Assembly (NCBI GenBank): GCA_965279515.1
Contig: CBDIID010000003.1
Coordinates: 1,472,001-1,536,000 of the forward strand
Source: Turneriella sp.
GTDB lineage: Bacteria; Spirochaetota; Leptospiria; Turneriellales; Turneriellaceae
Direction of reading: 5' to 3'
DNA: 64,000 bases
Numbering within the stretch: the first letter of the stretch is position 1; every line of letters begins with the position of its first letter. Both the position numbers and the translations under genes were made by a program. Below the pieces are notes generated by a model. That model worked only from the letters and a program-made list of their open reading frames with translations. It was not told the DNA's origin and did not search any database. This document shows, piece by piece, positions 1-64,000 of the stretch.

Positions 1-56
1 CGTAAAGGTCATTTTTTTAACTCATGTTTTCGGGCGATCGGCCGATGTGACATAAT

Positions 57-638
57 ATGGGAAAGACCGTGGTCCGTTTTGCGTTACTTCTAATACTTCT
101 GGCCTCTGCACTCGGTGCGCAGAATACACAGACGCCCGCGCCGCACCCGGTTTCCATGGTCGACGAGATGACACCGCTCGAAAGCGAGCAGGCAGATCTC
201 GCGCTGAGCCTCGCGCATTCACTGGCGCGCGAAAAAAAATTCCGCGAGGCGCTGCAGGCCTACCAGGAATTTGTCAAAGTTTTTGCGATGAGCCCGCGCC
301 TGAGGGAAGCGCGCGAAAGCATGGCGCGTATCTACGAACGCCGGCAGCGCTATGACCTTGCTATCCGCCAGTATGAGACACTCTACCGCGAGCTCGGCGT
401 CGGCGCATTGGGCTTGCTCTACCACCTCGAAGCAGCGCGCCTCCACGAACTGTCGGGCGACGAAGCCGCGGCTGTGGCAATCTACAAAGAACTCAACCAG
501 ATCGACCCGGGGTCAGAAGCTGCAACCAAGGCACGCGCGCGTATGGAAGCGCTGAACCTGATGCAAAAAACCGGGGATTACATTTCGAAAGAGACGACGG
601 CGACGGAAGCTAAGAAAGCAGATAACTCCACCCCTTAA
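57..638 (+). CDS. Exported TPR-repeat protein (BamD/CpoB-like)
   Basis: Signal peptide followed by TPR-like helices (EALQAYQEFVKVF, LAIRQYETLY, AVAIYKEL). Confidence 0.75.
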   Translation: MGKTVVRFALLLILLASALGAQNTQTPAPHPVSMVDEMTPLESEQADLALSLAHSLAREKKFREALQAYQEFVKVFAMSPRLREARESMARIYERRQRYDLAIRQYETLYRELGVGALGLLYHLEAARLHELSGDEAAAVAIYKELNQIDPGSEAATKARARMEALNLMQKTGDYISKETTATEAKKADNSTP

Positions 639-739
639 CCCCTTCCCCACTAAGTAGAGAGGGGAAACCCTTTGCGTAGAAACTCAATGAAGAAACCCTC
701 TCCACGTTAGTGGGGAGGGTGGCCGAAGGCCGGGTGGGG
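630..739. repeat. GC-rich palindromic REP-like element (CCCTCTCC/GGGGAGGG family)
   Basis: 696-739 is a near-identical inverted copy of 7767-7813; lies between convergent genes. Confidence 0.75.
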
Positions 740-1630
740 TCAGTTCGTAAACAATTCGCCGCAGAAAGTATAGAAGGAATCTTGCTTAATGACCTGGCGC
801 AGGTCTTCGAGATAGTATTTCTGCTTCGCGGCATCGATATGGTACACCGGGCAGATCAGGCTGAACTGAGCCAGCATTTTGTCCCTGATCTTGGCATCGA
901 GTTTCACCGTATCGGTATAACCCGCGAGTAAAACGATATATTCTGCGAGAATCACGGGCAACAGCATCGGCTGCGTCGCCTCGATCTGCGCCGGGTCGGT
1001 AATTTTATAGCGCAACACTTCGCTGGCCTGAACGAGGTCGGGTGGAAAATTCCAGGATTTCATGGCAAATGCCGAAGCATCGGCAGAGGTGAATTGCCAC
1101 TTCATGTTCTCGAGCTGGTGGAGTTTCTCTTCGTCGACACCCTCGCCCGACATCTGGAAACAGATGGTATACTCTTCAGAGAACTGGTTCGCGAGAATCG
1201 ACTTGCCAATCTGGCGCAACAGCCCGATCATGAAGATCTCGTCTTTGAGTTTCTCTTTGCCCACCTTCTCAGCAATGATTTTCGCCACGAGCGCAGTCAG
1301 TACCGAACGCATCCACAGCTCTTTCATGATCTTGAAATTCCCTTTTTTGGGGATAATCGATGCAGCAGACACAAGCAGCGAAAGGCCCTTCACGGTTTTG
1401 AATCCCAATAAGGCAATTGCCTGCGACAGGTTTTGGATGCGGTTACCCCGCGCGTAAAAGGCCGAATTCGCCAGCTTCAGGATTTTTGTCGAAAGCGCCA
1501 TGTCGGCCTGGATGATATTTTTAATCTGTTCGGCCGAGACACTGACCTGGCTTTCGTCGATCTGCATGACACGTGCGGCGACCTGCGGCATCGGGGGCAG
1601 CTCTAAGTTTCTGAGTTGGTCGGCGAGCAT
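740..1630 (-). CDS. HDOD domain signalling protein
   Basis: LPPMPQVA..DMALSTKILKLANSAFY..AIALLGF HDOD signature. Confidence 0.9.
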   Translation of the reverse strand: MLADQLRNLELPPMPQVAARVMQIDESQVSVSAEQIKNIIQADMALSTKILKLANSAFYARGNRIQNLSQAIALLGFKTVKGLSLLVSAASIIPKKGNFKIMKELWMRSVLTALVAKIIAEKVGKEKLKDEIFMIGLLRQIGKSILANQFSEEYTICFQMSGEGVDEEKLHQLENMKWQFTSADASAFAMKSWNFPPDLVQASEVLRYKITDPAQIEATQPMLLPVILAEYIVLLAGYTDTVKLDAKIRDKMLAQFSLICPVYHIDAAKQKYYLEDLRQVIKQDSFYTFCGELFTN

Positions 1631-1682
1631 CTGTTTCCTGTGGTGCTTTCCTTTTTAATTTGTCAATTGATTCTCTTTAATC

Positions 1683-2396
1683 TCAAGGCGCCGCGTTTTG
1701 TTTAGGCGGGGGATTAACGCTTACACTACCCGTCTTCTCCCAGCTGGCGCGGCCATCGCCCGTCACAGGCATAGGCTTATCCTGCGACACGACAGGTTTC
1801 ACGGCATAGATATCCCATAACGATTTGAGGCGCGCGAGATATTCGCGTGCGCGTGCCTGCCAGGTGTTGTCAAACGAAGACGATTCGGCCGCAAAACCTT
1901 CGGCTTTGATGCCCTGCGATTCGGCGATGAGCAGCGCACGCGGCAGGTAAAGCTCCTGGCTCACGATAATGGCCGTCTTCACGGCAAAGGTTCCGCGCGC
2001 GCGCGCCATGGTATCATACGTACGTACCCCCGCATGGTCGAGAAAGATGTCTTCGGGTTTCACACCATGGCGCAGGCAGTAATCACGCATCGTGTGTACC
2101 TCGTCGTAGAACTTGCGCGTGTTGTCGCCCGAGAGCAAAAGTTTGGGTACAATCTCTTTATTATACAGCTCGATGCCGGCACGCAGCCGGTTGAGCAGTG
2201 TATTCGATGGCGTTTTGTTGGGCAAGACGCTGGCCCCCGGTATGAGGGCCACCTGGGCGGGGTGCGGCAAAGGGGGATTTACCGCCGACCGGAAGATTTT
2301 GTTCTTGCTGCGGCTGGCAATCCACCAGACCGAAGCCGCGGCAACGCCAGCTGTGATAAACGTCAGGAAGAAAGTATATTTTATCAGTCGGCGCAT
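1683..2396 (-). CDS. SanA/YdcF (DUF218) family protein
   Basis: LLLSGDN..YDEVHTM..DHAGVRTYDT..RAREYLAR; N-terminal TM helix; start placed at MRRLIK. Confidence 0.85.
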   Translation of the reverse strand: MRRLIKYTFFLTFITAGVAAASVWWIASRSKNKIFRSAVNPPLPHPAQVALIPGASVLPNKTPSNTLLNRLRAGIELYNKEIVPKLLLSGDNTRKFYDEVHTMRDYCLRHGVKPEDIFLDHAGVRTYDTMARARGTFAVKTAIIVSQELYLPRALLIAESQGIKAEGFAAESSSFDNTWQARAREYLARLKSLWDIYAVKPVVSQDKPMPVTGDGRASWEKTGSVSVNPPPKQNAAP

Positions 2397-2519
2397 CGTT
2401 TTAACCGGGGGTATGAATCTGGTTTTTAACAGCCACGCACAGCAAATTGTCAAATGAAAATCACTGTGTCCGCCTTTAATGGTTGACCCACTCTCTCTTT
2501 GCAGCGTCCTCGCCCGCAC

Positions 2520-3524
2520 GTGCGCTATGCCCTGAAGCGATTTCTATTGATGGTGCCGACCTTCATTGGCATCATCACAATTACGTTCTTTCTGACAAAG
2601 CTGCGGCCCGACGCGCTCAGCACAGCAGGCATGGGCCCCGACGGCATGAAAGAGAGCTCGGGTCTCGATGACTTCCAGAAAAAGATGCGCGCCTACTACG
2701 GCCTCGACCAGCCCATGCACGTGCAGTACCTGCGCCTGTGGAAAAATATCCTGACCCTCGATTTTTCAGAGAGCCGCATCGACCACCGGCCGGTCTTGAC
2801 CAAGATCGGCGAAGCGCTGCCGGTCACCCTGTTTTTTAATATCATCACGGTTTTTCTCGTCTATTCGATATCCATTCCCCTTGGGGTCTATATGGCGATA
2901 CACGACAATACGCGGCGGGAGAAGATTCTCGCAACAGGGCTCTACATACTCTATGCCCTGCCCGGCTTCTGGGTGGCGCTGATGCTGCTGAAATATTTTG
3001 GCTCGGCCGAATACCTGGACCTTTTTCCGTTGTCGGGCCTTGTCAGCCCGTATTATGCCAAACTCGCATGGTACCAGAAAATCGGCGATGTCTTATGGCA
3101 CCTGGTGCTACCGCTCACCGTCATGGTCTATGGTTCGTTCGCTTTCCTCGGCCGGTATATGAAATCCTCTTTTCTCGATGCGTTACGCTCCGATTACGTG
3201 CGCACAGCGCGTGCGAAGGGGTTGAAAAATAAAACCGTCATCTATGTGCATGCGCTGCGCAATTCTGTGATTCCGCTGGTGACGCTCCTGGGCGGGCTGT
3301 TGCCCTCACTCATTGGCGGCTCGGTGATACTCGAGCGGATCTTTTCGATACCCGGTATGGGAAAACTGGCTTACGACAGTTTTTATGCGAACGACGACAC
3401 GGTGATCATCGCCATTGTCTCCATTTCGTCGCTGCTGACCATGCTCGGTATTTTCCTTTCTGATATTGCCTACATGCTCGTCGACCCGCGCATCCGCTAC
3501 GGCCAGCAGACTGAAAAGACATGA
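2520..3524 (+). CDS. Peptide ABC transporter permease, DppB/OppB family
   Basis: YYGLDQP, DYVRTARAKGL, HALRN, LVDPRIR; start GTG 2520 or TTG 2499. Confidence 0.9.
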   Translation: MRYALKRFLLMVPTFIGIITITFFLTKLRPDALSTAGMGPDGMKESSGLDDFQKKMRAYYGLDQPMHVQYLRLWKNILTLDFSESRIDHRPVLTKIGEALPVTLFFNIITVFLVYSISIPLGVYMAIHDNTRREKILATGLYILYALPGFWVALMLLKYFGSAEYLDLFPLSGLVSPYYAKLAWYQKIGDVLWHLVLPLTVMVYGSFAFLGRYMKSSFLDALRSDYVRTARAKGLKNKTVIYVHALRNSVIPLVTLLGGLLPSLIGGSVILERIFSIPGMGKLAYDSFYANDDTVIIAIVSISSLLTMLGIFLSDIAYMLVDPRIRYGQQTEKT

Positions 3525-4492
3525 AGAGCCTGAGTTACTGGTTTTTGGGTGCCTTCATTGTTGTCGGTATTTTCGCACCCTTCATCGCCTCGTCACAACC
3601 TTTGCTGATCTACGATAAAGCCGGCTACGAGCAGAAGACGGGCATCCGTCTCAAACGCTCACCGCTATTCTACACCTTCTTCTACAGCGATGCCCAGGTC
3701 GAAAAGATCGAATACCGGAAACTCGCAGAGAAAGGGGAGATCGGCGCGATCTTCACGCTGATACCCTACTCACCCTACGAGGCCGAACTCGAGAATTACC
3801 TCAAGGGTCCTGAAATCTCGGGTAAACGTTTTAAACATTTCCTCGGTACCGACGAAAACGGACGGGACGTCGCGGCGCGCCTGGTGCGTGGCACGCGCAA
3901 TTCGCTCCTGGTCTCGCTGGTCGCCGTAGGCCTCGCGCTCTTTATCGGCGTGGTCATCGGCGCCGTGGCAGGTTATTTCGGCGGCTGGATAGACAACCTG
4001 ATCAGCCGCTTCATCGAAATCGTCATCTGCTTTCCGAAGCTCATCCTCATCATCGCCGTCATGGCGCTGAAAAAACCCTCGCTGCTGAACCTGATGATTG
4101 TCATCGGCATCACCAGCTGGACAGGCATCGCGCGCCTGATCCGCGGCGAGGTCATGCGTATCCGCAATTATGACTATGTGCAGAGCGCGCGGGCCATGGG
4201 GGCATCGAACTGGCGCATCATCTTTATCCATATTCTGCCCGCGACGGTCGGCCCGCTTTCCGTCACCGCCGCATTCGACGTTGCAGAAGCCGTGCTCACC
4301 GAATCGGCGCTGAGCTTTCTCGGCATCGGCGTGCCGATTCCCGAACCGTCGTGGGGCGATGTGCTCAAAACCGCACAGGACTTTCCCGACATCGCCTGGT
4401 GGATGACCTTATTTCCGGGACTTTTAATCTTTATGACTGTACTCACCTTTAACAATTTAGGAGACCGGTTGCGTTCGCGCTTCAACCGATAA
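3521..4492 (+). CDS. Peptide ABC transporter permease, DppC/OppC family
   Basis: HFLGTDENGRD, YVQSARAMGAS, ESALSFLGIG, PSWG; ATGA overlap with upstream permease. Confidence 0.9.
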   Translation: MKSLSYWFLGAFIVVGIFAPFIASSQPLLIYDKAGYEQKTGIRLKRSPLFYTFFYSDAQVEKIEYRKLAEKGEIGAIFTLIPYSPYEAELENYLKGPEISGKRFKHFLGTDENGRDVAARLVRGTRNSLLVSLVAVGLALFIGVVIGAVAGYFGGWIDNLISRFIEIVICFPKLILIIAVMALKKPSLLNLMIVIGITSWTGIARLIRGEVMRIRNYDYVQSARAMGASNWRIIFIHILPATVGPLSVTAAFDVAEAVLTESALSFLGIGVPIPEPSWGDVLKTAQDFPDIAWWMTLFPGLLIFMTVLTFNNLGDRLRSRFNR

Positions 4493-4495
4493 CAT

Positions 4496-5173
4496 ATGAA
4501 CCTCACCGGCATCGATCAAAATCTCTGGCTGAAAACCTACCCCGCGATTGCGGCAAATGCCCTGCTGCTGCTCTATGCGATCTTCGCCAAACCGCGGCTG
4601 AGGGCATACCTGGTCATCTTCTCGGCCACAACACTGGTGGATATTCTCGTGGCATCGAAGATTTTGCCGATGGGAAACCCGGACGCACAGACGGCGGTGG
4701 AATATATTTTCGTTCTCATCGGCGACCTGCGTTTTATCATTTTGCTGGCGTTTCTGCTCTATGCCCAGAAGAGCATGAGCGATCTCGCCAGCTTCAGCCT
4801 CGACGGTTCGGTACTCAAACCTGCCATCATCTTCGTGATGTTTGATTCGCTGCTGATACGGGCGATAGAATTCGCCAAACCGGAAATTTTTGCCGAGCCG
4901 CGCTACAAGTTTCTAACCTATGAATTAATCTTTTTTGCGCTGACCTTCCTCTGGATCTTCGCCGTCATGCCGCAGAAGAATATCGCCGAACCCGAGCGCA
5001 AATTCTTGAAACGCGCGGCAATCCCCGTATTTATCTTCTATGGCCTGTGGCCGCTCGCTGACATTCTGATACTCAAGGGTATCGACTTCGGTTATGCGCT
5101 GCGTGTGGTCCCCAACCTGACGTATTATTGCGTCTTTCTTTGGTGGGTACACCTCGTTTCCAGGCGTGCCTGA
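4496..5173 (+). CDS. Multi-pass membrane protein of unknown function
   Basis: 225 aa with several hydrophobic segments; 3 nt after dppC-like gene. Confidence 0.65.
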   Translation: MNLTGIDQNLWLKTYPAIAANALLLLYAIFAKPRLRAYLVIFSATTLVDILVASKILPMGNPDAQTAVEYIFVLIGDLRFIILLAFLLYAQKSMSDLASFSLDGSVLKPAIIFVMFDSLLIRAIEFAKPEIFAEPRYKFLTYELIFFALTFLWIFAVMPQKNIAEPERKFLKRAAIPVFIFYGLWPLADILILKGIDFGYALRVVPNLTYYCVFLWWVHLVSRRA

Positions 5174-5212
5174 ATCGGCTTGACGCGGCATAATCGCGCG
5201 TTACGGTCAGGT

Positions 5213-5782
5213 ATGGCAGTCGCTGAGAAGCTGACCAACTATCACGGCCTTCGCGTCACACGCGAAGAATACCTCGATCTCGACGATGATGGAAATAAAT
5301 ATGATATGGTAGATGGAGTACTTATCATGGCACCGGGCGCTGAATTCGAACATGGAAAACAGCAAGCGATGATGGTTCACTTGCTGCGACAATATTTGGA
5401 TACACACCGTTTGGGTGAAATCGCTCTCGAAATTGATATTTTTCTTCCGGACGCGGGTGATGTCTTGCGGCCCGACATCTCATTGATTCTAAATCAAAAT
5501 ATGGGTATCGTCAGGAAACATATCCATGGCGCACCTGATCTCGTGGTTGAGGTGCTTTCCGAAAGCACGCGTAGCCGCGATCTGGGCATCAAGGCAGATC
5601 GCTACCTGAAATGTGGCGTTAAAGAATACTGGATTATTGATCCACAAGCCAAGACAGTGCAGGTTTGGATTAACCGCTTAAATCTGTGGGAGAAACGGGA
5701 AGGGTCAACCCCTGAAAGCGAACTCTTGCCCGGCTTTAGTGTCGCCGCCGACCAACTGTTTTCTTCTTTCCGCGCTGAGTAA
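5213..5782 (+). CDS. Uma2 (DUF820) family endonuclease
   Basis: LRPDI, GAPDLVVEVLSEST..D..K..Y..GVKEYWIIDP, SELLPGF. Confidence 0.9.
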   Translation: MAVAEKLTNYHGLRVTREEYLDLDDDGNKYDMVDGVLIMAPGAEFEHGKQQAMMVHLLRQYLDTHRLGEIALEIDIFLPDAGDVLRPDISLILNQNMGIVRKHIHGAPDLVVEVLSESTRSRDLGIKADRYLKCGVKEYWIIDPQAKTVQVWINRLNLWEKREGSTPESELLPGFSVAADQLFSSFRAE

Positions 5783-5800
5783 ATCCCCCTGAGTTTGCCC

Positions 5801-6097
5801 ATGGCTATCAGCGTCGCCGAAGTACAAAAAATTGCGGGTCTCTCGAAACTGCGCCTCGAAGGGCCAGAGCTCGAAAAGATGGCGCACGATTTTAACGGCA
5901 TTCTCGACTTTGTCGCACAGATCAAAACCGCCGACACGCAGGGCGCCCCGGCACTGGATCACCCGCTGGGCCACAGCAACGCCGACCGCGAAGACAAACC
6001 GACTGCGTCGATCGACCAGGACGCAATCCGTAAGTTCGCCCCAAAATTTGAGGCGGGCTTTTTCGTCGTGCCGCGCGTTATCGAGACCGAAGGCTAA
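5801..6097 (+). CDS. gatC: Asp/Glu-tRNA amidotransferase subunit C
   Basis: EVQKIAGLSKL, ILDFV, RED, FFVVPRVIE; no gatA/gatB adjacent. Confidence 0.9.
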   Translation: MAISVAEVQKIAGLSKLRLEGPELEKMAHDFNGILDFVAQIKTADTQGAPALDHPLGHSNADREDKPTASIDQDAIRKFAPKFEAGFFVVPRVIETEG

Positions 6098-6114
6098 CAC
6101 AGCACCGGAGTCTC

Positions 6115-6720
6115 TTGCAGCACTCCGAAGAATTCTCACTCTACCAGAAGTTCCTGGTCTCAGACCAGAGAGAAAAACTCATCAGCCCCCCAATCTACAC
6201 GACCGCGATCTCGCGCGACGCGCGCGACAATTTAAACGTGCTCGATTTTGGCTGCGGCCACGGTTATGTGGCGATGCTACTGGCGCTCTTGCCCCTCAAC
6301 GGCATACGCGTCTATGCCTGTGACACCGATGAAGAGTGCCTCGACGTGCTGTGGGGCCGCATCGCGCAGCGCGAGGTGAAAAATCTCACCGCATTCCATA
6401 TGCCGAACTATTCGCAGATCTATATACCCGGCTGGTTGCCGCCGATCGACTATGTCTTCGCCTCGTTCAGCATGTCATCGCTCGAGCACCCCGATATCGG
6501 CCTGCCGCAGCTGGTGAAGCAGACGCCACCGGGCACACAGTTCCACTTTGTCGAATGGGATCCGGAAAAGTCGCACACGGCACTGGACGTCTATGTACCG
6601 CGTGCGCGGCGCATCGCCATCGGGGATTTTAAACAGCTGCTCATGTACAGCGGCCTGACGATACAGCACGAAGAGAGCGGCAAGCAGCTCTACTACACGA
6701 TGCGCGCGACGAAGGTATAA
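6115..6720 (+). CDS. Class I SAM-dependent methyltransferase
   Basis: VLDFGCGHG motif I; VYACD. Confidence 0.8.
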   Translation: MQHSEEFSLYQKFLVSDQREKLISPPIYTTAISRDARDNLNVLDFGCGHGYVAMLLALLPLNGIRVYACDTDEECLDVLWGRIAQREVKNLTAFHMPNYSQIYIPGWLPPIDYVFASFSMSSLEHPDIGLPQLVKQTPPGTQFHFVEWDPEKSHTALDVYVPRARRIAIGDFKQLLMYSGLTIQHEESGKQLYYTMRATKV

Positions 6721-7707
6721 TTAGAACCGGAGCGCGGTGCCGACAGCGGCGCCGACGAGACCCGAGGTAAGGTCGACCTGCGCCTCGACGCCGATATCCA
6801 GAACGATGAGGGAGATCTCGAAGCCGAACATCAGGCGGTGCGTGATAAGGCGCGCGGCCTGACGCTCTGAGATGACGATCGAGCCGTTGCCGGTATAGGT
6901 ACCAACCGCCATATCGCCACTGATGTTGAGGCCCGTGGTGAACTGGCCCACCTGCATGCCGAGCGAGTAGCCCACAAATGGATGGAAAAATTTCAGATCA
7001 TACCAGAAGCGCGCCTCGGGACCAAAGCCGAAATACTGCCATTCTGTGGAAATCGCCGAAGTGACGTTTGTGAGTGCGATATTACCCGAATTGACACTTT
7101 GCCCTGTCTGGGTCAGGCCCAAGCCGCCCGTTGTATAAGAGGCGAACCCAGCCAGGGTGAATCCCGGTTTTAAAAAACCACCCTCAAGAATATGATAACC
7201 CAACCGCGCGCGGTAGGTACCCAACTTGACCGAGCCTGAAGTACCGTTGCCAAAGGTGCCCGAACTCAGCGCAATCGGCACGTTGGGAAAAAATGAAAAG
7301 CGGAGATCCCAGCTGCGGGTGATACCGACGCCGAAATTGAACGAAATATTCGGCGCGGGCAGATAGCTCGGCACATTGCTCTGTATCGATGAATCAACTT
7401 CACTCTTGAGCTGGTTCACCCGGCCGAACGAGACACCGAGGCCAATGCCGACATAGAGCGACGGAAATTTACCGAGATTATCGCGCGCATTGGGCGCAGA
7501 GAGGTGCGAAGCGAAGGCCATCGCCTCGCCGTAATATTTCGAAAAAGAACTCGCAAACTGCGTGTACTTGGCATCAAGGGCATTCGCGTCAGCGAGGTTG
7601 GTGCCAGAAAGACCGCTGAAATTGACGGTGGCTCCCAGGCCCGTTGTGGCCGCTAAGGCGATGGCCATGCTGGCAATCGCTGAAATTCTGTAAGATCGGG
7701 GAAACAT
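6721..7707 (-). CDS. Outer-membrane/surface beta-rich protein (Lsa36-like)
   Basis: Signal peptide, amphipathic beta-strands, C-terminal Phe (TALRF); start 7707 or 7716. Confidence 0.6.
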   Translation of the reverse strand: MFPRSYRISAIASMAIALAATTGLGATVNFSGLSGTNLADANALDAKYTQFASSFSKYYGEAMAFASHLSAPNARDNLGKFPSLYVGIGLGVSFGRVNQLKSEVDSSIQSNVPSYLPAPNISFNFGVGITRSWDLRFSFFPNVPIALSSGTFGNGTSGSVKLGTYRARLGYHILEGGFLKPGFTLAGFASYTTGGLGLTQTGQSVNSGNIALTNVTSAISTEWQYFGFGPEARFWYDLKFFHPFVGYSLGMQVGQFTTGLNISGDMAVGTYTGNGSIVISERQAARLITHRLMFGFEISLIVLDIGVEAQVDLTSGLVGAAVGTALRF

Positions 7708-7766
7708 CGCAAACATATAAGACGCGCCTTCGTTCCTTATATCGACATTGTAAAGCGCATACTCAA

Positions 7767-7829
7767 CCCCACCCCGGCCTACGGCCACCCCTCCCCACTA
7801 ACGTGGAGAGGGGCCGTAGGGGGTGGGGT
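7767..7829. repeat. REP-like palindromic element (same family as 696-739)
   Basis: CCCCACCCCGGCCTACGGCCACCCCTCCCCACTAACGTGGAGAGGGG. Confidence 0.75.
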
Positions 7830-7852
7830 TAACTTCGCAAATCTCTTGACTC

Positions 7853-7876
7853 GACGCTGACCGATCGGTCAGCGTC
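7853..7876. promoter_or_regulatory. Perfect 24-bp palindrome, probable TetR operator
   Basis: GACGCTGACCGATCGGTCAGCGTC just after a TTGACT -35 and upstream of the desaturase-tetR pair. Confidence 0.8.
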
Positions 7877-7892
7877 AATGCAGTGAGGAAAA

Positions 7893-8873
7893 ATGAAGCC
7901 TAAGGATGTACTGACCTCAGCAGAGATGGAAATCCTGCTGAAAAAATCGGATCTTCGCGGTGCTATGGAAATCCTCAGCAGCTGGGGACTCATCGCTTTT
8001 TCATTTGCGATCGTTGCCCTCTGGCCGCACCTGCCGACGATCTTTGTGCCGATTCTCACCGCGCTCGTCATTCTTGGCAACCGCCATCTCGCGCTGTCGA
8101 TTCTCGTGCACGATGCGGGCCACCACGCGCTCTTTAAGACGAAAGCCCTCAACGAGTTTTTCGGTAAGTGGTTTGCCGCCGCGCCCGAGATGCAGATTCT
8201 CGAAGGCTACCGCAAGTATCATCTGCAACACCATAAATATACCGGCGAAGATTTTCAGGGCGACAAGGGCGATCCTGACATCATTCTCACGCGCAACTAC
8301 CCGATCTCGAAAAAGAGTCTGCGCAAGTGGCTCATCAAAGACCTCACACTGCGTTCGGCGCCGCGTCTCTACCTTGGCCTTCTGGCGATGAATCTCGGCC
8401 TCATGAAGTATGATCTCTCAGGCCGTGTCGTGATGCTGCCCCAGCCGCAAAGATCTGTTTTTGGTTGGATTTCCCTCGGCGCCAAAAACCTCTTTCCGTT
8501 TCTCTTGAGTAATTCCGTGATTTTTACGATTCTCTATCTTACAGGAAACCCGTGGCTCTACCTCTTGTGGATTGTTTCGGCGATGAGCACCTTCCAGTTC
8601 TTTGTGCGCATCCGTTCGATCGCCGAGCACGGCATGCTGCCGCGTGTGAGCGACATGTTCAAAAACACACGCACGACCGAAGTCCGCTGGTGGGAGCGCA
8701 TCACCTTCGCACCCCACCACGTGAACTACCACATGGAGCACCATTTTCTGATGGCGGTGCCGTCGTACCGCCTGCCGCTCATGCACAAGATCTTGAAAAG
8801 CCGCGGCGTGTTCGATAACGTCTATGTGGCGCAGGGGTATGGTGATGTGCTGCGGCTGGCAACGGCGAAGTAG
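7893..8873 (+). CDS. Fatty acid desaturase family protein
   Basis: His boxes HDAGH, HLQHH, HMEHH. Confidence 0.9.
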   Translation: MKPKDVLTSAEMEILLKKSDLRGAMEILSSWGLIAFSFAIVALWPHLPTIFVPILTALVILGNRHLALSILVHDAGHHALFKTKALNEFFGKWFAAAPEMQILEGYRKYHLQHHKYTGEDFQGDKGDPDIILTRNYPISKKSLRKWLIKDLTLRSAPRLYLGLLAMNLGLMKYDLSGRVVMLPQPQRSVFGWISLGAKNLFPFLLSNSVIFTILYLTGNPWLYLLWIVSAMSTFQFFVRIRSIAEHGMLPRVSDMFKNTRTTEVRWWERITFAPHHVNYHMEHHFLMAVPSYRLPLMHKILKSRGVFDNVYVAQGYGDVLRLATAK

Positions 8874-8874
8874 T

Positions 8875-8954
8875 CCCCACCCCCGGCCCCTCCCCGCATG
8901 CGGGGAGGGGAGTAACGGGCTCCTCCCCCGCTTGCGGGGGAGGCTGGGAGGGGG
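8875..8954. repeat. REP-like double hairpin (CCCCTCCCC/GGGGAGGGG)
   Basis: CCCCTCCCCGCATGCGGGGAGGGG and CCTCCCCCGCTTGCGGGGGAGG. Confidence 0.7.
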
Positions 8955-8956
8955 AC

Positions 8957-9568
8957 ATGACTGAATTCCAAATTACCGTCTTCCACTCCGCCCAAGAGCT
9001 CTTCGCGCTCGCGGGCTACGAAGGCACCAGCATTAGTGGTATTGCCGCGAAGGCCGGCATTGCCAAATCGACAGTGTTGCACCATTTTCCGTCAAAGCTC
9101 AGGCTTTACCAAAGGGTGATGAAGTATTCGATCGATCAGTTCACCGCCATTCTCGAAGGCGGCACGGCGGTTGAAGATGCCGAGGCGCAGATTGTCGCCA
9201 CCTTCAACCGCCTGCTGCGCTGGATGATCGCCGAACCAATCCACGCAAAACTCTTGAACCGTATCTTTCTCGATAACCCGCAGTCTGCGCCGGTTGCGGC
9301 GAAGAAGTATTGGCTGCCATTGATGGCTCGGCTCACCGAAATCTTTCCGCCGGATTTCCCCATGGAAAAGGAAGAACTGCGCTTATTTATCCTCTTTATA
9401 ATCAACTCGGTGTTCCAGATGGCGCTGAGTATCGAACTGCAGGTGCTGCTGATCGGCGAGCGTATCAGCCGCGACGAGCTGTGCCGCCGTTATGAAAGTC
9501 TCGTCGCAACGATTATCCGCGAGCGCCTGTTTTCTGCGCCAGAAGTTATCCCCCTAGCCCCCCGCTGA
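8957..9568 (+). CDS. TetR/AcrR family regulator
   Basis: LFALAGYEGTSISGIAAKAGIAKSTVLHHFPSK. Confidence 0.9.
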   Translation: MTEFQITVFHSAQELFALAGYEGTSISGIAAKAGIAKSTVLHHFPSKLRLYQRVMKYSIDQFTAILEGGTAVEDAEAQIVATFNRLLRWMIAEPIHAKLLNRIFLDNPQSAPVAAKKYWLPLMARLTEIFPPDFPMEKEELRLFILFIINSVFQMALSIELQVLLIGERISRDELCRRYESLVATIIRERLFSAPEVIPLAPR

Positions 9569-10066
9569 TTTGGCGGAGGCATTTTCTGTCTCGTCGCCGA
9601 AACTGAATTTCAGCAGCGAGTGGAAAAGCCAGGTCACGGCCAACGCAATGATACAGCCCGCAACAACGGCGGCGACGCGCGTGAAGGCCGCTTCCCAGGG
9701 GTTGGTGGCGCCGGTGCTCATCAGCGTGATAATGAGCGCGGCGAGGGTCGAGCGCGAGGCTTCGAGAATTTTCAGGCGGTGGCAGATAAAGAGCGCGACC
9801 GCGGCGCCGGCGATGATGTGCACGGGGTTGGCGATTTCGGCGAACAGAAAAAGCACGCCGGTGAGGCAGCCGACGATGTTGCCTTTGATGCGCATGAAGG
9901 CGAGCGCCTGCGCGTCTTTGCCTTCGGGTGAGAGCACCAGCACGACAGAGATCAACGACCAGATATAGTCGATGCGCGTCACGGCGAACGACAGTGCAAA
10001 GCAGGCGAGCACCCCGGCCGCCACCTTGCCAATATAGACGGCGGTGCTCTTCTTTTCTGGGGTCAT
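9554..10066 (-). CDS. FUSC/aromatic acid exporter family membrane protein
   Basis: WSLISVVLVLSP..RIKGNIVG..FTRVAAVVAG. Confidence 0.75.
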   Translation of the reverse strand: MTPEKKSTAVYIGKVAAGVLACFALSFAVTRIDYIWSLISVVLVLSPEGKDAQALAFMRIKGNIVGCLTGVLFLFAEIANPVHIIAGAAVALFICHRLKILEASRSTLAALIITLMSTGATNPWEAAFTRVAAVVAGCIIALAVTWLFHSLLKFSFGDETENASAKSAGG

Positions 10067-10110
10067 GCTTGTGTTTACACTATACAAAAAGATGGGGAGG
10101 ATGGAAAATA

Positions 10111-10371
10111 ATGCTGAAAAAACTCGAAAAATTCATGGAAGCCTATGGCAAGCTGAAGTGGTCAGTATGGTTTTGGGCGCTCGTCGTCATTGTGCCGGTC
10201 AGCCTAGTGCTCGCTGCCTACGATGGCGTGCGGCTACTTTTGGGCACGGTTCCACCACAGAGCCACGCAAAAGCCGTGGAGAACGTCGCCATTCGCGGCG
10301 TGGCTGGCGTGGTGTTGGGATTGATCTGGTACTTCATGATGTATCGGCCGGCGGCGCGGGAGAAGAAATAA
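10111..10371 (+). CDS. Small two-TM hypothetical protein
   Basis: GGAGG upstream of ATG 10111; two hydrophobic helices. Confidence 0.55.
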   Translation: MLKKLEKFMEAYGKLKWSVWFWALVVIVPVSLVLAAYDGVRLLLGTVPPQSHAKAVENVAIRGVAGVVLGLIWYFMMYRPAAREKK

Positions 10372-10514
10372 TGCCGCCGATGAATCAGGCTCCAAGTGCT
10401 GCCGCCGGAAGAGCGTTAGTGGCTTTGGGGTAAGTCTTGCCTTAGCCCTCGAGTTATTTGGTGGCAGTATAAAAATTACTTGCCCCCGCACATAACGCCA
10501 CATACATTAAGCAC

Positions 10515-10772
10515 ATGAGCAGTGCCACGTTAGAAAGAATCCGGCAGGAAGCTGAATCTTTGACGCCAGATGAAAAACTTTCTTTAGCAGAACATCTTTG
10601 GTCTAGCTTACCCGAAGACCCGGAAATTGAAAAAGCGTGGCTTGAAGAGGCACAGCGTCGCTCTAAAGAAATTGATGCGGGAACAGCGAAGCTGACGCCA
10701 TGGACAGAGCTGCAAGCCGAACTGAAGAGCCATCTTGCACAGAAAATTTCACACTGCGCGTTTCCCGTATAA
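10515..10772 (+). CDS. Addiction module antitoxin (unstable-antitoxin type)
   Basis: LTPDEKLSLAEHLWSSL..EKAWLEEAQRR..TPW. Confidence 0.85.
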   Translation: MSSATLERIRQEAESLTPDEKLSLAEHLWSSLPEDPEIEKAWLEEAQRRSKEIDAGTAKLTPWTELQAELKSHLAQKISHCAFPV

Positions 10773-10863
10773 CATTATTTACCGCGAAGCCGGCGATATT
10801 CTGTATGTTATCGCAGTTGCCCACCATAGTCGCAAACCTGGCTATTGGCTGAAAGAAAGTTAG
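10735..10863 (+). pseudogene. C-terminal remnant of a RelE/ParE-family toxin
   Basis: Reads HRKFHTARFPYNIIYREAGDILYVIAVAHHSRKPGYWLKES*; in-frame TGA at 10723, N-terminal half missing. Confidence 0.8.
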
Positions 10864-11282
10864 TGGCGGACGTTCACGACAAGAAGACGCGGCGTTATAA
10901 CATGAGCCGGATTCGGGGGAAGGATACGAAGCCGGAGCTCATTGTCCGGAAGTTTTTATGGTCGCAGGGGTATCGGTACCGGCTCAACGACAAGAAGCTG
11001 CCGGGGAAGCCGGATATTGTCCTGCATAAGTACAAGACGATCATCTTTGTGCATGGATGCTTCTGGCACGGGCATCAAAATTGTAAGTATTTTGTTCTCC
11101 CCAAGACACGAACGAAGTGGTGGAAAGATAAAATTGAAGCGACACAGAAGAGAGACAAGCGCATGGCGTGGCTGCTTAGGAAGTTGGGGTGGAAAGTGAT
11201 TAGCGTCTATGAGTGTAAGTTGAAGCCGGATAAGAAAGATTTGACACTGAAAAAGCTCGGGAAAAATGTTTCCGTCTTGTAA
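10863..11282 (+). CDS. vsr: Very short patch repair endonuclease
   Basis: ADVH..RRYNMSRIRGKDTKPE..LPGKPDI..FVHGCFWHGH; GTG start overlapping the toxin stop. Confidence 0.95.
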   Translation: MADVHDKKTRRYNMSRIRGKDTKPELIVRKFLWSQGYRYRLNDKKLPGKPDIVLHKYKTIIFVHGCFWHGHQNCKYFVLPKTRTKWWKDKIEATQKRDKRMAWLLRKLGWKVISVYECKLKPDKKDLTLKKLGKNVSVL

Positions 11283-11291
11283 TTTTCAAAG

Positions 11292-12509
11292 ATGACATCG
11301 CCTACCTCTTCTATGAACTATCCCCTGACGAAATTCCTGAATTCTGTTCGAGGTAGTGACTGGGTGTGGCTAGCAAAGAGGCTATCTGGAAATGATACAC
11401 AATTAACGGGTGGCCACCAAGCGGGCCCCTATATCCCAAAATCATTCGTCTTGGATCGCTTTCCCGGTTTAAAGCGCAATGAGCTAAACCCGCGAGCCGA
11501 ATTACCAGTTTCAGTTGTTTCGCACGACGGACCAGAAACGACTGTCAAAGTTATTTGGTACAATAACAAGGTTCAGGGGGATGGAACCCGTGATGAGTGT
11601 CGGCTAACTAACTGGGGTGGTCAGGATTCGCCGCTCCTTGACCCTGAAAATACAGGGGCGTTATGTATATTTGCCTTCCATCAGCCCAAGTCTACTAAAG
11701 ACGCTGATTTTTGCAAGACTTGGCTTTGCTTGGATAGTCACCAAGAAGACATAGTTGAGGCAGAAATCGGTGAGGTTTCGCCTGGGAATTATGTAGTCAG
11801 AAATTCAGAACTCGTTGCGCCATCACGAGATACCTGTTCCCTGAATGAAACAGATATTCCGAGTGAGTGGCTGATCGCCCTACCAACCGGAGAGGAATTG
11901 GTTAGAAAGTCAATAGAATTTAGACCAGAATTCCGTAAGCTGGAGCCCGATATTCGCCTGCTACGCCGGCGAGATTGCGAGTACGAAATGTTCCTCAGCC
12001 TCGAGCGCATCCTTGTATTGCCAAAAATCCGAACAGGTTTTAGAACTGTAGACGAATTTATATCTCTGGCAAATTCCGTTGGAAATACCAGAAAATCAAG
12101 GTCCGGGAGATCCCTGGAATTTCATGCAATGCAGATTTTCGAAGAAGAGGGGATGACTGCTTTTTCATACAACCAGATTACGGAAGGAAGAAAAAAGCCT
12201 GACTTCATATTTCCATCTGCTGAGGCTTATCACGATAAATCCTTCCCGACGAAAAATCTCGCGATGCTTGGTGTGAAGACCACCTGCAAAGACCGATGGC
12301 GCCAGATTTTATCTGAGGCAGATCGGATTCCGATGAAACACTTACTCACGCTACAGCAGGGGGTTTCGGAAAACCAGTTTGAGGAAATGAAATCGGCTGG
12401 CGTTACTTTAGTCGTGCCCAGAAAACTACACGACTCCTTCCCTCAGAAAATCCGGCCAGAATTAATGGATTTATCAAGTTTTATCCGATGGCGCGCTAAC
12501 ATAACCTAA
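11292..12509 (+). CDS. EcoRII-like type IIE restriction endonuclease
   Basis: N-domain KRLSGNDT..GGHQAG; C-domain RKSRSGRSLE..KPDF..KTTCKDRWRQIL. Confidence 0.9.
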   Translation: MTSPTSSMNYPLTKFLNSVRGSDWVWLAKRLSGNDTQLTGGHQAGPYIPKSFVLDRFPGLKRNELNPRAELPVSVVSHDGPETTVKVIWYNNKVQGDGTRDECRLTNWGGQDSPLLDPENTGALCIFAFHQPKSTKDADFCKTWLCLDSHQEDIVEAEIGEVSPGNYVVRNSELVAPSRDTCSLNETDIPSEWLIALPTGEELVRKSIEFRPEFRKLEPDIRLLRRRDCEYEMFLSLERILVLPKIRTGFRTVDEFISLANSVGNTRKSRSGRSLEFHAMQIFEEEGMTAFSYNQITEGRKKPDFIFPSAEAYHDKSFPTKNLAMLGVKTTCKDRWRQILSEADRIPMKHLLTLQQGVSENQFEEMKSAGVTLVVPRKLHDSFPQKIRPELMDLSSFIRWRANIT

Positions 12510-12579
12510 AACTAGGCAATTTCAGATAAAAGTTCAATCCCGGTTGACACGGTAATACTCGAATCAGCCGTACCAAATT

Positions 12580-13593
12580 ATGTCACATAATGGGACATTC
12601 ATTGATCTCTTCGCCGGCATAGGCGGCATCCGGCTAGCTTTGCAACAGCTTGACTTGGAATGTGTCTTCTCTTCCGAATGGGATCGTTTTTCCCAAATTA
12701 CATACGAGACCAATTTCGGGGAAAAGCCCGCTGGTGATATCACGAAGATCGACCCAGCTGAAATTCCCGATCACGACATTCTTACGGGCGGCTTCCCTTG
12801 CCAGCCGTTTTCAATCGCGGGCGTCTCTAAGAAGAATAGCTTGGGTCGCCAACATGGCTTTCTCGATCAAACCCAAGGTACTTTGTTTTTCAACGTGGCC
12901 AAAATTATCGAAGCAAAGCGACCTAAGGCTTTCTTACTTGAAAATGTTAAGAACCTACGCAGCCATGATAAAGGTCGCACTTTTACCGTTATTCAGAATA
13001 CTCTGACGGATTTAGATTATTGGATTTTTGATCAGGTCTTGGATGGCAAACATTTCGTCCCTCAGCATCGGGAGCGGATCATCATCGTGGGCTTTAACAA
13101 AAAACATTTTCCGGAAAAGCCAGATTTCCAGTTCCCGAGAATTATTACCGCGGCAAAGAAACTGGAAGATATACTCGAAGCGAGTGTAGATAAGAAGTAC
13201 ACGCTGTCAGATCATTTGTGGAAATATTTACAAAATTACGCAGAGAAACACCGGGCAAAAGGTAATGGGTTTGGCTTTGGCCTTGCAGATCCGAAAGGGA
13301 TTACACGGACTTTGAGTGCTAGGTACTACAAAGATGGGTCGGAAATTTTAATTCCACGGAAATCAGGCGCACCACGCCGCCTCACGCCACGTGAATGTGC
13401 CAGACTTCAGGGATTTCCTGATAGCTTTAAGATTCCAGTATCTGATACGCAAGCATACAAACAATTTGGCAACTCAGTTGTTGTACCCCTCATAAATATC
13501 GTAGGGAAAGAAATCATTAATATCCTGAATCAAGTACCGGAACAAAAACATTCACCTAAACGTACAGGTCGACATCTCGCAGAAGCTGTTTAA
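12580..13593 (+). CDS. dcm: DNA cytosine-5 methyltransferase, Dcm/M.EcoRII-like (probably CCWGG)
   Basis: [58 protein letters not shown]. Confidence 0.93.
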
Positions 13594-13655
13594 TTTTTTT
13601 TAAAACGTCGGCAAATTTTCTTGACGCCAGGAATTAGCCAAGCCCACCTCGTACC

Positions 13656-13919
13656 ATGAAAGCAAGAACTGAACTACGGAATGTCAAAAATTGGGTTCGC
13701 GATATGCTTTATGTGAAGGATGTTAATTTTCATCCAGATACGCCCATCGCCGAATACGTTACCCCAGCTGGCACTGCCACCTTTCCGAAGCCGAGAAGTT
13801 TGCAGAACCAATTAAATAAATTCTTCACCATCTGTGAAAACCACGACACAGACATTTATAAGTTTTCCTTACCCATTTTCCGGGCATATCTTAAAACAAG
13901 GCTCTCTTTGACCCGTTAA
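13656..13919 (+). CDS. Hypothetical protein (87 aa)
   Basis: ATG-started ORF with upstream TTGACG; NFHPD..DIY motif. Confidence 0.6.
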   Translation: MKARTELRNVKNWVRDMLYVKDVNFHPDTPIAEYVTPAGTATFPKPRSLQNQLNKFFTICENHDTDIYKFSLPIFRAYLKTRLSLTR

Positions 13920-13928
13920 TACCCCGCC

Positions 13929-13987
13929 GCGGTTCGGCTCCGCTCTCTAAGGAGAGACTCGCATCGGTGCGGTGTCGAAGTGACCGC
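13929..13987. repeat. REP-like element (CTTCGAC..CGC family)
   Basis: 13969-13987 is an inverted near copy of 55504-55521. Confidence 0.65.
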
Positions 13988-14063
13988 ATCAGTTTGATAT
14001 TTCCTGTAAATCCCAGAATCCAAAATAATTTGACAATGTGTATAAATCGACCATTTTATGTGT

Positions 14064-14258
14064 ATGCGCACCAACATCGTTCTCGACGACAAACTCGTCA
14101 AAGAGGCCATGAAACTCAGCGGCAAAAAGACCAAGCGCGAGCTGGTCGACTATGCACTGCATGAACTCATCAACATGCACAAGCGCCGGCAATTGCTGAA
14201 TCTCAGGGGTAAAATCCATTGGGAGGGCGACCTCGATGCCATGCGTGAAACCCGATGA
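14064..14258 (+). CDS. vapB: VapB-family antitoxin
   Basis: MRTNIVLDDKLVKEA..TKRELV..WEGDLDAMR. Confidence 0.9.
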   Translation: MRTNIVLDDKLVKEAMKLSGKKTKRELVDYALHELINMHKRRQLLNLRGKIHWEGDLDAMRETR

Positions 14259-14659
14259 CCCGGCGGCCCGTACTTGTCGATACGTCGGTCTGGATCGAGT
14301 ATCTGCGTGCGACCAGCGGGCCTGAGGGTGATCTTTTAGGCAAACTTCTAAGCAATGACCTGGTCACGGTGTGCCCGCTGATTTTTCAGGAGGTTCTTCA
14401 GGGAATCAGGGAACCGACAGAGTATGCTCAAACTAAAGAATTACTCGATTCCCTGCCACGCCTTAACGCCGAGCCCTATGCAGCAGCCATCGGTGCCGCA
14501 GAGATTTTCAGAAAACTTAGGCGGCAGGGGATAACGATCCGCAAATCGAATGATTGTCTGATTGCCTGGTATGCGCTCAATGCAGGATGTTCCGTTTTCC
14601 ATAAGGATCGCGATTTCGATCTGATGGAAAAACCCCTGTCCCTCAAAGTTTTGCACTAA
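14255..14659 (+). CDS. vapC: VapC PIN-domain toxin
   Basis: LVDTSVWI, EVLQG, DCLIA, HKDRDF; ATGA overlap. Confidence 0.92.
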   Translation: MTRRPVLVDTSVWIEYLRATSGPEGDLLGKLLSNDLVTVCPLIFQEVLQGIREPTEYAQTKELLDSLPRLNAEPYAAAIGAAEIFRKLRRQGITIRKSNDCLIAWYALNAGCSVFHKDRDFDLMEKPLSLKVLH

Positions 14660-14692
14660 TCGCCTACTGGGTTTCGGCAATATTCAATCCCC
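14660..14692 (+). repeat. 33-bp direct repeat; other copy at 15299-15331
   Basis: TCGCCTACTGGGTTTCGGCAATATTYAATCCCC, one mismatch. Confidence 0.9.
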
Positions 14693-14693
14693 A

Positions 14694-15185
14694 CTACCCC
14701 GCCAGCTTCAGCTCCACCGCGCCGCTCTTCAGATACTCCACACGCGTGCCCATCAGGTAATCCGCCAACGGATACGTAATACACCAGTTCGCATCCTGAT
14801 CCTTACCCATGTGATGGTCATAGTGCCACGGCAAATGCTGCTTCGCCCACTCCGGATCCAAATGCGCCTTCGTGTGCAGCGCGAAGTAAAGACCAATGTG
14901 CGTCCACACGCCCAGCGTAAAGAACGGCGCGATCGGAAAAAGCGGCAGGTGCGCCGCGGCCGCGCCGGCGAGAAGCAGCGCTTCTTTCGTGAGTGTCGAA
15001 TCGAGCTTAAAACCCGCGTCATAGTCCGGGTCGCGGAAACCGTTGCGGCGCACCTGCTTGTGGTGGTCTTTCCAGTGAAAACTCCAGAAGCTCTCGCGCT
15101 TACGCCCGAGTTCGTGCAGCACATACTTGTGTAAAATCCATTCGCCTGCGTTGCCGTAGACGAGGCCAGCCAGATACGATAACAT
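14694..15185 (-). CDS. Sterol desaturase/fatty acid hydroxylase family protein
   Basis: EWILHKYVLH, HWKDHH, HTKAH, HYDHH. Confidence 0.8.
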   Translation of the reverse strand: MLSYLAGLVYGNAGEWILHKYVLHELGRKRESFWSFHWKDHHKQVRRNGFRDPDYDAGFKLDSTLTKEALLLAGAAAAHLPLFPIAPFFTLGVWTHIGLYFALHTKAHLDPEWAKQHLPWHYDHHMGKDQDANWCITYPLADYLMGTRVEYLKSGAVELKLAG

Positions 15186-15288
15186 GGCCTCGGAAGATAA
15201 AATCACGATAAGAGGTCAACGACTCCGCCGGCAGCCCGGTCAGCTAGCAATCCCCTTGACCAGCGCGGTTGAGCTGAAAGCCATAGAC

Positions 15289-15885
15289 ATGCACCGCTTC
15301 GCCTACTGGGTTTCGGCAATATTTAATCCCCTCTTCATCGGTATTCCCGTCATGCTCGCCATCGGCGTCGCCGAAATGGGCATCCGCTGGGACGCCACGC
15401 CCACCGTGCTCGCCGCGATCTTCGTCATGTGCATCGTCCCCACCGCTTACGTCATCGTGCTCATGAAGCGCGGCGTGTTCGAAAATTTTCATGTGTCAGA
15501 CCGCCGCCAGCGCAAATATCTTTTCCCGGTGTTAATCCTCTGCTTTGCGATCACGGTCTTTCTGCTGTGGCGCGACCCGGCGATCGGCCGCCTCGTCGTG
15601 GCGACGCTGGCTTTCGGTCTGCCCAATGTGATCCTGATTGCGCTGATTTCACTGCGCTTCAAGGTCAGCCTGCACTGCGCAGGCATCGGCGGCATGCTGC
15701 CCGCTGTTGCATATCCCTTTGGTAAAGCGGGATTGATCCTTGGCATCGCAAGTCTTGCGCTCACAGGCTGGAGCCGCGTAAAACTGCGCGAACATTCACT
15801 CGCCGAGGTTATCGCTGGTTCCATTCTCGGCACGGCATCGATGGCATGCGAACTTGCCTGGATCTTCGGCTGGCCGCGGCTGTAG
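15289..15885 (+). CDS. PAP2-superfamily membrane protein
   Basis: KVSLH, WSRVKLREHSLAEVIAG. Confidence 0.75.
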   Translation: MHRFAYWVSAIFNPLFIGIPVMLAIGVAEMGIRWDATPTVLAAIFVMCIVPTAYVIVLMKRGVFENFHVSDRRQRKYLFPVLILCFAITVFLLWRDPAIGRLVVATLAFGLPNVILIALISLRFKVSLHCAGIGGMLPAVAYPFGKAGLILGIASLALTGWSRVKLREHSLAEVIAGSILGTASMACELAWIFGWPRL

Positions 15886-15910
15886 AGGAAGGGCATCCCC
15901 GAGCTGCCAC

Positions 15911-16132
15911 CTAGTTTTCGAACAAAGCCTTTTCCAGGCCGCTCTGCCGAATAATAGATTGTAAGGTGCCGATCTTAATTTCCTTATGATTCGGTACGAT
16001 GGCGGTATAGGTCCGGTTTTCCTGAACCCTTTGCATTACGATATGGCTGCCTTTTTGCCGGATCTCTGAAAAACCCTGTTGTTTCAATAACCTGCAAAGC
16101 TCACCGGCTGAAAAAACTCTGAGTCGACCCAT
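15911..16132 (-). CDS. hicA: HicA toxin
   Basis: GFSEIRQKGSH..VPNHKEIKIGTLQSIIRQSG. Confidence 0.92.
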   Translation of the reverse strand: MGRLRVFSAGELCRLLKQQGFSEIRQKGSHIVMQRVQENRTYTAIVPNHKEIKIGTLQSIIRQSGLEKALFEN

Positions 16133-16338
16133 TAAGTGCTAACTGTGGTTACGAACATTTCCGAATGAATGCGCCGTTGCTTTTCTTCTTCGGATGCATG
16201 CTCGAGGAATAAGTCGATAGCCTCTTTCAGGTTGCTTTTCGCGTCTTCGATCGTGGTCCCCTGGCTTGACACATCCAGTTCAGGGCAAAATGATACATAC
16301 GCACCATCTTCTTTATGAATCAATGCGGTGTAGTTCAT
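16132..16338 (-). CDS. hicB: HicB antitoxin (short, no DNA-binding domain)
   Basis: YVSFCPELDVSSQGTTIEDAKSNLKEAI. Confidence 0.9.
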   Translation of the reverse strand: MNYTALIHKEDGAYVSFCPELDVSSQGTTIEDAKSNLKEAIDLFLEHASEEEKQRRIHSEMFVTTVST

Positions 16339-16344
16339 AGGTTC

Positions 16345-16373
16345 ATTATACGAAAGCTTTTCCATAGAATCAA
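16345..16373 (-). promoter_or_regulatory. Sigma70 promoter of hicBA, probably leaderless
   Basis: TTGATT-17-TATAAT-6 nt-ATG. Confidence 0.75.
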
Positions 16374-16617
16374 CCAATTTCCTACCTCTAGCGCCTTTCA
16401 CCAAATACACGCGATGCTCTCGACGATCGCCTGCTTTACACTTGTTCTCCAAAAAATGATCGCACTGTCATTTTCTTTCAAGCCAAAATACGAAATCCGC
16501 TTTCCAGTTTAACAGCTCCCCTTACCGTTACGTAAGGCATCCGAATATTGGCGCGGCAGACGCACCAAGGGATATCTTAATTTAAAATGATCGCACTCTA
16601 TACAAATGGAGGTACTT

Positions 16618-16941
16618 ATGGAATTAGAAGCTTCTGCAAACAATAACACCGTCAGCGATCTGGTGATCCTCGAAATTATGGACACCGTCGAAGAAATTAT
16701 CGACACTCAGCCCGAGCGATCTTTCGCTTTCGGCCTGACAGGCGCAACCGAACACGTTGCGCCCGGCGTGACGCGCAAAATTTTGTACATTGGAAAATCC
16801 GCGATCGAAACACTGAAAGTGTTATCGAGCCTGCACCGCAGCTATAATATAAGAAAGAACTTTAAAAATCTCGGATTAAAAGATTTGGCAAAGATCGGCA
16901 CGCAGGGTGCGGCCGTCGCCCTGTACCTGATGTCCAATTAA
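16618..16941 (+). CDS. Hypothetical protein
   Basis: GGAGG at 16608 before ATG 16618. Confidence 0.55.
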   Translation: MELEASANNNTVSDLVILEIMDTVEEIIDTQPERSFAFGLTGATEHVAPGVTRKILYIGKSAIETLKVLSSLHRSYNIRKNFKNLGLKDLAKIGTQGAAVALYLMSN

Positions 16942-16957
16942 TCGACGTCGTGGCGCG

Positions 16958-17905
16958 TCACGAAACGACGACCACGATATTCCCTTTTTTGTGCCTGCCC
17001 TCCGCATGGCGGTGCGCTTCGGCCATCTGTTCGAACGGATAGGTGCGATCGATAACAGCCTTGAGTTTACCAGCCGCGACCAGGCGGGCGATTTCTTCCA
17101 TGAGTTCAACAGTCTCCGAGGCGACCCCTGTGATCGTGCGATACCCCCGCGGCAACAGGCAGCGCAGCGTTTCGCCGACACCGGCGTCGCTCAAGAGCAA
17201 CGTGCCATGGGGTTTCAGCGCGGCGATTTTCGCGGCGAAGGGCGAATTCGAAACCGTTTCATAGATCACGTCAAAGGCGGATTTCCCCAGCGAAAAACCC
17301 GGCTTCGTATAATCAAGTACCTCGCGTGCACCGAGCGATTTTACCAGCGCCGCATTCGCTCCGCTACACACCGCCGTGACCTCGGCGCCGAGACTGCGCG
17401 CGTACTGCACCGCCGCCGTGCCGACAGCGCCGGACGCGCCGATGATGAGCACCCGCTGACCGGGCTGAATCTTCGCCTTGCGCAGAAAGTGCAGCGCGGT
17501 CAGCGCGCCGAAAGTAATCGCCGCCGCGTCCTGGTACGAAAGCTTTTCAGGCATGAGGGTAATTTTCGCTTTTTCGGGCAACGCGACATACTCCGCGTAG
17601 GCGCCGAAACGCATGAGCGTTGAGCCAAAGACACGGTCGCCGGCCTTAAAACGCGTCACCTGTGGCCCGACGGCAACGACCTCGCCTGCCACGGTGCCGC
17701 CCATGATCATCTTGCGCGGGCCAAAGAGACCGAAGAACAGGCGCACCGCAGCGGGGTCGGGTTTTCTGAGCCGCCAGTCCGCTGCGTTCACCGCGGTCGC
17801 ATGCACACGAATGAGAACTTCTTTTTCGCGCGGCTGAGGTGCAGGCACGTCTTCGAGTTTTAAGACTTCGGGCGGACCGTACTTTCTGGCGACAATGGCT
17901 TTCAT
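16958..17905 (-). CDS. NAD(P)-dependent MDR oxidoreductase (quinone reductase/ADH-like)
   Basis: MKAIV..YGPPEVL, GAYAEY, GASGAVG, VIDRTYP. Confidence 0.9.
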   Translation of the reverse strand: MKAIVARKYGPPEVLKLEDVPAPQPREKEVLIRVHATAVNAADWRLRKPDPAAVRLFFGLFGPRKMIMGGTVAGEVVAVGPQVTRFKAGDRVFGSTLMRFGAYAEYVALPEKAKITLMPEKLSYQDAAAITFGALTALHFLRKAKIQPGQRVLIIGASGAVGTAAVQYARSLGAEVTAVCSGANAALVKSLGAREVLDYTKPGFSLGKSAFDVIYETVSNSPFAAKIAALKPHGTLLLSDAGVGETLRCLLPRGYRTITGVASETVELMEEIARLVAAGKLKAVIDRTYPFEQMAEAHRHAEGRHKKGNIVVVVS

Positions 17906-18077
17906 ACGAAGCGGAGATTTCACAGAACGAGCGGGCGCGTCAACGCGGGTGGGCAAGAAAAGTTGAGTACTGATTTTGCCCCCGACACCAAGACCTCTTG
18001 AGGCAAGTTTTCCGGAATAGTATTGACCCGCTGAAATTGGAAGGATATTCAGAAATAGCGTAAAGGAGATTGTTTCA

Positions 18078-18551
18078 TTGTTCATCGCTGAAATCTGTAA
18101 ACTCTTCAAGACGCGGGATATCCCTTTCGCCATCGTGGGTGGTTACGCCGTCGCATTGCACGGTGTGGTCCGCGGCACCTTCGATGTAGATATAGTCACT
18201 GAAATCAGCGAAAAAAACTTCGTGAAAATCGAAGAAGCTGTAACCTTTCTGGGCTTGAAGCCACGCTTGCCGGTGAGCGCCCGCGACCTGTTCGCAAATT
18301 TAGAAGAATATAAAAAATCACGCAATCTGGTAGCATGGAATTTTAATAATCCGCTGCGCATGCGTGAGAGTCTTGACATCATCGTTACTGATGACATTAA
18401 ACAAATGGAAATTGTGGAAGTGAGCTCAGATTTTGGTAATATTCCGGTATTGAGTATAGACAGCCTCATCCACATGAAATCCCGCGCCAACCGTGAGCAA
18501 GATCAGAAAGATATTGCCGCTTTGAAAGCGCTGCAAGCGAAGCAACCATGA
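18078..18551 (+). CDS. Nucleotidyltransferase-family protein
   Basis: IVGGYAVALHG..R.TFDVDI; K..ANREQD..DI. Confidence 0.85.
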   Translation: MFIAEICKLFKTRDIPFAIVGGYAVALHGVVRGTFDVDIVTEISEKNFVKIEEAVTFLGLKPRLPVSARDLFANLEEYKKSRNLVAWNFNNPLRMRESLDIIVTDDIKQMEIVEVSSDFGNIPVLSIDSLIHMKSRANREQDQKDIAALKALQAKQP

Positions 18552-18727
18552 AAACAGTGCAGATCTTATCCGAAGAATATGTACAAAGATCCGCGCAGCT
18601 TTCCACGATGGAAAGACTTGAATTTCTGGAAGAATTCCGCCTGCTTTTACCGCTCTCCGTATTTGAAGAAGACCATACAAACCGCCTCGAAGCATGGTAT
18701 GGCGCGAATTCAGATAAAACACACTGA
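18548..18727 (+). CDS. 59-aa partner ORF of the NTase (absent from ORF track)
   Basis: ATGA overlap; MKTVQILSEEYVQRSAQLSTMERLEFLEEFRLLL...DKTH*. Confidence 0.7.
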   Translation: MKTVQILSEEYVQRSAQLSTMERLEFLEEFRLLLPLSVFEEDHTNRLEAWYGANSDKTH

Positions 18728-18735
18728 TTCACTAC

Positions 18736-19242
18736 ATGCACTTACCCCCACCCTCTGTTATCCTCCACACCGCCGGCCGCTACACCCTCTATCTCATCGG
18801 CCTTTTCATTCTCGCCGCCATCGTGAACTGGTTTCAGGCACCCAAGCTCGCCGCTGCTGAAAAGATCGAATCCATCGAACTCACCGCACTCGATGGCAAA
18901 CCGCATCAGCTGAAAACCGCCTCAGGTAAAAAAACCATCCTCTACTTCTTCGCGCCCTGGTGCACCGTCTGTAAGGTCAGCATGGATGCGCTCAATATGT
19001 TTGCGGGCAATGAAAATCTGCAGGCGGTCGCGGTTGGCCTTGATTACCAGAGCCTCGGCGAGCTGAAACCATTCACGAAGAAAATGCAGGCGCCCGTGTT
19101 CGCGGGCAACAGCGAAGTGCAAAGCCGGTTTAAGATCGATCGTTATCCCACTGTCTATATTCTCGACGGCGAGGGCCGCGTCGCGCACACAATGGTCGGC
19201 TACACCAGCCGACTGGGGATGTGGATCAGGACGAAAATTTAG
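18736..19242 (+). CDS. TlpA/redoxin family thioredoxin-like protein
   Basis: FFAPWCTVC, YPTVYIL. Confidence 0.85.
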   Translation: MHLPPPSVILHTAGRYTLYLIGLFILAAIVNWFQAPKLAAAEKIESIELTALDGKPHQLKTASGKKTILYFFAPWCTVCKVSMDALNMFAGNENLQAVAVGLDYQSLGELKPFTKKMQAPVFAGNSEVQSRFKIDRYPTVYILDGEGRVAHTMVGYTSRLGMWIRTKI

Positions 19243-19670
19243 CCTAAGGGGTTCTCAGATTTTAGTGGCGCGAACCGGCTGAAATCGCGGTCGAGCGTAT
19301 AGATGATCTTCACGCCGTTTTCAATGCAGACCGAGGCAACGCGGGCATCATGTACCTGCGCACCGATAACGCGGCTCTTCACAAGAATACCAGCGAGACC
19401 AGAAAAACTGTCGCTGGATTCTGTGAGCACCGTAAGTGCGGGTGCCTGCAAAAGATTTTCACATTGTTTTACTGCTTCTTCACCCGATGTGGGGGACTTG
19501 AAAATACGTGGGTTTGTCACAATACCGAAAAATTCAACGAGACAGTGGTAGGGGATTCCAATACTCTGCGAACCCTGCAGCGTCGTTTCGAGAAATTTCC
19601 GCGCCTTTTCGTGCCATGCGACATCCCTGCGGTGCGCGTAGACAAGAATATTGGTATCGATTGCGTTCAC
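19239..19670 (-). CDS. vapC: VapC PIN-domain toxin
   Basis: IDTNILVYA, EF..IVTNPRIF, HDARVA, DRDFSRF. Confidence 0.92.
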   Translation of the reverse strand: MNAIDTNILVYAHRRDVAWHEKARKFLETTLQGSQSIGIPYHCLVEFFGIVTNPRIFKSPTSGEEAVKQCENLLQAPALTVLTESSDSFSGLAGILVKSRVIGAQVHDARVASVCIENGVKIIYTLDRDFSRFAPLKSENPLG

Positions 19671-19906
19671 TTGGTTTCGTAGAGGGCATCACGAATTTTC
19701 GACCAATTGCCCTCGAACTCCGCCGAAACATAACCTCCTTTGCCCGCGGGTTCGACACGCCATTCAGTTTTCTTCACGTGCGCATCCGCAGCGATGTATT
19801 CACGCAAGGCATCTTCCATAAGTCGTGTCATACTGGTGCCTTTTTTGCGCGCGAATGATTTGGCCTTTTGCATCAGCGGATCGGGCAGAATCATCGTTGT
19901 CTTCAT
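19667..19906 (-). CDS. vapB: RHH antitoxin (VapB-like)
   Basis: MKTTMILPDPL..AK..A..G.S...LMEDALR; overlaps the vapC start. Confidence 0.85.
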   Translation of the reverse strand: MKTTMILPDPLMQKAKSFARKKGTSMTRLMEDALREYIAADAHVKKTEWRVEPAGKGGYVSAEFEGNWSKIRDALYETK

Positions 19907-20007
19907 ACCTGCAATATACCAAACACCATATAATATGGCAATTATTCTTTCGATTGAAAAAATAACGCTAAGCTGTCACAAAAAATCCCATCTCTCGTCA
20001 GGTAAGT

Positions 20008-21174
20008 ATGAAGACACAAAAAGTAGTCATTCTGGGCGGCGGCTATGCCGGGGTCAATGCGGCGCTGCGGCTGCGCGTGCGCGATAAAACGGCGCAGATC
20101 ACGCTGGTGAACGAGCGCACCGAATTCGTCGAACGCATACGCAACCACCAAAGCGCGGCCGGGCAGAACCTGGCGCGGCGGCCGATGGTTGAGGTGTTGG
20201 GCCGCAGTATCACCTTTATCGCCGGCCGCGCCGAGAAGATCGATAGTGTGGCAAAGCATGTGCTCGTAAAGACTGCCGCTGGTAAAACACCGATTGCCTA
20301 TGATCTTCTGATCTATGCGCTGGGTAGCGGTGCGGCGACGGACCATCAGGGCTTTGCCAGCATCAACACGCGTGAAGATGCAGAAAGGCTCAGGGCGGAT
20401 TTATCGCTGCGGAAAAATGCGGCTGCGGTCATTGTGGGTGCGGGCCTGACGGGGCTCGAGCTGGCTACCGAACTGCGCGAGGCAAGCGCGGAAAGGCGTA
20501 TCACGATCATGGATTTTAAAAAGCCGGGAAGCCGGCTCAGCGAAAAAGCGCGGGATTACCTGAATCAAACCCTGGCAGACATGAAAATCGGTTTTGAGAA
20601 ACTGGAACAGGATCCCTTTGCGGATAACGAATTCAGCGCAAGACTCGCGCGCGCCAACACGATCGCCGTCGACTGCACGGGTTTTGTATCTCCTGATCTG
20701 GCACGCCGCTCAGGCCTTCGCTGCGATGCGAAGAATCGTGTGCTGGTGAACGAGCATCTGCAGGCGCTGGATCACCCGGATATTCTTGTAGCGGGTGACG
20801 CGACGGCTTATGGCTTTGGCGTAAACCAGCTCACCTATGCGGGATGCGCAACGGCGAGTCCCATGGGCACGTATGCCGGCGAGGCGGCGGCGAAAATTCT
20901 TGCGGGAGAAAATCCGCCGGAGTTTCTGTACGGTTTCACCTTCCAGTGTATCAGCCTCGGCCGCCATAAGGGGATTATCCAGTTTCTCGACAAAAGAACC
21001 GGTGCTGCGACCGGGCGCTCGCTGACGGGGAAATCTGCCGCTGTCTTCAAGGAACTCATCTGCAAGATGACGGTGACGCTGCCGCGCTGGGAACGCAAAA
21101 CGCGCTGGCCGTTTTACACGTGGCGCAAGACACGGTTTTTGAAAAAAATCGGGGCGATGGCGAAGGCAGCGTAG
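20008..21174 (+). CDS. FAD-dependent pyridine nucleotide oxidoreductase
   Basis: VVILGGGYAG, VGAGLTGLELATE, AGD, QCISLGR. Confidence 0.88.
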   Translation: MKTQKVVILGGGYAGVNAALRLRVRDKTAQITLVNERTEFVERIRNHQSAAGQNLARRPMVEVLGRSITFIAGRAEKIDSVAKHVLVKTAAGKTPIAYDLLIYALGSGAATDHQGFASINTREDAERLRADLSLRKNAAAVIVGAGLTGLELATELREASAERRITIMDFKKPGSRLSEKARDYLNQTLADMKIGFEKLEQDPFADNEFSARLARANTIAVDCTGFVSPDLARRSGLRCDAKNRVLVNEHLQALDHPDILVAGDATAYGFGVNQLTYAGCATASPMGTYAGEAAAKILAGENPPEFLYGFTFQCISLGRHKGIIQFLDKRTGAATGRSLTGKSAAVFKELICKMTVTLPRWERKTRWPFYTWRKTRFLKKIGAMAKAA

Positions 21175-22169
21175 TGCAGATTCAAAGCGAGACAATAGCC
21201 GCAGATCATCTGCAGCTCTACGAGGCGGCGCGACCCCGCCTGTTTTCGCTCGCCTACCGCATGACGGGCAGCTGGTCTGACAGCGAAGATATTCTGCAAG
21301 ATGCCTATCTCAAATTCGCGCGGGTGCCGGTCGGGAAAATCGGCTCTGCGGCCGCGCTGCTCACGACGATTGTCACGCGTCTCTGCCTTGATCTTCTGCG
21401 CAGCTCGCGTAAAAAACGCGAAACCTATGTCGGGCCGTGGCTGCCCGAACCCGTGCCCGATCTCTACCTCGCGCATGAAGAGGCAGCGGACAAAGAGACT
21501 GTTTCGATGGCATTTCTTACCGTGCTGCAAAGACTCTCGCCCGTCGAACGCGCGGTGTTTCTGCTGCGCGAAGTTTTCGACTACGACTATGCCGAAATCG
21601 CGAAGATTACGGAGAAGAGCGGCGACTACTGCCGGCAGATTTTTCACCGCGCGAAAAAGAGCCTGCGCGACGAAGCGAACCGCCGGCCGTTGCCGCCCGA
21701 GAAAGAGCGCGAGCTGTTGGCGGCGTTTCTCACGGCCTGCAACAGCCCCGATATGAACGACCTGCTGCGTCTTCTTAAAGAAGACATGCTCTATCTTTCT
21801 GATGCGGGTGGCAAGGTGCCGGCGTCGAAGATACCGATCCGCGGGGCGCGCCGCGTTGCAAAATTTACATTTGTTGTGCGCAATAAGACGCGCGCCGACC
21901 GTTTTTATGTAGCCTACGCGGGCGGTGCGCTTGTCTTCGTCGGTTATACCGGTGACGCGCCGAATTTTGTGCAATATATCGATGCGCGCAACGGCCAGGT
22001 TGAAAAAATTTTCACGGTGCTGAATCCCGACAAGCTTCGGGCATGGGCCAACCGGGGGGATTTACTGCGTCAGGGCGTGCTTATGCCCGCGGCAAAATTT
22101 CTTTCGATTCCGCAGAGATTCAGGCTCAGCTGGAACATTCTGCAACGAAAGCTTACCGGCAAGGTTTAA
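21174..22169 (+). CDS. ECF41 (SigJ-like) sigma factor
   Basis: YVGPWLPEP, SDAGGK and NPDKL motifs; downstream of an oxidoreductase, typical of ECF41. Confidence 0.9.
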   Translation: MQIQSETIAADHLQLYEAARPRLFSLAYRMTGSWSDSEDILQDAYLKFARVPVGKIGSAAALLTTIVTRLCLDLLRSSRKKRETYVGPWLPEPVPDLYLAHEEAADKETVSMAFLTVLQRLSPVERAVFLLREVFDYDYAEIAKITEKSGDYCRQIFHRAKKSLRDEANRRPLPPEKERELLAAFLTACNSPDMNDLLRLLKEDMLYLSDAGGKVPASKIPIRGARRVAKFTFVVRNKTRADRFYVAYAGGALVFVGYTGDAPNFVQYIDARNGQVEKIFTVLNPDKLRAWANRGDLLRQGVLMPAAKFLSIPQRFRLSWNILQRKLTGKV

Positions 22170-22627
22170 CCGCGGGCGGCGGTTTCGCAATGCGCTTTGA
22201 GAAATTCATTGCGCTGCAAGAGGAAATCCCTCATGTGCTTTTTCAGTAATAGAACATCGAAGATCGCCCCGAACACCCCGAATGGTGCTTCGTACATAAA
22301 CCGATCTTTCATCAGGGTGCCGCCCCGCACGGCTTCAAAATAGTGCTCATGCCGCATCGACTGAAAAGCGCCGCGCGTCATCTCATCGGCAAAAAAATGC
22401 GGAAAATTCAACTCGGTGATCTTTACCGATAGCCTCTGCCTGACACCGAAGTGCCGGGCCTCCCAGGTAATTTCTTCACCTAACTCAAAGAGCCCCGATG
22501 TTCGCCCCACGACAACACACTCGCCGGTACCGGCGGCGGAACCGAGATGCAGGCCAACGTCGCGCGAGGCATCGAAGCAGATGGCAACAGGGGCGGCAAT
22601 GAATGTCTCCAAAAGAATCTCTGGCAT
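22166..22627 (-). CDS. SRPBCC (START-like) protein
   Basis: ITWEARHFG, F.DEM..GAF....HEH.F, GT.MKD. Confidence 0.85.
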   Translation of the reverse strand: MPEILLETFIAAPVAICFDASRDVGLHLGSAAGTGECVVVGRTSGLFELGEEITWEARHFGVRQRLSVKITELNFPHFFADEMTRGAFQSMRHEHYFEAVRGGTLMKDRFMYEAPFGVFGAIFDVLLLKKHMRDFLLQRNEFLKAHCETAARG

Positions 22628-22786
22628 CGCTGGCATAAGCATTTCAATACGCTTACTGCGTAAAGCCGGAGGCAAATTGCCTTCAAATGCCTTAAAAGAA
22701 TTATGGATATAGTAATCCATAAAATGGTTGCCAAAGTGAGAATCCTGGGCAACGTTGTCCCCGGCTGGTATACCCGCCCAACGCAC

Positions 22787-25588
22787 ATGACTACTGAATT
22801 AACGCAGAATGCCCCGGCGCTACTGGCGCTTATTGACAATGCCATGGACGCGATTGTCTCCGTAGATGAACAATTTAATGTTATTCTCTTCAACAGGGCG
22901 GCCGAAACGATGTTCGGCTATACAGCAGAAGAAATGCTGGGTCAATCCCTCAACCGTCTGATCCCCCTCAGGTTTCGGGCCCATCATGCGCAGCAGATAA
23001 ACACATTCGGCCGTACCGGTGAAACCCGCCGTATCATGGGAAAGCTCGGCGTTATTACAGGATTGTATGCCGACGGCACAGAAATACCTCTCGAAGCGGC
23101 CATTTCACGCCACAATGACGGCGCCCGAAAAATATATTCTGTGATTCTCCGCAATACCTCAGAGTGGCTGCGCATTGAAAAAGCACTGCAGGCTCAGAAA
23201 GATCTCTATGCCATGCTTTCGCTAACGAGTCACGCAATTTCTCAAGGTAAAGATAAAGAATCACTTTTCGAAGATATTTGCCGCATCGCAGTCGAGTGTG
23301 GCCATTTCCGCTTTGCCTGGGTGGGTTGGCTGAATGCGGATGAAGATTCCTTTGCACCAGTTAAAATCCATGGCGATGATTCTGGTACGGTCATGGAGCA
23401 ATTCCGGTTTCCGCGGGAACAGCGGAACCAGTTCCACGCGCTGCGCATGGAACTTCTTGAAAAAGACGGGCAGATCATCATGAACAATCTCGCGGACAAA
23501 ACCACAGGTACTGCCTGGCAGGCACTGGCAGAAAAAGCGGGCGTTCAGTCCGCCGCCTTTTTCCCGATCAGGGAAGAAGGCAAGATACAGGGCATAATCG
23601 CCATGTACTCTGCCGAAGCAGACTATTTCACAGAGATGCTGATACCCACGCTGCAAACCATCGCCGGCGATTTATCCGTGGGCCTCGATAATCTCGCAAA
23701 AGCCAACAGGCTTCTACGCACGATTCAGGCAAACCAACTTCTCGCAGAAATTGTGCGTGGTATGGATGAGGCCTGCTTCGCGCTCGATAAAGACTGGCGC
23801 TTCACGTTTGTCAACGACCGGGGCCTGACACTGCTGAGACACAGCCGTGAAGAAATGATCGGGAATTCTATCTGGGATGTTTTTTAATAGCTCAGGGGTA
23901 CGCCGATGGAAAAAAATTACCATCGAGCGATGGCTGAGCGGGTTTCCCTAACCTTTGAGGCGTTCTCGCCGATCGCGGAGCGCTGGCTCGACATACGCCT
24001 TTTTCCCTCGGGCAATGGACTCGCGGCCTTTCTCATGGATATTTCCGCACGCAAGCAGAGTGAAGCCAAACTGGCGCACAGTGAAGAGCAATTCAGACAG
24101 GTTGTCGAAAATATCGAAGAGGTATTCTGGGCAATTGACCCGGAAAAAAATGAGATTACCTACATCAGTCCGGCTTATGACAGAGTCTGGGGGCGGCCGG
24201 GAAAAACCCTGCTCTTAGACAGATTTAGCTGGCTCGAGGCGGTACATCCTGATGACAAAGAAAAAGTTCGAAAAGCCTTACCGGGACAGAAAGAAGGGAA
24301 ATATAATCTGGAATACCGGATTCTAAGACCCGACGGAGCCGAACGCTGGATTCTTGCCCGCGCCTTTCCCGTTTTCGACGAGCAGGGTTCGCTGCAACGC
24401 ATCGTTGGCGTCGCCGAAGACATCACGAGCCGAAAACAACTCGAACTGCAGATGCGCCAGGCGCAGAAAATGGAAGCGATCGGCCAGCTCTCGGCCGGGG
24501 TGGCACACGACTTCAATAATCTGCTAACGGTGATCCAGGGAAATAGCTCACTCATAGCCGATGAAAAGGATCCAGACCAGATAAAGCTATTTACCAGCGA
24601 AATCACAGAAGCCACAACCAGAGCGGCGAGCCTGACGCGCCAACTTCTGCTGTTTGGCCGCAAGCAGGCACTGCAACTGGGCGAGCTCGACTTAAACGGC
24701 ATTATCCGGGAAACCGGGACCATGCTGAAACGCATCGTCGGCGAAGACATTGACGTGCGCTTTCAAACTCCGGCGGAACCTATGTTCGTACGCGCAGACA
24801 GCGGCATGATGAACCAGATTCTTGTGAATCTCGCGGTCAATAGCAGGGATGCAATGCCCAAAGGCGGCCAGTTACTCATTGATGTCTCAATCAGCCATTT
24901 TGACGAAGCTAAGGCACAGGCAACAACCGGTGCAAAGCCAGGCATCTTTGCCTGCATTGCGGTGACCGATACCGGTACGGGAATTCCGGAAGAAGCACTC
25001 ACGCATATTTTCGAACCGTTCTTTACCACAAAGGATGTCGGCCGGGGTACAGGCCTCGGCCTTGCGACGGTATTTGGTATCACACAACAACACGGCGGCT
25101 GGATTAACGTCTTCAGCGAAATCGGCAAAGGCACGACCTTCAGGGTTTATTTGCCCGCCATCCAGCACGCAGTCATTCCCGACAGCTCAACTCCTGAAAA
25201 AGCCATCTCTGGTGGTCACGAAACAATTCTCCTGGTCGAAGATGAAGCCCCGGTACGCAAGATGGTCAGGACACTGCTAAACAGCCTGGGGTACCGTATC
25301 TTCGAAGCAGCTACGGGTAAGGCGGCGCTTGCCGTCTGGAAAGAACAGGCCGGTAAAATTGATATGCTGATGAGCGACGTGGTCATGCCCGATGGCATGA
25401 ACGGCATCGAACTATCGCACAAACTTCTCGAATCTGCGCCTGGATTAAAAATCCTGCTGACCAGCGGCTACAGCGCCGACCTCATCAGCAACGAAGAGAA
25501 TGCCGGGCAAGGACTCAACTTCATTTCGAAGCCCTATGATTTAAGGGCGCTGGCTGAGGCCGTCAGAAACTGCCTCGATCGGAAATAG
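22787..25588 (+). pseudogene. PAS-GAF-PAS-PAS hybrid histidine kinase/receiver split by tandem in-frame stops
   Basis: 22787-23887 and 23906-25588 share a frame; TAA-TAG at 23885-23890 inside a PAS domain; VAHDFNNLL, FEPFFTTK..GTGLGL and receiver intact. Confidence 0.8.
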
Positions 25589-25615
25589 AATCATTTTCAC
25601 TTTTCAAAACGTTTT

Positions 25616-25879
25616 TTGAGCAGGTTTTCGAACTGCGCGGAAACCGAGCAGGAAAAACAGGAAATCAAGACCTTTATCGGTCAGGAAATACAGCACGGCC
25701 GCTTCGATACCTTTTCTTCAGAATCGCTGAGGCGCCTCGCGACCTGGCATTCACTCGAAGAACTCGAGCACAAGCATGTGGCTTTCGACATGCCGAACGC
25801 CCAGGAAAAAAACGTCGACTGGGCAAAACGACTCGAAAGTGCGCGGCAGTACCTCGAAGCTAACGCGCCGGCGGCGTAA
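25616..25879 (+). pseudogene. Internally deleted remnant of a predicted metal-dependent hydrolase
   Basis: FIGQEIQHG and WHSLEELEHKHVAFD motifs only about 14 aa apart in an 87-aa ORF. Confidence 0.65.
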
Positions 25880-26411
25880 GAAATTCTGTTAGCGCCGCAC
25901 GCAGCGGTGCTAGCTTTTTGTCCGCCTGCATTTCATGCAGCGCCGCCTCGGCCGCCATCGCGACAAAGAGTGCCGCGGCGGCGGCAGGGTTTTTCCATGC
26001 CATCGCCCGGAAATCCTCCGCGACGACCTTGGAAAAACTGGTATTGCGGTTCAGCACTTCTTCCCGGAGCGCTGGTTCGCTGCGCGCTTCGAACAGCATG
26101 GCTTTGACGCCGCCCTTCGCGAGACAGCCGTCGAGGTAGACCATCGTGCCGGCGATCAGGCGATCGCGGCCCGGGGCCATCGCGGAGATTTTTTCGAGAA
26201 TGCCCGCGCGCAAAGAATCATGAAACTCGCGGTGGATGCCCAGCAGAAAAGCCGCGCGGTCTTTGAAATGCAGGTAGAATGTACCCTTAGCGACGCCGGC
26301 CTCAGCCACCACATCGTCGACGCGCATTTCAGACATGCCCTTTTTTTCAAAAACGCGGATGCCCGCCGCGACGAGCGCCCGTTTCGTGTCCGCCGCGTCG
26401 TGCCTCTTCAT
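25860..26411 (-). CDS. TetR family regulator
   Basis: VDDVVAEAGVAKGTFYLHFKDR. Confidence 0.9.
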   Translation of the reverse strand: MKRHDAADTKRALVAAGIRVFEKKGMSEMRVDDVVAEAGVAKGTFYLHFKDRAAFLLGIHREFHDSLRAGILEKISAMAPGRDRLIAGTMVYLDGCLAKGGVKAMLFEARSEPALREEVLNRNTSFSKVVAEDFRAMAWKNPAAAAALFVAMAAEAALHEMQADKKLAPLRAALTEFLTPPAR

Positions 26412-27208
26412 GGCAGATTTTCGAGAAACGGCATCGCCGCGGCAAGAAAAGCTTCGGGTGCTTCGGCATAGGGCTCATGCCCGCTGTCGATCATTTTGAG
26501 CTGCGCACCGGGGATAACCCCCGCGGCAAAACGACCGATACCGACGGGGATGACGGGATCGCGCTTTCCCCAAATCAGCAGCGCGGGTACCTTGAGGTGC
26601 CGCGCCGCCTCACGCAAATCATGCGCGGGCAAAAGGAAACTTTTCCACAGCGCCGCAAACATCTGCACCGACGCGGGATTCTTACGGCTCTGAATCTTCT
26701 TTAGAATGCGCAGCACATGCGGGGTTTTGATGCGGAGATACATCTGCGGAAAAAGATTCCACATCGCGCCGGCAATCCATTCGACGCCCATGATATTGCA
26801 GAAGATCTTTGCTTTCAAATCACCGGAGTTAAAGCCGCCGGAATTGATCAGTACTAGCCCGCGGGTATTTTCGGGGAACCGTAACGCATAACGCAGCGCC
26901 GCATACCCCCCGATAGAGTTGCCGACAAAAAAGGGCTTCTTAAGACCGAGCGCGGTAACGATTTCTGGCAAGGTGTCGGCAAGCTGCACCACGGTAGCAC
27001 TCCGCGGATCATGAGCAAAGCCCGATGCGCCATGCCCCGGCCAGTCGACGGCAATCACCCGGTATTTTTCGGCCAGCGCTGGCTGTATGAGATCGAAGTC
27101 ACTATGGTCGTGCGCGTTGGCGTGTAGCAGTACAAGCGGCTGCCCCTCGCCGCTTTCATAGACTGCAATCTTGCCTACCATCGTATCGACAAATCTTTGC
27201 TGAATCAT
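26408..27208 (-). CDS. Alpha/beta hydrolase
   Basis: VDWPGHG, GNSIGG, WGKRD, SGHEP. Confidence 0.9.
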   Translation of the reverse strand: MIQQRFVDTMVGKIAVYESGEGQPLVLLHANAHDHSDFDLIQPALAEKYRVIAVDWPGHGASGFAHDPRSATVVQLADTLPEIVTALGLKKPFFVGNSIGGYAALRYALRFPENTRGLVLINSGGFNSGDLKAKIFCNIMGVEWIAGAMWNLFPQMYLRIKTPHVLRILKKIQSRKNPASVQMFAALWKSFLLPAHDLREAARHLKVPALLIWGKRDPVIPVGIGRFAAGVIPGAQLKMIDSGHEPYAEAPEAFLAAAMPFLENLP

Positions 27209-27219
27209 AAATCCTCCAT

Positions 27220-27243
27220 ATATGACTGACTAGTCAGTCATAT
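27220..27243. promoter_or_regulatory. Perfect 24-bp palindrome, probable TetR operator
   Basis: ATATGACTGACTAGTCAGTCATAT next to the SD of the hydrolase-tetR operon. Confidence 0.85.
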
Positions 27244-27319
27244 CTAGCCATAAAGCGACCCGGTCAAGGCGAAAGACATCCCGATTGACGCGGTGTCTCT
27301 AAAAGGTAAAATTCCCGCC

Positions 27320-28381
27320 ATGTCCATGAAGATCAACGAAATCGAAAACCACCTCGGGTCGCATGCAGGCCTTTTGGCACACAAATGCAGCACTATTCCG
27401 AAAGAATCGCTCCACCTGCCCTCACCCGACGTTGTCGACCATATCTATACCCCCTCGAACCGCAACAACAACGTACTGCGCTCGATTCAGTCGATCATCG
27501 GCCACGGCCGCCTCGCCAACACCGGCTACGTTTCCATTCTTCCCGTGGACCAGGGTATCGAACATTCAGCAGGCGCTTCGTTTGCACCGAACCCGATCTT
27601 CTTCGATCCCGAAAACATCGTGAAACTCGCCATCGAAGGCGGCTGTAACGCTGTGGCTTCGACCTATGGCGTGCTGGCATCTGTCTCACGCAAATACGCG
27701 CACAAGATTCCTTTTATTGTGAAGATTAACCACAACGAATTTCTGTCCTACCCTAATAAGTACGACCAAATCATGTTCGGCAGCGTCGAAGAAGCGGCGG
27801 CGATGGGCGCTGTCGCCGTCGGCGCTACGATCTATTTCGGCAGCGACGAATCGGCGCGCCAGATCGTCGAAGTCGCGCAGGCATTCGAGCGCGCACATGA
27901 ACTGGGCCTGGCAACGATTCTGTGGTGCTACCTGAGAAACAGCGAGTTCAAAAAAGACGGCATCGACTACCATACATCGGCTGACCTCACGAGCCAGGCG
28001 AACCATTTGGGCGTTACGATCCAGGCCGATATCATCAAACAAAAACTGCCCACGAATAACGGCGGATATAACGCGCTGAAGTTCGGGAAAACGCACCCGA
28101 AAGTTTATTCAGAGCTTTCCAGTGACAATCCCATCGATCTGACGCGCTACCAGGTGGCGAACTGCTATATGGGCCGTATGGGCCTCATCAATTCAGGCGG
28201 CGAGTCAAAGGGTGCAACCGACCTGGCCGAAGCAGTGACCACAGCGGTGATCAACAAGCGCGCCGGCGGCATGGGTCTCATCTCGGGCCGCAAAGCATTC
28301 CAGAAACCGATGCAAGAAGGCGTCGCCCTGCTCAACGCGATCCAGGATGTCTATCTCTGCAAAGACGTTACGATAGCATAG
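27320..28381 (+). CDS. fbaB: Class I fructose-bisphosphate aldolase
   Basis: [43 protein letters not shown]. Confidence 0.95.
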
Positions 28382-28403
28382 ATCAGGTGCGGCACATGCG
28401 CCG

Positions 28404-28865
28404 CTAGTTTTTTTCCCACATCAGGCTGGAACGCAGCTCGTGCCCGGTCTGGCGAATACGCCGGGCGAGGATGCGTGCGAGGTTGCGCATGACGATAAAG
28501 CCGAGGAGGCTATCCGCTTCGAATGCCGCATAGAGCGCATCGCGCTGTATCTTGAGAACAGTGCTCTCTTTATTCGCGATCGCCGTGGCCGAGCGGGGTT
28601 CACCGTCGATGAAGGCAAATTCGCCGAAAAGTTTGCCGGGTACGATCATGTGTATGGTGGCACTGTCGGTCTTACCCAATTGGCCCACGATCTGCACACG
28701 GCCCTCAGTCAGAATGTAGATGTCGGATGCAGTGCTGTGCTCATGGAAGATCTCCTGATTTTCCGAAAATTTTTCCTCGACCGTCGTATTCGCAATCGCT
28801 TGCAGCTGGGCCTCGCCAAGATCCTTAAAGAGTTCAAAGCCGGCGAGAAGTTTAACAATGTCCAT
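28404..28865 (-). CDS. Stand-alone cyclic nucleotide-binding domain protein
   Basis: [16 protein letters not shown]. Confidence 0.88.
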
Positions 28866-28866
28866 A

Positions 28867-30933
28867 TTATTCCTGATTCTCCAGTATTGTTTTGCTGATC
28901 TGGTGTACATCACCCGCGACGACGCGCAGCGCATCCAGAATATCGACGAAAATATTCATGCCGGAGCTATCTTGCTCAGCGCCAGCCAGCAGGCTTTCCA
29001 GGTTGCGGCTCTGTACCTTTTTCGACATGAACTTCAGTTTCTTATAGAGCAAGCCGGATTCTTCGGCAAGCGGAATATTCCTGGCCTCAAAGGCTTTGAG
29101 GTTTTTCTCCAGCAGTTCCGCTATTTTTTCCAGCATAAAGCCAAGATCATGCCGCTGCTCTTCGCTGAAGGAGCCATACTTTTCAGCGCCCCCCTTCATG
29201 ACAGGTAAGACTTCTATCTGTAATGAGTTGGCCAGCTGGCGCATATCTTCGGCAAGATGAAGGTAATACGTGGCTTCGCGAGATTCATTGTTTGTCAGAG
29301 CGAGTTTCGCCAGGTCGCGCAGGTATCTTTTCACCGCATCGGAAAGAACCGCCACCTGGCGATTAGCCGTCTCAACGTGATTTTCCGCGGCAATCGTTTT
29401 GTCAGCCTGCCAGATATTATTTAAATCATGAACGGCGCCAAATACAATTTCTCCGGCACGCATCAGTTCGCGGCGGGTCTGTTCGAGCGATAGACTTGCG
29501 GATTTAATGTCGCCCGATTGAATATACTGCGGTTTAAAGACATCGACCGCAGTCGCGGAATCTTTGATCAGGAAACGCACTGTTTTTTCCATCACACTGA
29601 CAAAAGGCAGAAACAGAATTGTATTGATTACGTTAAAGAACATGTGCGCATTGGCAATAGCGCGGGAGATGTTTCCCGGCTCCATCGAATCCGTAATTTT
29701 CTTCACGAGTTCGGTAAACGGCGTAAGAAACGGGAAAAATACCATTACACCCAAAAAGTTAAAGAAGAAGTGGATGAGCGCGACGCGCTTGCCATCGCGG
29801 TTGGCGCCGATACTGCCCAGAACCGCAGTCATCGTTGTGCCGATGTTGGCCCCAAAGGCAATCACAATCGCGGCTTTTAACGTGAGGATGCCCTGCGTTG
29901 CCAACGCAATCGAAATACCGATCGCGGCCCCGCTCGACTGGATGATGCCAGTAAATAACGTTGAGACCGCCAAGCCCAATAGCGGTCTCTCACCAATCGA
30001 CGTCAGAAGATCGGTGAATGCCGGCACCGAACGCAAGGGATTCATCGAATCGCTCATGAGCCCCATGCCAAAGAAAATGAGACCAAAACCAAAGATGATC
30101 TGCCCCCCGTATTTGAGTGCCTGCGACTTGGAACCGAAGATGATCGATATAAAAAAACCCAGCGCTATGAGGAGCGGCGCATAATCCGAGATATTGAAGG
30201 CAATGAGCTGTACTGTAAGCGTGGTACCGATATTGCAACCGTAGATAACGCCGATCGCCTGCTTGAGCGTCATCAGCGTCGAGCTGACAAAACCGATCAC
30301 CATAACCGTCGTCGCACTCGAACTTTGTATCGCTGCGGTGGTCAGCGTGCCAACGACAACCCCCATAATCGGCTTATTGGTCAGCTTCCCGAGAATAATC
30401 CGCATTTTGTCGCCGGCGACCTTCTGTAAGCCCTCTGAACTGGCATCCATACCAAAAAGAAAGATCGCAAGACCGCCAAAGAGGCCAAGAATCAGAAACG
30501 TGATCCAGCCGCCGCGCAGCGCTTTCACACGAATTTCGACGGGCGCGGTTTCAAGCCTCGCGTTGTGGAATGCCTGGATAATATAGTCGCCCGGTTTATC
30601 ACCGATACGGAACGAGGTGCGGGCAAAGCCGTCTTTATCGGTGCGCAACTCCGTCGGATTCAGCTCTGCCTTAGAGCCAGGCGCGTGGCTGACATAGAAC
30701 CGCACAAGTTCTCCGGCGGCCGGCTGGCCGTTCTTTATAACCCGCACGGCAAGCCCTTGCGTGATAGTACCGGATTCGAGACCCGTCAGATTTTTTTGAC
30801 CGACCGGATACGAGTGGTTCTCCAATTTAAAGGTGTCAGCAGCTTCGAGAGCCCCGGACAACAGGAAAGCCGCGAAAGTGAGTTTTGTAAGACTAAGGCG
30901 AAAAGATGCGGACAGCATACGTACCATGTGCAA
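28867..30933 (-). CDS. Na+/phosphate cotransporter with N-terminal Ig-like domain and PhoU-like C-terminus
   Basis: IQSSSATT, GCNIGTT, IQSSGA, GANIGTT, IANAH; start uncertain (30918-30933). Confidence 0.88.
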   Translation of the reverse strand: MHMVRMLSASFRLSLTKLTFAAFLLSGALEAADTFKLENHSYPVGQKNLTGLESGTITQGLAVRVIKNGQPAAGELVRFYVSHAPGSKAELNPTELRTDKDGFARTSFRIGDKPGDYIIQAFHNARLETAPVEIRVKALRGGWITFLILGLFGGLAIFLFGMDASSEGLQKVAGDKMRIILGKLTNKPIMGVVVGTLTTAAIQSSSATTVMVIGFVSSTLMTLKQAIGVIYGCNIGTTLTVQLIAFNISDYAPLLIALGFFISIIFGSKSQALKYGGQIIFGFGLIFFGMGLMSDSMNPLRSVPAFTDLLTSIGERPLLGLAVSTLFTGIIQSSGAAIGISIALATQGILTLKAAIVIAFGANIGTTMTAVLGSIGANRDGKRVALIHFFFNFLGVMVFFPFLTPFTELVKKITDSMEPGNISRAIANAHMFFNVINTILFLPFVSVMEKTVRFLIKDSATAVDVFKPQYIQSGDIKSASLSLEQTRRELMRAGEIVFGAVHDLNNIWQADKTIAAENHVETANRQVAVLSDAVKRYLRDLAKLALTNNESREATYYLHLAEDMRQLANSLQIEVLPVMKGGAEKYGSFSEEQRHDLGFMLEKIAELLEKNLKAFEARNIPLAEESGLLYKKLKFMSKKVQSRNLESLLAGAEQDSSGMNIFVDILDALRVVAGDVHQISKTILENQE

Positions 30934-31122
30934 AACCCCGGACGGGGCGCATAGTATATTTATGGATAGACTATTCTTTTATTGTCGACAGATTGTCATG
31001 CCCCAAAAACGTGCACCAACGTTCAGTAAATGCATGCCCTGTGCAAACGGAAATTGCTTTCTGATCGACCGGCAAGACTCTATACAAATTCTGGAATGGC
31101 TATTTACATAAAAGGTATGGTA

Positions 31123-32058
31123 ATGATGGTCTCTTCTGAAATACGCCGGCTCTCCCTGAAAATCGGTAAAATTAAAATCATTTTTGTCATCATGCCGCTG
31201 GCATTTGCCTGCAAAGCTGCCGAGCTGACGGCAAAACAGGCGGGCTGCCCGGATGCTAAAAATATTCCCGGCGAAATGGCGTGTGTGCCGGCCGGCACAT
31301 ACCTGCTCGGCAGCGACCTGACCGACTTTACCTCTGAACTCAATGAATTGTCTGCCTTTAAAACGCATAACGCCGATCTTTCGGGGTTTCTCATCGACAA
31401 ATACGAAGTCACAACAAAGGCCTACTCAGCCTGCGTTGCCGCGGGTAAATGCACGCCTGCGCGATCGAATTACCCGCATATGCGCGGGGATAACCAGCCG
31501 CAACTCAAAGCCAACTGGTTTCAGGCGGATGCATACTGCAAGGCTATGGGCAAACGGCTCCCCACTGAGGCCGAATTCGAAGCGGCTAGCCGCGGTCCCG
31601 CGGGTGAAATGTTCCCGTGGGGCAACGAGCCTGTAACCTGCGAACGCGCCGTTATCCAGGACGCAACCGGGCGCGGCTGTTTTGGCCACGAAGGTAAAGG
31701 CAAAATCGCCACGCCGAAAAAATTCGAACATACGGGTTCGACATGGGAAGTCGGTTCAAAGCCCGCAGGCCGCTACGGCCTCTACGATATGGCCGGGAAT
31801 GCCCAGGAATGGGTCAGCGACTGGTTTGAAAAAAGCTTAGAGCGCTGCGGCGCAGCATGTACGCAAAAAAATCCCCAGGGGCCCTGCGGCGGCAAAACAG
31901 CCTGTGCAGGACATAAGATGAAGGTTGTGAAAGGCGGTTCGTGGTACTGGGGACCAATCTCTGCGCGAGCCGCCACACGACGCGCGTACGAACCTAAAAA
32001 TGACCCACCGCACCACTTTGGTTTTCGTTGCGTCAAAGATTTACCGGAAAAACCATGA
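31123..32058 (+). CDS. Formylglycine-generating enzyme (SUMF1) family lipoprotein
   Basis: IDKYEVT, RLPTEAEFE, GLYDMAGNAQEWV, FGFRC; LAFAC lipobox; start uncertain. Confidence 0.85.
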   Translation: MMVSSEIRRLSLKIGKIKIIFVIMPLAFACKAAELTAKQAGCPDAKNIPGEMACVPAGTYLLGSDLTDFTSELNELSAFKTHNADLSGFLIDKYEVTTKAYSACVAAGKCTPARSNYPHMRGDNQPQLKANWFQADAYCKAMGKRLPTEAEFEAASRGPAGEMFPWGNEPVTCERAVIQDATGRGCFGHEGKGKIATPKKFEHTGSTWEVGSKPAGRYGLYDMAGNAQEWVSDWFEKSLERCGAACTQKNPQGPCGGKTACAGHKMKVVKGGSWYWGPISARAATRRAYEPKNDPPHHFGFRCVKDLPEKP

Positions 32059-32996
32059 TTACAAATTTCAAACAACTCGAAGAAAAAATCCATTCTTACC
32101 CACCGCAGAAAATTTCTGTCGCCTCGGGTTCAGACTCAGAAACACTGCACGCCGTTACCATGGCGCGCGACCGCAACATTGCCACGGCGACGCTTGTGGG
32201 CGACGCACGCGTCATTCACGAGACTGCGGAAAAAGAAAACATCAAGCTCGACGGCCTTGAAATCATCGATATCGCCGATCCCGTAAAAGCAGGCTTGGCT
32301 GCCGTACGCCTCGTGAGTGAAGGCAAAGCGCAGATTTTTATGAAAGGGTATATCCACAGCGACGATTTTCTGCGCTGCGTGCTCGACAAAGAAATCGGCC
32401 TGCGCACCGAGAACCTGCTGAACCATATTTTTATTCTCGAAGCCACACACCTCGGGCGCTTGCTGTTTATCACCGATGGTGCAATGAACATTGCCCCCAC
32501 GCTCGAAGACAAGGCGCGAATGATCAGTAACACGGTGGCGCTGGCGCAGCTCTTCGAAATTGAAAAACCCAAGGTGGCGGTGATCTCGGCCGTCGAAGTG
32601 GTGAATCCCAAAATCAGCTCAACGCTCGAAGCGGCGGCGCTCGCCAAGATGAGCGATCGCGGCCAGTTTCATGGCGGCATCGTCGATGGCCCGCTGGCAC
32701 TCGACAATGCCATTAACCCCGACGCGGCGAAATATAAAAAGATCGGCGGCGTTGTTGCGGGTTATGCGGATATCCTCATCATGCCTGACATTGTCAGCGG
32801 CAATGCCGTAGCCAAGTCGTTTGCGCATATCACCGGCGGTACGACCGCAGGCCTCATCTTCGGCGCCAAAGCCCCTGTTATTTTACCGTCGCGCTCTGAT
32901 TCGAAAGAATCCAAACTCGCGGGTATTGCCTGCGCGGTCTATGCTGCGGGTGCGAATGCGCAAAAGCGCGTCAAGATCGGGAAAGTCCACTTCTGA
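32055..32996 (+). CDS. Phosphate acetyl/butyryltransferase
   Basis: MKG, TDGAMNIAP, VDGPLALDNAI, PVILPSRSD. Confidence 0.9.
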   Translation: MITNFKQLEEKIHSYPPQKISVASGSDSETLHAVTMARDRNIATATLVGDARVIHETAEKENIKLDGLEIIDIADPVKAGLAAVRLVSEGKAQIFMKGYIHSDDFLRCVLDKEIGLRTENLLNHIFILEATHLGRLLFITDGAMNIAPTLEDKARMISNTVALAQLFEIEKPKVAVISAVEVVNPKISSTLEAAALAKMSDRGQFHGGIVDGPLALDNAINPDAAKYKKIGGVVAGYADILIMPDIVSGNAVAKSFAHITGGTTAGLIFGAKAPVILPSRSDSKESKLAGIACAVYAAGANAQKRVKIGKVHF

Positions 32997-34039
32997 AAAT
33001 TCTCGTCATAAATTGCGGATCGTCCACCGTTAAGGCGGACGTCTTCAAGATCGAAGGCAGCTCGCTCGTGTTCCAGGGAAAGGTGCTGCGCGAAAAATTC
33101 GCCGGCTTTGAAACCGCAGTTGCCGAAGTTATTGCCGATTTCGCCGCGCAGGGCATACTCAAAGCCGATGAAGTCGCTGCCATTGGTCACCGTGTGGTGC
33201 ATGGCGGAGATAAGTTCAGCTCTCCGGTGCTGATTAACGAAGCGGTGCTCACAGCCGTGCGAGAGCTATCCGTTTTCGCACCTTTGCATAATCCGGCAAA
33301 TCTTGCAGGCATAGAAGCCTGCCTCAAGCTGTTTTCCGTGCCGCAGGTAGCGGTATTCGATACGGCGTTTCACCAGAGCATGGCGGCGGCGCAATACACC
33401 TATGCTATCCCCGCGGCGCTGACGAAAAGATACGGTATCCGCCGTTATGGCTTCCATGGCACTTCGCATGAATATGTAACCCGTGAATGCGCACGCCAGA
33501 TGGGCGTCCCCTACTCTGAGTTTAACGCGATCTCGCTGCATCTCGGCAACGGGGCGAGCGTCTGCTGCGTGCGCGGCGGCAAGAGCATCGACACGAGTAT
33601 GGGATTTACCCCGCTCGAGGGTTTAGTTATGGGAACGCGCAGCGGCGATATCGACCCGGCTATGGTTCTGTTTCTGCAAAGTGCGGAGAAACTGTCACCT
33701 GAGGAGGCCGATAACCTGCTCAACAAGAAATCCGGCTTGTTGGGTCTCTGCGATACCAGCGACATGCGCGAGATTCTGGAGCGGGCAGATGGCGGTGACA
33801 GTAAAGCGGCACTTGCCATTGATGTCTTCTGTGCGCGTGTGCGCAAATATCTCGGTGCCTACCTGACCTACGGTAAACCCGACGCGCTCATATTCACCGG
33901 CGGCATTGGCGAAAACGCCGCGCTGATCCGCGAAAAAATCTGCGCAAACCTGGAACACCTGAGTCTTGCCCCCGTGCTTGTGATTCCGACCGACGAAGAA
34001 CGCATGATTGCCATGGCCACGTGGCGGCATCTGGGTTAA
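32993..34039 (+). CDS. ackA: Acetate kinase (probable CTG start)
   Basis: KILVINCGSS from 32996, GHRVVHGG, APLHNP, FDTAFH, YGFHGTSH, FTGGIGEN. Confidence 0.92.
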   Translation: MKILVINCGSSTVKADVFKIEGSSLVFQGKVLREKFAGFETAVAEVIADFAAQGILKADEVAAIGHRVVHGGDKFSSPVLINEAVLTAVRELSVFAPLHNPANLAGIEACLKLFSVPQVAVFDTAFHQSMAAAQYTYAIPAALTKRYGIRRYGFHGTSHEYVTRECARQMGVPYSEFNAISLHLGNGASVCCVRGGKSIDTSMGFTPLEGLVMGTRSGDIDPAMVLFLQSAEKLSPEEADNLLNKKSGLLGLCDTSDMREILERADGGDSKAALAIDVFCARVRKYLGAYLTYGKPDALIFTGGIGENAALIREKICANLEHLSLAPVLVIPTDEERMIAMATWRHLG

Positions 34040-34539
34040 ACTTCAAACGTCGTGAGCTGCAACAGCCTGCCTTCGAAATGGGCGATGAGGTCCAGCGCCC
34101 TGGCGCGCGGATTTTCAACACCCTGTCGGGTTAGATTTGCCACCAGTAAATCAAAGAACCCATGCCGGTGCGGCATGATAATGCTGCGGATTTTCGCATT
34201 GCGCGATGCCGCGAGATAGATTTCAAAGCGCGCCAGCGTAGCGTTCCGCGATGCGGGTGCCGACCACAATTTCAGCAATCCCTCTGCGTCGACCGTACCA
34301 TCGGCGCTCATGACCCCTTGCACGTCTGCGCGGTCGCTGGCCACGAGGCTCTCGATCGCAGCTCGCCAAAGCGCATCGCGCGTACGGAAATAATACGAAG
34401 TCGAGCCCTCGGGCATCTTTAAATGTTTATCGACCGCGCGGTGCGTGAGTCCCTTCGCCCCCTGGCGGGCGAGTATGCGGATGCAGGCCCCTGCAATGGC
34501 GGCCCGGCGATCGGTGGGTCGCTTCGTTTTCAATTTCAT
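34036..34539 (-). CDS. TetR family regulator
   Basis: GLTHRAVD...GSTSYYFRTRDAL. Confidence 0.88.
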   Translation of the reverse strand: MKLKTKRPTDRRAAIAGACIRILARQGAKGLTHRAVDKHLKMPEGSTSYYFRTRDALWRAAIESLVASDRADVQGVMSADGTVDAEGLLKLWSAPASRNATLARFEIYLAASRNAKIRSIIMPHRHGFFDLLVANLTRQGVENPRARALDLIAHFEGRLLQLTTFEV

Positions 34540-34576
34540 GTAGACGGCCTGACAGGCCCCTCTGCCTCGTCAAACA

Positions 34577-34592
34577 CTCTACAAATGTAGAG
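34577..34592. promoter_or_regulatory. Inverted repeat, probable TetR operator
   Basis: CTCTACA-AA-TGTAGAG between divergent tetR and the CocE-family gene. Confidence 0.7.
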
Positions 34593-34613
34593 GATAATCA
34601 TATGCGGGGTACT

Positions 34614-36356
34614 ATGAAAAAAATACGGGAATTCTTTCTGGGTTTAATGTCTGTCTGGCCGATACTCAGGCGCGCTTTAGCCACGCGGCAGTTTTTTTCG
34701 GCGCAGTGTCAGCTCAGCGAAGCGCATCCGGATGTTCTGGCCGAATGGGATATCCACATTCCGCTTGCCGACGGCACCTTTCTGCTGGCGCAGATTTTTC
34801 GCTCGAAGCGCGCAGAACAAAATGGCGAAAGCGTGCCGGCGATTGTCTGCGCCCACCCGTATGACAACCACCTGACTCCGGCGCAGGGCAATACGCCGTT
34901 CGGCGGTGCCCCGATTCAATACCGCCTGATTCCGCAGGTCGGTAAGCCGCGGTTTTCCAAACAAACCAGCTGGGAGGCACCCGATCCGAATTTCTGGATT
35001 CCCGGGGGATATTGTATTGTGAATATTAATTTACCGGGCTATGGTGGCAGTTCGGGCAAGGCGACGGTATTTTCAGACCACCAGACGAATGCCTACTACG
35101 AGGCCATCGAATGGGTTGCGCGGCAACCCTGGTGCAACGGCAACGTGGGTCTCAACGGCGTAAGTTTTCTCGCGATCACACAGTACCGCGTCGCCGCCGA
35201 TCGCCGCGGCGCACCCGCCGCGCTCAAGTGCATCGTGCCATGGGAGGGTTTTTCCGACATTTACCGCGATGTGCTGTGTCCGGGCGGTATGGAAGACCAG
35301 GGGTTTGCGCGCTTCTGGTGGACGACGGAAGTGAGACCGGCGCTCACGGGCTCCACGGCGGAATTTATCCGCAACAACGGCGGAACACCGCCCGATCTCA
35401 TGGCCGAACATCCGTTTCTCGATTCTTACTGGCAGGAAAAAATTCCCGACCTCGAACGCATCCGCGTGCCGATGCTGGTGTGCGCATCTTTCTCTGACCA
35501 CGGCCTGCACACCACGGGGTCATTCCGCGCCTTTGAGCGCGCCGGGTCAAAACACAAATGGCTTTATACGCACCGCAGTGGTAAATGGGATGTCTTCTAC
35601 AGCGACGAAGTGCAGCGCCTGACGAAAGAGTTTATGGACTGTTTCCTGAAAGGTGAAACCGGGAACGGTTTTCTGCAGCGTGCGCCGGTAAGGCTTGAGG
35701 TGCGCGCATCACGCGACATTGTGCATGCTGTGCGCGAAGAGCATGCATGGCCGCTACCGCGTACCCAATTTAGACCGCTCTACCTACAGGCAGAAAATGG
35801 CGGATTGCTCTCTGTGAAACCCGCCGCTGACGCTTTCGCAGAGCATGACGCCGTATCGGGTCGCTCAGAGTTTTTCTACAAATTCGCCGGCGACACAGAG
35901 CTTACGGGGCCAATGAAACTGCGTTTGTGGGTCGAGGCTCAGGGCTCTTCGGATATGGGTCTCTTCATTGCAGTCGATAAGCTCGACCATGAAGGAAAAT
36001 CCGTACGGTTCTATGGCTCTGTAGGCAATAGGGAAGACATGGTGACGCGGGGCTTCTGCCGCGCTTCGCGGCGTGAACTCGATGAGACCCGGTCAAAACC
36101 TTACCAGCCCGTAATCTCCGGGCAATCGGAACAGCCGCTCAAGGCCGGTGAAATTGTCGCCGTCGATATTGCACTGGAGCCGAGCGCAACTTTTTTCCGC
36201 AGCGGCGAGTCATTGAAGCTGATTATTTCGACGCGACCCGCGGTCTTCTCTCCGCCCTATGCAAAGCAGACGTCTTATAACCGTGGCAAACACAGGATAC
36301 ATACGGGCGGGAAATATGACTCGTTCTTACTAATACCTGTGGTGCCCCACGCATAA
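34614..36356 (+). CDS. CocE/NonD family hydrolase
   Basis: WEAPDP, QPWCNGNVGLNGVSFLA, C-terminal PepX-like domain. Confidence 0.9.
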   Translation: MKKIREFFLGLMSVWPILRRALATRQFFSAQCQLSEAHPDVLAEWDIHIPLADGTFLLAQIFRSKRAEQNGESVPAIVCAHPYDNHLTPAQGNTPFGGAPIQYRLIPQVGKPRFSKQTSWEAPDPNFWIPGGYCIVNINLPGYGGSSGKATVFSDHQTNAYYEAIEWVARQPWCNGNVGLNGVSFLAITQYRVAADRRGAPAALKCIVPWEGFSDIYRDVLCPGGMEDQGFARFWWTTEVRPALTGSTAEFIRNNGGTPPDLMAEHPFLDSYWQEKIPDLERIRVPMLVCASFSDHGLHTTGSFRAFERAGSKHKWLYTHRSGKWDVFYSDEVQRLTKEFMDCFLKGETGNGFLQRAPVRLEVRASRDIVHAVREEHAWPLPRTQFRPLYLQAENGGLLSVKPAADAFAEHDAVSGRSEFFYKFAGDTELTGPMKLRLWVEAQGSSDMGLFIAVDKLDHEGKSVRFYGSVGNREDMVTRGFCRASRRELDETRSKPYQPVISGQSEQPLKAGEIVAVDIALEPSATFFRSGESLKLIISTRPAVFSPPYAKQTSYNRGKHRIHTGGKYDSFLLIPVVPHA

Positions 36357-36363
36357 GCCAGGG

Positions 36364-37251
36364 TTATTTTCGTGTGGCGAGAATAACACCGGCGACGACC
36401 ACCAGGCCACCGATATAATGGTGCGCGAAAAGCGGCTGACCCCGGGTAAAAGCAATCGCGAGCGCGGTCACGGGAATTAGGTTCACGAAGACCGAGCTGC
36501 GCGCCGCACCGATGAGACGGACGCCCTCATTCCAGGCAAGGTAAGAAACCCCGGTTGCGAGAATGCCCAGGTAAGCGACACCGAGCCAAAAGGGCATGCT
36601 CGACACCCAGCGCCAGCCGTCAAATTGCCAAACGGCCATACCGGCCTGCGGTGGCAGCGAGAACAAAACAATCGCCGCGGTAAATACCGTCGCCGGCATT
36701 TTCGAGAGAATATCGCGGCTGCGGATCGAATAGATCGCCCAGACCAGCGGCGCGCCTAAAAGAATTAAATTGCCCGGCCCCACTCGGAGCTTGAGCGCCT
36801 TCTGAAGGTTGCCTTCGAACACGATAAAGGCAAGCCCGGCAAAGGCGACAGCAATGCCCAGCCAGCGCAGCGGCGATACCTTTTCCTTTTTCCAGAGCGC
36901 CGCGAGCAGCGTCGTCATAACAGGATTTGCAGCGATGATAAGCGAGCCGGTTGCGGGTTCAGTCAGACCCATGCCATACGTGAAGAAGATATTGTAGCCA
37001 CAGATACCGATCAGGGCGAGCAAAACAATCTCCGCAAAAATTCCAGGCTGGAATAGGCGCCGGTAATTTTTGTTCTGAAGCAGAAAAGGTGCAAGGATAA
37101 GCGCCGTCAGCGAAAAGCGCGCTGTGAGCAGCACAAACGGCGGGGCTTCCGCCAGGGGATATTTAATGACATGGAAGACACCGCCCCATAAGACCGAGCT
37201 CAGGGTCAGGTAAAGATAGGCTGTCCCGGGAGATTTTGCATTATCAGTCAC
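36364..37251 (-). CDS. DMT/EamA family transporter
   Basis: Two EamA repeats, about 10 TM helices; GTG start after GAGAGAG. Confidence 0.88.
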   Translation of the reverse strand: MTDNAKSPGTAYLYLTLSSVLWGGVFHVIKYPLAEAPPFVLLTARFSLTALILAPFLLQNKNYRRLFQPGIFAEIVLLALIGICGYNIFFTYGMGLTEPATGSLIIAANPVMTTLLAALWKKEKVSPLRWLGIAVAFAGLAFIVFEGNLQKALKLRVGPGNLILLGAPLVWAIYSIRSRDILSKMPATVFTAAIVLFSLPPQAGMAVWQFDGWRWVSSMPFWLGVAYLGILATGVSYLAWNEGVRLIGAARSSVFVNLIPVTALAIAFTRGQPLFAHHYIGGLVVVAGVILATRK

Positions 37252-37310
37252 TCTCTCAGAATTCAATTTTGACTTGACGCGGCAAGCCATTTACTTTGAC
37301 ATCAAAACAA

Positions 37311-37736
37311 ATGGAGCAAAAGCGGATTATCCACCTGCTTTCGCGCACGCGCGATCGCGTACAGAAACACTTCCAGCGCGAGATCGACGCGCTCGACCTG
37401 GGCAACATCGCCCCCGCGCATGGCTCGGTATTCTATGCGCTGCAGCCAGGACCGCAGTCGATGCAAGACCTCGCCCGCCTGATCGAGCGCGATAATTCGA
37501 CAGTCACAGCGCTTGCCGATAAACTCGAAAAACTCGGCTATGTTAAGCGCAGCGTTTCAGAGCACGATACGCGTTCGAATATTCTGCGTTTAACAGATAA
37601 AGGCATGAACGCCACGCCCAAAATCATCGCCGCCTCGCAGAAGATCGTGGGAGAAATTTTCACAGGCTTTTCGGGCAGCGAACGGCAGGAACTCATGCGG
37701 CTTTTGGGAAAAGTTTATGCAAATATGGAAGATTGA
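37311..37736 (+). CDS. MarR family regulator
   Basis: STVTALADKLEKLGYVKR..DTRS..LTDKG. Confidence 0.9.
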   Translation: MEQKRIIHLLSRTRDRVQKHFQREIDALDLGNIAPAHGSVFYALQPGPQSMQDLARLIERDNSTVTALADKLEKLGYVKRSVSEHDTRSNILRLTDKGMNATPKIIAASQKIVGEIFTGFSGSERQELMRLLGKVYANMED

Positions 37737-37750
37737 TTTTTTTTGGAATA

Positions 37751-37768
37751 TATTTTGACGTCAAAATA
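37751..37768. promoter_or_regulatory. Perfect 18-bp palindrome, probable MarR box
   Basis: TATTTTGACGTCAAAATA; matching TTTGACATCAAA at 37295-37306. Confidence 0.8.
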
Positions 37769-37780
37769 AATGGAGGGTAT

Positions 37781-38170
37781 ATGACAACGGAAGAAAACAA
37801 AACTACGGTGATGGCACTGTTTGCGGCGATCAACGCGCAGGACGTCGGTAAGGCCGGGGCGCTCATGGCTGATGACCTGAAATGGTGGATTATCGGCCGC
37901 GCCAAGGTCTCGGGCGAGAAGGATAAGCGGACGGTAAGCCTGTTGTTCAAAATGATTTTTCGCGGGTTTAACAGTTTTGCGTTCACGATCCACGAAACCA
38001 CGGCGGAGGCCGACCGCGTGGCAGTGACTGCAGAATCACGGGGTGAGCACAAGAGCGGTAAGAAATACAATAACCATTACCACTTCTTGTTCTTTCTGAA
38101 AGACGGAAAAATTGTCCGCGTCAAAGAATACTTCGACACCGAACACGCGATCTGGCTTGAGGCGGGTTAA
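37781..38170 (+). CDS. SnoaL/NTF2-like protein
   Basis: AEADRVAV..YNNHYHFLF..DGKI..VKEYFDT; GGAGG before ATG 37781. Confidence 0.88.
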   Translation: MTTEENKTTVMALFAAINAQDVGKAGALMADDLKWWIIGRAKVSGEKDKRTVSLLFKMIFRGFNSFAFTIHETTAEADRVAVTAESRGEHKSGKKYNNHYHFLFFLKDGKIVRVKEYFDTEHAIWLEAG

Positions 38171-38523
38171 CCGAGCAGGGCACGTAATTCCCGGGCGCTG
38201 GCAACGTTAGAACCGCCGAGCTGCTCATAGACGAAGAGAATCTTGATGCCACTTTCGGTGATGTCATAATAACCTTCACCGATATGCTCGCGGTGAGAAT
38301 AGATAAAACCCAAGCTACCCAAGTTTACGTTCGGGCAGGGGTCCCAGAAGTTTTCGAGCCAGTCGGCCAGCGCTCTGATTTCGTCCGCTGTTGCGGCAAT
38401 GTTCTTCGTCCAGATTTCGCGCTCAGCGTCGCAAAGCCGGGCTGTGAGTGTTAGCTTGCCCGCTGCGATATCCGAAGGACGCGTCAGCTCGAGAAAACTG
38501 CCGCCGTCGCCAAAAAACTTCAC
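38167..38523 (-). CDS. Hypothetical protein
   Basis: GTGA overlap with upstream gene; fills the space between genes. Confidence 0.55.
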   Translation of the reverse strand: MKFFGDGGSFLELTRPSDIAAGKLTLTARLCDAEREIWTKNIAATADEIRALADWLENFWDPCPNVNLGSLGFIYSHREHIGEGYYDITESGIKILFVYEQLGGSNVASARELRALLG

Positions 38524-39026
38524 CGCGCCTTGGGCTTACGGTATAACACCGCCGCAATCGCAGACAGAATCACGCCGCCCATGCCCATGAAGAGAAACAG
38601 CAGCATGTACGTGGGGAAATCCCCGTTAAAGCTCATATCAAACTGGCGCATCTTGGCCGCCAGCAGTTCGGGGGCAATTTTTGCTTCGACCAGTTTCTTC
38701 TCGAAGTAGACCCGGTAGGTCGGGTAGAACTGGGGATTGATGACGTGCTGGTAAACGGCGATGAACAGGGCAAACGCCCCGGAATAAAACACAGAATAGA
38801 GAAACCCATTGCGGAACGCGATCAGGAAATTGTGCTCTTCGCCGGCACGCGCGCGCATCTGCACAATGGTGAGAAAGATGGAACACCAGAACAGAATCGT
38901 CACGGCATTGCGTGTAATATCGCCGATGTCGTGGCGGACTGTATTATAGCCAAGTGCGTGATTGACGAACACGCTGATGATCGTCAGAATGAGGGCAATC
39001 CCCAGGTTACGGAACATGACTCGCAT
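38520..39026 (-). CDS. DUF4199-like membrane protein
   Basis: Four TM helices; AFRNG, YQHVINP. Confidence 0.7.
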   Translation of the reverse strand: MRVMFRNLGIALILTIISVFVNHALGYNTVRHDIGDITRNAVTILFWCSIFLTIVQMRARAGEEHNFLIAFRNGFLYSVFYSGAFALFIAVYQHVINPQFYPTYRVYFEKKLVEAKIAPELLAAKMRQFDMSFNGDFPTYMLLFLFMGMGGVILSAIAAVLYRKPKAR

Positions 39027-39031
39027 TTATT

Positions 39032-39078
39032 TCTCCATGATGCACGAGGCATCGTGGAGACGGCGCGCACGGATGCGC
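39032..39078. repeat. Two hairpins with ACGAG and ACGGAT loops
   Basis: TCTCCATGATGC-ACGAG-GCATCGTGGAGA and GCGC-ACGGAT-GCGC. Confidence 0.65.
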
Positions 39079-39079
39079 T

Positions 39080-39655
39080 TCATACCGTCTCCTTAAATTC
39101 ACTAGCCTTAAAGACCGGCAACAGATCGACGCCGTGTTCGGCAAGGGCCGCAGCCCCGCCCTCTTCGCGGTCGAGAATACAATACGCCTGGCGTACGATA
39201 AAGCCGGCCTCTTTCATCGCGGCAAATGCCTTGAGCGTTGAGCCGGCGGTGGTGATAACGTCGTCGACAAGAACACAGGGTGTATTTGGGTCAATCCCCT
39301 TCAGCATCTCAATTCGTTTGCCCGTGCCGTGGTCCTTCGCTTCTTTGCGCACAATCGCCGGAATCAGGCGTGCGGGACTTACAACAGTGAGACAGGCGGC
39401 GTAAATGATGGGGTCTGCGCCCATTGTCAAGCCCGCCGTCACGACTTCACCAAAATACTGCTGCGCAATTTTACCAGCGATGACCCGGCCTGCGAGCGCG
39501 AGAAACTCGGGCTGCAACAAGGTCTGTTTGAGGTCGAAATAATAAGGGCTTTTTTTGCCCGAGGCCAGTGTAAAAGGCTCTTCGTGGTTCTCGCGGTATG
39601 AAAATTTTCGGATCGCTTCTTTAAGAGCGGCCTTATCGGCTTCGAGGCTCTGCAT
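39080..39655 (-). CDS. pyrE: Orotate phosphoribosyltransferase
   Basis: FTLASGKKSPYYFD, GLTMGADP, VRKEAKDHGT, LVDDVITT. Confidence 0.95.
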   Translation of the reverse strand: MQSLEADKAALKEAIRKFSYRENHEEPFTLASGKKSPYYFDLKQTLLQPEFLALAGRVIAGKIAQQYFGEVVTAGLTMGADPIIYAACLTVVSPARLIPAIVRKEAKDHGTGKRIEMLKGIDPNTPCVLVDDVITTAGSTLKAFAAMKEAGFIVRQAYCILDREEGGAAALAEHGVDLLPVFKASEFKETV

Positions 39656-39691
39656 ACGGCAAGGCTGAATCTTGTGACGCGGCGAAAACCC

Positions 39692-40468
39692 TTAGATATA
39701 TCCGCTGAGTTTATAAGCCATGAGCCCCACCACTTCGCGCATCGCCGTGGCAAAATCACCGATGCCCTGCGCCGAGGGGAAAAAGGATTCCGGGAAAGTG
39801 CTGTGGTCCGCGGCCTTAAAATCCACCGGAAACGGAATCACCTCAAGGCCGACCTTTTTGAAACAGCGCACCGAGCGCGGCATATGGAAGGCCGAGGTCA
39901 CGAGCACGACGTCCTTAAATTTTTTCTCCTGGATGATCTTGAGCGACTCGACCGCGTTCTCCCGCGTGTTGCGCGAATTGCGCTCGGCGAGGATTTTCTC
40001 CTTCGGAAAACCCAGTCCCACTAGATAGTCTTTTAGCACATCACCCTCGCGCAGGCCGCCCTGCAGCATGAGCCCTGACCCACCGCTGATGAGTATATAG
40101 TCGGCGCGGCGCTTCAGCACCAGCTCGAGCGCGGCGGTCAGGCGATCGACGGCGTCGTGGAATTCGGGCCGCCCGCCGCGCAAGGTATTGGCATCGATCA
40201 TACCCCCCAGCACCACGACGACATCCGCCTTATTCATTTTTTCGGTCACGGGCACATCATAGCGGTTCTCGAGCGGCCGCATGAGTAGGCCAGAACCGAA
40301 AGACGTCGAGCAAAACCAGGCGATGGCCCAGACCAGAAGACAGATCTTGCGCGTGCGCCCGGTCAGGCGGCGCAGAAAGACGAAAAGCAGAAACAGGAAG
40401 AAGAGCGTGACCGGCAGAAATAGTGCGGCAAAAACCTTCGAGAGAAAGAAGAACATGTTTTCTGACAT
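39692..40468 (-). CDS. YdcF/ElyC (DUF218) family protein
   Basis: VVLGG, ISGG, ERNSRNTRENA, LVTSAFHMPRS. Confidence 0.9.
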   Translation of the reverse strand: MSENMFFFLSKVFAALFLPVTLFFLFLLFVFLRRLTGRTRKICLLVWAIAWFCSTSFGSGLLMRPLENRYDVPVTEKMNKADVVVVLGGMIDANTLRGGRPEFHDAVDRLTAALELVLKRRADYILISGGSGLMLQGGLREGDVLKDYLVGLGFPKEKILAERNSRNTRENAVESLKIIQEKKFKDVVLVTSAFHMPRSVRCFKKVGLEVIPFPVDFKAADHSTFPESFFPSAQGIGDFATAMREVVGLMAYKLSGYI

Positions 40469-40545
40469 AAAAAGATACGGGACCAGTAAATCTTTTTTCA
40501 GGTCAGTTGTTCTTGCTGCGCCCATGGGTTTCCCGCCCATGACGC

Positions 40546-40938
40546 ATGAAAAGATTAATTATATTCTCGCTCTTCTGTGTCCTGCCGGTTTTTACCGCTC
40601 CCAAAACTGAATTATTCCGTGGGAAAATTCTTTCGGTCGAAGACGACTATTGCAGCAAATCGGCAGATTATGTTCTGCAGGCAGCACTCGCTTCAGAAAA
40701 ACAGGGCACTTTAATGCTGGCCTTGGCGCCCAAATGGTATCTGCATACGCGCAAGATTGAGATCCGCATAGGCGCCGACGCCGAAGTGCGGGCATTCAGG
40801 CACAGCGACGGCGTCTACCATGTCATCAACATCAAGCTGGGCAACAAGGTCTATGTTCTACGTGATAAGGAAGGCCAGCCCGTTTGGAAAGCGGAACCGG
40901 GCAGTGAAGATTTATCCAAAACGATCTGTAAGAACTGA
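40546..40938 (+). CDS. Exported hypothetical protein (possible OB fold)
   Basis: Signal peptide; LAPKWYL, LRDKEGQPVW. Confidence 0.6.
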   Translation: MKRLIIFSLFCVLPVFTAPKTELFRGKILSVEDDYCSKSADYVLQAALASEKQGTLMLALAPKWYLHTRKIEIRIGADAEVRAFRHSDGVYHVINIKLGNKVYVLRDKEGQPVWKAEPGSEDLSKTICKN

Positions 40939-40998
40939 AGTCGCATCGCGGTTTTCATTGACCGCCTGTATAAAAATCAGGATTTTTCTCAGGTTAAA

Positions 40999-41072
40999 GC
41001 GGCTGTAGCTCATTTGGATAGAGTATTTGGCTTCGAACCAAAGGGTAGCAAGTTCGAATCTTGCCAGCCGCA
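40999..41072 (+). tRNA. tRNA-Arg (anticodon TCG)
   Basis: GCGGCTG/CAGCCGC acceptor, TTTGG-CT-TCG-AA-CCAAA, GCAAG-TTCGAAT-CTTGC; CCA not encoded. Confidence 0.95.
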
Positions 41073-41092
41073 AAAAAAAAATCGGCTACCGA

Positions 41093-41250
41093 GCGGCTGT
41101 AGCACCGAAACGGAGATCGCAAAGCGATCACATTTGGATAGAGCATTTGGCTTCGAACCAAAGGGTAGCAAGTTCGAATCTAATGCGCACGGAGGCGCTA
41201 TAGCTGGCGCCTGGCAGGAGGCCATCTTTGGCGCCAGCTTGCCAGCCGCA
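41093..41250 (+). other. Second tRNA-Arg(TCG) copy interrupted by two hairpin-rich inserts
   Basis: Matches 40999-41072 apart from inserts at 41104-41130 and 41182-41239 and one substitution (GAGT to GAGC). Confidence 0.85.
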
Positions 41251-41385
41251 CACGAGGTGCGTAGGCACGCTGCTGACATGGATGTCATCTACGCAGCGAG
41301 CCAGCCGCACACGATGACATAATTTTGCCAATCGGCGGCAAAAAATATATCTTATCGAAATTAAGACTTAGTATAAGGAGTTCAA

Positions 41386-41976
41386 ATGATCAAAATTGGA
41401 AACAAAGCCCCCGACTTCAAAGCCACAGCGCTCGTCGGCAAAGATTTTAAGGATGTCTCGCTCGCAGACTATAAAGGCAAGTACGTCGTACTGTTCTTTT
41501 ACCCGCTCGACTTCACGTTCGTCTGCCCTACCGAAATTATCGCATTCTCGGACAAGGCCGCCGAATTCGAAAAACTCGGTGCGCAGGTCATCGGTTGCAG
41601 CGTCGACAGCAAGTTCAGCCACCTGGCATGGACAGAGATTCCCCGCGACAAAGGCGGCATCGGTGACATCAAGTACCCGATTCTCGCAGACATCACGAAA
41701 GATATCGCACGCAGCTATAACGTGCTGATCGAAGAAGCGGGCATTGCGCTGCGCGGTGTGTTCATCATCGACGGCAAAGGCGTGCTGAAATCGGCGACTG
41801 TGAACAACAACAACGTCGGCCGTAACATCGAAGAAGTGCTGCGTACGGTTCAGGCAGACCAGTTTGCCGAATCGCACCCCGGCGAAGTCTGCCCCGCCAA
41901 CTGGACACCCGGCAAAGATTCGATGAAAGCCGATACCAAAGGCTCAAAAGAGTATTTCGCGAAAGCAGGCAAGTAA
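41386..41976 (+). CDS. ahpC: 2-Cys peroxiredoxin
   Basis: [22 protein letters not shown]. Confidence 0.96.
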
Positions 41977-42010
41977 GCCAAGGGCCACCTTCGGCTAAAA
42001 CTTTCAAATG

Positions 42011-42038
42011 ATCGCGCCTATGGCGCGATTTTTTTTTT
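42011..42038 (+). terminator. Intrinsic terminator after ahpC
   Basis: ATCGCGCC-TAT-GGCGCGAT followed by a T run. Confidence 0.85.
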
Positions 42039-42051
42039 AGGCTTATAAAAT

Positions 42052-43323
42052 ATGTTCACTTACGTACAAGATGCATTGGAATGGCGCGGCAAAGATCTCG
42101 GCCCCGTCATCAGTGGGGCCGCCGATAAACTCGCGCGCGACTACCAGTACACCGGCCCCTTCTGGCTCTACCAGGAAAAGATTCTCAGCGAACGGCTGGC
42201 CCTGCTCGAAAAACAGCTACCGGGCTGCGGTTTTTATTATTCTGTCAAATCACAGTCGAACCTCGGCATTTTGACTCGAATCGCCGAACACAAGAGTTTT
42301 GGCGCCGACGTCGTTTCGGGCGGCGAACTCTACCGTGCGCTCAAGGCCGGTTTCCTGCCCGGTAAAATCGTCTTTGCCGGCGTCGGCAAAACCGAAGCCG
42401 AAATCGCCGCGGCGCTCGACCTCAAGATCCGCAGCCTGCATGTGGAGAGCATCTCTGAACTCAAAGACATAGCACGCCTCGCGGCGGAAAAAGGCCTTGT
42501 CGGTGCGGTAACGCTGCGCCTCAACCCCGACGTCGAAGTCGATACGCACCGCCATATTACCACCGGCAAAGAAGAAAATAAGTTTGGTCTGAGCGAAAGT
42601 GACTTCCAGGAATCACTAAAAATGATCAAGGGCTCAAAAAGCCTGAAACTCGTGGGCTTACAGGCACACATCGGCTCGCAGATTTTCGACGCGGCACCGT
42701 ACATCGAAACCGCGACTTTCCTTTCGGAAAAATACGGCGTTGTTAAGGCGGCGCTCGACTATCCGCTCGAATACATTTCGCTGGGTGGCGGTTTTGGCGT
42801 GAAATACGAAGATCTCGAAGGCGACGCAGTCAACTTTGACTTCGCGGGCCTGGTCGATGCGATTCGGAAAATATTCGGCGGGAAAATTGAGATCCATTTT
42901 GAACCCGGTCGTTTTATTTCTGCGCCGCTGGGCATCCTTGCCACGCGTGTGCGCCATCTGAAAGAACGGAGCGACAAAACCATCGCAATCATTGACGCGG
43001 CGATGAACGACCTCATTCGCCCGATGCTCTACGAGGCCTACCACCCCATTCTGCCGGTGAGCCGCCGCGCAGGACAGCACACCTACGACGTTGTCGGGCC
43101 CGTCTGCGAATCGACGGATACATTTGCCACCAAGCGCCGCCTGCCGACGCTCGAAGAAAAAGACTGGCTCGTGATCGGTTATGCCGGCGCCTATGGCTCG
43201 TGCATGAGCTCGAACTTCAACACCCGGCCACTAATTCCGGAGCTCTTGCTGGCTGAGAACGGCGAATTGCAGATGCTGCGCAGGCCCCAGACGCTCGAGC
43301 AAATGCTGGTAAACGAGTTATAA
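42052..43323 (+). CDS. lysA: Diaminopimelate decarboxylase
   Basis: YSVK, DVVSGGEL, HIGSQ, EPGRF, VGPVCESTD, GAYG. Confidence 0.93.
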   Translation: MFTYVQDALEWRGKDLGPVISGAADKLARDYQYTGPFWLYQEKILSERLALLEKQLPGCGFYYSVKSQSNLGILTRIAEHKSFGADVVSGGELYRALKAGFLPGKIVFAGVGKTEAEIAAALDLKIRSLHVESISELKDIARLAAEKGLVGAVTLRLNPDVEVDTHRHITTGKEENKFGLSESDFQESLKMIKGSKSLKLVGLQAHIGSQIFDAAPYIETATFLSEKYGVVKAALDYPLEYISLGGGFGVKYEDLEGDAVNFDFAGLVDAIRKIFGGKIEIHFEPGRFISAPLGILATRVRHLKERSDKTIAIIDAAMNDLIRPMLYEAYHPILPVSRRAGQHTYDVVGPVCESTDTFATKRRLPTLEEKDWLVIGYAGAYGSCMSSNFNTRPLIPELLLAENGELQMLRRPQTLEQMLVNEL

Positions 43324-43389
43324 ACAAATCCTGTCCCCAGCGTCGTCCGGAAAAAATTGACAAGCAAATATCTGTTGAGATTCTTACCG

Positions 43390-44046
43390 ATGCGATACTT
43401 ATTTTTTATACTCACGCTGGCCACAGGCCTCGTTGCTTCGGATCTCTCCGGAACTGATCTCAAATTATCTTTGATACATACCGGGCCTAAGTCCGGCATC
43501 ATCGGCGAACGGTCGTACGAGATAACTTTCGACGAACAGCAATACCACATGAGGCTTCTGGGACCAGGCGGCCCTTCGTGCAGTGCCCCCTACCAGATTG
43601 AAGGAAAAAAAATTAAGCTGGAAGGCAGTACCGATTTCTGTAAAAAGCAGGTCTGTACAATCGTTTCTAATCTGACTTCTGTTGAAGGCAGCCAGGGGCT
43701 GCAATGTGGCAAAACCATTTTTTACACCGAAGCCGACCGGCCGGAAAAAGGCGCAGCCGTAAAAGTAAACGGTGTCCCGGCTGTAGCGATGGGCTATGTG
43801 GCCGGCTCAACCACGACAAAGGTGGTGATCCGCAGCGGGCCTTCAAAATCCAGCAAACCTGTTGTTTGTAATGGCAAGGTGCCGGACACTTTGAATTTAA
43901 TGGTCCTCGCCCGCACGGCAGACAAAATGAAAGTCGATAGTTGGAACAACTATTGGTATTACGTTTTTATTCACGGTGACGAAAACAGTTTTGATTGCGG
44001 CATTAAACCGCAATGGATCTTCGGCGAATTTGTCAAGGTGCAATAG
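43390..44046 (+). CDS. Exported Cys-containing protein with C-terminal SH3-like domain
   Basis: Signal peptide; IRSGPS, NYWYYV, WIFGEFV. Confidence 0.65.
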   Translation: MRYLFFILTLATGLVASDLSGTDLKLSLIHTGPKSGIIGERSYEITFDEQQYHMRLLGPGGPSCSAPYQIEGKKIKLEGSTDFCKKQVCTIVSNLTSVEGSQGLQCGKTIFYTEADRPEKGAAVKVNGVPAVAMGYVAGSTTTKVVIRSGPSKSSKPVVCNGKVPDTLNLMVLARTADKMKVDSWNNYWYYVFIHGDENSFDCGIKPQWIFGEFVKVQ

Positions 44047-44506
44047 CCGCGATCACGTAGTGGTATTTTGCCTGCGCGGCACGCTTGCCGTCGGGCAAAA
44101 AGAAATCACAGACAAAAAATAGATTCTTACCCTCGCGGCGCTTCAGCACGGCCTTTGCCCTCAGGGTCTCACGGTTTACGGCTCTTAAGTAGCGAATGGA
44201 AGCGTTTACCGTCACCATGCGTTCGTTTGCTTTCTCGATAAAAAACAGGCACATCATGGCCGTAATCGTATCGCCCACGGTAAAATAAGCGCCACCATGC
44301 AGTAAGCCGTGCAGCGCGCGGTTCGACATGGCAAAGGGAATCGAGGCCTCTGAAAGCTCGCCGCTCAGCGTCTCGAGCTTCATCTTTGTTGTGCCTGGGT
44401 GGCACTGCTCGATCAGGTGTTGTACCTGACTGACAAAATCGCCGTCGCGGCGGATATCAAACAGGTCTTTCGGAATGATGTCGAAAATCAGGTCTGCATT
44501 GTGCAT
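44033..44506 (-). CDS. PaaI family thioesterase
   Basis: HGLLHGG..GD, IRYLRAV; start 44506 or 44512. Confidence 0.85.
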   Translation of the reverse strand: MHNADLIFDIIPKDLFDIRRDGDFVSQVQHLIEQCHPGTTKMKLETLSGELSEASIPFAMSNRALHGLLHGGAYFTVGDTITAMMCLFFIEKANERMVTVNASIRYLRAVNRETLRAKAVLKRREGKNLFFVCDFFLPDGKRAAQAKYHYVIAAIAP

Positions 44507-44560
44507 ATACACAATATATAATAAACGGGGTTTTCCGGCCGAAAAATGGGGTCCTTAGGT

Positions 44561-45145
44561 CTATTTGGCCAGCAGGGCATGCACCCGCTTTCTCATGCGC
44601 GGCACCATATCTTTTTCAAACCACGGGTTTTGTTTCAGCCAGAGTTTGTTGCGTGGCGAGGGATGCACCAACGGCAGGTAGACTGCGGCATTTAAATCGG
44701 CCTGCAGCACGAGATCGCGCACCGCCAGCTTTGCAAGGTGAGGCAAATAATACCGCACCGCATACGAACCGATAAGCAAAGTCAGCCTGAGGTTCGGCAA
44801 CAGCGAGCGCACCTTGGCATGCCAGATCGGTGCGCACTCGGGCCGCGGCGGCAAGTCGCCCGACTTGCCTTTACCGGGGTAACAGAAGCCCATTCCCATG
44901 ATGGCAAACTTCTCGCCGTCATAAAAGGTATCCCGGTCGACACCGAGCCAGTCACGCAACCGGTCGCCGCTCACATCGTTCCAGGGAATGCCCGTGGCAT
45001 GCACCTTTGTGCCCGGCGCCTGGCTGATCAGCAGAATTTGCGCAGTGGGATTTGCCCTGAGCACCGGGTTGGCGCCGAGCGGCAGATGGCGTTCGCAGAC
45101 CGTACAGCTGCGGATATCCGCGAGCAGGGTGTTCAGGGCCTGCAT
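44561..45145 (-). CDS. Uracil-DNA glycosylase family protein
   Basis: C..C, QAPG, WND.SGDRLR.WLG, MGFCYPG, HPSPRN. Confidence 0.9.
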   Translation of the reverse strand: MQALNTLLADIRSCTVCERHLPLGANPVLRANPTAQILLISQAPGTKVHATGIPWNDVSGDRLRDWLGVDRDTFYDGEKFAIMGMGFCYPGKGKSGDLPPRPECAPIWHAKVRSLLPNLRLTLLIGSYAVRYYLPHLAKLAVRDLVLQADLNAAVYLPLVHPSPRNKLWLKQNPWFEKDMVPRMRKRVHALLAK

Positions 45146-45816
45146 CAGCCCTTGTCGAGATATTCCTGGATTTTTTCGATCATTGATGCGGGAATCTTGA
45201 TTTCCTGCTCTTTGAGGCGGGAGACATACTTCTGGAAAGAAAGGCGGTGGCTCGACGAGCGCGTGAATTCCTTGAGCGCTTCGGTTAAATGCTCTTCGAT
45301 GCGTTTAAAGAGTTCCTTGTTACCCGAAAGCGCCTGCTCGTATTTACGGATGGGCAGTTTGTTGACACCGCGGCAGATTGTGCGGTAAAATACAAAACGC
45401 GCGAGAATATCGTCGTCGAAGCCAGGCTCCTTGATGGCGCGCTCAAGCCTCTGCAGATTGATAAAATCGACAATTTCAAGCTTGAAGGGGTTATGGCTGA
45501 TTTCCTTGAGAATCGTGGCGAAAAACAGCGACTCGTAGATGCGCAGCATCGGTGTATTGTCGTAGCGCGCCTCTTCATCGTGACCGCAATCGATGTACAT
45601 GACGATGTCGACATCGGATGCCTCGACCGCCATGCCGAAGTTGGCGGAGCCCAAAAGATCGAAGGAGATATTGGCGCCGGTCTTTTGTATCATGCGCGCC
45701 GCACGCGCCAGTTCGCGCGTACGCAGCATGTTTTCTTTAGTTGTGAAGCCGCGGAAATAGTCCTTGAGTCCCAGGAATTTTTTGAACGTTTCGTTTTCCG
45801 GGAACGGGTTACGCAT
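45145..45816 (-). CDS. Pol-beta-like nucleotidyltransferase fold protein, function unknown
   Basis: LLGSANFGMAVEASDVDIVMY fits hGS..DhD; start MRNPF. Confidence 0.65.
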   Translation of the reverse strand: MRNPFPENETFKKFLGLKDYFRGFTTKENMLRTRELARAARMIQKTGANISFDLLGSANFGMAVEASDVDIVMYIDCGHDEEARYDNTPMLRIYESLFFATILKEISHNPFKLEIVDFINLQRLERAIKEPGFDDDILARFVFYRTICRGVNKLPIRKYEQALSGNKELFKRIEEHLTEALKEFTRSSSHRLSFQKYVSRLKEQEIKIPASMIEKIQEYLDKG

Positions 45817-45817
45817 T

Positions 45818-46828
45818 TTAAAGCAGGAATTTACCCATCGTGTCGTATTCCGCCGTGTTGAGGATTGTTTCAGTGGCTCGCTGTTTTTTATCAATCTTGA
45901 TGTTACAGATATCGACGATGCGGCCACCGATCAGGCGTTTCCATGTCACATCGCGCAGAAATTTCTGTCCATCGGTATCTGGTTGCAGCTGAAACGTACA
46001 AAAGTACCCGCCCGGCTGCTTGCCCTCCATCGCTTCGACGCTGCCGAAATTCGAGGGGTTGAGAAAATAACTTTGCCCGAGTTTCATCAGGCCGAAACTT
46101 TCATGCACATGGCCTGACAGCACAAGCCGCGGCTGCACTTCGTCGACGGCCTGCCTGAGTCCCTGTGAACCGCAGTGTCCGTAACGTGGCAGTTTATCGA
46201 GCGTGCCATACGGTGGATTGTGCAGCACAAAGACATCGGCGCCCTCGCGCAGCATGAAATCCATCGGTTTGCTGACGAGGGAGTTCCCACTGCCCTTCTC
46301 TTCAAATTCGACAGTGAGTTCTTCGGGAATTCCCGGCGTAAAAATGGGCGCGCTGCCATAACCGGCGAATTTTATGCCATTCAGAATTTCAGATTTTTCA
46401 TGGAGACTGTACGGCGCGACGGCCGTGCCCGGCAGCGCAATGTCATAGTTGCCCGGAATAATAAAACATTTCTTTTGCGTCGCGACGATCGCCTTGTTCA
46501 TCGTCTGGTATTTCCGCAAGAGTTCCTGGTGCGCTTCAGCGGCGAGTTTCAGGTATTCTTCGCCTTCGCCGACAGAAAGCACATCGGGGGTTAATCCGTC
46601 TTTCGCCTTCTCTGCAAAATGCAGAGTCGCCTGCATATCGTCGCTTTTACCCGCCAGCACACGGATTTTTTCCTGCAATTCGATAAAACGAAACAGCGCC
46701 TCATCGGTGCCGAAACAATGGTAGGTCAGGTCGCCCGAAAGTATGTAGAGGTCGGCATCGGTGTGGTTGAGCACACTCGATACGCCGGCAAAATTATCGT
46801 GAATATCTGTAAGATAGACGACGATCAT
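45818..46828 (-). CDS. Calcineurin-like metallophosphoesterase
   Basis: TDIHD, SGDL, PGNYD, HNPP, SGHVHE. Confidence 0.88.
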   Translation of the reverse strand: MIVVYLTDIHDNFAGVSSVLNHTDADLYILSGDLTYHCFGTDEALFRFIELQEKIRVLAGKSDDMQATLHFAEKAKDGLTPDVLSVGEGEEYLKLAAEAHQELLRKYQTMNKAIVATQKKCFIIPGNYDIALPGTAVAPYSLHEKSEILNGIKFAGYGSAPIFTPGIPEELTVEFEEKGSGNSLVSKPMDFMLREGADVFVLHNPPYGTLDKLPRYGHCGSQGLRQAVDEVQPRLVLSGHVHESFGLMKLGQSYFLNPSNFGSVEAMEGKQPGGYFCTFQLQPDTDGQKFLRDVTWKRLIGGRIVDICNIKIDKKQRATETILNTAEYDTMGKFLL

Positions 46829-46835
46829 TGCGGCG

Positions 46836-47360
46836 TTACAGCCTCCCCTGGAGCAGTGTACCCATGGCGTATTCGGTATCGGTCTCAGCCGTGTGATCGG
46901 ACGGGCCGCGGCTGCACATACACATGTGACGGCCGGTGGATTTCACGCGTACACCCTTCGCCTTTCCCGAGGTCATGATTTCTTCGGCAATTTCTTTCAC
47001 GAGGTCTTCCTGAATCTGGAAACGGCGCGAGTATGCCTGCACGAGACGGGGAAATTTGCCGAGGCCGATGATGATTTCGCCGGGTTCATAGGTAATGTCG
47101 ATTTTACCGTAAAACGGCAGAAAGTGGTGGGCGCAAATCGAAAAATAGTTAATGTCACGGACGGTCACCGTGCCGGTATACTTTTCACCCTTAGCGATTT
47201 CCCGGGTTGTCTTGAGTAGCTTCGACGGGTCGATGCTGTAGCCTTCGAGCAGCTCTTTATAGGCCTTACGGATACGCGGTTCAGCCTCCGCCTCGTCGAA
47301 CCATTCCAGCGCGCGCTTGTCATCGGTCACATTGGCCGAAAGCCAATCTCTGATCTGCAT
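46836..47360 (-). CDS. folE: GTP cyclohydrolase I type IA (divergent)
   Basis: SICAHHFLPFYG, GLGKFPRLV, RRFQIQE, HMCMCSRG. Confidence 0.8.
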   Translation of the reverse strand: MQIRDWLSANVTDDKRALEWFDEAEAEPRIRKAYKELLEGYSIDPSKLLKTTREIAKGEKYTGTVTVRDINYFSICAHHFLPFYGKIDITYEPGEIIIGLGKFPRLVQAYSRRFQIQEDLVKEIAEEIMTSGKAKGVRVKSTGRHMCMCSRGPSDHTAETDTEYAMGTLLQGRL

Positions 47361-47519
47361 GTGTCGCAATTTCAGCTCAAGACATTGCGGCAACGAATCC
47401 TAAGAGATCAGCCGGCCAGCCATGGTGGCAAATGACGGGCACATATTGATTGACGTCTTGTCAAAAACACCGTTTGCAATTTCCGGTCAGGGCGGTGAAA
47501 ACAGTTCTGAATTCTATCA

Positions 47520-47591
47520 CGGGCTGTAGCGCAGTGGTAGCGCACACGCCTGGGGGGCGTGGGGTCGCTGGTTCAAATCCAGTCAGCCCGA
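47520..47591 (+). tRNA. tRNA-Pro (anticodon GGG)
   Basis: CGGGCTG/CAGCCCG acceptor, CACGC-CT-GGG-GG-GCGTG, GGTTCAAATCC. Confidence 0.95.
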
Positions 47592-47644
47592 AATTGTTCT
47601 TTCTTTATTTGAGGAAACCTCAAATAAAGAAAGAACCAAAGAAA

Positions 47645-49072
47645 ATGGTTGTTAAACTTCAAAACACCTTAAGTAGATTAAAGGAGCCCGTCGAGGGCTC
47701 TTCCCTCAAAATCTACTCCTGTGGACCAACAGTCTATAACTACGCCCACATCGGCAACTTCCGCAGTTATGTCTTTGCAGACGTTTTGAACCGATGCCTC
47801 CGCTTAGCGGGCTACCAGGTGCAACATGCCATGAATCTCACCGATGTCGATGACAAGACCATCAACGGCGCGATCGAACTCACCAAAAAGGAACCCGGCA
47901 AGTACCCGGACCTCAAAGCGGCGCTGGGCGCATACACGCAGCCATATACAGAGGCATTTTTCGCCGACCTGAAAACTCTCAACATCATTCCTTTTGACCT
48001 GCACCCGCGCGCGACCGATTATATTCCCGCCATGCTCGATCTGGTTGAACGCCTCATCAAGGCCGGTATCGCCTATGAACAGGATGGTTCGGTCTATTAC
48101 CGCATCTCAGAGAAAAAAGATTATGGCAAACTCTCGCGCCTCGATCTCGAGAAGAACAAGACCGGCACGCGTTATAATACCGACGAATACGATAAAGACG
48201 ACGTGCGCGATTTTGTACTCTGGAAGGCAGAAGGTAAAGACGGCGTGCACTGGCATTCTGATCACGGCGACGGCCGCCCCGGCTGGCACCTCGAATGCTC
48301 GGCGATGATCCACGAGATTTTTAAGGGGCCGATCGACATCCACACAGGCGGCGTAGACCTTATCTTTCCTCACCACGAAAACGAAATCGCCCAGAGCGAA
48401 GCGGCCTATGGCGGTACTTTCGTCAAACACTGGGTGCATTGCGAACATTTGCTCGTCGACAACCGCAAGATGTCTAAGTCCGCGGGTAATTTTTATACCC
48501 TGCGCGACCTGATAGGCCAGGGCAAGAAACCCGAAGTCATCCGCTACTTTCTGCTCTCCGCGCATTACAGCCAGAAAATTAATTTTACCGCCGAAGTTTT
48601 TGAAATGGCCGAGGCCTCAGTCGAAAAATTTTACTCGCTCATCAACCGTCTGGGTCGTATTCAGCAAAATAAGGCGGATGGCTCTGCATCGCTAAAAACT
48701 TCTTCCGAAGCTGCGCGGCAAAACTTTCTCAGCGAACTTGCGGACGACCTCAATACGCCGCGCGCCCTTGCAGTCGTGCACGAATATATGCGCGAGGCCA
48801 ATGCCTTCCTCGACAGCAGTGGCGAAAGCGTCTCTGCATCTGACCATGCCGTCATTCTCGAAACCCTCCGCCACTTTGACAAACTGCTGGGCCTCATCGA
48901 TCTGATGCCGAAGGCAGGTGCACCTGCCGAACTGCAGGCGCTGCTCGACGAGCGCAACAAGGCGCGCGCAGCAAAAGATTTCAAACGCTCCGACGAGCTG
49001 CGTGACCAGATTCTCAAAGCGGGTTACAAAATTCTCGACACCAAAAGCGGATCTCACCTGGAGAAGGTATGA
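47645..49072 (+). CDS. cysS: Cysteine-tRNA ligase
   Basis: CGPTVY..HIGN, GRPGWHLECS, FPHHENE, KMSKS; the ORF-track extension is the tRNA. Confidence 0.97.
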   Translation: MVVKLQNTLSRLKEPVEGSSLKIYSCGPTVYNYAHIGNFRSYVFADVLNRCLRLAGYQVQHAMNLTDVDDKTINGAIELTKKEPGKYPDLKAALGAYTQPYTEAFFADLKTLNIIPFDLHPRATDYIPAMLDLVERLIKAGIAYEQDGSVYYRISEKKDYGKLSRLDLEKNKTGTRYNTDEYDKDDVRDFVLWKAEGKDGVHWHSDHGDGRPGWHLECSAMIHEIFKGPIDIHTGGVDLIFPHHENEIAQSEAAYGGTFVKHWVHCEHLLVDNRKMSKSAGNFYTLRDLIGQGKKPEVIRYFLLSAHYSQKINFTAEVFEMAEASVEKFYSLINRLGRIQQNKADGSASLKTSSEAARQNFLSELADDLNTPRALAVVHEYMREANAFLDSSGESVSASDHAVILETLRHFDKLLGLIDLMPKAGAPAELQALLDERNKARAAKDFKRSDELRDQILKAGYKILDTKSGSHLEKV

Positions 49073-49860
49073 TTGTCTTCGGCTTCCATGCCGTCAGCGA
49101 TCTGGTAGAAAAATCCGGTTTTCTCGAGGGCGATAAGCTGATCGTTGCGCGTCAGGCCAATGACGGCCACCGCAAAGACGCTACCGGCAGCGGTGGCCAA
49201 AGCGCATCCATGCGCCAAGGCCGTCTGCAGCGAATTCTCGCCAAAGCGGCGAAGGCGCGCGTGCAGGTAATCCAGAAAAATTATGGTGATCTGAATACCA
49301 TAGCCGGCACCAAAAACCACCAGGGTATCGTGCTCGAACGCAGCGCTGAACTCGGGATCAAAAGTTTTACCAAACAGGATTTTGTCGCTGCCACAGGCGG
49401 CATCTACCTAGGTCTCGACGGCGTGCAGGATCCACAGAATTTGGGCGCCATCTGTCGCTCGGCCCTCGCACTGGGAGTGAAAGGTATTTTTCTGCCGCAG
49501 AAGGACAGTGCGCCCGCCGGCGGTACGGCGCTTAAGGCTTCGGCGGGGGCGCTCCTCGAAATGCCGCTATGTTTTACCGGCAGCATTGCATCGCTGATGC
49601 AATTTATCGACGATAAGAATCCTGAAATTCCGATGCTTGCGCTCGACCAGTCGGGCGATCCCTTTACCGAAGACGACACAAAACTCGCCCAAGGGGAGCT
49701 CCCCCTGCTTCTGGTGGTCGGTTCGGAACAGGGAATCAGCCGCCTTGCGCTCGAACGTGCAACAGGCAAACGCCGGTTACGCATCAGCGACAAAGTGGAA
49801 AGTTATAACGTATCGGTGGCAGTTGCCCTCGCGCTCTACGAACTCACGCGCGGCCCATAA
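49069..49860 (+). CDS. rlmB: SpoU/TrmH rRNA methyltransferase (RlmB-like)
   Basis: HQGI, DGVQDPQNLGAICRS, VGSE, ESYNVSVA; follows cysS. Confidence 0.8.
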   Translation: MIVFGFHAVSDLVEKSGFLEGDKLIVARQANDGHRKDATGSGGQSASMRQGRLQRILAKAAKARVQVIQKNYGDLNTIAGTKNHQGIVLERSAELGIKSFTKQDFVAATGGIYLGLDGVQDPQNLGAICRSALALGVKGIFLPQKDSAPAGGTALKASAGALLEMPLCFTGSIASLMQFIDDKNPEIPMLALDQSGDPFTEDDTKLAQGELPLLLVVGSEQGISRLALERATGKRRLRISDKVESYNVSVAVALALYELTRGP

Positions 49861-49883
49861 AAAAGGGGCTTAACGCCCCTTTC
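49859..49883. terminator. Probable bidirectional terminator
   Basis: AAAGGGGC-TTAAC-GCCCCTTT between convergent genes. Confidence 0.75.
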
Positions 49884-49905
49884 AAAAAACGGAGTGCGCT
49901 GCGGC

Positions 49906-50745
49906 TTATGCCGGCTTGCGCTTCATCCAGGTGAGAGCAATCAAGACAAGGCTTGTTGCCGTTAATACCTCAGCCCAGAAAAATATCAGTACGTCGAGCG
50001 TCGTGCCAAATGTGGGTACAGACGGCTGTGAATTGCGCATACTGACGAATACGAACAGTGTTGCACCGATCCATGTCATCTGGCCGAATTCGACCTTGCG
50101 GCCGCCGACAACGACAAGATACGTTACGCCAACAACAGCAAGCGCCAGAACGGCAATCATGGCGTTGATGAAAAAGCTGAACAGCCGAACTTCGAGGGTA
50201 CGACCGATCGTTGTATTGAGTACAAGATAACCTTGCTTCTGGCTTTCTTCGTCAATGCCCGCGCTGCTATCCATACCGGAGAGCTTATCTTTGTAACGGT
50301 AGACAACCGGGATATTCTGACCCACTGCATCAGTCAATACCGCATAAATTTGCGTGTGGTAATGATCGTTGGGATATGCAGTGATTTCGCCTTCAATATC
50401 AACTTCAACTTCAACCGATTTTGGTTTAATGCCGGCCTTCATCTGGTGTTCTTGTTTTTTGGGATCGGTATCTGGAACAGCCAGCGTCATCGGCGCAATC
50501 GGAAAGCCCGTCTGCGGATTTGCGTATTTACCCTGCGCGACGAAGTCGAGCTTAAAGCGCATGACATCTTTAACGGTGTCGATGTTAGCGGGGCTCATAT
50601 AGACTAAGATGAAGTCTTTGGGAGCTTCTTTTTCGAGGAAAATATCCTCAGATTTATCAGGGTCGCCCCCGGAATGGAGCAGGAATGTACCAACCCACAA
50701 GCCGGCGAAAACCAGAACGGCAATGCCTATTTTTAGAATTTTCAT
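49906..50745 (-). CDS. DUF4436-like membrane protein
   Basis: YPNDHY, W...LF....RNSQP..P.FG..LD...FFWAE. Confidence 0.75.
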   Translation of the reverse strand: MKILKIGIAVLVFAGLWVGTFLLHSGGDPDKSEDIFLEKEAPKDFILVYMSPANIDTVKDVMRFKLDFVAQGKYANPQTGFPIAPMTLAVPDTDPKKQEHQMKAGIKPKSVEVEVDIEGEITAYPNDHYHTQIYAVLTDAVGQNIPVVYRYKDKLSGMDSSAGIDEESQKQGYLVLNTTIGRTLEVRLFSFFINAMIAVLALAVVGVTYLVVVGGRKVEFGQMTWIGATLFVFVSMRNSQPSVPTFGTTLDVLIFFWAEVLTATSLVLIALTWMKRKPA

Positions 50746-50922
50746 AGTCGGACAGGGAATAGAATGCCCGTGGTTTGGCGAGAAATTTTACCGGAAAATA
50801 GAATGAAAAAACGCAAACTGCGGTGGTTCAGAACCGCGCAGGGGGCAACTGAAAGTATTGTTCTCCCGGTTGACGCGGCTATCGTATTAATGAAGCATGC
50901 CCACGGCCTGAGGATCTAAACC

Positions 50923-51555
50923 GTGATCAATATTCTGGTAGTTGAAGATGACGAGATAACCCGGGAAACCCTCCGCGCCTTACTGCAGGCCCAACCTGAT
51001 TTCAAACTGGCAGGCTTGTACGCTGATTTGCAATCCACAGTCAAAGGCACACCCGATGCGTCCCCCCATCTGATTATCCTCGACCTGAGATTGCCTGACG
51101 TGCGTGGCATTGAAAGTATCACAGTTCTGCGCAGTAAATATCCCGACGCCCGCATCACTATGTATACGGCATATGAAGACGAGTCTGATCTGCTACAGTG
51201 CATGCTCGCTGGCGCGCACGGCTATATTCTGAAAGACACTCCTTCAGAGCGCCTTGTCTCTGAGTTGCGTGTTATTGCTCAGGGAGGCTCCACACTGACG
51301 CCCCGTGTGGCTGCCAAACTGTTGAATCAACTGACGCCGCCGAAACTGGCCGATTCAACGCTGAGCAAGAGAGAACTCGAAGTATTAAATTCCATTTCAC
51401 TCGGGCTCAGGTACGAAGATATCGGGGAAAAACTGGATATCAGCGTCCATACAGTGCGGCATCACATCGAAAAAATTTACCGCAAACTCGATGTCACGAG
51501 CCGCGGCCAGGCAGTAGCGCAGGCCGTACGGTCAGGTATCATCAAACTCGAATAA
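50923..51555 (+). CDS. NarL/LuxR family response regulator (copy 1)
   Basis: VEDD, LDLRLP, GYILK, LSKRELEVL, IYRKLDV. Confidence 0.92.
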   Translation: MINILVVEDDEITRETLRALLQAQPDFKLAGLYADLQSTVKGTPDASPHLIILDLRLPDVRGIESITVLRSKYPDARITMYTAYEDESDLLQCMLAGAHGYILKDTPSERLVSELRVIAQGGSTLTPRVAAKLLNQLTPPKLADSTLSKRELEVLNSISLGLRYEDIGEKLDISVHTVRHHIEKIYRKLDVTSRGQAVAQAVRSGIIKLE

Positions 51556-51568
51556 CAACCCGACGGCC

Positions 51569-52753
51569 GTGCGCAGACTGAGTTGGCAGGTTCTATTTCA
51601 GATCTTTAACCCAAGCTACGGGTTACCGCAGAGTGCGCAATTTATTAACCGGCGCTGGTTACTTCGCCAATCCTTTGTACTGAGCCTGGGCTCTTCGATT
51701 CTGACCCTGATTTCTTTTCCGGCCTACCACTATCTGACGCTCGGGAGCATCGAAGCGATTTTCCGCAACCATCCGCACCGCATTGCTGTTGTCGTCGCAG
51801 CTGTTCTCTGCGTCGCTCTTCCACTCGGCCTGCGTAAGGCCCGCCCTTACATTGAATATTTTTCGTTCTTAAACCTGGTGATTCTTTTTATCTGCGTCGC
51901 GATTGACGTATCGATCAGCGAACGGCCACGGCGGTACGCCGCTATCGGTCTCGTACCGCTTTTCGGCAGCACTTTTGTTTTCACCGATATCTGGGTGATG
52001 ACCATCGCCTATGCATCGTCGTGTACCGTTTTTGCAGTGCTGAACTCTGCGCGCGAGCGCACCACCGAAATCGTTATCATTTATGCGATTGCTTACTTCA
52101 TCGCCTGGTGGATGGCCATGATCCGTATCCGCAGCCTGCACCGTATCAGCCTCGACCAGGCCCGGCTCTATGAACGGCAGGTCTACGATCAGCGTGTGCG
52201 TCTCGCGCGTAACCTGCATGATTCACTCGGCGGCGACCTGATGCAACTTTCGCTGCAACTCGCGGGCAATACACCGCGCGAGCAGATGCTCGACCTGGCA
52301 TACGAAGTGATTGCCAAGACCAAAAATCTCGTCTATACCCTCGAACCGAAGAATGAAAATCAAAATTTTGGTGACTATGTGCGTTCTTACGGCGAACGGC
52401 TCGCACAGACAGGCAAGTTCAGGGTGGATATCCACATCGACGAACCCTGGCCACTGATGCGCATGGACCACGCGCTCAATCTGCAGGCGCTGTTTACCGA
52501 ATGGATGACAAATACGATCCGTTATTCCACAGCGCATACACTGCGGATTTTTCTGCGCAACCCCGGCAGCGGTTATTTTCTCATCATCAGAGACGACGGC
52601 ACAGGCTTCCGCTGGAACGGTAAAAAAACGGGTTCGGGCCTGAGAAACATCGCCCTGCGGGCAGAGCTGTTGAACGCCAAGGTTTTCGCGCGTAAATGCA
52701 GTAAATCCGGCGGTACTATTTTTTTTCTGAAAGGGAGACTTACACATGATTAA
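51569..52753 (+). CDS. Membrane sensor histidine kinase (HisKA_3 type)
   Basis: TM helices; RLARNLHDSLG, TNTIRY, DDGTGF, GSGLRNI. Confidence 0.9.
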   Translation: MRRLSWQVLFQIFNPSYGLPQSAQFINRRWLLRQSFVLSLGSSILTLISFPAYHYLTLGSIEAIFRNHPHRIAVVVAAVLCVALPLGLRKARPYIEYFSFLNLVILFICVAIDVSISERPRRYAAIGLVPLFGSTFVFTDIWVMTIAYASSCTVFAVLNSARERTTEIVIIYAIAYFIAWWMAMIRIRSLHRISLDQARLYERQVYDQRVRLARNLHDSLGGDLMQLSLQLAGNTPREQMLDLAYEVIAKTKNLVYTLEPKNENQNFGDYVRSYGERLAQTGKFRVDIHIDEPWPLMRMDHALNLQALFTEWMTNTIRYSTAHTLRIFLRNPGSGYFLIIRDDGTGFRWNGKKTGSGLRNIALRAELLNAKVFARKCSKSGGTIFFLKGRLTHD

Positions 52754-53378
52754 CCTCATTATCGTTGAAGACAACACACATGTCCAGGAAAGGCTGAACG
52801 CATTATTGGAACAGGTTACCGACATACAGGTAGCAGGCACGTACGCCGATCTGAAATCTGCTGTCGCTGCGATGCCGGCGGCTATCCCCGATCTGATCGT
52901 ACTGGATCTCAAACTGCCCGATGTGCGGGGCGTGGAAGCGATTACCGCGCTGGGTCAAAAATACCCGGCAGCGCGGATTACGATCTATACAGCCTATGAA
53001 AACGAAACGGACATTCTGAACTGTATGCTGGCGGGCGCGCACGGTTATATTCTCAAGGATACGCCCGACGACCGCTTGGTCGCCGAGCTGCGGGTGATTG
53101 CGCAGGGCGGCTCGACACTGACGCCGCGCGTGGCTGAAAAACTGATGAAGCAGTTCACGCCGCCAAAGCTTGCGGAATCTGCACTCAGCAAGCGCGAGCT
53201 CGAGGTCTTGAATTTTATCTCCCTGGGTCTTCGCTACGAAGATATCGCCGATGAACTCGATATCAGTGTGCATACGGTGCGGCACCACATTGAAAAGATT
53301 TACCGCAAGCTCGATGTCACGAGCCGCGGCGAGGCTGTGGCGCAGGCGGTGCGCAGCGGTATCATCAAAATGGACTGA
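52746..53378 (+). CDS. NarL/LuxR family response regulator (copy 2)
   Basis: 210 aa, close paralogue of 50923-51555. Confidence 0.92.
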   Translation: MINLIIVEDNTHVQERLNALLEQVTDIQVAGTYADLKSAVAAMPAAIPDLIVLDLKLPDVRGVEAITALGQKYPAARITIYTAYENETDILNCMLAGAHGYILKDTPDDRLVAELRVIAQGGSTLTPRVAEKLMKQFTPPKLAESALSKRELEVLNFISLGLRYEDIADELDISVHTVRHHIEKIYRKLDVTSRGEAVAQAVRSGIIKMD

Positions 53379-53545
53379 TAGGATATTTGCCCTAGGCTTT
53401 CTATCCCGGGGGATAGTTGCCTATTGACCTTTGACAAAAATCAGATATATTGCGCATGTTGTTTTTTTGGAATTTCTGGAGCGCGGGCGCCTGTCCGCGC
53501 TTCTTTTTTTCTGGAAGCAAACGAAAATCGTCTTAAGGAGACAAC

Positions 53546-54346
53546 ATGAGAAAAGTAATTTCTATTCTTGCAGCGCTCGCCCTTGTTGGGTCAGTAGCGG
53601 CAGCACCAAAAAAGCCGGCTGCAAAACCTGCAAAGCCTGCGGTAGCAGTACCAGCAATTCCTGCAGTGCCGGCTGTGCCGAAAACAACGGCGCCAACAGG
53701 CGGCGCGAAGTTTATCATTAACGCATGGGGTGGATACTCCATTAACGGCAGGACGGATCTGGTTAAAGCCGTTGATTCTTTTGCTTCAGCAACGGAAACA
53801 ACCGCAGCAGGATTTACCGCAAAAGCCGTAGATGAAACAACGAAGGGAGTCGCAGGTGGACTGGACCTTCTTTACGGCGAAAAATTCCAATTTGGCGTAG
53901 GAGCATACTATCTTCAGGGTTTCAAAACGACCAAGACCAACACTTACGGAACCGCTAAGGTAAACCACACAACGCAGATGAACTATATTCCGATTCTTGC
54001 ACAGATTCGTTACTTTATCTTCGAGGGTTTATATGTTGGCATCGGAGCCGGGGTGGCTGTTGCCATCAGTGGAAAAAGCGAAGGTAGCTTAACAGGTACC
54101 ACAGCCACCGGTTGGCCATACTCGACAGCCTATAGCGGCACGCTGCTCTGGGGCGAAGGCCGCCTGGGCTACAATCTGAAGATTTCTGATCTAATCGGCA
54201 TCGATATTTTTGGCATTGTATCGTACCAAGACGGTAAAGTTGATTTTCAAACAACAGATTCAACAGGAGCTCTTTTGGCAGCGACTTCCGTTAAGAATAG
54301 TGGCGTCAACATCACACCAGGCCTCGGTATCTCTCTCCGTTTCTAA
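53546..54346 (+). CDS. Outer-membrane beta-barrel protein with Pro/Ala/Lys-rich N-terminus
   Basis: AAGGAG SD, signal peptide, beta-strands, C-terminal SLRF. Confidence 0.8.
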   Translation: MRKVISILAALALVGSVAAAPKKPAAKPAKPAVAVPAIPAVPAVPKTTAPTGGAKFIINAWGGYSINGRTDLVKAVDSFASATETTAAGFTAKAVDETTKGVAGGLDLLYGEKFQFGVGAYYLQGFKTTKTNTYGTAKVNHTTQMNYIPILAQIRYFIFEGLYVGIGAGVAVAISGKSEGSLTGTTATGWPYSTAYSGTLLWGEGRLGYNLKISDLIGIDIFGIVSYQDGKVDFQTTDSTGALLAATSVKNSGVNITPGLGISLRF

Positions 54347-54370
54347 TTTTACTCAAGATTAGAGACCTCA

Positions 54371-54398
54371 CCCCGGCCCTCGCCGGGGTTTTTTATTT
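54371..54398 (+). terminator. Intrinsic terminator
   Basis: CCCCGG..CCGGGG followed by TTTTTTATTT. Confidence 0.8.
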
Positions 54399-54436
54399 CT
54401 TGCCCCGCCGATCGTTGCACCATATGCTGTCCGACG

Positions 54437-54697
54437 ATGAAAATGAAAGCAATACTTCTGATTTCCCTGATCGCCCTCGCCGGCGCCTGCAAAAAAGGTC
54501 CTTCGACAGGCTCAGGACAGGCTTCTAGTGACGGTTGCAGCGACCTCGATGCCAACAGCGCCCGCATGCGTTGTACGAACAACAATGTCGAGTTCTGCTC
54601 TTCGTACTCAAAGTATAAGTGGATGGAGACACAGAAGTGCCCCGCGAACCAGAAATGCTTCATTTCACCCGACGGCAAATCGGGCGGCTGTAAGTAA
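54437..54697 (+). CDS. Small Cys-rich lipoprotein
   Basis: LAGAC lipobox, six further Cys. Confidence 0.75.
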   Translation: MKMKAILLISLIALAGACKKGPSTGSGQASSDGCSDLDANSARMRCTNNNVEFCSSYSKYKWMETQKCPANQKCFISPDGKSGGCK

Positions 54698-54724
54698 TTT
54701 CAACGGGCGCCCGTAAGGGGCGCT

Positions 54725-55498
54725 TTAAACCAGGCCTGCGGCCATCGCCAGACCAATCACGCTGACACCCAGCGCAACGAGCCACTGCAGCGTTTTCAGC
54801 TCTGTTTTTTTAAGCATTAGATTACCCATGAGCGCACCCGCAAAAGCACTGCCGGCAGCAATTGCCAGCACGTAACCATGCTCACCCAGGCTGAAGCTGT
54901 TTGAAAACGGCCGGTAGATCAGAAGCCGTACCGCGTCGACGATACAGGCAATCGCAATGCCAGTACCGATAAAAATTTCCTTGGTAAGTCCCGCACGAAT
55001 GAGAAACGCACTGCGCAGTGCGCCCTGATGGCCCGACAGGCCCCCGAAAAAACCAGAGATAAAACCACCGGCATAGATTTTATTCGCAGAGAATTGGATA
55101 TTTTTGAGGCGCGGTATCGCTTCGAACAGTGCGAAAAAAATCATCAGTCCACCCAGCGTGAGTTTAAGCGCAGTCACGTGAAAGATTTTTCCGGCGAGGG
55201 AATATCCCGTGATCACGCCCGCCGATGGCAGCACATAGAGCAATCCGGCGCCGGCAAGGGCGCCGAAACCTGCCGGAATACCAAACGACACCACGATACG
55301 CCATTCGATATGCGTGCGCATCAATGCATATTTAAAGAGGTTATTCAGAAAATGAACGATCGCCGTGAGTGCAATCGCCGTCGGTGCGGGAAAAAACACC
55401 AGCATGACAGGAGTCAGGATTGTCGCAAGGCCGAAGCCTGTGAAAAATGTGAGTAATGACGCAAGCGCCGCGGTGGCTGATATGAGGGCGATCTCCAT
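54725..55498 (-). CDS. TauE/SafE (TSUP) family transporter
   Basis: FFTGFGLATILTP, SGFFGGLSGHQGALRS. Confidence 0.85.
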   Translation of the reverse strand: MEIALISATAALASLLTFFTGFGLATILTPVMLVFFPAPTAIALTAIVHFLNNLFKYALMRTHIEWRIVVSFGIPAGFGALAGAGLLYVLPSAGVITGYSLAGKIFHVTALKLTLGGLMIFFALFEAIPRLKNIQFSANKIYAGGFISGFFGGLSGHQGALRSAFLIRAGLTKEIFIGTGIAIACIVDAVRLLIYRPFSNSFSLGEHGYVLAIAAGSAFAGALMGNLMLKKTELKTLQWLVALGVSVIGLAMAAGLV

Positions 55499-55503
55499 GG
55501 TTC

Positions 55504-55531
55504 CGGTCACTTCGACTCCGCTCAGTGAGCC
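55504..55531. repeat. REP-like element (CTTCGAC..GCTCAG family)
   Basis: CGGTCACTTCGACTCCGCTCAGTGAGCC. Confidence 0.65.
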
Positions 55532-55619
55532 AGTACCTTAGCGAGAGAATTTGGTTCGCCCGGTGAGCCCGGATTTTATCCGGCAAAATCCCTGATCGAA
55601 CCGCGCGATCAGGGAATAC

Positions 55620-56456
55620 CTACTTCTGCTTTTCAATCAGCGCATACGCCGAGTGGTTGTGGATCGATTCGAAATTTTCCGCTTCGGCGATATAGTGGCT
55701 GATGCGGTCGTCGTTGTTGAGTTTGTGCGCCACATCGCGCACAATGTCTTCAACAAACTTCGGGTTTTCATAAGCGCGCTCTGTGACGAACTTTTCGTCG
55801 GGGCGCTTCAAGAGGCCATAGAGTTCGCACGAGGCACTGTCTTCGGCGATGCGGATAACATCTTCGATCCAGAGAATGTTGTGGCCTTCGGCGAGTTCGG
55901 AGAGGCGCGCTGTGATCGTGATATGGCTGCGCTGGTTATGCGCGCCGTACTTTGAAATCTCTTTAGAACAGGGGCAGAGGCTGGTGACCGGAACGACGAC
56001 TTTAATCTGCAGGTCTGTGACTCCCTCTTCGCATTTGCCGATGAAGGTGACGTCATAGTCCATCAGTGACTGCACACCCGAGACCGGCGCCGCTTTATTG
56101 ACGAAATAGGTAAAACGCATATGTATCTCGCCCGCGCGGGACTCGAGGCGTTCGAGCATTTCAGGCAGCAGGGCCTTGAAGGTCGCCACATCGAGATGTT
56201 TCTGGCGGCCTTCGAGAATCTCGATAAAGCGAGACATATGCGTGCCTTTGAACTGCTGTGGCAGGTAGACCGACATCGTCAGGTCTGCCACGGTATTCTG
56301 CACATCGCCGGTTTTGTCGCGGATCTGTATCGGATAGCGAATTCCCTTGATACCGACCTTATCGATGGCTATCCGCCGGGTGTCAGCACTCGACTGCACA
56401 TCAACGAGGGGGGCACCGCTGTCGACCTGCGGTTTTACGCCATTCACGAGACTCAT
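55620..56456 (-). CDS. folE2: GTP cyclohydrolase I type IB
   Basis: [44 protein letters not shown]. Confidence 0.96.
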
Positions 56457-56559
56457 GGCTCTATTATATTAAAAGGCCAGCTAACCCGCCAGAAAAGGGG
56501 GCATTTGTCCAAGGTCGGATTTCCTGTTGACCCGGCGAAGTCGTCGCATAATGGGCATA

Positions 56560-57726
56560 ATGCGATTTCGCCCGCTGGCCTTTTTCAGCCTTTTGACTTT
56601 CACAATCACTGCCGTTGAGATAGACGACCTCCGCAAGAATGCCCAGAACAAGACCGACACGATTCGGGACGAAAGTAACCAGAAAATCGCCAAAATTCTT
56701 GCCCGCTTCGCGGAGTTCAGGAATGACCTGGAGAAAATCAAGCCAGGGCTCAATCTCAAGATACCCATCGATACGCAACGCGGGGGGAAGATGCGTGTTC
56801 TCGATCATCCCGAATTACCGGGCGTACCCGAATTCAAGAAAGTCTTTGCGATCGTCACCGAAGATTACAAGCTCAAAACCTGGCATTCCGATTCTGACTC
56901 ACAAAATCTGGATAAAGTGCGCGCCGGCGACAAGGTTGAGGTGATTATGGTCGTCAATCCCCGCACCACAGAGACAACGTTTGGTTGGGCGCTGATCCGC
57001 ACTGCGGCTGAGACCGAGGGTTATATACCGCAGAAGTACCTCAAGAACCTGCCCGAAGAGACCATCCCCTCGACAGCAAAAAAAGAGCGTAAGTACGTGT
57101 TCGTTTCAACGGGCCTCAGAATGCGCAGCGAGGCTTCGCTCGCGGGTGAATTTCTGGTCCTCGTACCCTATGAGACCGAGGTCGTCGTCACGGGTTATTC
57201 CAAAACCAAAGAGACCATCGATGGCCTCACGGATTTCTGGGCCGAGACAAGTTATGGTGGCAAAACCGGCTGGCTGTTTAACGCCTACCTGCGCCCCGTC
57301 GGGCAAAAGCCCCCGCCGGAGCCGCCTGAGATCAACCCTAACGGCTTTGCCATGCCGGTCGGCGGCCGCATCACTTCTAAATTTGGCCCGCGCATCGACC
57401 CTGTCACAAAAAAAGCGGGGGATTTCCACCGTGGCATAGACATCGCCGCAGCGAGCGGCACGGAGATCAAGGCCGCGAAGGAAGGCGAGGTTTTTGAAAA
57501 CTCAAAAAACGCCTACTGGGGAAATTACATTATCTTAAAGCATGCGGGCAATGTCTTCACGTATTATTGCCACCAGTCCAAAACAAAATCGCTGAAAGGC
57601 GCGAAGGTCACAACCACCGATGTCATCGGTTATGTCGGGCGCACCGGCAAGGCCACGGGCCCACACCTGCACTTTGAAGTCAGGTTGGGCGGCGACCCGA
57701 AAGACCCGCTGCAATACGTGAAATAG
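56560..57726 (+). CDS. M23 metallopeptidase with SH3 domains
   Basis: HRGID, GNYI, YCH, TGPHLHFEV; two SH3b-like repeats. Confidence 0.9.
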   Translation: MRFRPLAFFSLLTFTITAVEIDDLRKNAQNKTDTIRDESNQKIAKILARFAEFRNDLEKIKPGLNLKIPIDTQRGGKMRVLDHPELPGVPEFKKVFAIVTEDYKLKTWHSDSDSQNLDKVRAGDKVEVIMVVNPRTTETTFGWALIRTAAETEGYIPQKYLKNLPEETIPSTAKKERKYVFVSTGLRMRSEASLAGEFLVLVPYETEVVVTGYSKTKETIDGLTDFWAETSYGGKTGWLFNAYLRPVGQKPPPEPPEINPNGFAMPVGGRITSKFGPRIDPVTKKAGDFHRGIDIAAASGTEIKAAKEGEVFENSKNAYWGNYIILKHAGNVFTYYCHQSKTKSLKGAKVTTTDVIGYVGRTGKATGPHLHFEVRLGGDPKDPLQYVK

Positions 57727-57805
57727 TCATCGCCGTGTTCCCGGAAAGCCTTAGCAGGCTTTAATTTCAGTTTACGCCGCAGTCAGAAATCGGGGTTTAA
57801 GCCCT

Positions 57806-58756
57806 ATGAAGTTGGGTAAAGCGCTCATAGCGGCACTGCTTTTGGCCGCGTTCAGTCAATCCCACCTGACTGGTGCAGTACTTGTCGATGTCGTTGCCGT
57901 CGTCGCCAACGCCCCCGTGACGAACCTCGATCTCTCGCATGAAGTCGAACGCATGCAGAAACGCCGCGGGTTTAAGAAAGAAAAACGCGGTTTGCAGAGC
58001 CAGGCGCTCGACACCCTGATCGGCCGCGCCATCATCGATGTGATCGCACGCGAAGAATCGGTGACGATCTCACCCGAACGTATCAAAAACCAGCTCAAAA
58101 AAGAGATGGATATGCGCGGCATTCTGCGCGAAGAAGAATATAAAAAAGTCATCAAACGCGATACAGGTCTCGATTTCGAAGATTATAAAGAAGAGATGAC
58201 CCGTCAGCTGAAGACGCAGCAGGTCATGCAATTGCGCGTCTCGGTGCCAAACCCGACGCCTTCGCAGGTCGAAGAGTGGTACCGGCAGAACAAAACACGC
58301 GTCGGGAAAAAATTCAACTTCCGGATGATTTTTATTCCCGTACACGGAAACGAACTCCAGGTTTCGAATAACATGAAAGCGGCGCGCACCATGGGTGCAT
58401 CATCGAGTGCGGGCTTCGCCAGCGCCGCGTCAAAATATTCTGCCCACCCGTCGCGCGGGCGCGGCGGTCTCATGGTTGACCAGCGCCTCGATCAACTCGC
58501 GCAAATTGACCCGATTCTCGCGGGCGCTGTCAACGGCACGCCGCAGGGGCAAACCTCGCAGGTCTTTGTCGGCGCCAACGGCGGTTATTACTGCGTGCGC
58601 GTCGAAAGCTCACGTGCCATCGGTCTCGACGAAGTCTACGATAACGTACGCGCCATTCTCTACAGTGAAAACGAACAGATCGAATATCGTCGCTGGCTGA
58701 AAGAGCAGCGCAAACGCGTCGCGGTCACAATCTACCTCAAAGACTATCAGGAATGA
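57806..58756 (+). CDS. SurA-like peptidylprolyl isomerase/chaperone
   Basis: VVAVV..PVT, FASAASKYS..PSRGRGG; signal peptide. Confidence 0.8.
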   Translation: MKLGKALIAALLLAAFSQSHLTGAVLVDVVAVVANAPVTNLDLSHEVERMQKRRGFKKEKRGLQSQALDTLIGRAIIDVIAREESVTISPERIKNQLKKEMDMRGILREEEYKKVIKRDTGLDFEDYKEEMTRQLKTQQVMQLRVSVPNPTPSQVEEWYRQNKTRVGKKFNFRMIFIPVHGNELQVSNNMKAARTMGASSSAGFASAASKYSAHPSRGRGGLMVDQRLDQLAQIDPILAGAVNGTPQGQTSQVFVGANGGYYCVRVESSRAIGLDEVYDNVRAILYSENEQIEYRRWLKEQRKRVAVTIYLKDYQE

Positions 58757-60288
58757 CACTGAACGGCGCCGACACCGTTCTGCTCATCCATACCGCGCCC
58801 GACTACGGCTCTGCGCTTTCCGGTGCAGATGGCGAAGTGCTGCTCAAGGCATTTTGCGGTAAGCTTGCATCGCTGGGCCTGCCGATTCAATCTTGCGTGG
58901 GCGACCAGGCGCTGCGTGAAAAACTCACGGCACAGCTTTCCGCGGCAAAGGTACTCGAAGCACTGAGCGAAATTTCGGCCATTAAAAAGATCTTCGGCGA
59001 TGCGAAGATCGCACATATCGCCGTGATCAACGGCGTTTATCCGCTCTGCGATCTTGCCCTGACGGAAAAAATCTTCGGCATACACAGAGAATACCGCGCG
59101 GATATCAGCTATGGCGAAAACCTGCCGCCGGGCATCGCCCCGTATTTTGTCAGCCGCGACCTGCTCGAATCGCTCGAAATCATGGAGGCAAAAGATGCCG
59201 ACCTCGAAGGCGCCGGCGTGCGCGGCTTTGTCGAAAAGAACATCAACCAGTTCCACGCCGAGGTGCATTATGAAGAACCCGACCTGCGGCTGATGCGGTT
59301 GGATTTCTCCCTGTCATCCCGGCGCTCGCTCGTGAAGACAGCCGGATTCTTTGCCAAAATCAAAAATATCCATCAACCCTATGCAGAATTGCAGGCGCTG
59401 ATCCAGGCCGCACCGGAAGTTTTACATACGTTCCCTTCTTATATTGAACTCGAGTTTGTATCAACCGCGGAACACACAAGTTATTTCTCGCCGCTGGGCT
59501 ATATCAAACAAGAAAAACACCTGCTCTCACGCGAAAACTTTGATCGTGTAAAAACCTATATTGCGACTGGCCTCGGCGACACCTCGGTCTGCGCTTCGGG
59601 GTTAGGTGAACCGCTAGAGCACGAAGATGCAGCGTCATACCTAAGCGAACTTTTAGACGATGCCAATATCCGTTATGTGTTCGTCGAAACGAATGGTATT
59701 CATCTCGATAAGATCCTGTCCCTGGCAACGCATGCCTCTGCAGGCAAGTTGCGCGTCGTTGTACTTTTAAACTCGCTCGAAAAATATGCAGAATACTCAG
59801 GCGCACCGGCGGCGATGCTCGATAAAGTGAAGGCTAATATGCGCGCCTTGACAGCGGCACTGGCGGCGCAGGGAAAAAATCCGCAGGAAATCGTCTACCT
59901 GCAGACGCTGAAAGTCGAAGAGAACGAGGCTGAAATCGACAGCCTGTACGCGCTGGCTGAAGAGCTGGGCGCAAGCTTCCTGTTCCAGAAATATAACCGC
60001 TATGCAGGCCTCATGCCCGAACGGCGCGTATCGGATATGACACCGCTCGAACGTTATGCCTGCTGGCATTTGCGGCGTGATCTCTTTATCAGGGCGAACG
60101 GTGATGTCGCCTTCTGCAAGCAAACTGTCGATCAGTCAAAAAATGCGGCGCGCGGTAACCTGGCAAAGACTGCACTTTCGGAAATCTGGGCGCAGCAGCG
60201 CGCCGACTTCGTGGCAAACTTCCAGGAAAAATATCCATCCCACCTGCCATGCGCAAGCTGCGACGAATATTTTACGTTTAATTTTTGA
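58753..60288 (+). CDS. Spiro-SPASM protein (degenerate radical-SAM fold plus SPASM/Twitch)
   Basis: GLGEP, ETNG, CWHLRRDL..GDVAFC, GNL, CASCDEY; no CxxxCxxC. Confidence 0.85.
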   Translation: MTLNGADTVLLIHTAPDYGSALSGADGEVLLKAFCGKLASLGLPIQSCVGDQALREKLTAQLSAAKVLEALSEISAIKKIFGDAKIAHIAVINGVYPLCDLALTEKIFGIHREYRADISYGENLPPGIAPYFVSRDLLESLEIMEAKDADLEGAGVRGFVEKNINQFHAEVHYEEPDLRLMRLDFSLSSRRSLVKTAGFFAKIKNIHQPYAELQALIQAAPEVLHTFPSYIELEFVSTAEHTSYFSPLGYIKQEKHLLSRENFDRVKTYIATGLGDTSVCASGLGEPLEHEDAASYLSELLDDANIRYVFVETNGIHLDKILSLATHASAGKLRVVVLLNSLEKYAEYSGAPAAMLDKVKANMRALTAALAAQGKNPQEIVYLQTLKVEENEAEIDSLYALAEELGASFLFQKYNRYAGLMPERRVSDMTPLERYACWHLRRDLFIRANGDVAFCKQTVDQSKNAARGNLAKTALSEIWAQQRADFVANFQEKYPSHLPCASCDEYFTFNF

Positions 60289-60955
60289 GATCACGCGCTA
60301 ACGCGACCAGGTCTGCACTTTCGAGCAGTTTTTTCGCAGCGCCCTGCCGCGCAACCTGTACCATTACCTTACCTAACGCACGGGTCGTGATGACACTTTT
60401 CGGAGCGAATAACCTGATGAGGGGCATGAAAGGTTTAAATGCAATATAGAGCCAGCGGTAGAGCCGCGTGCGCGATTTGATGCCGTCTTTCGGCTGAATG
60501 AATGCCGGGCGAATCACATAGGCATTCCTGAATTTCATTTTGAAAATTTCGTTCTCCGTTTTGCCTTTGATGCGCGCCCACATCACCCTGCCCTTTTCGC
60601 TGCTATCTGCGCCCATACCCGAAATAAATACGAAGGTGATTTTAGGATTTACCTTGAGCAGCGTCTTCGCCGCCGCGAGCGTGAAGTCGCAGGTCACACG
60701 TTTATATTCAGCTTCCGTTAATCCCGCCGATGCGACGCCGAGACAATAAAAGCAGACATCCAAACCTTTGAGATCTTTTGCAATCGGTGTAAAGTTGAGA
60801 AAATCGGAATGTACAACATTACGGAATTTCGGATTCACTAAGTGCAACGGGCTGCGGCCGACGGCGACGACGGATTCGACGTCCCCATCCATAATACATT
60901 CGCGCAGCACGCTTTGCCCGACCATGCCGGTGGCGCCAAATACAACCGCTTTCAT
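60278..60955 (-). CDS. NAD(P)-binding atypical SDR/epimerase family protein
   Basis: FGATGMVGQ, CFYCLG, WARIKGKTEN. Confidence 0.88.
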   Translation of the reverse strand: MKAVVFGATGMVGQSVLRECIMDGDVESVVAVGRSPLHLVNPKFRNVVHSDFLNFTPIAKDLKGLDVCFYCLGVASAGLTEAEYKRVTCDFTLAAAKTLLKVNPKITFVFISGMGADSSEKGRVMWARIKGKTENEIFKMKFRNAYVIRPAFIQPKDGIKSRTRLYRWLYIAFKPFMPLIRLFAPKSVITTRALGKVMVQVARQGAAKKLLESADLVALARDLKN

Positions 60956-62109
60956 GGCCCTACCTGCCCCGAAACAATGGGGTGCTGTTCTGCGGTCTGC
61001 CATTCGACCTGCGGCCACCAACGGGTCAGCTTAGTAAGACCTGGTTCGAAACTTTCACCGGGCCGCGGTGTCGCAATACTGACACCCAGTTTTTCGGCTT
61101 CTTTCGTTGCACGTTCGACGGGTTCTGTCCAGCCATGCATGGCGAGAACAAAGAGTCCCCAGTGGATCGGCAACAATGTACGCCCCTTAACCCAGGTATG
61201 CGCCTTCACGGCCTGCTCGGGGCCAATATGCCAGTCGGGCCACGTGCGGTGGTATTGCCCCACCTCGATCATCGTCAGGTCGAAGGGACCAAGCTTCGCG
61301 CCAATCTCTTTCATCGCCGGGAATAATCCCGTATCGCCTGAAAAGTAGACGCGCTTTTTTTCGCCGATGAGTGCATAACCGGCCCAGAGTTTTTTATTGT
61401 TATCGATGAGGTAGCGGCCCGAGGCGTGGCGTGCCGGCGTCATGACGATGCGCAGATTTTTACCGGCCTGCGTAAGAATTTTTTCCTGCCACCAGTCGAG
61501 TTCGACGATACGACTTTCGGGAATGCCCCAATACGCCAGGTGAGCACCAACGCCGATGGGCACGATAAAAACGGGCTTTCTTTTTTCGTCGAGCGCAACG
61601 ACGGATTTCATATCGAGATGGTCGTAGTGGTCGTGCGAGATCACAACAACATCAATCGCCGGCAAGTTATCCAGGGCCAGCGGTGGCGGATACCAGCGCT
61701 TCGGCCCCATAAAACTGAAAGGGGAAGTACGCTCGCCGAACGCGGGATCGGTCAGCACACGAAAACCTTCGATTTCGACCATCGTTGCGGAATGCCCGAA
61801 CCATGTGACGCGCAGGCCGGAAGCGGGGACAATCTGAAAGCTTGCGGGGTCAGGCCTCACGACGGCAATGTCGCCCTTCGGTGCGGCAAATTTACTCGCG
61901 CTGAACATGGCTGCGATTGCGCCGAGCATATCATTCTTCAGCGGCTCAGGATTTTCAAAATGACCGTTCTGCCATTCGGGAGATTTTTGCATTTTTTCAC
62001 GGCGGGCAGTGTCGCCCTGCGAACCGAAGGATTTCCAACCGAGGATAACCATGCCGGCAAAAATAACAAGCAGGGAGGCGCCGAAGTATTTAAAGATGCG
62101 TTTAACCAA
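60952..62109 (-). CDS. MBL-fold hydrolase (RomA/NAPE-PLD-like)
   Basis: WFGHS, LTDP, SHDHYDHLD, FSGDTG, PIHWG. Confidence 0.9.
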   Translation of the reverse strand: MVKRIFKYFGASLLVIFAGMVILGWKSFGSQGDTARREKMQKSPEWQNGHFENPEPLKNDMLGAIAAMFSASKFAAPKGDIAVVRPDPASFQIVPASGLRVTWFGHSATMVEIEGFRVLTDPAFGERTSPFSFMGPKRWYPPPLALDNLPAIDVVVISHDHYDHLDMKSVVALDEKRKPVFIVPIGVGAHLAYWGIPESRIVELDWWQEKILTQAGKNLRIVMTPARHASGRYLIDNNKKLWAGYALIGEKKRVYFSGDTGLFPAMKEIGAKLGPFDLTMIEVGQYHRTWPDWHIGPEQAVKAHTWVKGRTLLPIHWGLFVLAMHGWTEPVERATKEAEKLGVSIATPRPGESFEPGLTKLTRWWPQVEWQTAEQHPIVSGQVGP

Positions 62110-62560
62110 ACTTTTTCATCTCCCTTTCCGTTTCGCGGCGGATATCTTTCTCGCGTATCGTCGTACGTTTATCATGCGACTTCTTGCCCTTACCGAGACC
62201 AATCAGTAATTTCACAAAGCGGCCTTTAAAGTACATCTTGAGCGGCAGCAACGCATAACCACGCTCGTGCATTTTACCGCGCAGACGATCGATTTCTTTG
62301 TGCTTGAGCAAGAGGTTGCGCGGCCGCAGTGGGTCGTGATTCATGATATTGCCCTTTTCATAGGGCTCGATGCGGCAGTTGATGAGCTGTACGGAATTAT
62401 CGCGGATCAGCACATAACCGTCAGAGATATTCACCTTCTTCTGGCGCAGCGACTTAACCTCGGTACCTGTGAGCGCAATGCCGGCCTCAAAATCTTCGAC
62501 GATTTCGTAGTTAAAACGAGCCTTACGGTTGACCGCGATCTCCACATGAGGCTCATGCAT
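62102..62560 (-). CDS. smpB: SsrA-binding protein
   Basis: NRKARFNY, AGIALTGTEVKSLR, GKGKKSHDKR. Confidence 0.97.
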   Translation of the reverse strand: MHEPHVEIAVNRKARFNYEIVEDFEAGIALTGTEVKSLRQKKVNISDGYVLIRDNSVQLINCRIEPYEKGNIMNHDPLRPRNLLLKHKEIDRLRGKMHERGYALLPLKMYFKGRFVKLLIGLGKGKKSHDKRTTIREKDIRRETEREMKKFG

Positions 62561-62909
62561 GATTTCGAGACAGTGCGCAAAGTGATTCGGCGCGATGCGA
62601 CGATTCGCTGCGAAAGCCGGATGCTTTCGCATTTCGCGGAGCGAAACCCGGCGCGAATAGCTTGCCGTAGCCCGGATTGCGAAGGCAAGCGTAAGTTCGC
62701 GCGGCCAATGCATATGGGATTGATATTGTGCTGGACGCCCTGTTGGCACCGCGCCAAATCCGGCCGAAGCTTGAATTGGGAATGAATACGATCATTAGTT
62801 GTCTTTAAGCAAAGTTTAACTACTTTCCACTCATTTTAGATCAGGTTCAAATTAATGCCGGGCGGTTTGCCTTCGGGAATAGCGCGCCGGTAAGTTTAGA
62901 GAGGAAAAT

Positions 62910-63269
62910 ATGAATATCTTTGTAGGAAATTTAGCGTACGCAGTGACGGAACAGGATCTGCTGACAGCTTTCGGGGAATTTGGCACAGTCACTTCCGCGA
63001 AAATCATTATGGACCGCGAAACCGGTCGCGCACGCGGCTTCGGCTTTGTGGAAATGGCTGAGAAGTCAGAAGGCATCAAGGCAATCGCAGGCCTCAACGG
63101 CAAAGCGATCAAAGAACGCGAAATCGTAGTCAACGAATCGCGCCCGCGTGAAGAACGTGGCGGCGGCGGCGGTGGCGGCGGCCGCGGTGGTTATGGCGGC
63201 GGCGGTGGTAACCGCGGCGGCGGCGGCGGTGGCCGTGGTGGCAATCGCGGCGGCAACGACCGCTGGTAA
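62910..63269 (+). CDS. RRM RNA-binding protein with Gly/Arg-rich tail
   Basis: IFVGNL, RGFGFVEM, RGG repeats. Confidence 0.95.
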   Translation: MNIFVGNLAYAVTEQDLLTAFGEFGTVTSAKIIMDRETGRARGFGFVEMAEKSEGIKAIAGLNGKAIKEREIVVNESRPREERGGGGGGGGRGGYGGGGGNRGGGGGGRGGNRGGNDRW

Positions 63270-63282
63270 GCTAACCTTGTAT

Positions 63283-63328
63283 ACCCGGCCCGGTTACATA
63301 CCGCGGCCGGGTTTATTTTTTTATTTTT
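63283..63328 (+). terminator. Intrinsic terminator
   Basis: ACCCGGCC..GGCCGGGT followed by a T-rich run. Confidence 0.8.
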
Positions 63329-63359
63329 CCGTGTAATTTAATCTCCGCAAGCGCCTCAT

Positions 63360-63704
63360 GTGCTTCCCCGCGGAAAAACAATCCTTCGCATCAAAATTCT
63401 GGCAATAGCAATAACGCTGGCCGTTCTGGGCATAGCCTGCACCTCCCGCAAAAAACACGACAGCCAGGCTGAATACGTCTGCAAAGACGGGCAGAAAATC
63501 AAAGCGTTCTTTCACGCCAACGGCAAAGACCAGGTTTTGCTGAAGCTCGGCGACGGCCGATCGCTGACCCTGCCCCACGCCACGCATGCTTCGGGTTTGC
63601 GTTACGCGACACGCGACGAGAAGATCATCTTATGGATGCAGAGGGACGCGCTGTTTTTCGAAGAAGACGGCGAAGTTCTCTTCGCCGATTGTGTTCCCGC
63701 TTAA
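63360..63704 (+). CDS. MliC family lysozyme-inhibitor lipoprotein
   Basis: LGIAC lipobox, YVC, ASGLRY. Confidence 0.75.
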   Translation: MLPRGKTILRIKILAIAITLAVLGIACTSRKKHDSQAEYVCKDGQKIKAFFHANGKDQVLLKLGDGRSLTLPHATHASGLRYATRDEKIILWMQRDALFFEEDGEVLFADCVPA

Positions 63705-63937
63705 TTTTTCCCTGAAGCCCTGCGGCGCATAATACTCGCCTCAGCCTTCCTGATTTTTTTCAGATAAGCTCCGACGGCGGCACGCACCAGCACCGCGGCC
63801 TTCATGTTCCTGTCTTTGGTCAATCTGTCAATTTCGCGCCACCACGCTTGGGGCAAACCCACGGAACGGCGTTCGAGCACTCCCTCGGGATCGATGCGTG
63901 GCTGGCCGGGCCCGCGGGCTATGATTCTTTTTCGCAT
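63701..63937 (-). CDS. Ribbon-helix-helix (CopG-like) protein
   Basis: RRSVGLPQAWWREID..AVLVRAAVGAYL. Confidence 0.65.
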   Translation of the reverse strand: MRKRIIARGPGQPRIDPEGVLERRSVGLPQAWWREIDRLTKDRNMKAAVLVRAAVGAYLKKIRKAEASIMRRRASGKN

Positions 63938-63963
63938 AATATAATAACCGGTTATTATATTAT
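63936..63963. promoter_or_regulatory. Perfect 28-bp AT-rich palindrome at the RHH gene start
   Basis: ATAATATAATAACCGGTTATTATATTAT. Confidence 0.8.
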
Positions 63964-64000
63964 CAGGTCAAGAAATATTAGGATTGACCCTGCGAAGTGC

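Follow-up and report, generated by a model that had tools for sequence, protein, structure and literature searches.

The tRNA-Arg(TCG) locus of this Turneriella sp. genome raises the question of whether a second, expanded copy of a tRNA gene is a dedicated regulatory RNA or the remains of a gene struck by mobile elements. The locus lies in a 64,000-nt stretch of DNA (the window, to which positions without a contig name refer). A preliminary description of the window had left two options: a tRNA-shaped RNA that displays CsrA sites, or a pseudo-tRNA repeatedly struck by hairpin-inserting elements. The analyses described below fit the second option. The second tRNA-Arg is a broken twin of the intact gene that holds three copies of two kinds of hairpin module, and it is likely a scar of tiny mobile elements.

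Architecture of the tRNA-Arg(TCG) Locus

The features of the locus are as follows, all on the forward (+) strand.

40999..41072, +, intact tRNA-Arg(TCG); RF00005, 69 bits; sole Arg-TCG gene called in the genome
41073..41092, +, spacer of 20 nt, an A-run and a small hairpin (41082-41092)
41093..41103, +, twin part equal to tRNA nt 1-11, ending in TAGC
41104..41130, +, D-arm module (type B), 27 nt, in place of T12; two small hairpins
41131..41181, +, twin part equal to tRNA nt 13-63, from the D loop into the 3' T strand, of which it includes two bases
41182..41239, +, type A module (T-arm insert), 58 nt, CT at both ends
41240..41250, +, twin 3' end, acceptor strand
41241..41314, +, third unit, a type A module between 15-bp direct repeats (41241-41255 and 41300-41314)
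41325..41353, +, promoter-like site TTGCCA-17-TATCTT in the interval between the third unit and ahpC; consensus match only
41386..41976, +, ahpC peroxiredoxin gene; neighbor and synteny anchor, outside the element

A second tRNA-Arg copy 20 nt past the intact gene, as first described, was borne out base for base, with its start at 41093. Between nt 13 and 63, 50 of its 51 positions are identical to the intact tRNA, the single change being T>C at 41144; the chance of an exact copy of at least 11 nt beside a tRNA is 0.010-0.019 per tRNA. Also present as reported are the 27-nt D-arm insert with its hairpins CCG-AAA-CGG and GATCGC-AAA-GCGATC, the 58-nt T-arm insert with two hairpins, and the 15-bp direct repeat. 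In the T-arm module, a small hairpin (41185-41198, loop ACGGAG) precedes a 10-bp stem (41202-41239) that bulges on its 3' side (TCTTT) and encloses an inner hairpin whose loop is AGGAG. The characterization of the inserts as GGA-loop hairpins thus applies to the T-arm insert but not to the D-arm insert, which has no GGA loop. The nested layout of the third unit (inner loop ATGGAT, bulge TCTAC) was correctly recognized, although its first small hairpin at 41247-41261, with the loop ACGAG and no GGA, had been omitted. Together, three GGA loops lie on one strand within 41185-41287, the arrangement sought for a sponge of the CsrB/RsmY type.

The locus folds more stably than expected (z = -4.2 and -4.8), and in the isolated twin the acceptor stem has a model-fold probability above 0.95. 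The preliminary description held that a full T stem could still form. Such pairing exists on paper, but its CT is shared with the 10-bp stem of the insert, and the T-stem probability in the model fold is ~0 in the twin versus ~1.0 in the intact tRNA. The cloverleaf would cost 9.0 kcal/mol in the twin and 3.4 kcal/mol in the intact tRNA, but the fold model also gets the D and anticodon arms wrong in the intact tRNA, so that the T-arm contrast alone is informative. Since the T-loop is opened by the insert, no elbow can form. Judged as a functional tRNA, for which a cloverleaf with an intact D stem and a 7-nt T loop would be expected, the twin fell short, and it was called by neither ARAGORN nor RF00005. 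Across the locus and five twin loci of relatives, tRNA was the sole Rfam family matched at E <= 1.

An assembly artefact, raised earlier as a possibility, can hardly account for this arrangement. Contigs of run X1, which may be the source sample, span 41032-41165 and 41152-41523 with 0 differences; the same twin occurs in run X13, from another organism, and comparable twins are present in two further genomes whose chromosomes are single contigs. The one observation on the other side, an X2 contig (depth 2.9) that jumps from 41024 to 41145 across a 37-nt exact repeat, is most simply explained as a collapse over that repeat of the two copies. This comparison at the twin covers X1, X2, and X13, the last being the one run compared among X6-X21, which have small shares; contigs of X5 (share 0.23) do not reach it.

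tRNA Twins and the Type B Module

Twins of this kind are common in Turneriella. With a twin defined as an exact direct or inverted copy of at least 11 nt of the tRNA itself within 300 nt, loci flanked by a twin or fragment number 9/37 distinct tRNA loci in the present genome (G000), 11/32 in G011, and 11/33 in G002 (38 tRNAs each in the latter two), or 31/102 overall versus 3/63 in the outgroups (G038, 2/31; G015, 1/32). An intact gene adjoins every twin seen. The excess is concentrated in tRNAs containing TAGCTCA, 30/57 of which have twins versus 1/45 of those without it, counts to which related genomes do not contribute independently.

The most common form comprises nt 1-11, a type B module, and a resumption at nt 13. 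Type B modules consist of CGAAGACG / CGCAAAGCG hairpin pairs, and also of GCRAAATGC-type hairpins; they contain no GGA loop and follow TAGC at tRNA position 12. They occupy this position in twins of Met, His, Asp, Ile, Ala, Val, Thr, Arg-ACG, and Arg-TCT tRNAs in addition to Arg-TCG. A narrow type B pattern has matches in 7/20 genomes of the family, and 12 of the 13 matches adjoin a tRNA (6/14 Turneriella genomes versus 0/6 of other genera). A near-copy of the His type B module follows GTAGC inside an attC-like site. Other twins bear two-hairpin inserts at positions 36/37, 44-46, or 55-58, with up to three inserts per twin.

Several further observations were made at tRNA genes. Exact inverted copies (17-21 nt) of tRNA 5' ends lie directly upstream of Thr, Val, Met, and Arg tRNAs (G000:C3:895870-895889; loci L078 and L086 in G002; L061 in G011); in a precursor, these could pair with the tRNA's own 5' strand. 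In G038, which belongs to another order, a related multi-hairpin element with an CATGGATG loop follows tRNA-Asp and tRNA-Tyr (L136 and L133), also with a repeat of the tRNA 3' end plus flank. A scan of viral sequences for the D-arm junction gave six matches, none beside a tRNA, which were taken as chance. Two intron-type tRNA calls were dropped because of their coding-like context, and no tmRNA gene was called by ARAGORN in the whole genome. In a relaxed scan, identical tRNA calls recur every ~23.5 kb on contig C1 and every 6.6 kb on C2, which suggests that these two contigs are concatemers of shorter circles.

A Genome-Wide Family of Type A Modules

The T-arm insert and the third unit of the Arg locus are both type A modules. 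This module begins with a 3-6-bp hairpin with an AN(G)GAN loop; past a short linker comes a second such hairpin, seated on a long stem that bulges on its 3' side. The module measures 51-61 nt, and the bulge starts with TC in 54 of 72 cases. A layout detector found 72 modules at 65 loci in this genome, whereas six altered loop patterns yielded 0-1 and the reversed genome yielded none. The outer stems comprise 71 distinct sequences among the 72 modules, their pairing being built into the detector. GGA is present in 120 of the 144 loops and absent from 24. A fixed 16-nt type A pattern has 5-20 matches in each of six Turneriella genomes (0 in the reversed control) and 0-6 in 395 other spirochaete genomes; a metagenome scan for the T-arm junction gave 0 matches. 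One further module lies in the window itself, at 39045-39100 (G000:C3:1511068), between two minus-strand genes and with its GGA loop antisense.

Type A modules are mobile. Nearly half of the loci (30/65) lie inside called ORFs, for example those of TatD, Sir2, and RNase R; gene calls came from a simple purpose-made caller, which missed AT-rich cassette genes. In tatD, a 57-nt module is present, in frame, in 1 of 14 genomes. In sir2, there are two independent sites for 54-nt modules, again in frame; of the 10 orthologues parsed (13 were fetched), 3 have a module at one site and 4 at the other, with target repeats of 6-10 bp. Two further orthologues contain a degenerate 45-nt insert and a 15-nt insert. 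This patchy presence at orthologous sites is direct evidence that the modules are gained or lost as a unit. Repeats of at least 7 nt flank 12 of the 72 modules, compared to ~1 for shuffled pairs, some of the 12 being tandem arrays; overall, target repeats range from none to 15 bp, unlike those of a classical transposon. The sir2 gene of this genome (L191, G000:C3:957612-958454) holds two in-frame modules within ~170 nt, as does a RibD_C-domain gene (L192, 2641604-2642368), there on opposite strands.

The preliminary description had noted that the same hairpins occurring genome-wide in random orientation would mark a decayed pseudo-tRNA with insertions. This is largely what was found: the 72 modules are dispersed, and between co-directional genes they are oriented 12 sense to 10 antisense. 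The 65 loci show no leading- or lagging-strand bias (29:36), and a strand figure of 97:40 is driven by cassette arrays. Within ORFs, the ratio is 21 sense to 9 antisense (p = 0.04). Stop codons were rejected as the cause of this bias, with 170 versus 165 open frames.

The Arg Locus in Relatives

The architecture of the Arg locus differs in all seven other genomes inspected. The twin of G008 differs in its D module and lacks the T-arm insert; G001, G002, and G009 have a single 3'-end unit only, G004 has a tandem array, and G011 and G016 have neither twin nor unit. The modules at the place of the third unit in G001, G002, G009, and G004 have different stems. At this 3'-end site, the outer stems are wholly different between genomes, with 6-8 of 8 pairs kept. 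Loop counts at orthologous sites, obtained by a part-by-part parse that ignored overlapping tandem-array rows, show that GGA comes and goes: the first loop has it in 2/5 genomes and the inner loop in 5/5 at the Arg 3'-end site, the inner loops at Leu-TAG have it in 0/3, and the loops of sir2 site 2 toggle between ACGAG and AGGAG and between AGGAT and ACGAT.

Absence from relatives, another outcome foreseen as marking decay, holds for the double-insert copy at the Arg locus of 7/7 other genomes, yet run X13 (another organism, probably a DNA run) contains the same double-insert twin, with the third unit replaced. Its D-arm hairpin has two compensated pairs (41117/41127 and 41120/41124), while an anticodon-stem pair of the twin is broken (41148 with 41160), indicating that the structure of the module was kept and the shape of the tRNA was not. 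By the total for that piece, the T-arm part differs from the window at no more than one position, compared to 28 differences in ~520 for ahpC. This near identity counts against pure decay and suggests either conservation or recent conversion. Within the genus, tRNA-Arg(TCG) has two acceptor-stem versions, starting GCGGCTG and GCGCTCG (L003/L028 in G008, L012 in G004, and X13). In G008 and X13, the intact gene and its twin do not share the same version, a hint of an old duplication or of conversion between twin and gene.

Candidate Enzymes and Integron-Like Cassettes

Genes that could mobilize the modules were sought. No Y1 transposase was found flanked by modules among the 20 of 28 Y1 loci examined; the 18 with readable flanks all bear unrelated hairpins, and Y1/RAYT transposases were rejected as mobilizer on this ground. 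Short IS200-like Y1 genes occur genus-wide (L021, G000:C3:2616152-2616472; L103-L123), flanked by perfect hairpins with centers GGTTTAAACC, GAATTAATTC, or GCTTAAGC, some of them in tandem arrays. A reverse transcriptase was likewise rejected, given its single match in this genome and its cassette context: the 512-aa ORF L130 (G000:C3:1300966-1301448) lies beside an attC-like site and is probably a cassette-borne defense gene. The tyrosine recombinase L197 has matches in 12 of 13 other Turneriella genomes and none in G015 and G018, which lack modules. Elsewhere in the order, however, 9 of 20 genomes match it as well, among them G024, which has one match to the module pattern. Its distribution thus fails to single out module-bearing genomes, and L197 is a candidate mobilizer only.

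In two large arrays of long attC-like sites (G000:C3:88000-172000 and 3730000-3806000), single AN(G)GAN hairpins recur near the site ends: 33 of 74 left ends have one 29-37 nt ahead of them, and 23 of 94 right ends have one behind them, in most cases at 29-30 nt, against a background of 3.7%. All but one are on the same strand. Among cassettes with their longest ORF on the GGA strand, 21 of 24 are flanked by hairpins, compared to 8 of 41 others. The hairpin shared with cassette ends is a lead, and no more, on how integron cassettes are made.

Evaluation of Alternative Explanations

Could the GGA modules have been retained for CsrA binding, with those behind tRNA genes acting as growth-rate-coupled CsrA sponges for which the acceptor stem or the repeated 3' end would serve as a processing signal? 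We consider this unlikely, although several observations keep it, and with it the first option of the preliminary description, alive. The genome encodes fliW-csrA. Leptospira CsrA binds a GGA hexaloop in electrophoretic mobility shift assays, and the loops of the modules match the CsrA consensus RUACARGGAUGU (PMC8668096, accessible part). CsrA probably binds the GGA-bearing loops when these are transcribed. In the same direction point the rRNA-linked repeats of Escherichia coli (RrA/B/F), which bind CsrA in vitro (PMC8144298), the proposal of TwoAYGGAY as a CsrA binder (PMC4333381), the predicted stability of the twin's acceptor stem, the nearly unaltered T-arm module of X13, and the sense orientation of hairpins, which is 26:2 near tRNAs in addition to the bias in ORFs and, at 21:8, in cassettes. 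Such a bias is also expected from insertion into a transcribed, displaced strand or via RNA, and thus does not decide the CsrA question. On the other side, one-sixth of the type A loops (24/144) are without GGA and orthologous loops gain and lose it, type B, the most common twin insert, never has it, intergenic modules are nearly balanced in orientation, the pattern is expanded in Turneriella only, and 19 tRNA-operon repeats of E. coli score below 0.01 as CsrA binders in the accessible part of PMC8144298. A sponge RNA sought as a conserved locus with its GGA kept failed to emerge from the comparison of relatives, in which one run (X13) alone has the same twin. A tRNA-shaped RNA displaying CsrA sites is unsupported as a conserved single RNA, and the case for a dedicated tRNA-scaffolded RNA is weak. 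Any CsrA binding predicted from the loops would be a by-product or a later use.

Other explanations concern how the twins arose. They might be by-products of the integron-like tyrosine recombinase acting on the attC-like cassette arrays, or else att scars left by integrative elements of which only a few hairpins remain, an idea we regard as improbable. It would accommodate the hairpins near cassette ends, the type B module within an attC-like site, the absence of L197 from the module-free G015 and G018, and the partial tRNA duplication that integration commonly causes (PMC9897764). However, L197 extends to genomes such as G024, no cargo or integrase gene was found at any twin inspected, and the inserts have no core sequence in common across breakpoints. 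To our knowledge, integrases do not use position 12 or the variable loop as sublocations. Retro-copying is, in our estimate, slightly more improbable still: a reverse transcriptase on pre-tRNA would stall in the core, where this is structured or modified, and jump to module RNA and back, and the chimeric cDNA would recombine beside the gene. The strict sense orientation at tRNAs agrees with this, as do several inserts per twin at recurring places (12, 36/37, 44-46, 55-58, and 60-63) and the loss of position 58 from the Ala twin of G011; such tRNA positions may be modified and stall reverse transcriptases. Yet the only reverse transcriptase match in this genome sits beside an attC-like site, the base that would block is kept at most breakpoints, and flanking untranscribed-looking repeats and the 17-21-nt inverted 5'-end copies fit fold-back DNA synthesis better. 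Finally, a strand-specific hairpin-writing process might copy tRNA genes and drop structure-defined modules at U12, the variable loop, the anticodon loop, and the T-loop, and might also supply the GGA hairpins fixed 30 nt from cassette ends. This broader proposal is speculative and rather unlikely. If true, the making and movement of cassette ends and TwoAYGGAY-like elements could be read from the twins, and every new insertion would come under CsrA control through its sense-strand GGA loops.

A Proposed Model for Module Insertion into tRNA Genes

The explanation we prefer, with a probability of roughly 60%, is that tiny, non-autonomous modules move as folded single strands and favor tRNA genes, where only hits coupled to duplication survive. 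The modules would be recognized as folded single strands, so that their stems could change in sequence with no loss of pairing or of the loops. Being folded and heavily transcribed, tRNA genes would be hot spots, entered on the sense strand. A hit in a single-copy tRNA gene would survive only with a local duplication, and the spare copy would then gather further modules and decay. The data show that type A modules are mobile, that type B prefers one site, and that twins are in excess; we infer single-strand recognition, the coupling to duplication, and the participation of an enzyme. Against the preferred explanation stand the non-random orientation wherever transcription is clear (tRNAs, ORFs, and cassettes), the failure to tie a mobilizing gene to the modules, the prevalence of GGA in their loops, the near identity of the T-arm part in X13, and target repeats too variable for a classical transposon.

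Comparison with Known Systems

The published systems most similar to the modules are compared here on the basis of the accessible parts of the cited sources. TwoAYGGAY (RF01731) likewise consists of one hairpin after another, both with C-G-closed loops of the A(N)GGA(N) type, and has many copies per genome (PMC2864571, PMC4333381). The modules have two hairpins, with AN(G)GAN loops of which only some are AYGGAY. They differ in the nested second hairpin with its TC bulge, in a size of 51-61 nt, and in the many loops without GGA. RF01731 has no match at the Arg locus at E <= 1, and its gathering threshold of 43 bits was not reached in this genome, where the best score was 24.4 among 150 of 191 candidates scored. 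No basal stem of the TwoAYGGAY type recurs on inspection of the 72 parsed modules; at the Arg locus, the tRNA acceptor stem alone closes the hairpins. The accessible TwoAYGGAY literature does not mention tRNA twins.

The tRNA-linked repeats of E. coli (among them RrA/RrB/RrF) are units behind a tRNA that end in a copy of the tRNA 3' end, sometimes in tandem (PMC8144298). The same layout was found for the third unit, in G001, G002, and G009, in the G004 array, and in the Leu-TAG pair of G011. Here, the repeat is 10-15 bp rather than 18-19 bp, and type A also occurs at ~60 non-tRNA loci and within genes. The accessible part of that source describes no near-full-length twins bearing D-arm inserts for the E. 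coli repeats, and the Arg locus and five twin loci of relatives have no match to RtT or a related Rfam family at E <= 1.

GTAG-tagged REPs associated with RAYT/Y1 transposases are also small bulged palindromes, some of them in genes (PMC3733652), and the position of type B after (G)TAGC resembles the GTAG tag. In contrast to REPs, the stems of the modules vary in sequence and no inspected Y1 transposase is flanked by modules. The accessible parts of PMC3733652 and PMC3184786 report no such elements at tRNA genes, and that of PMC3733652 does not mention Leptospira.

Rickettsia palindromic elements and cyanobacterial short dispersed repeats are in-frame palindromes in protein genes whose structure is kept while their sequence drifts, and the enzyme that moves them is unknown. 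Their sequence differs from that of the modules, and we know of no systematic tRNA duplication with position-specific inserts in either group.

The tRNA fragments at att sites of integrative elements resemble the twins in being partial tRNA copies beside an intact gene (PMC9897764). In Turneriella, by contrast, the copies enclose no cargo, both 5' fragments and near-full twins occur often, and the breakpoints include position 12 and the variable loop. In the literature searched, which took in few subscription papers, we found no description of such twins or of a position-12 module in TAGCTCA tRNAs. For annotation, such twins are pseudo-tRNAs and not new small RNAs.

More generally, TwoAYGGAY-like elements are suspected to be mobile: Li et al. 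infer a mobile-element-like expansion, with 1,693 of 16,086 matches in coding sequences, and leave the link between mobility and regulation open (bioRxiv 10.64898/2026.09.22.753630, accessible part). For modules of this kind, Turneriella has both filled and empty orthologous sites, together with named enzymes that contain in-frame insertions, and each twin comes with its own empty allele. With filled and empty sites and built-in empty alleles side by side, the junctions, the strand, and the choice of target can be read directly.
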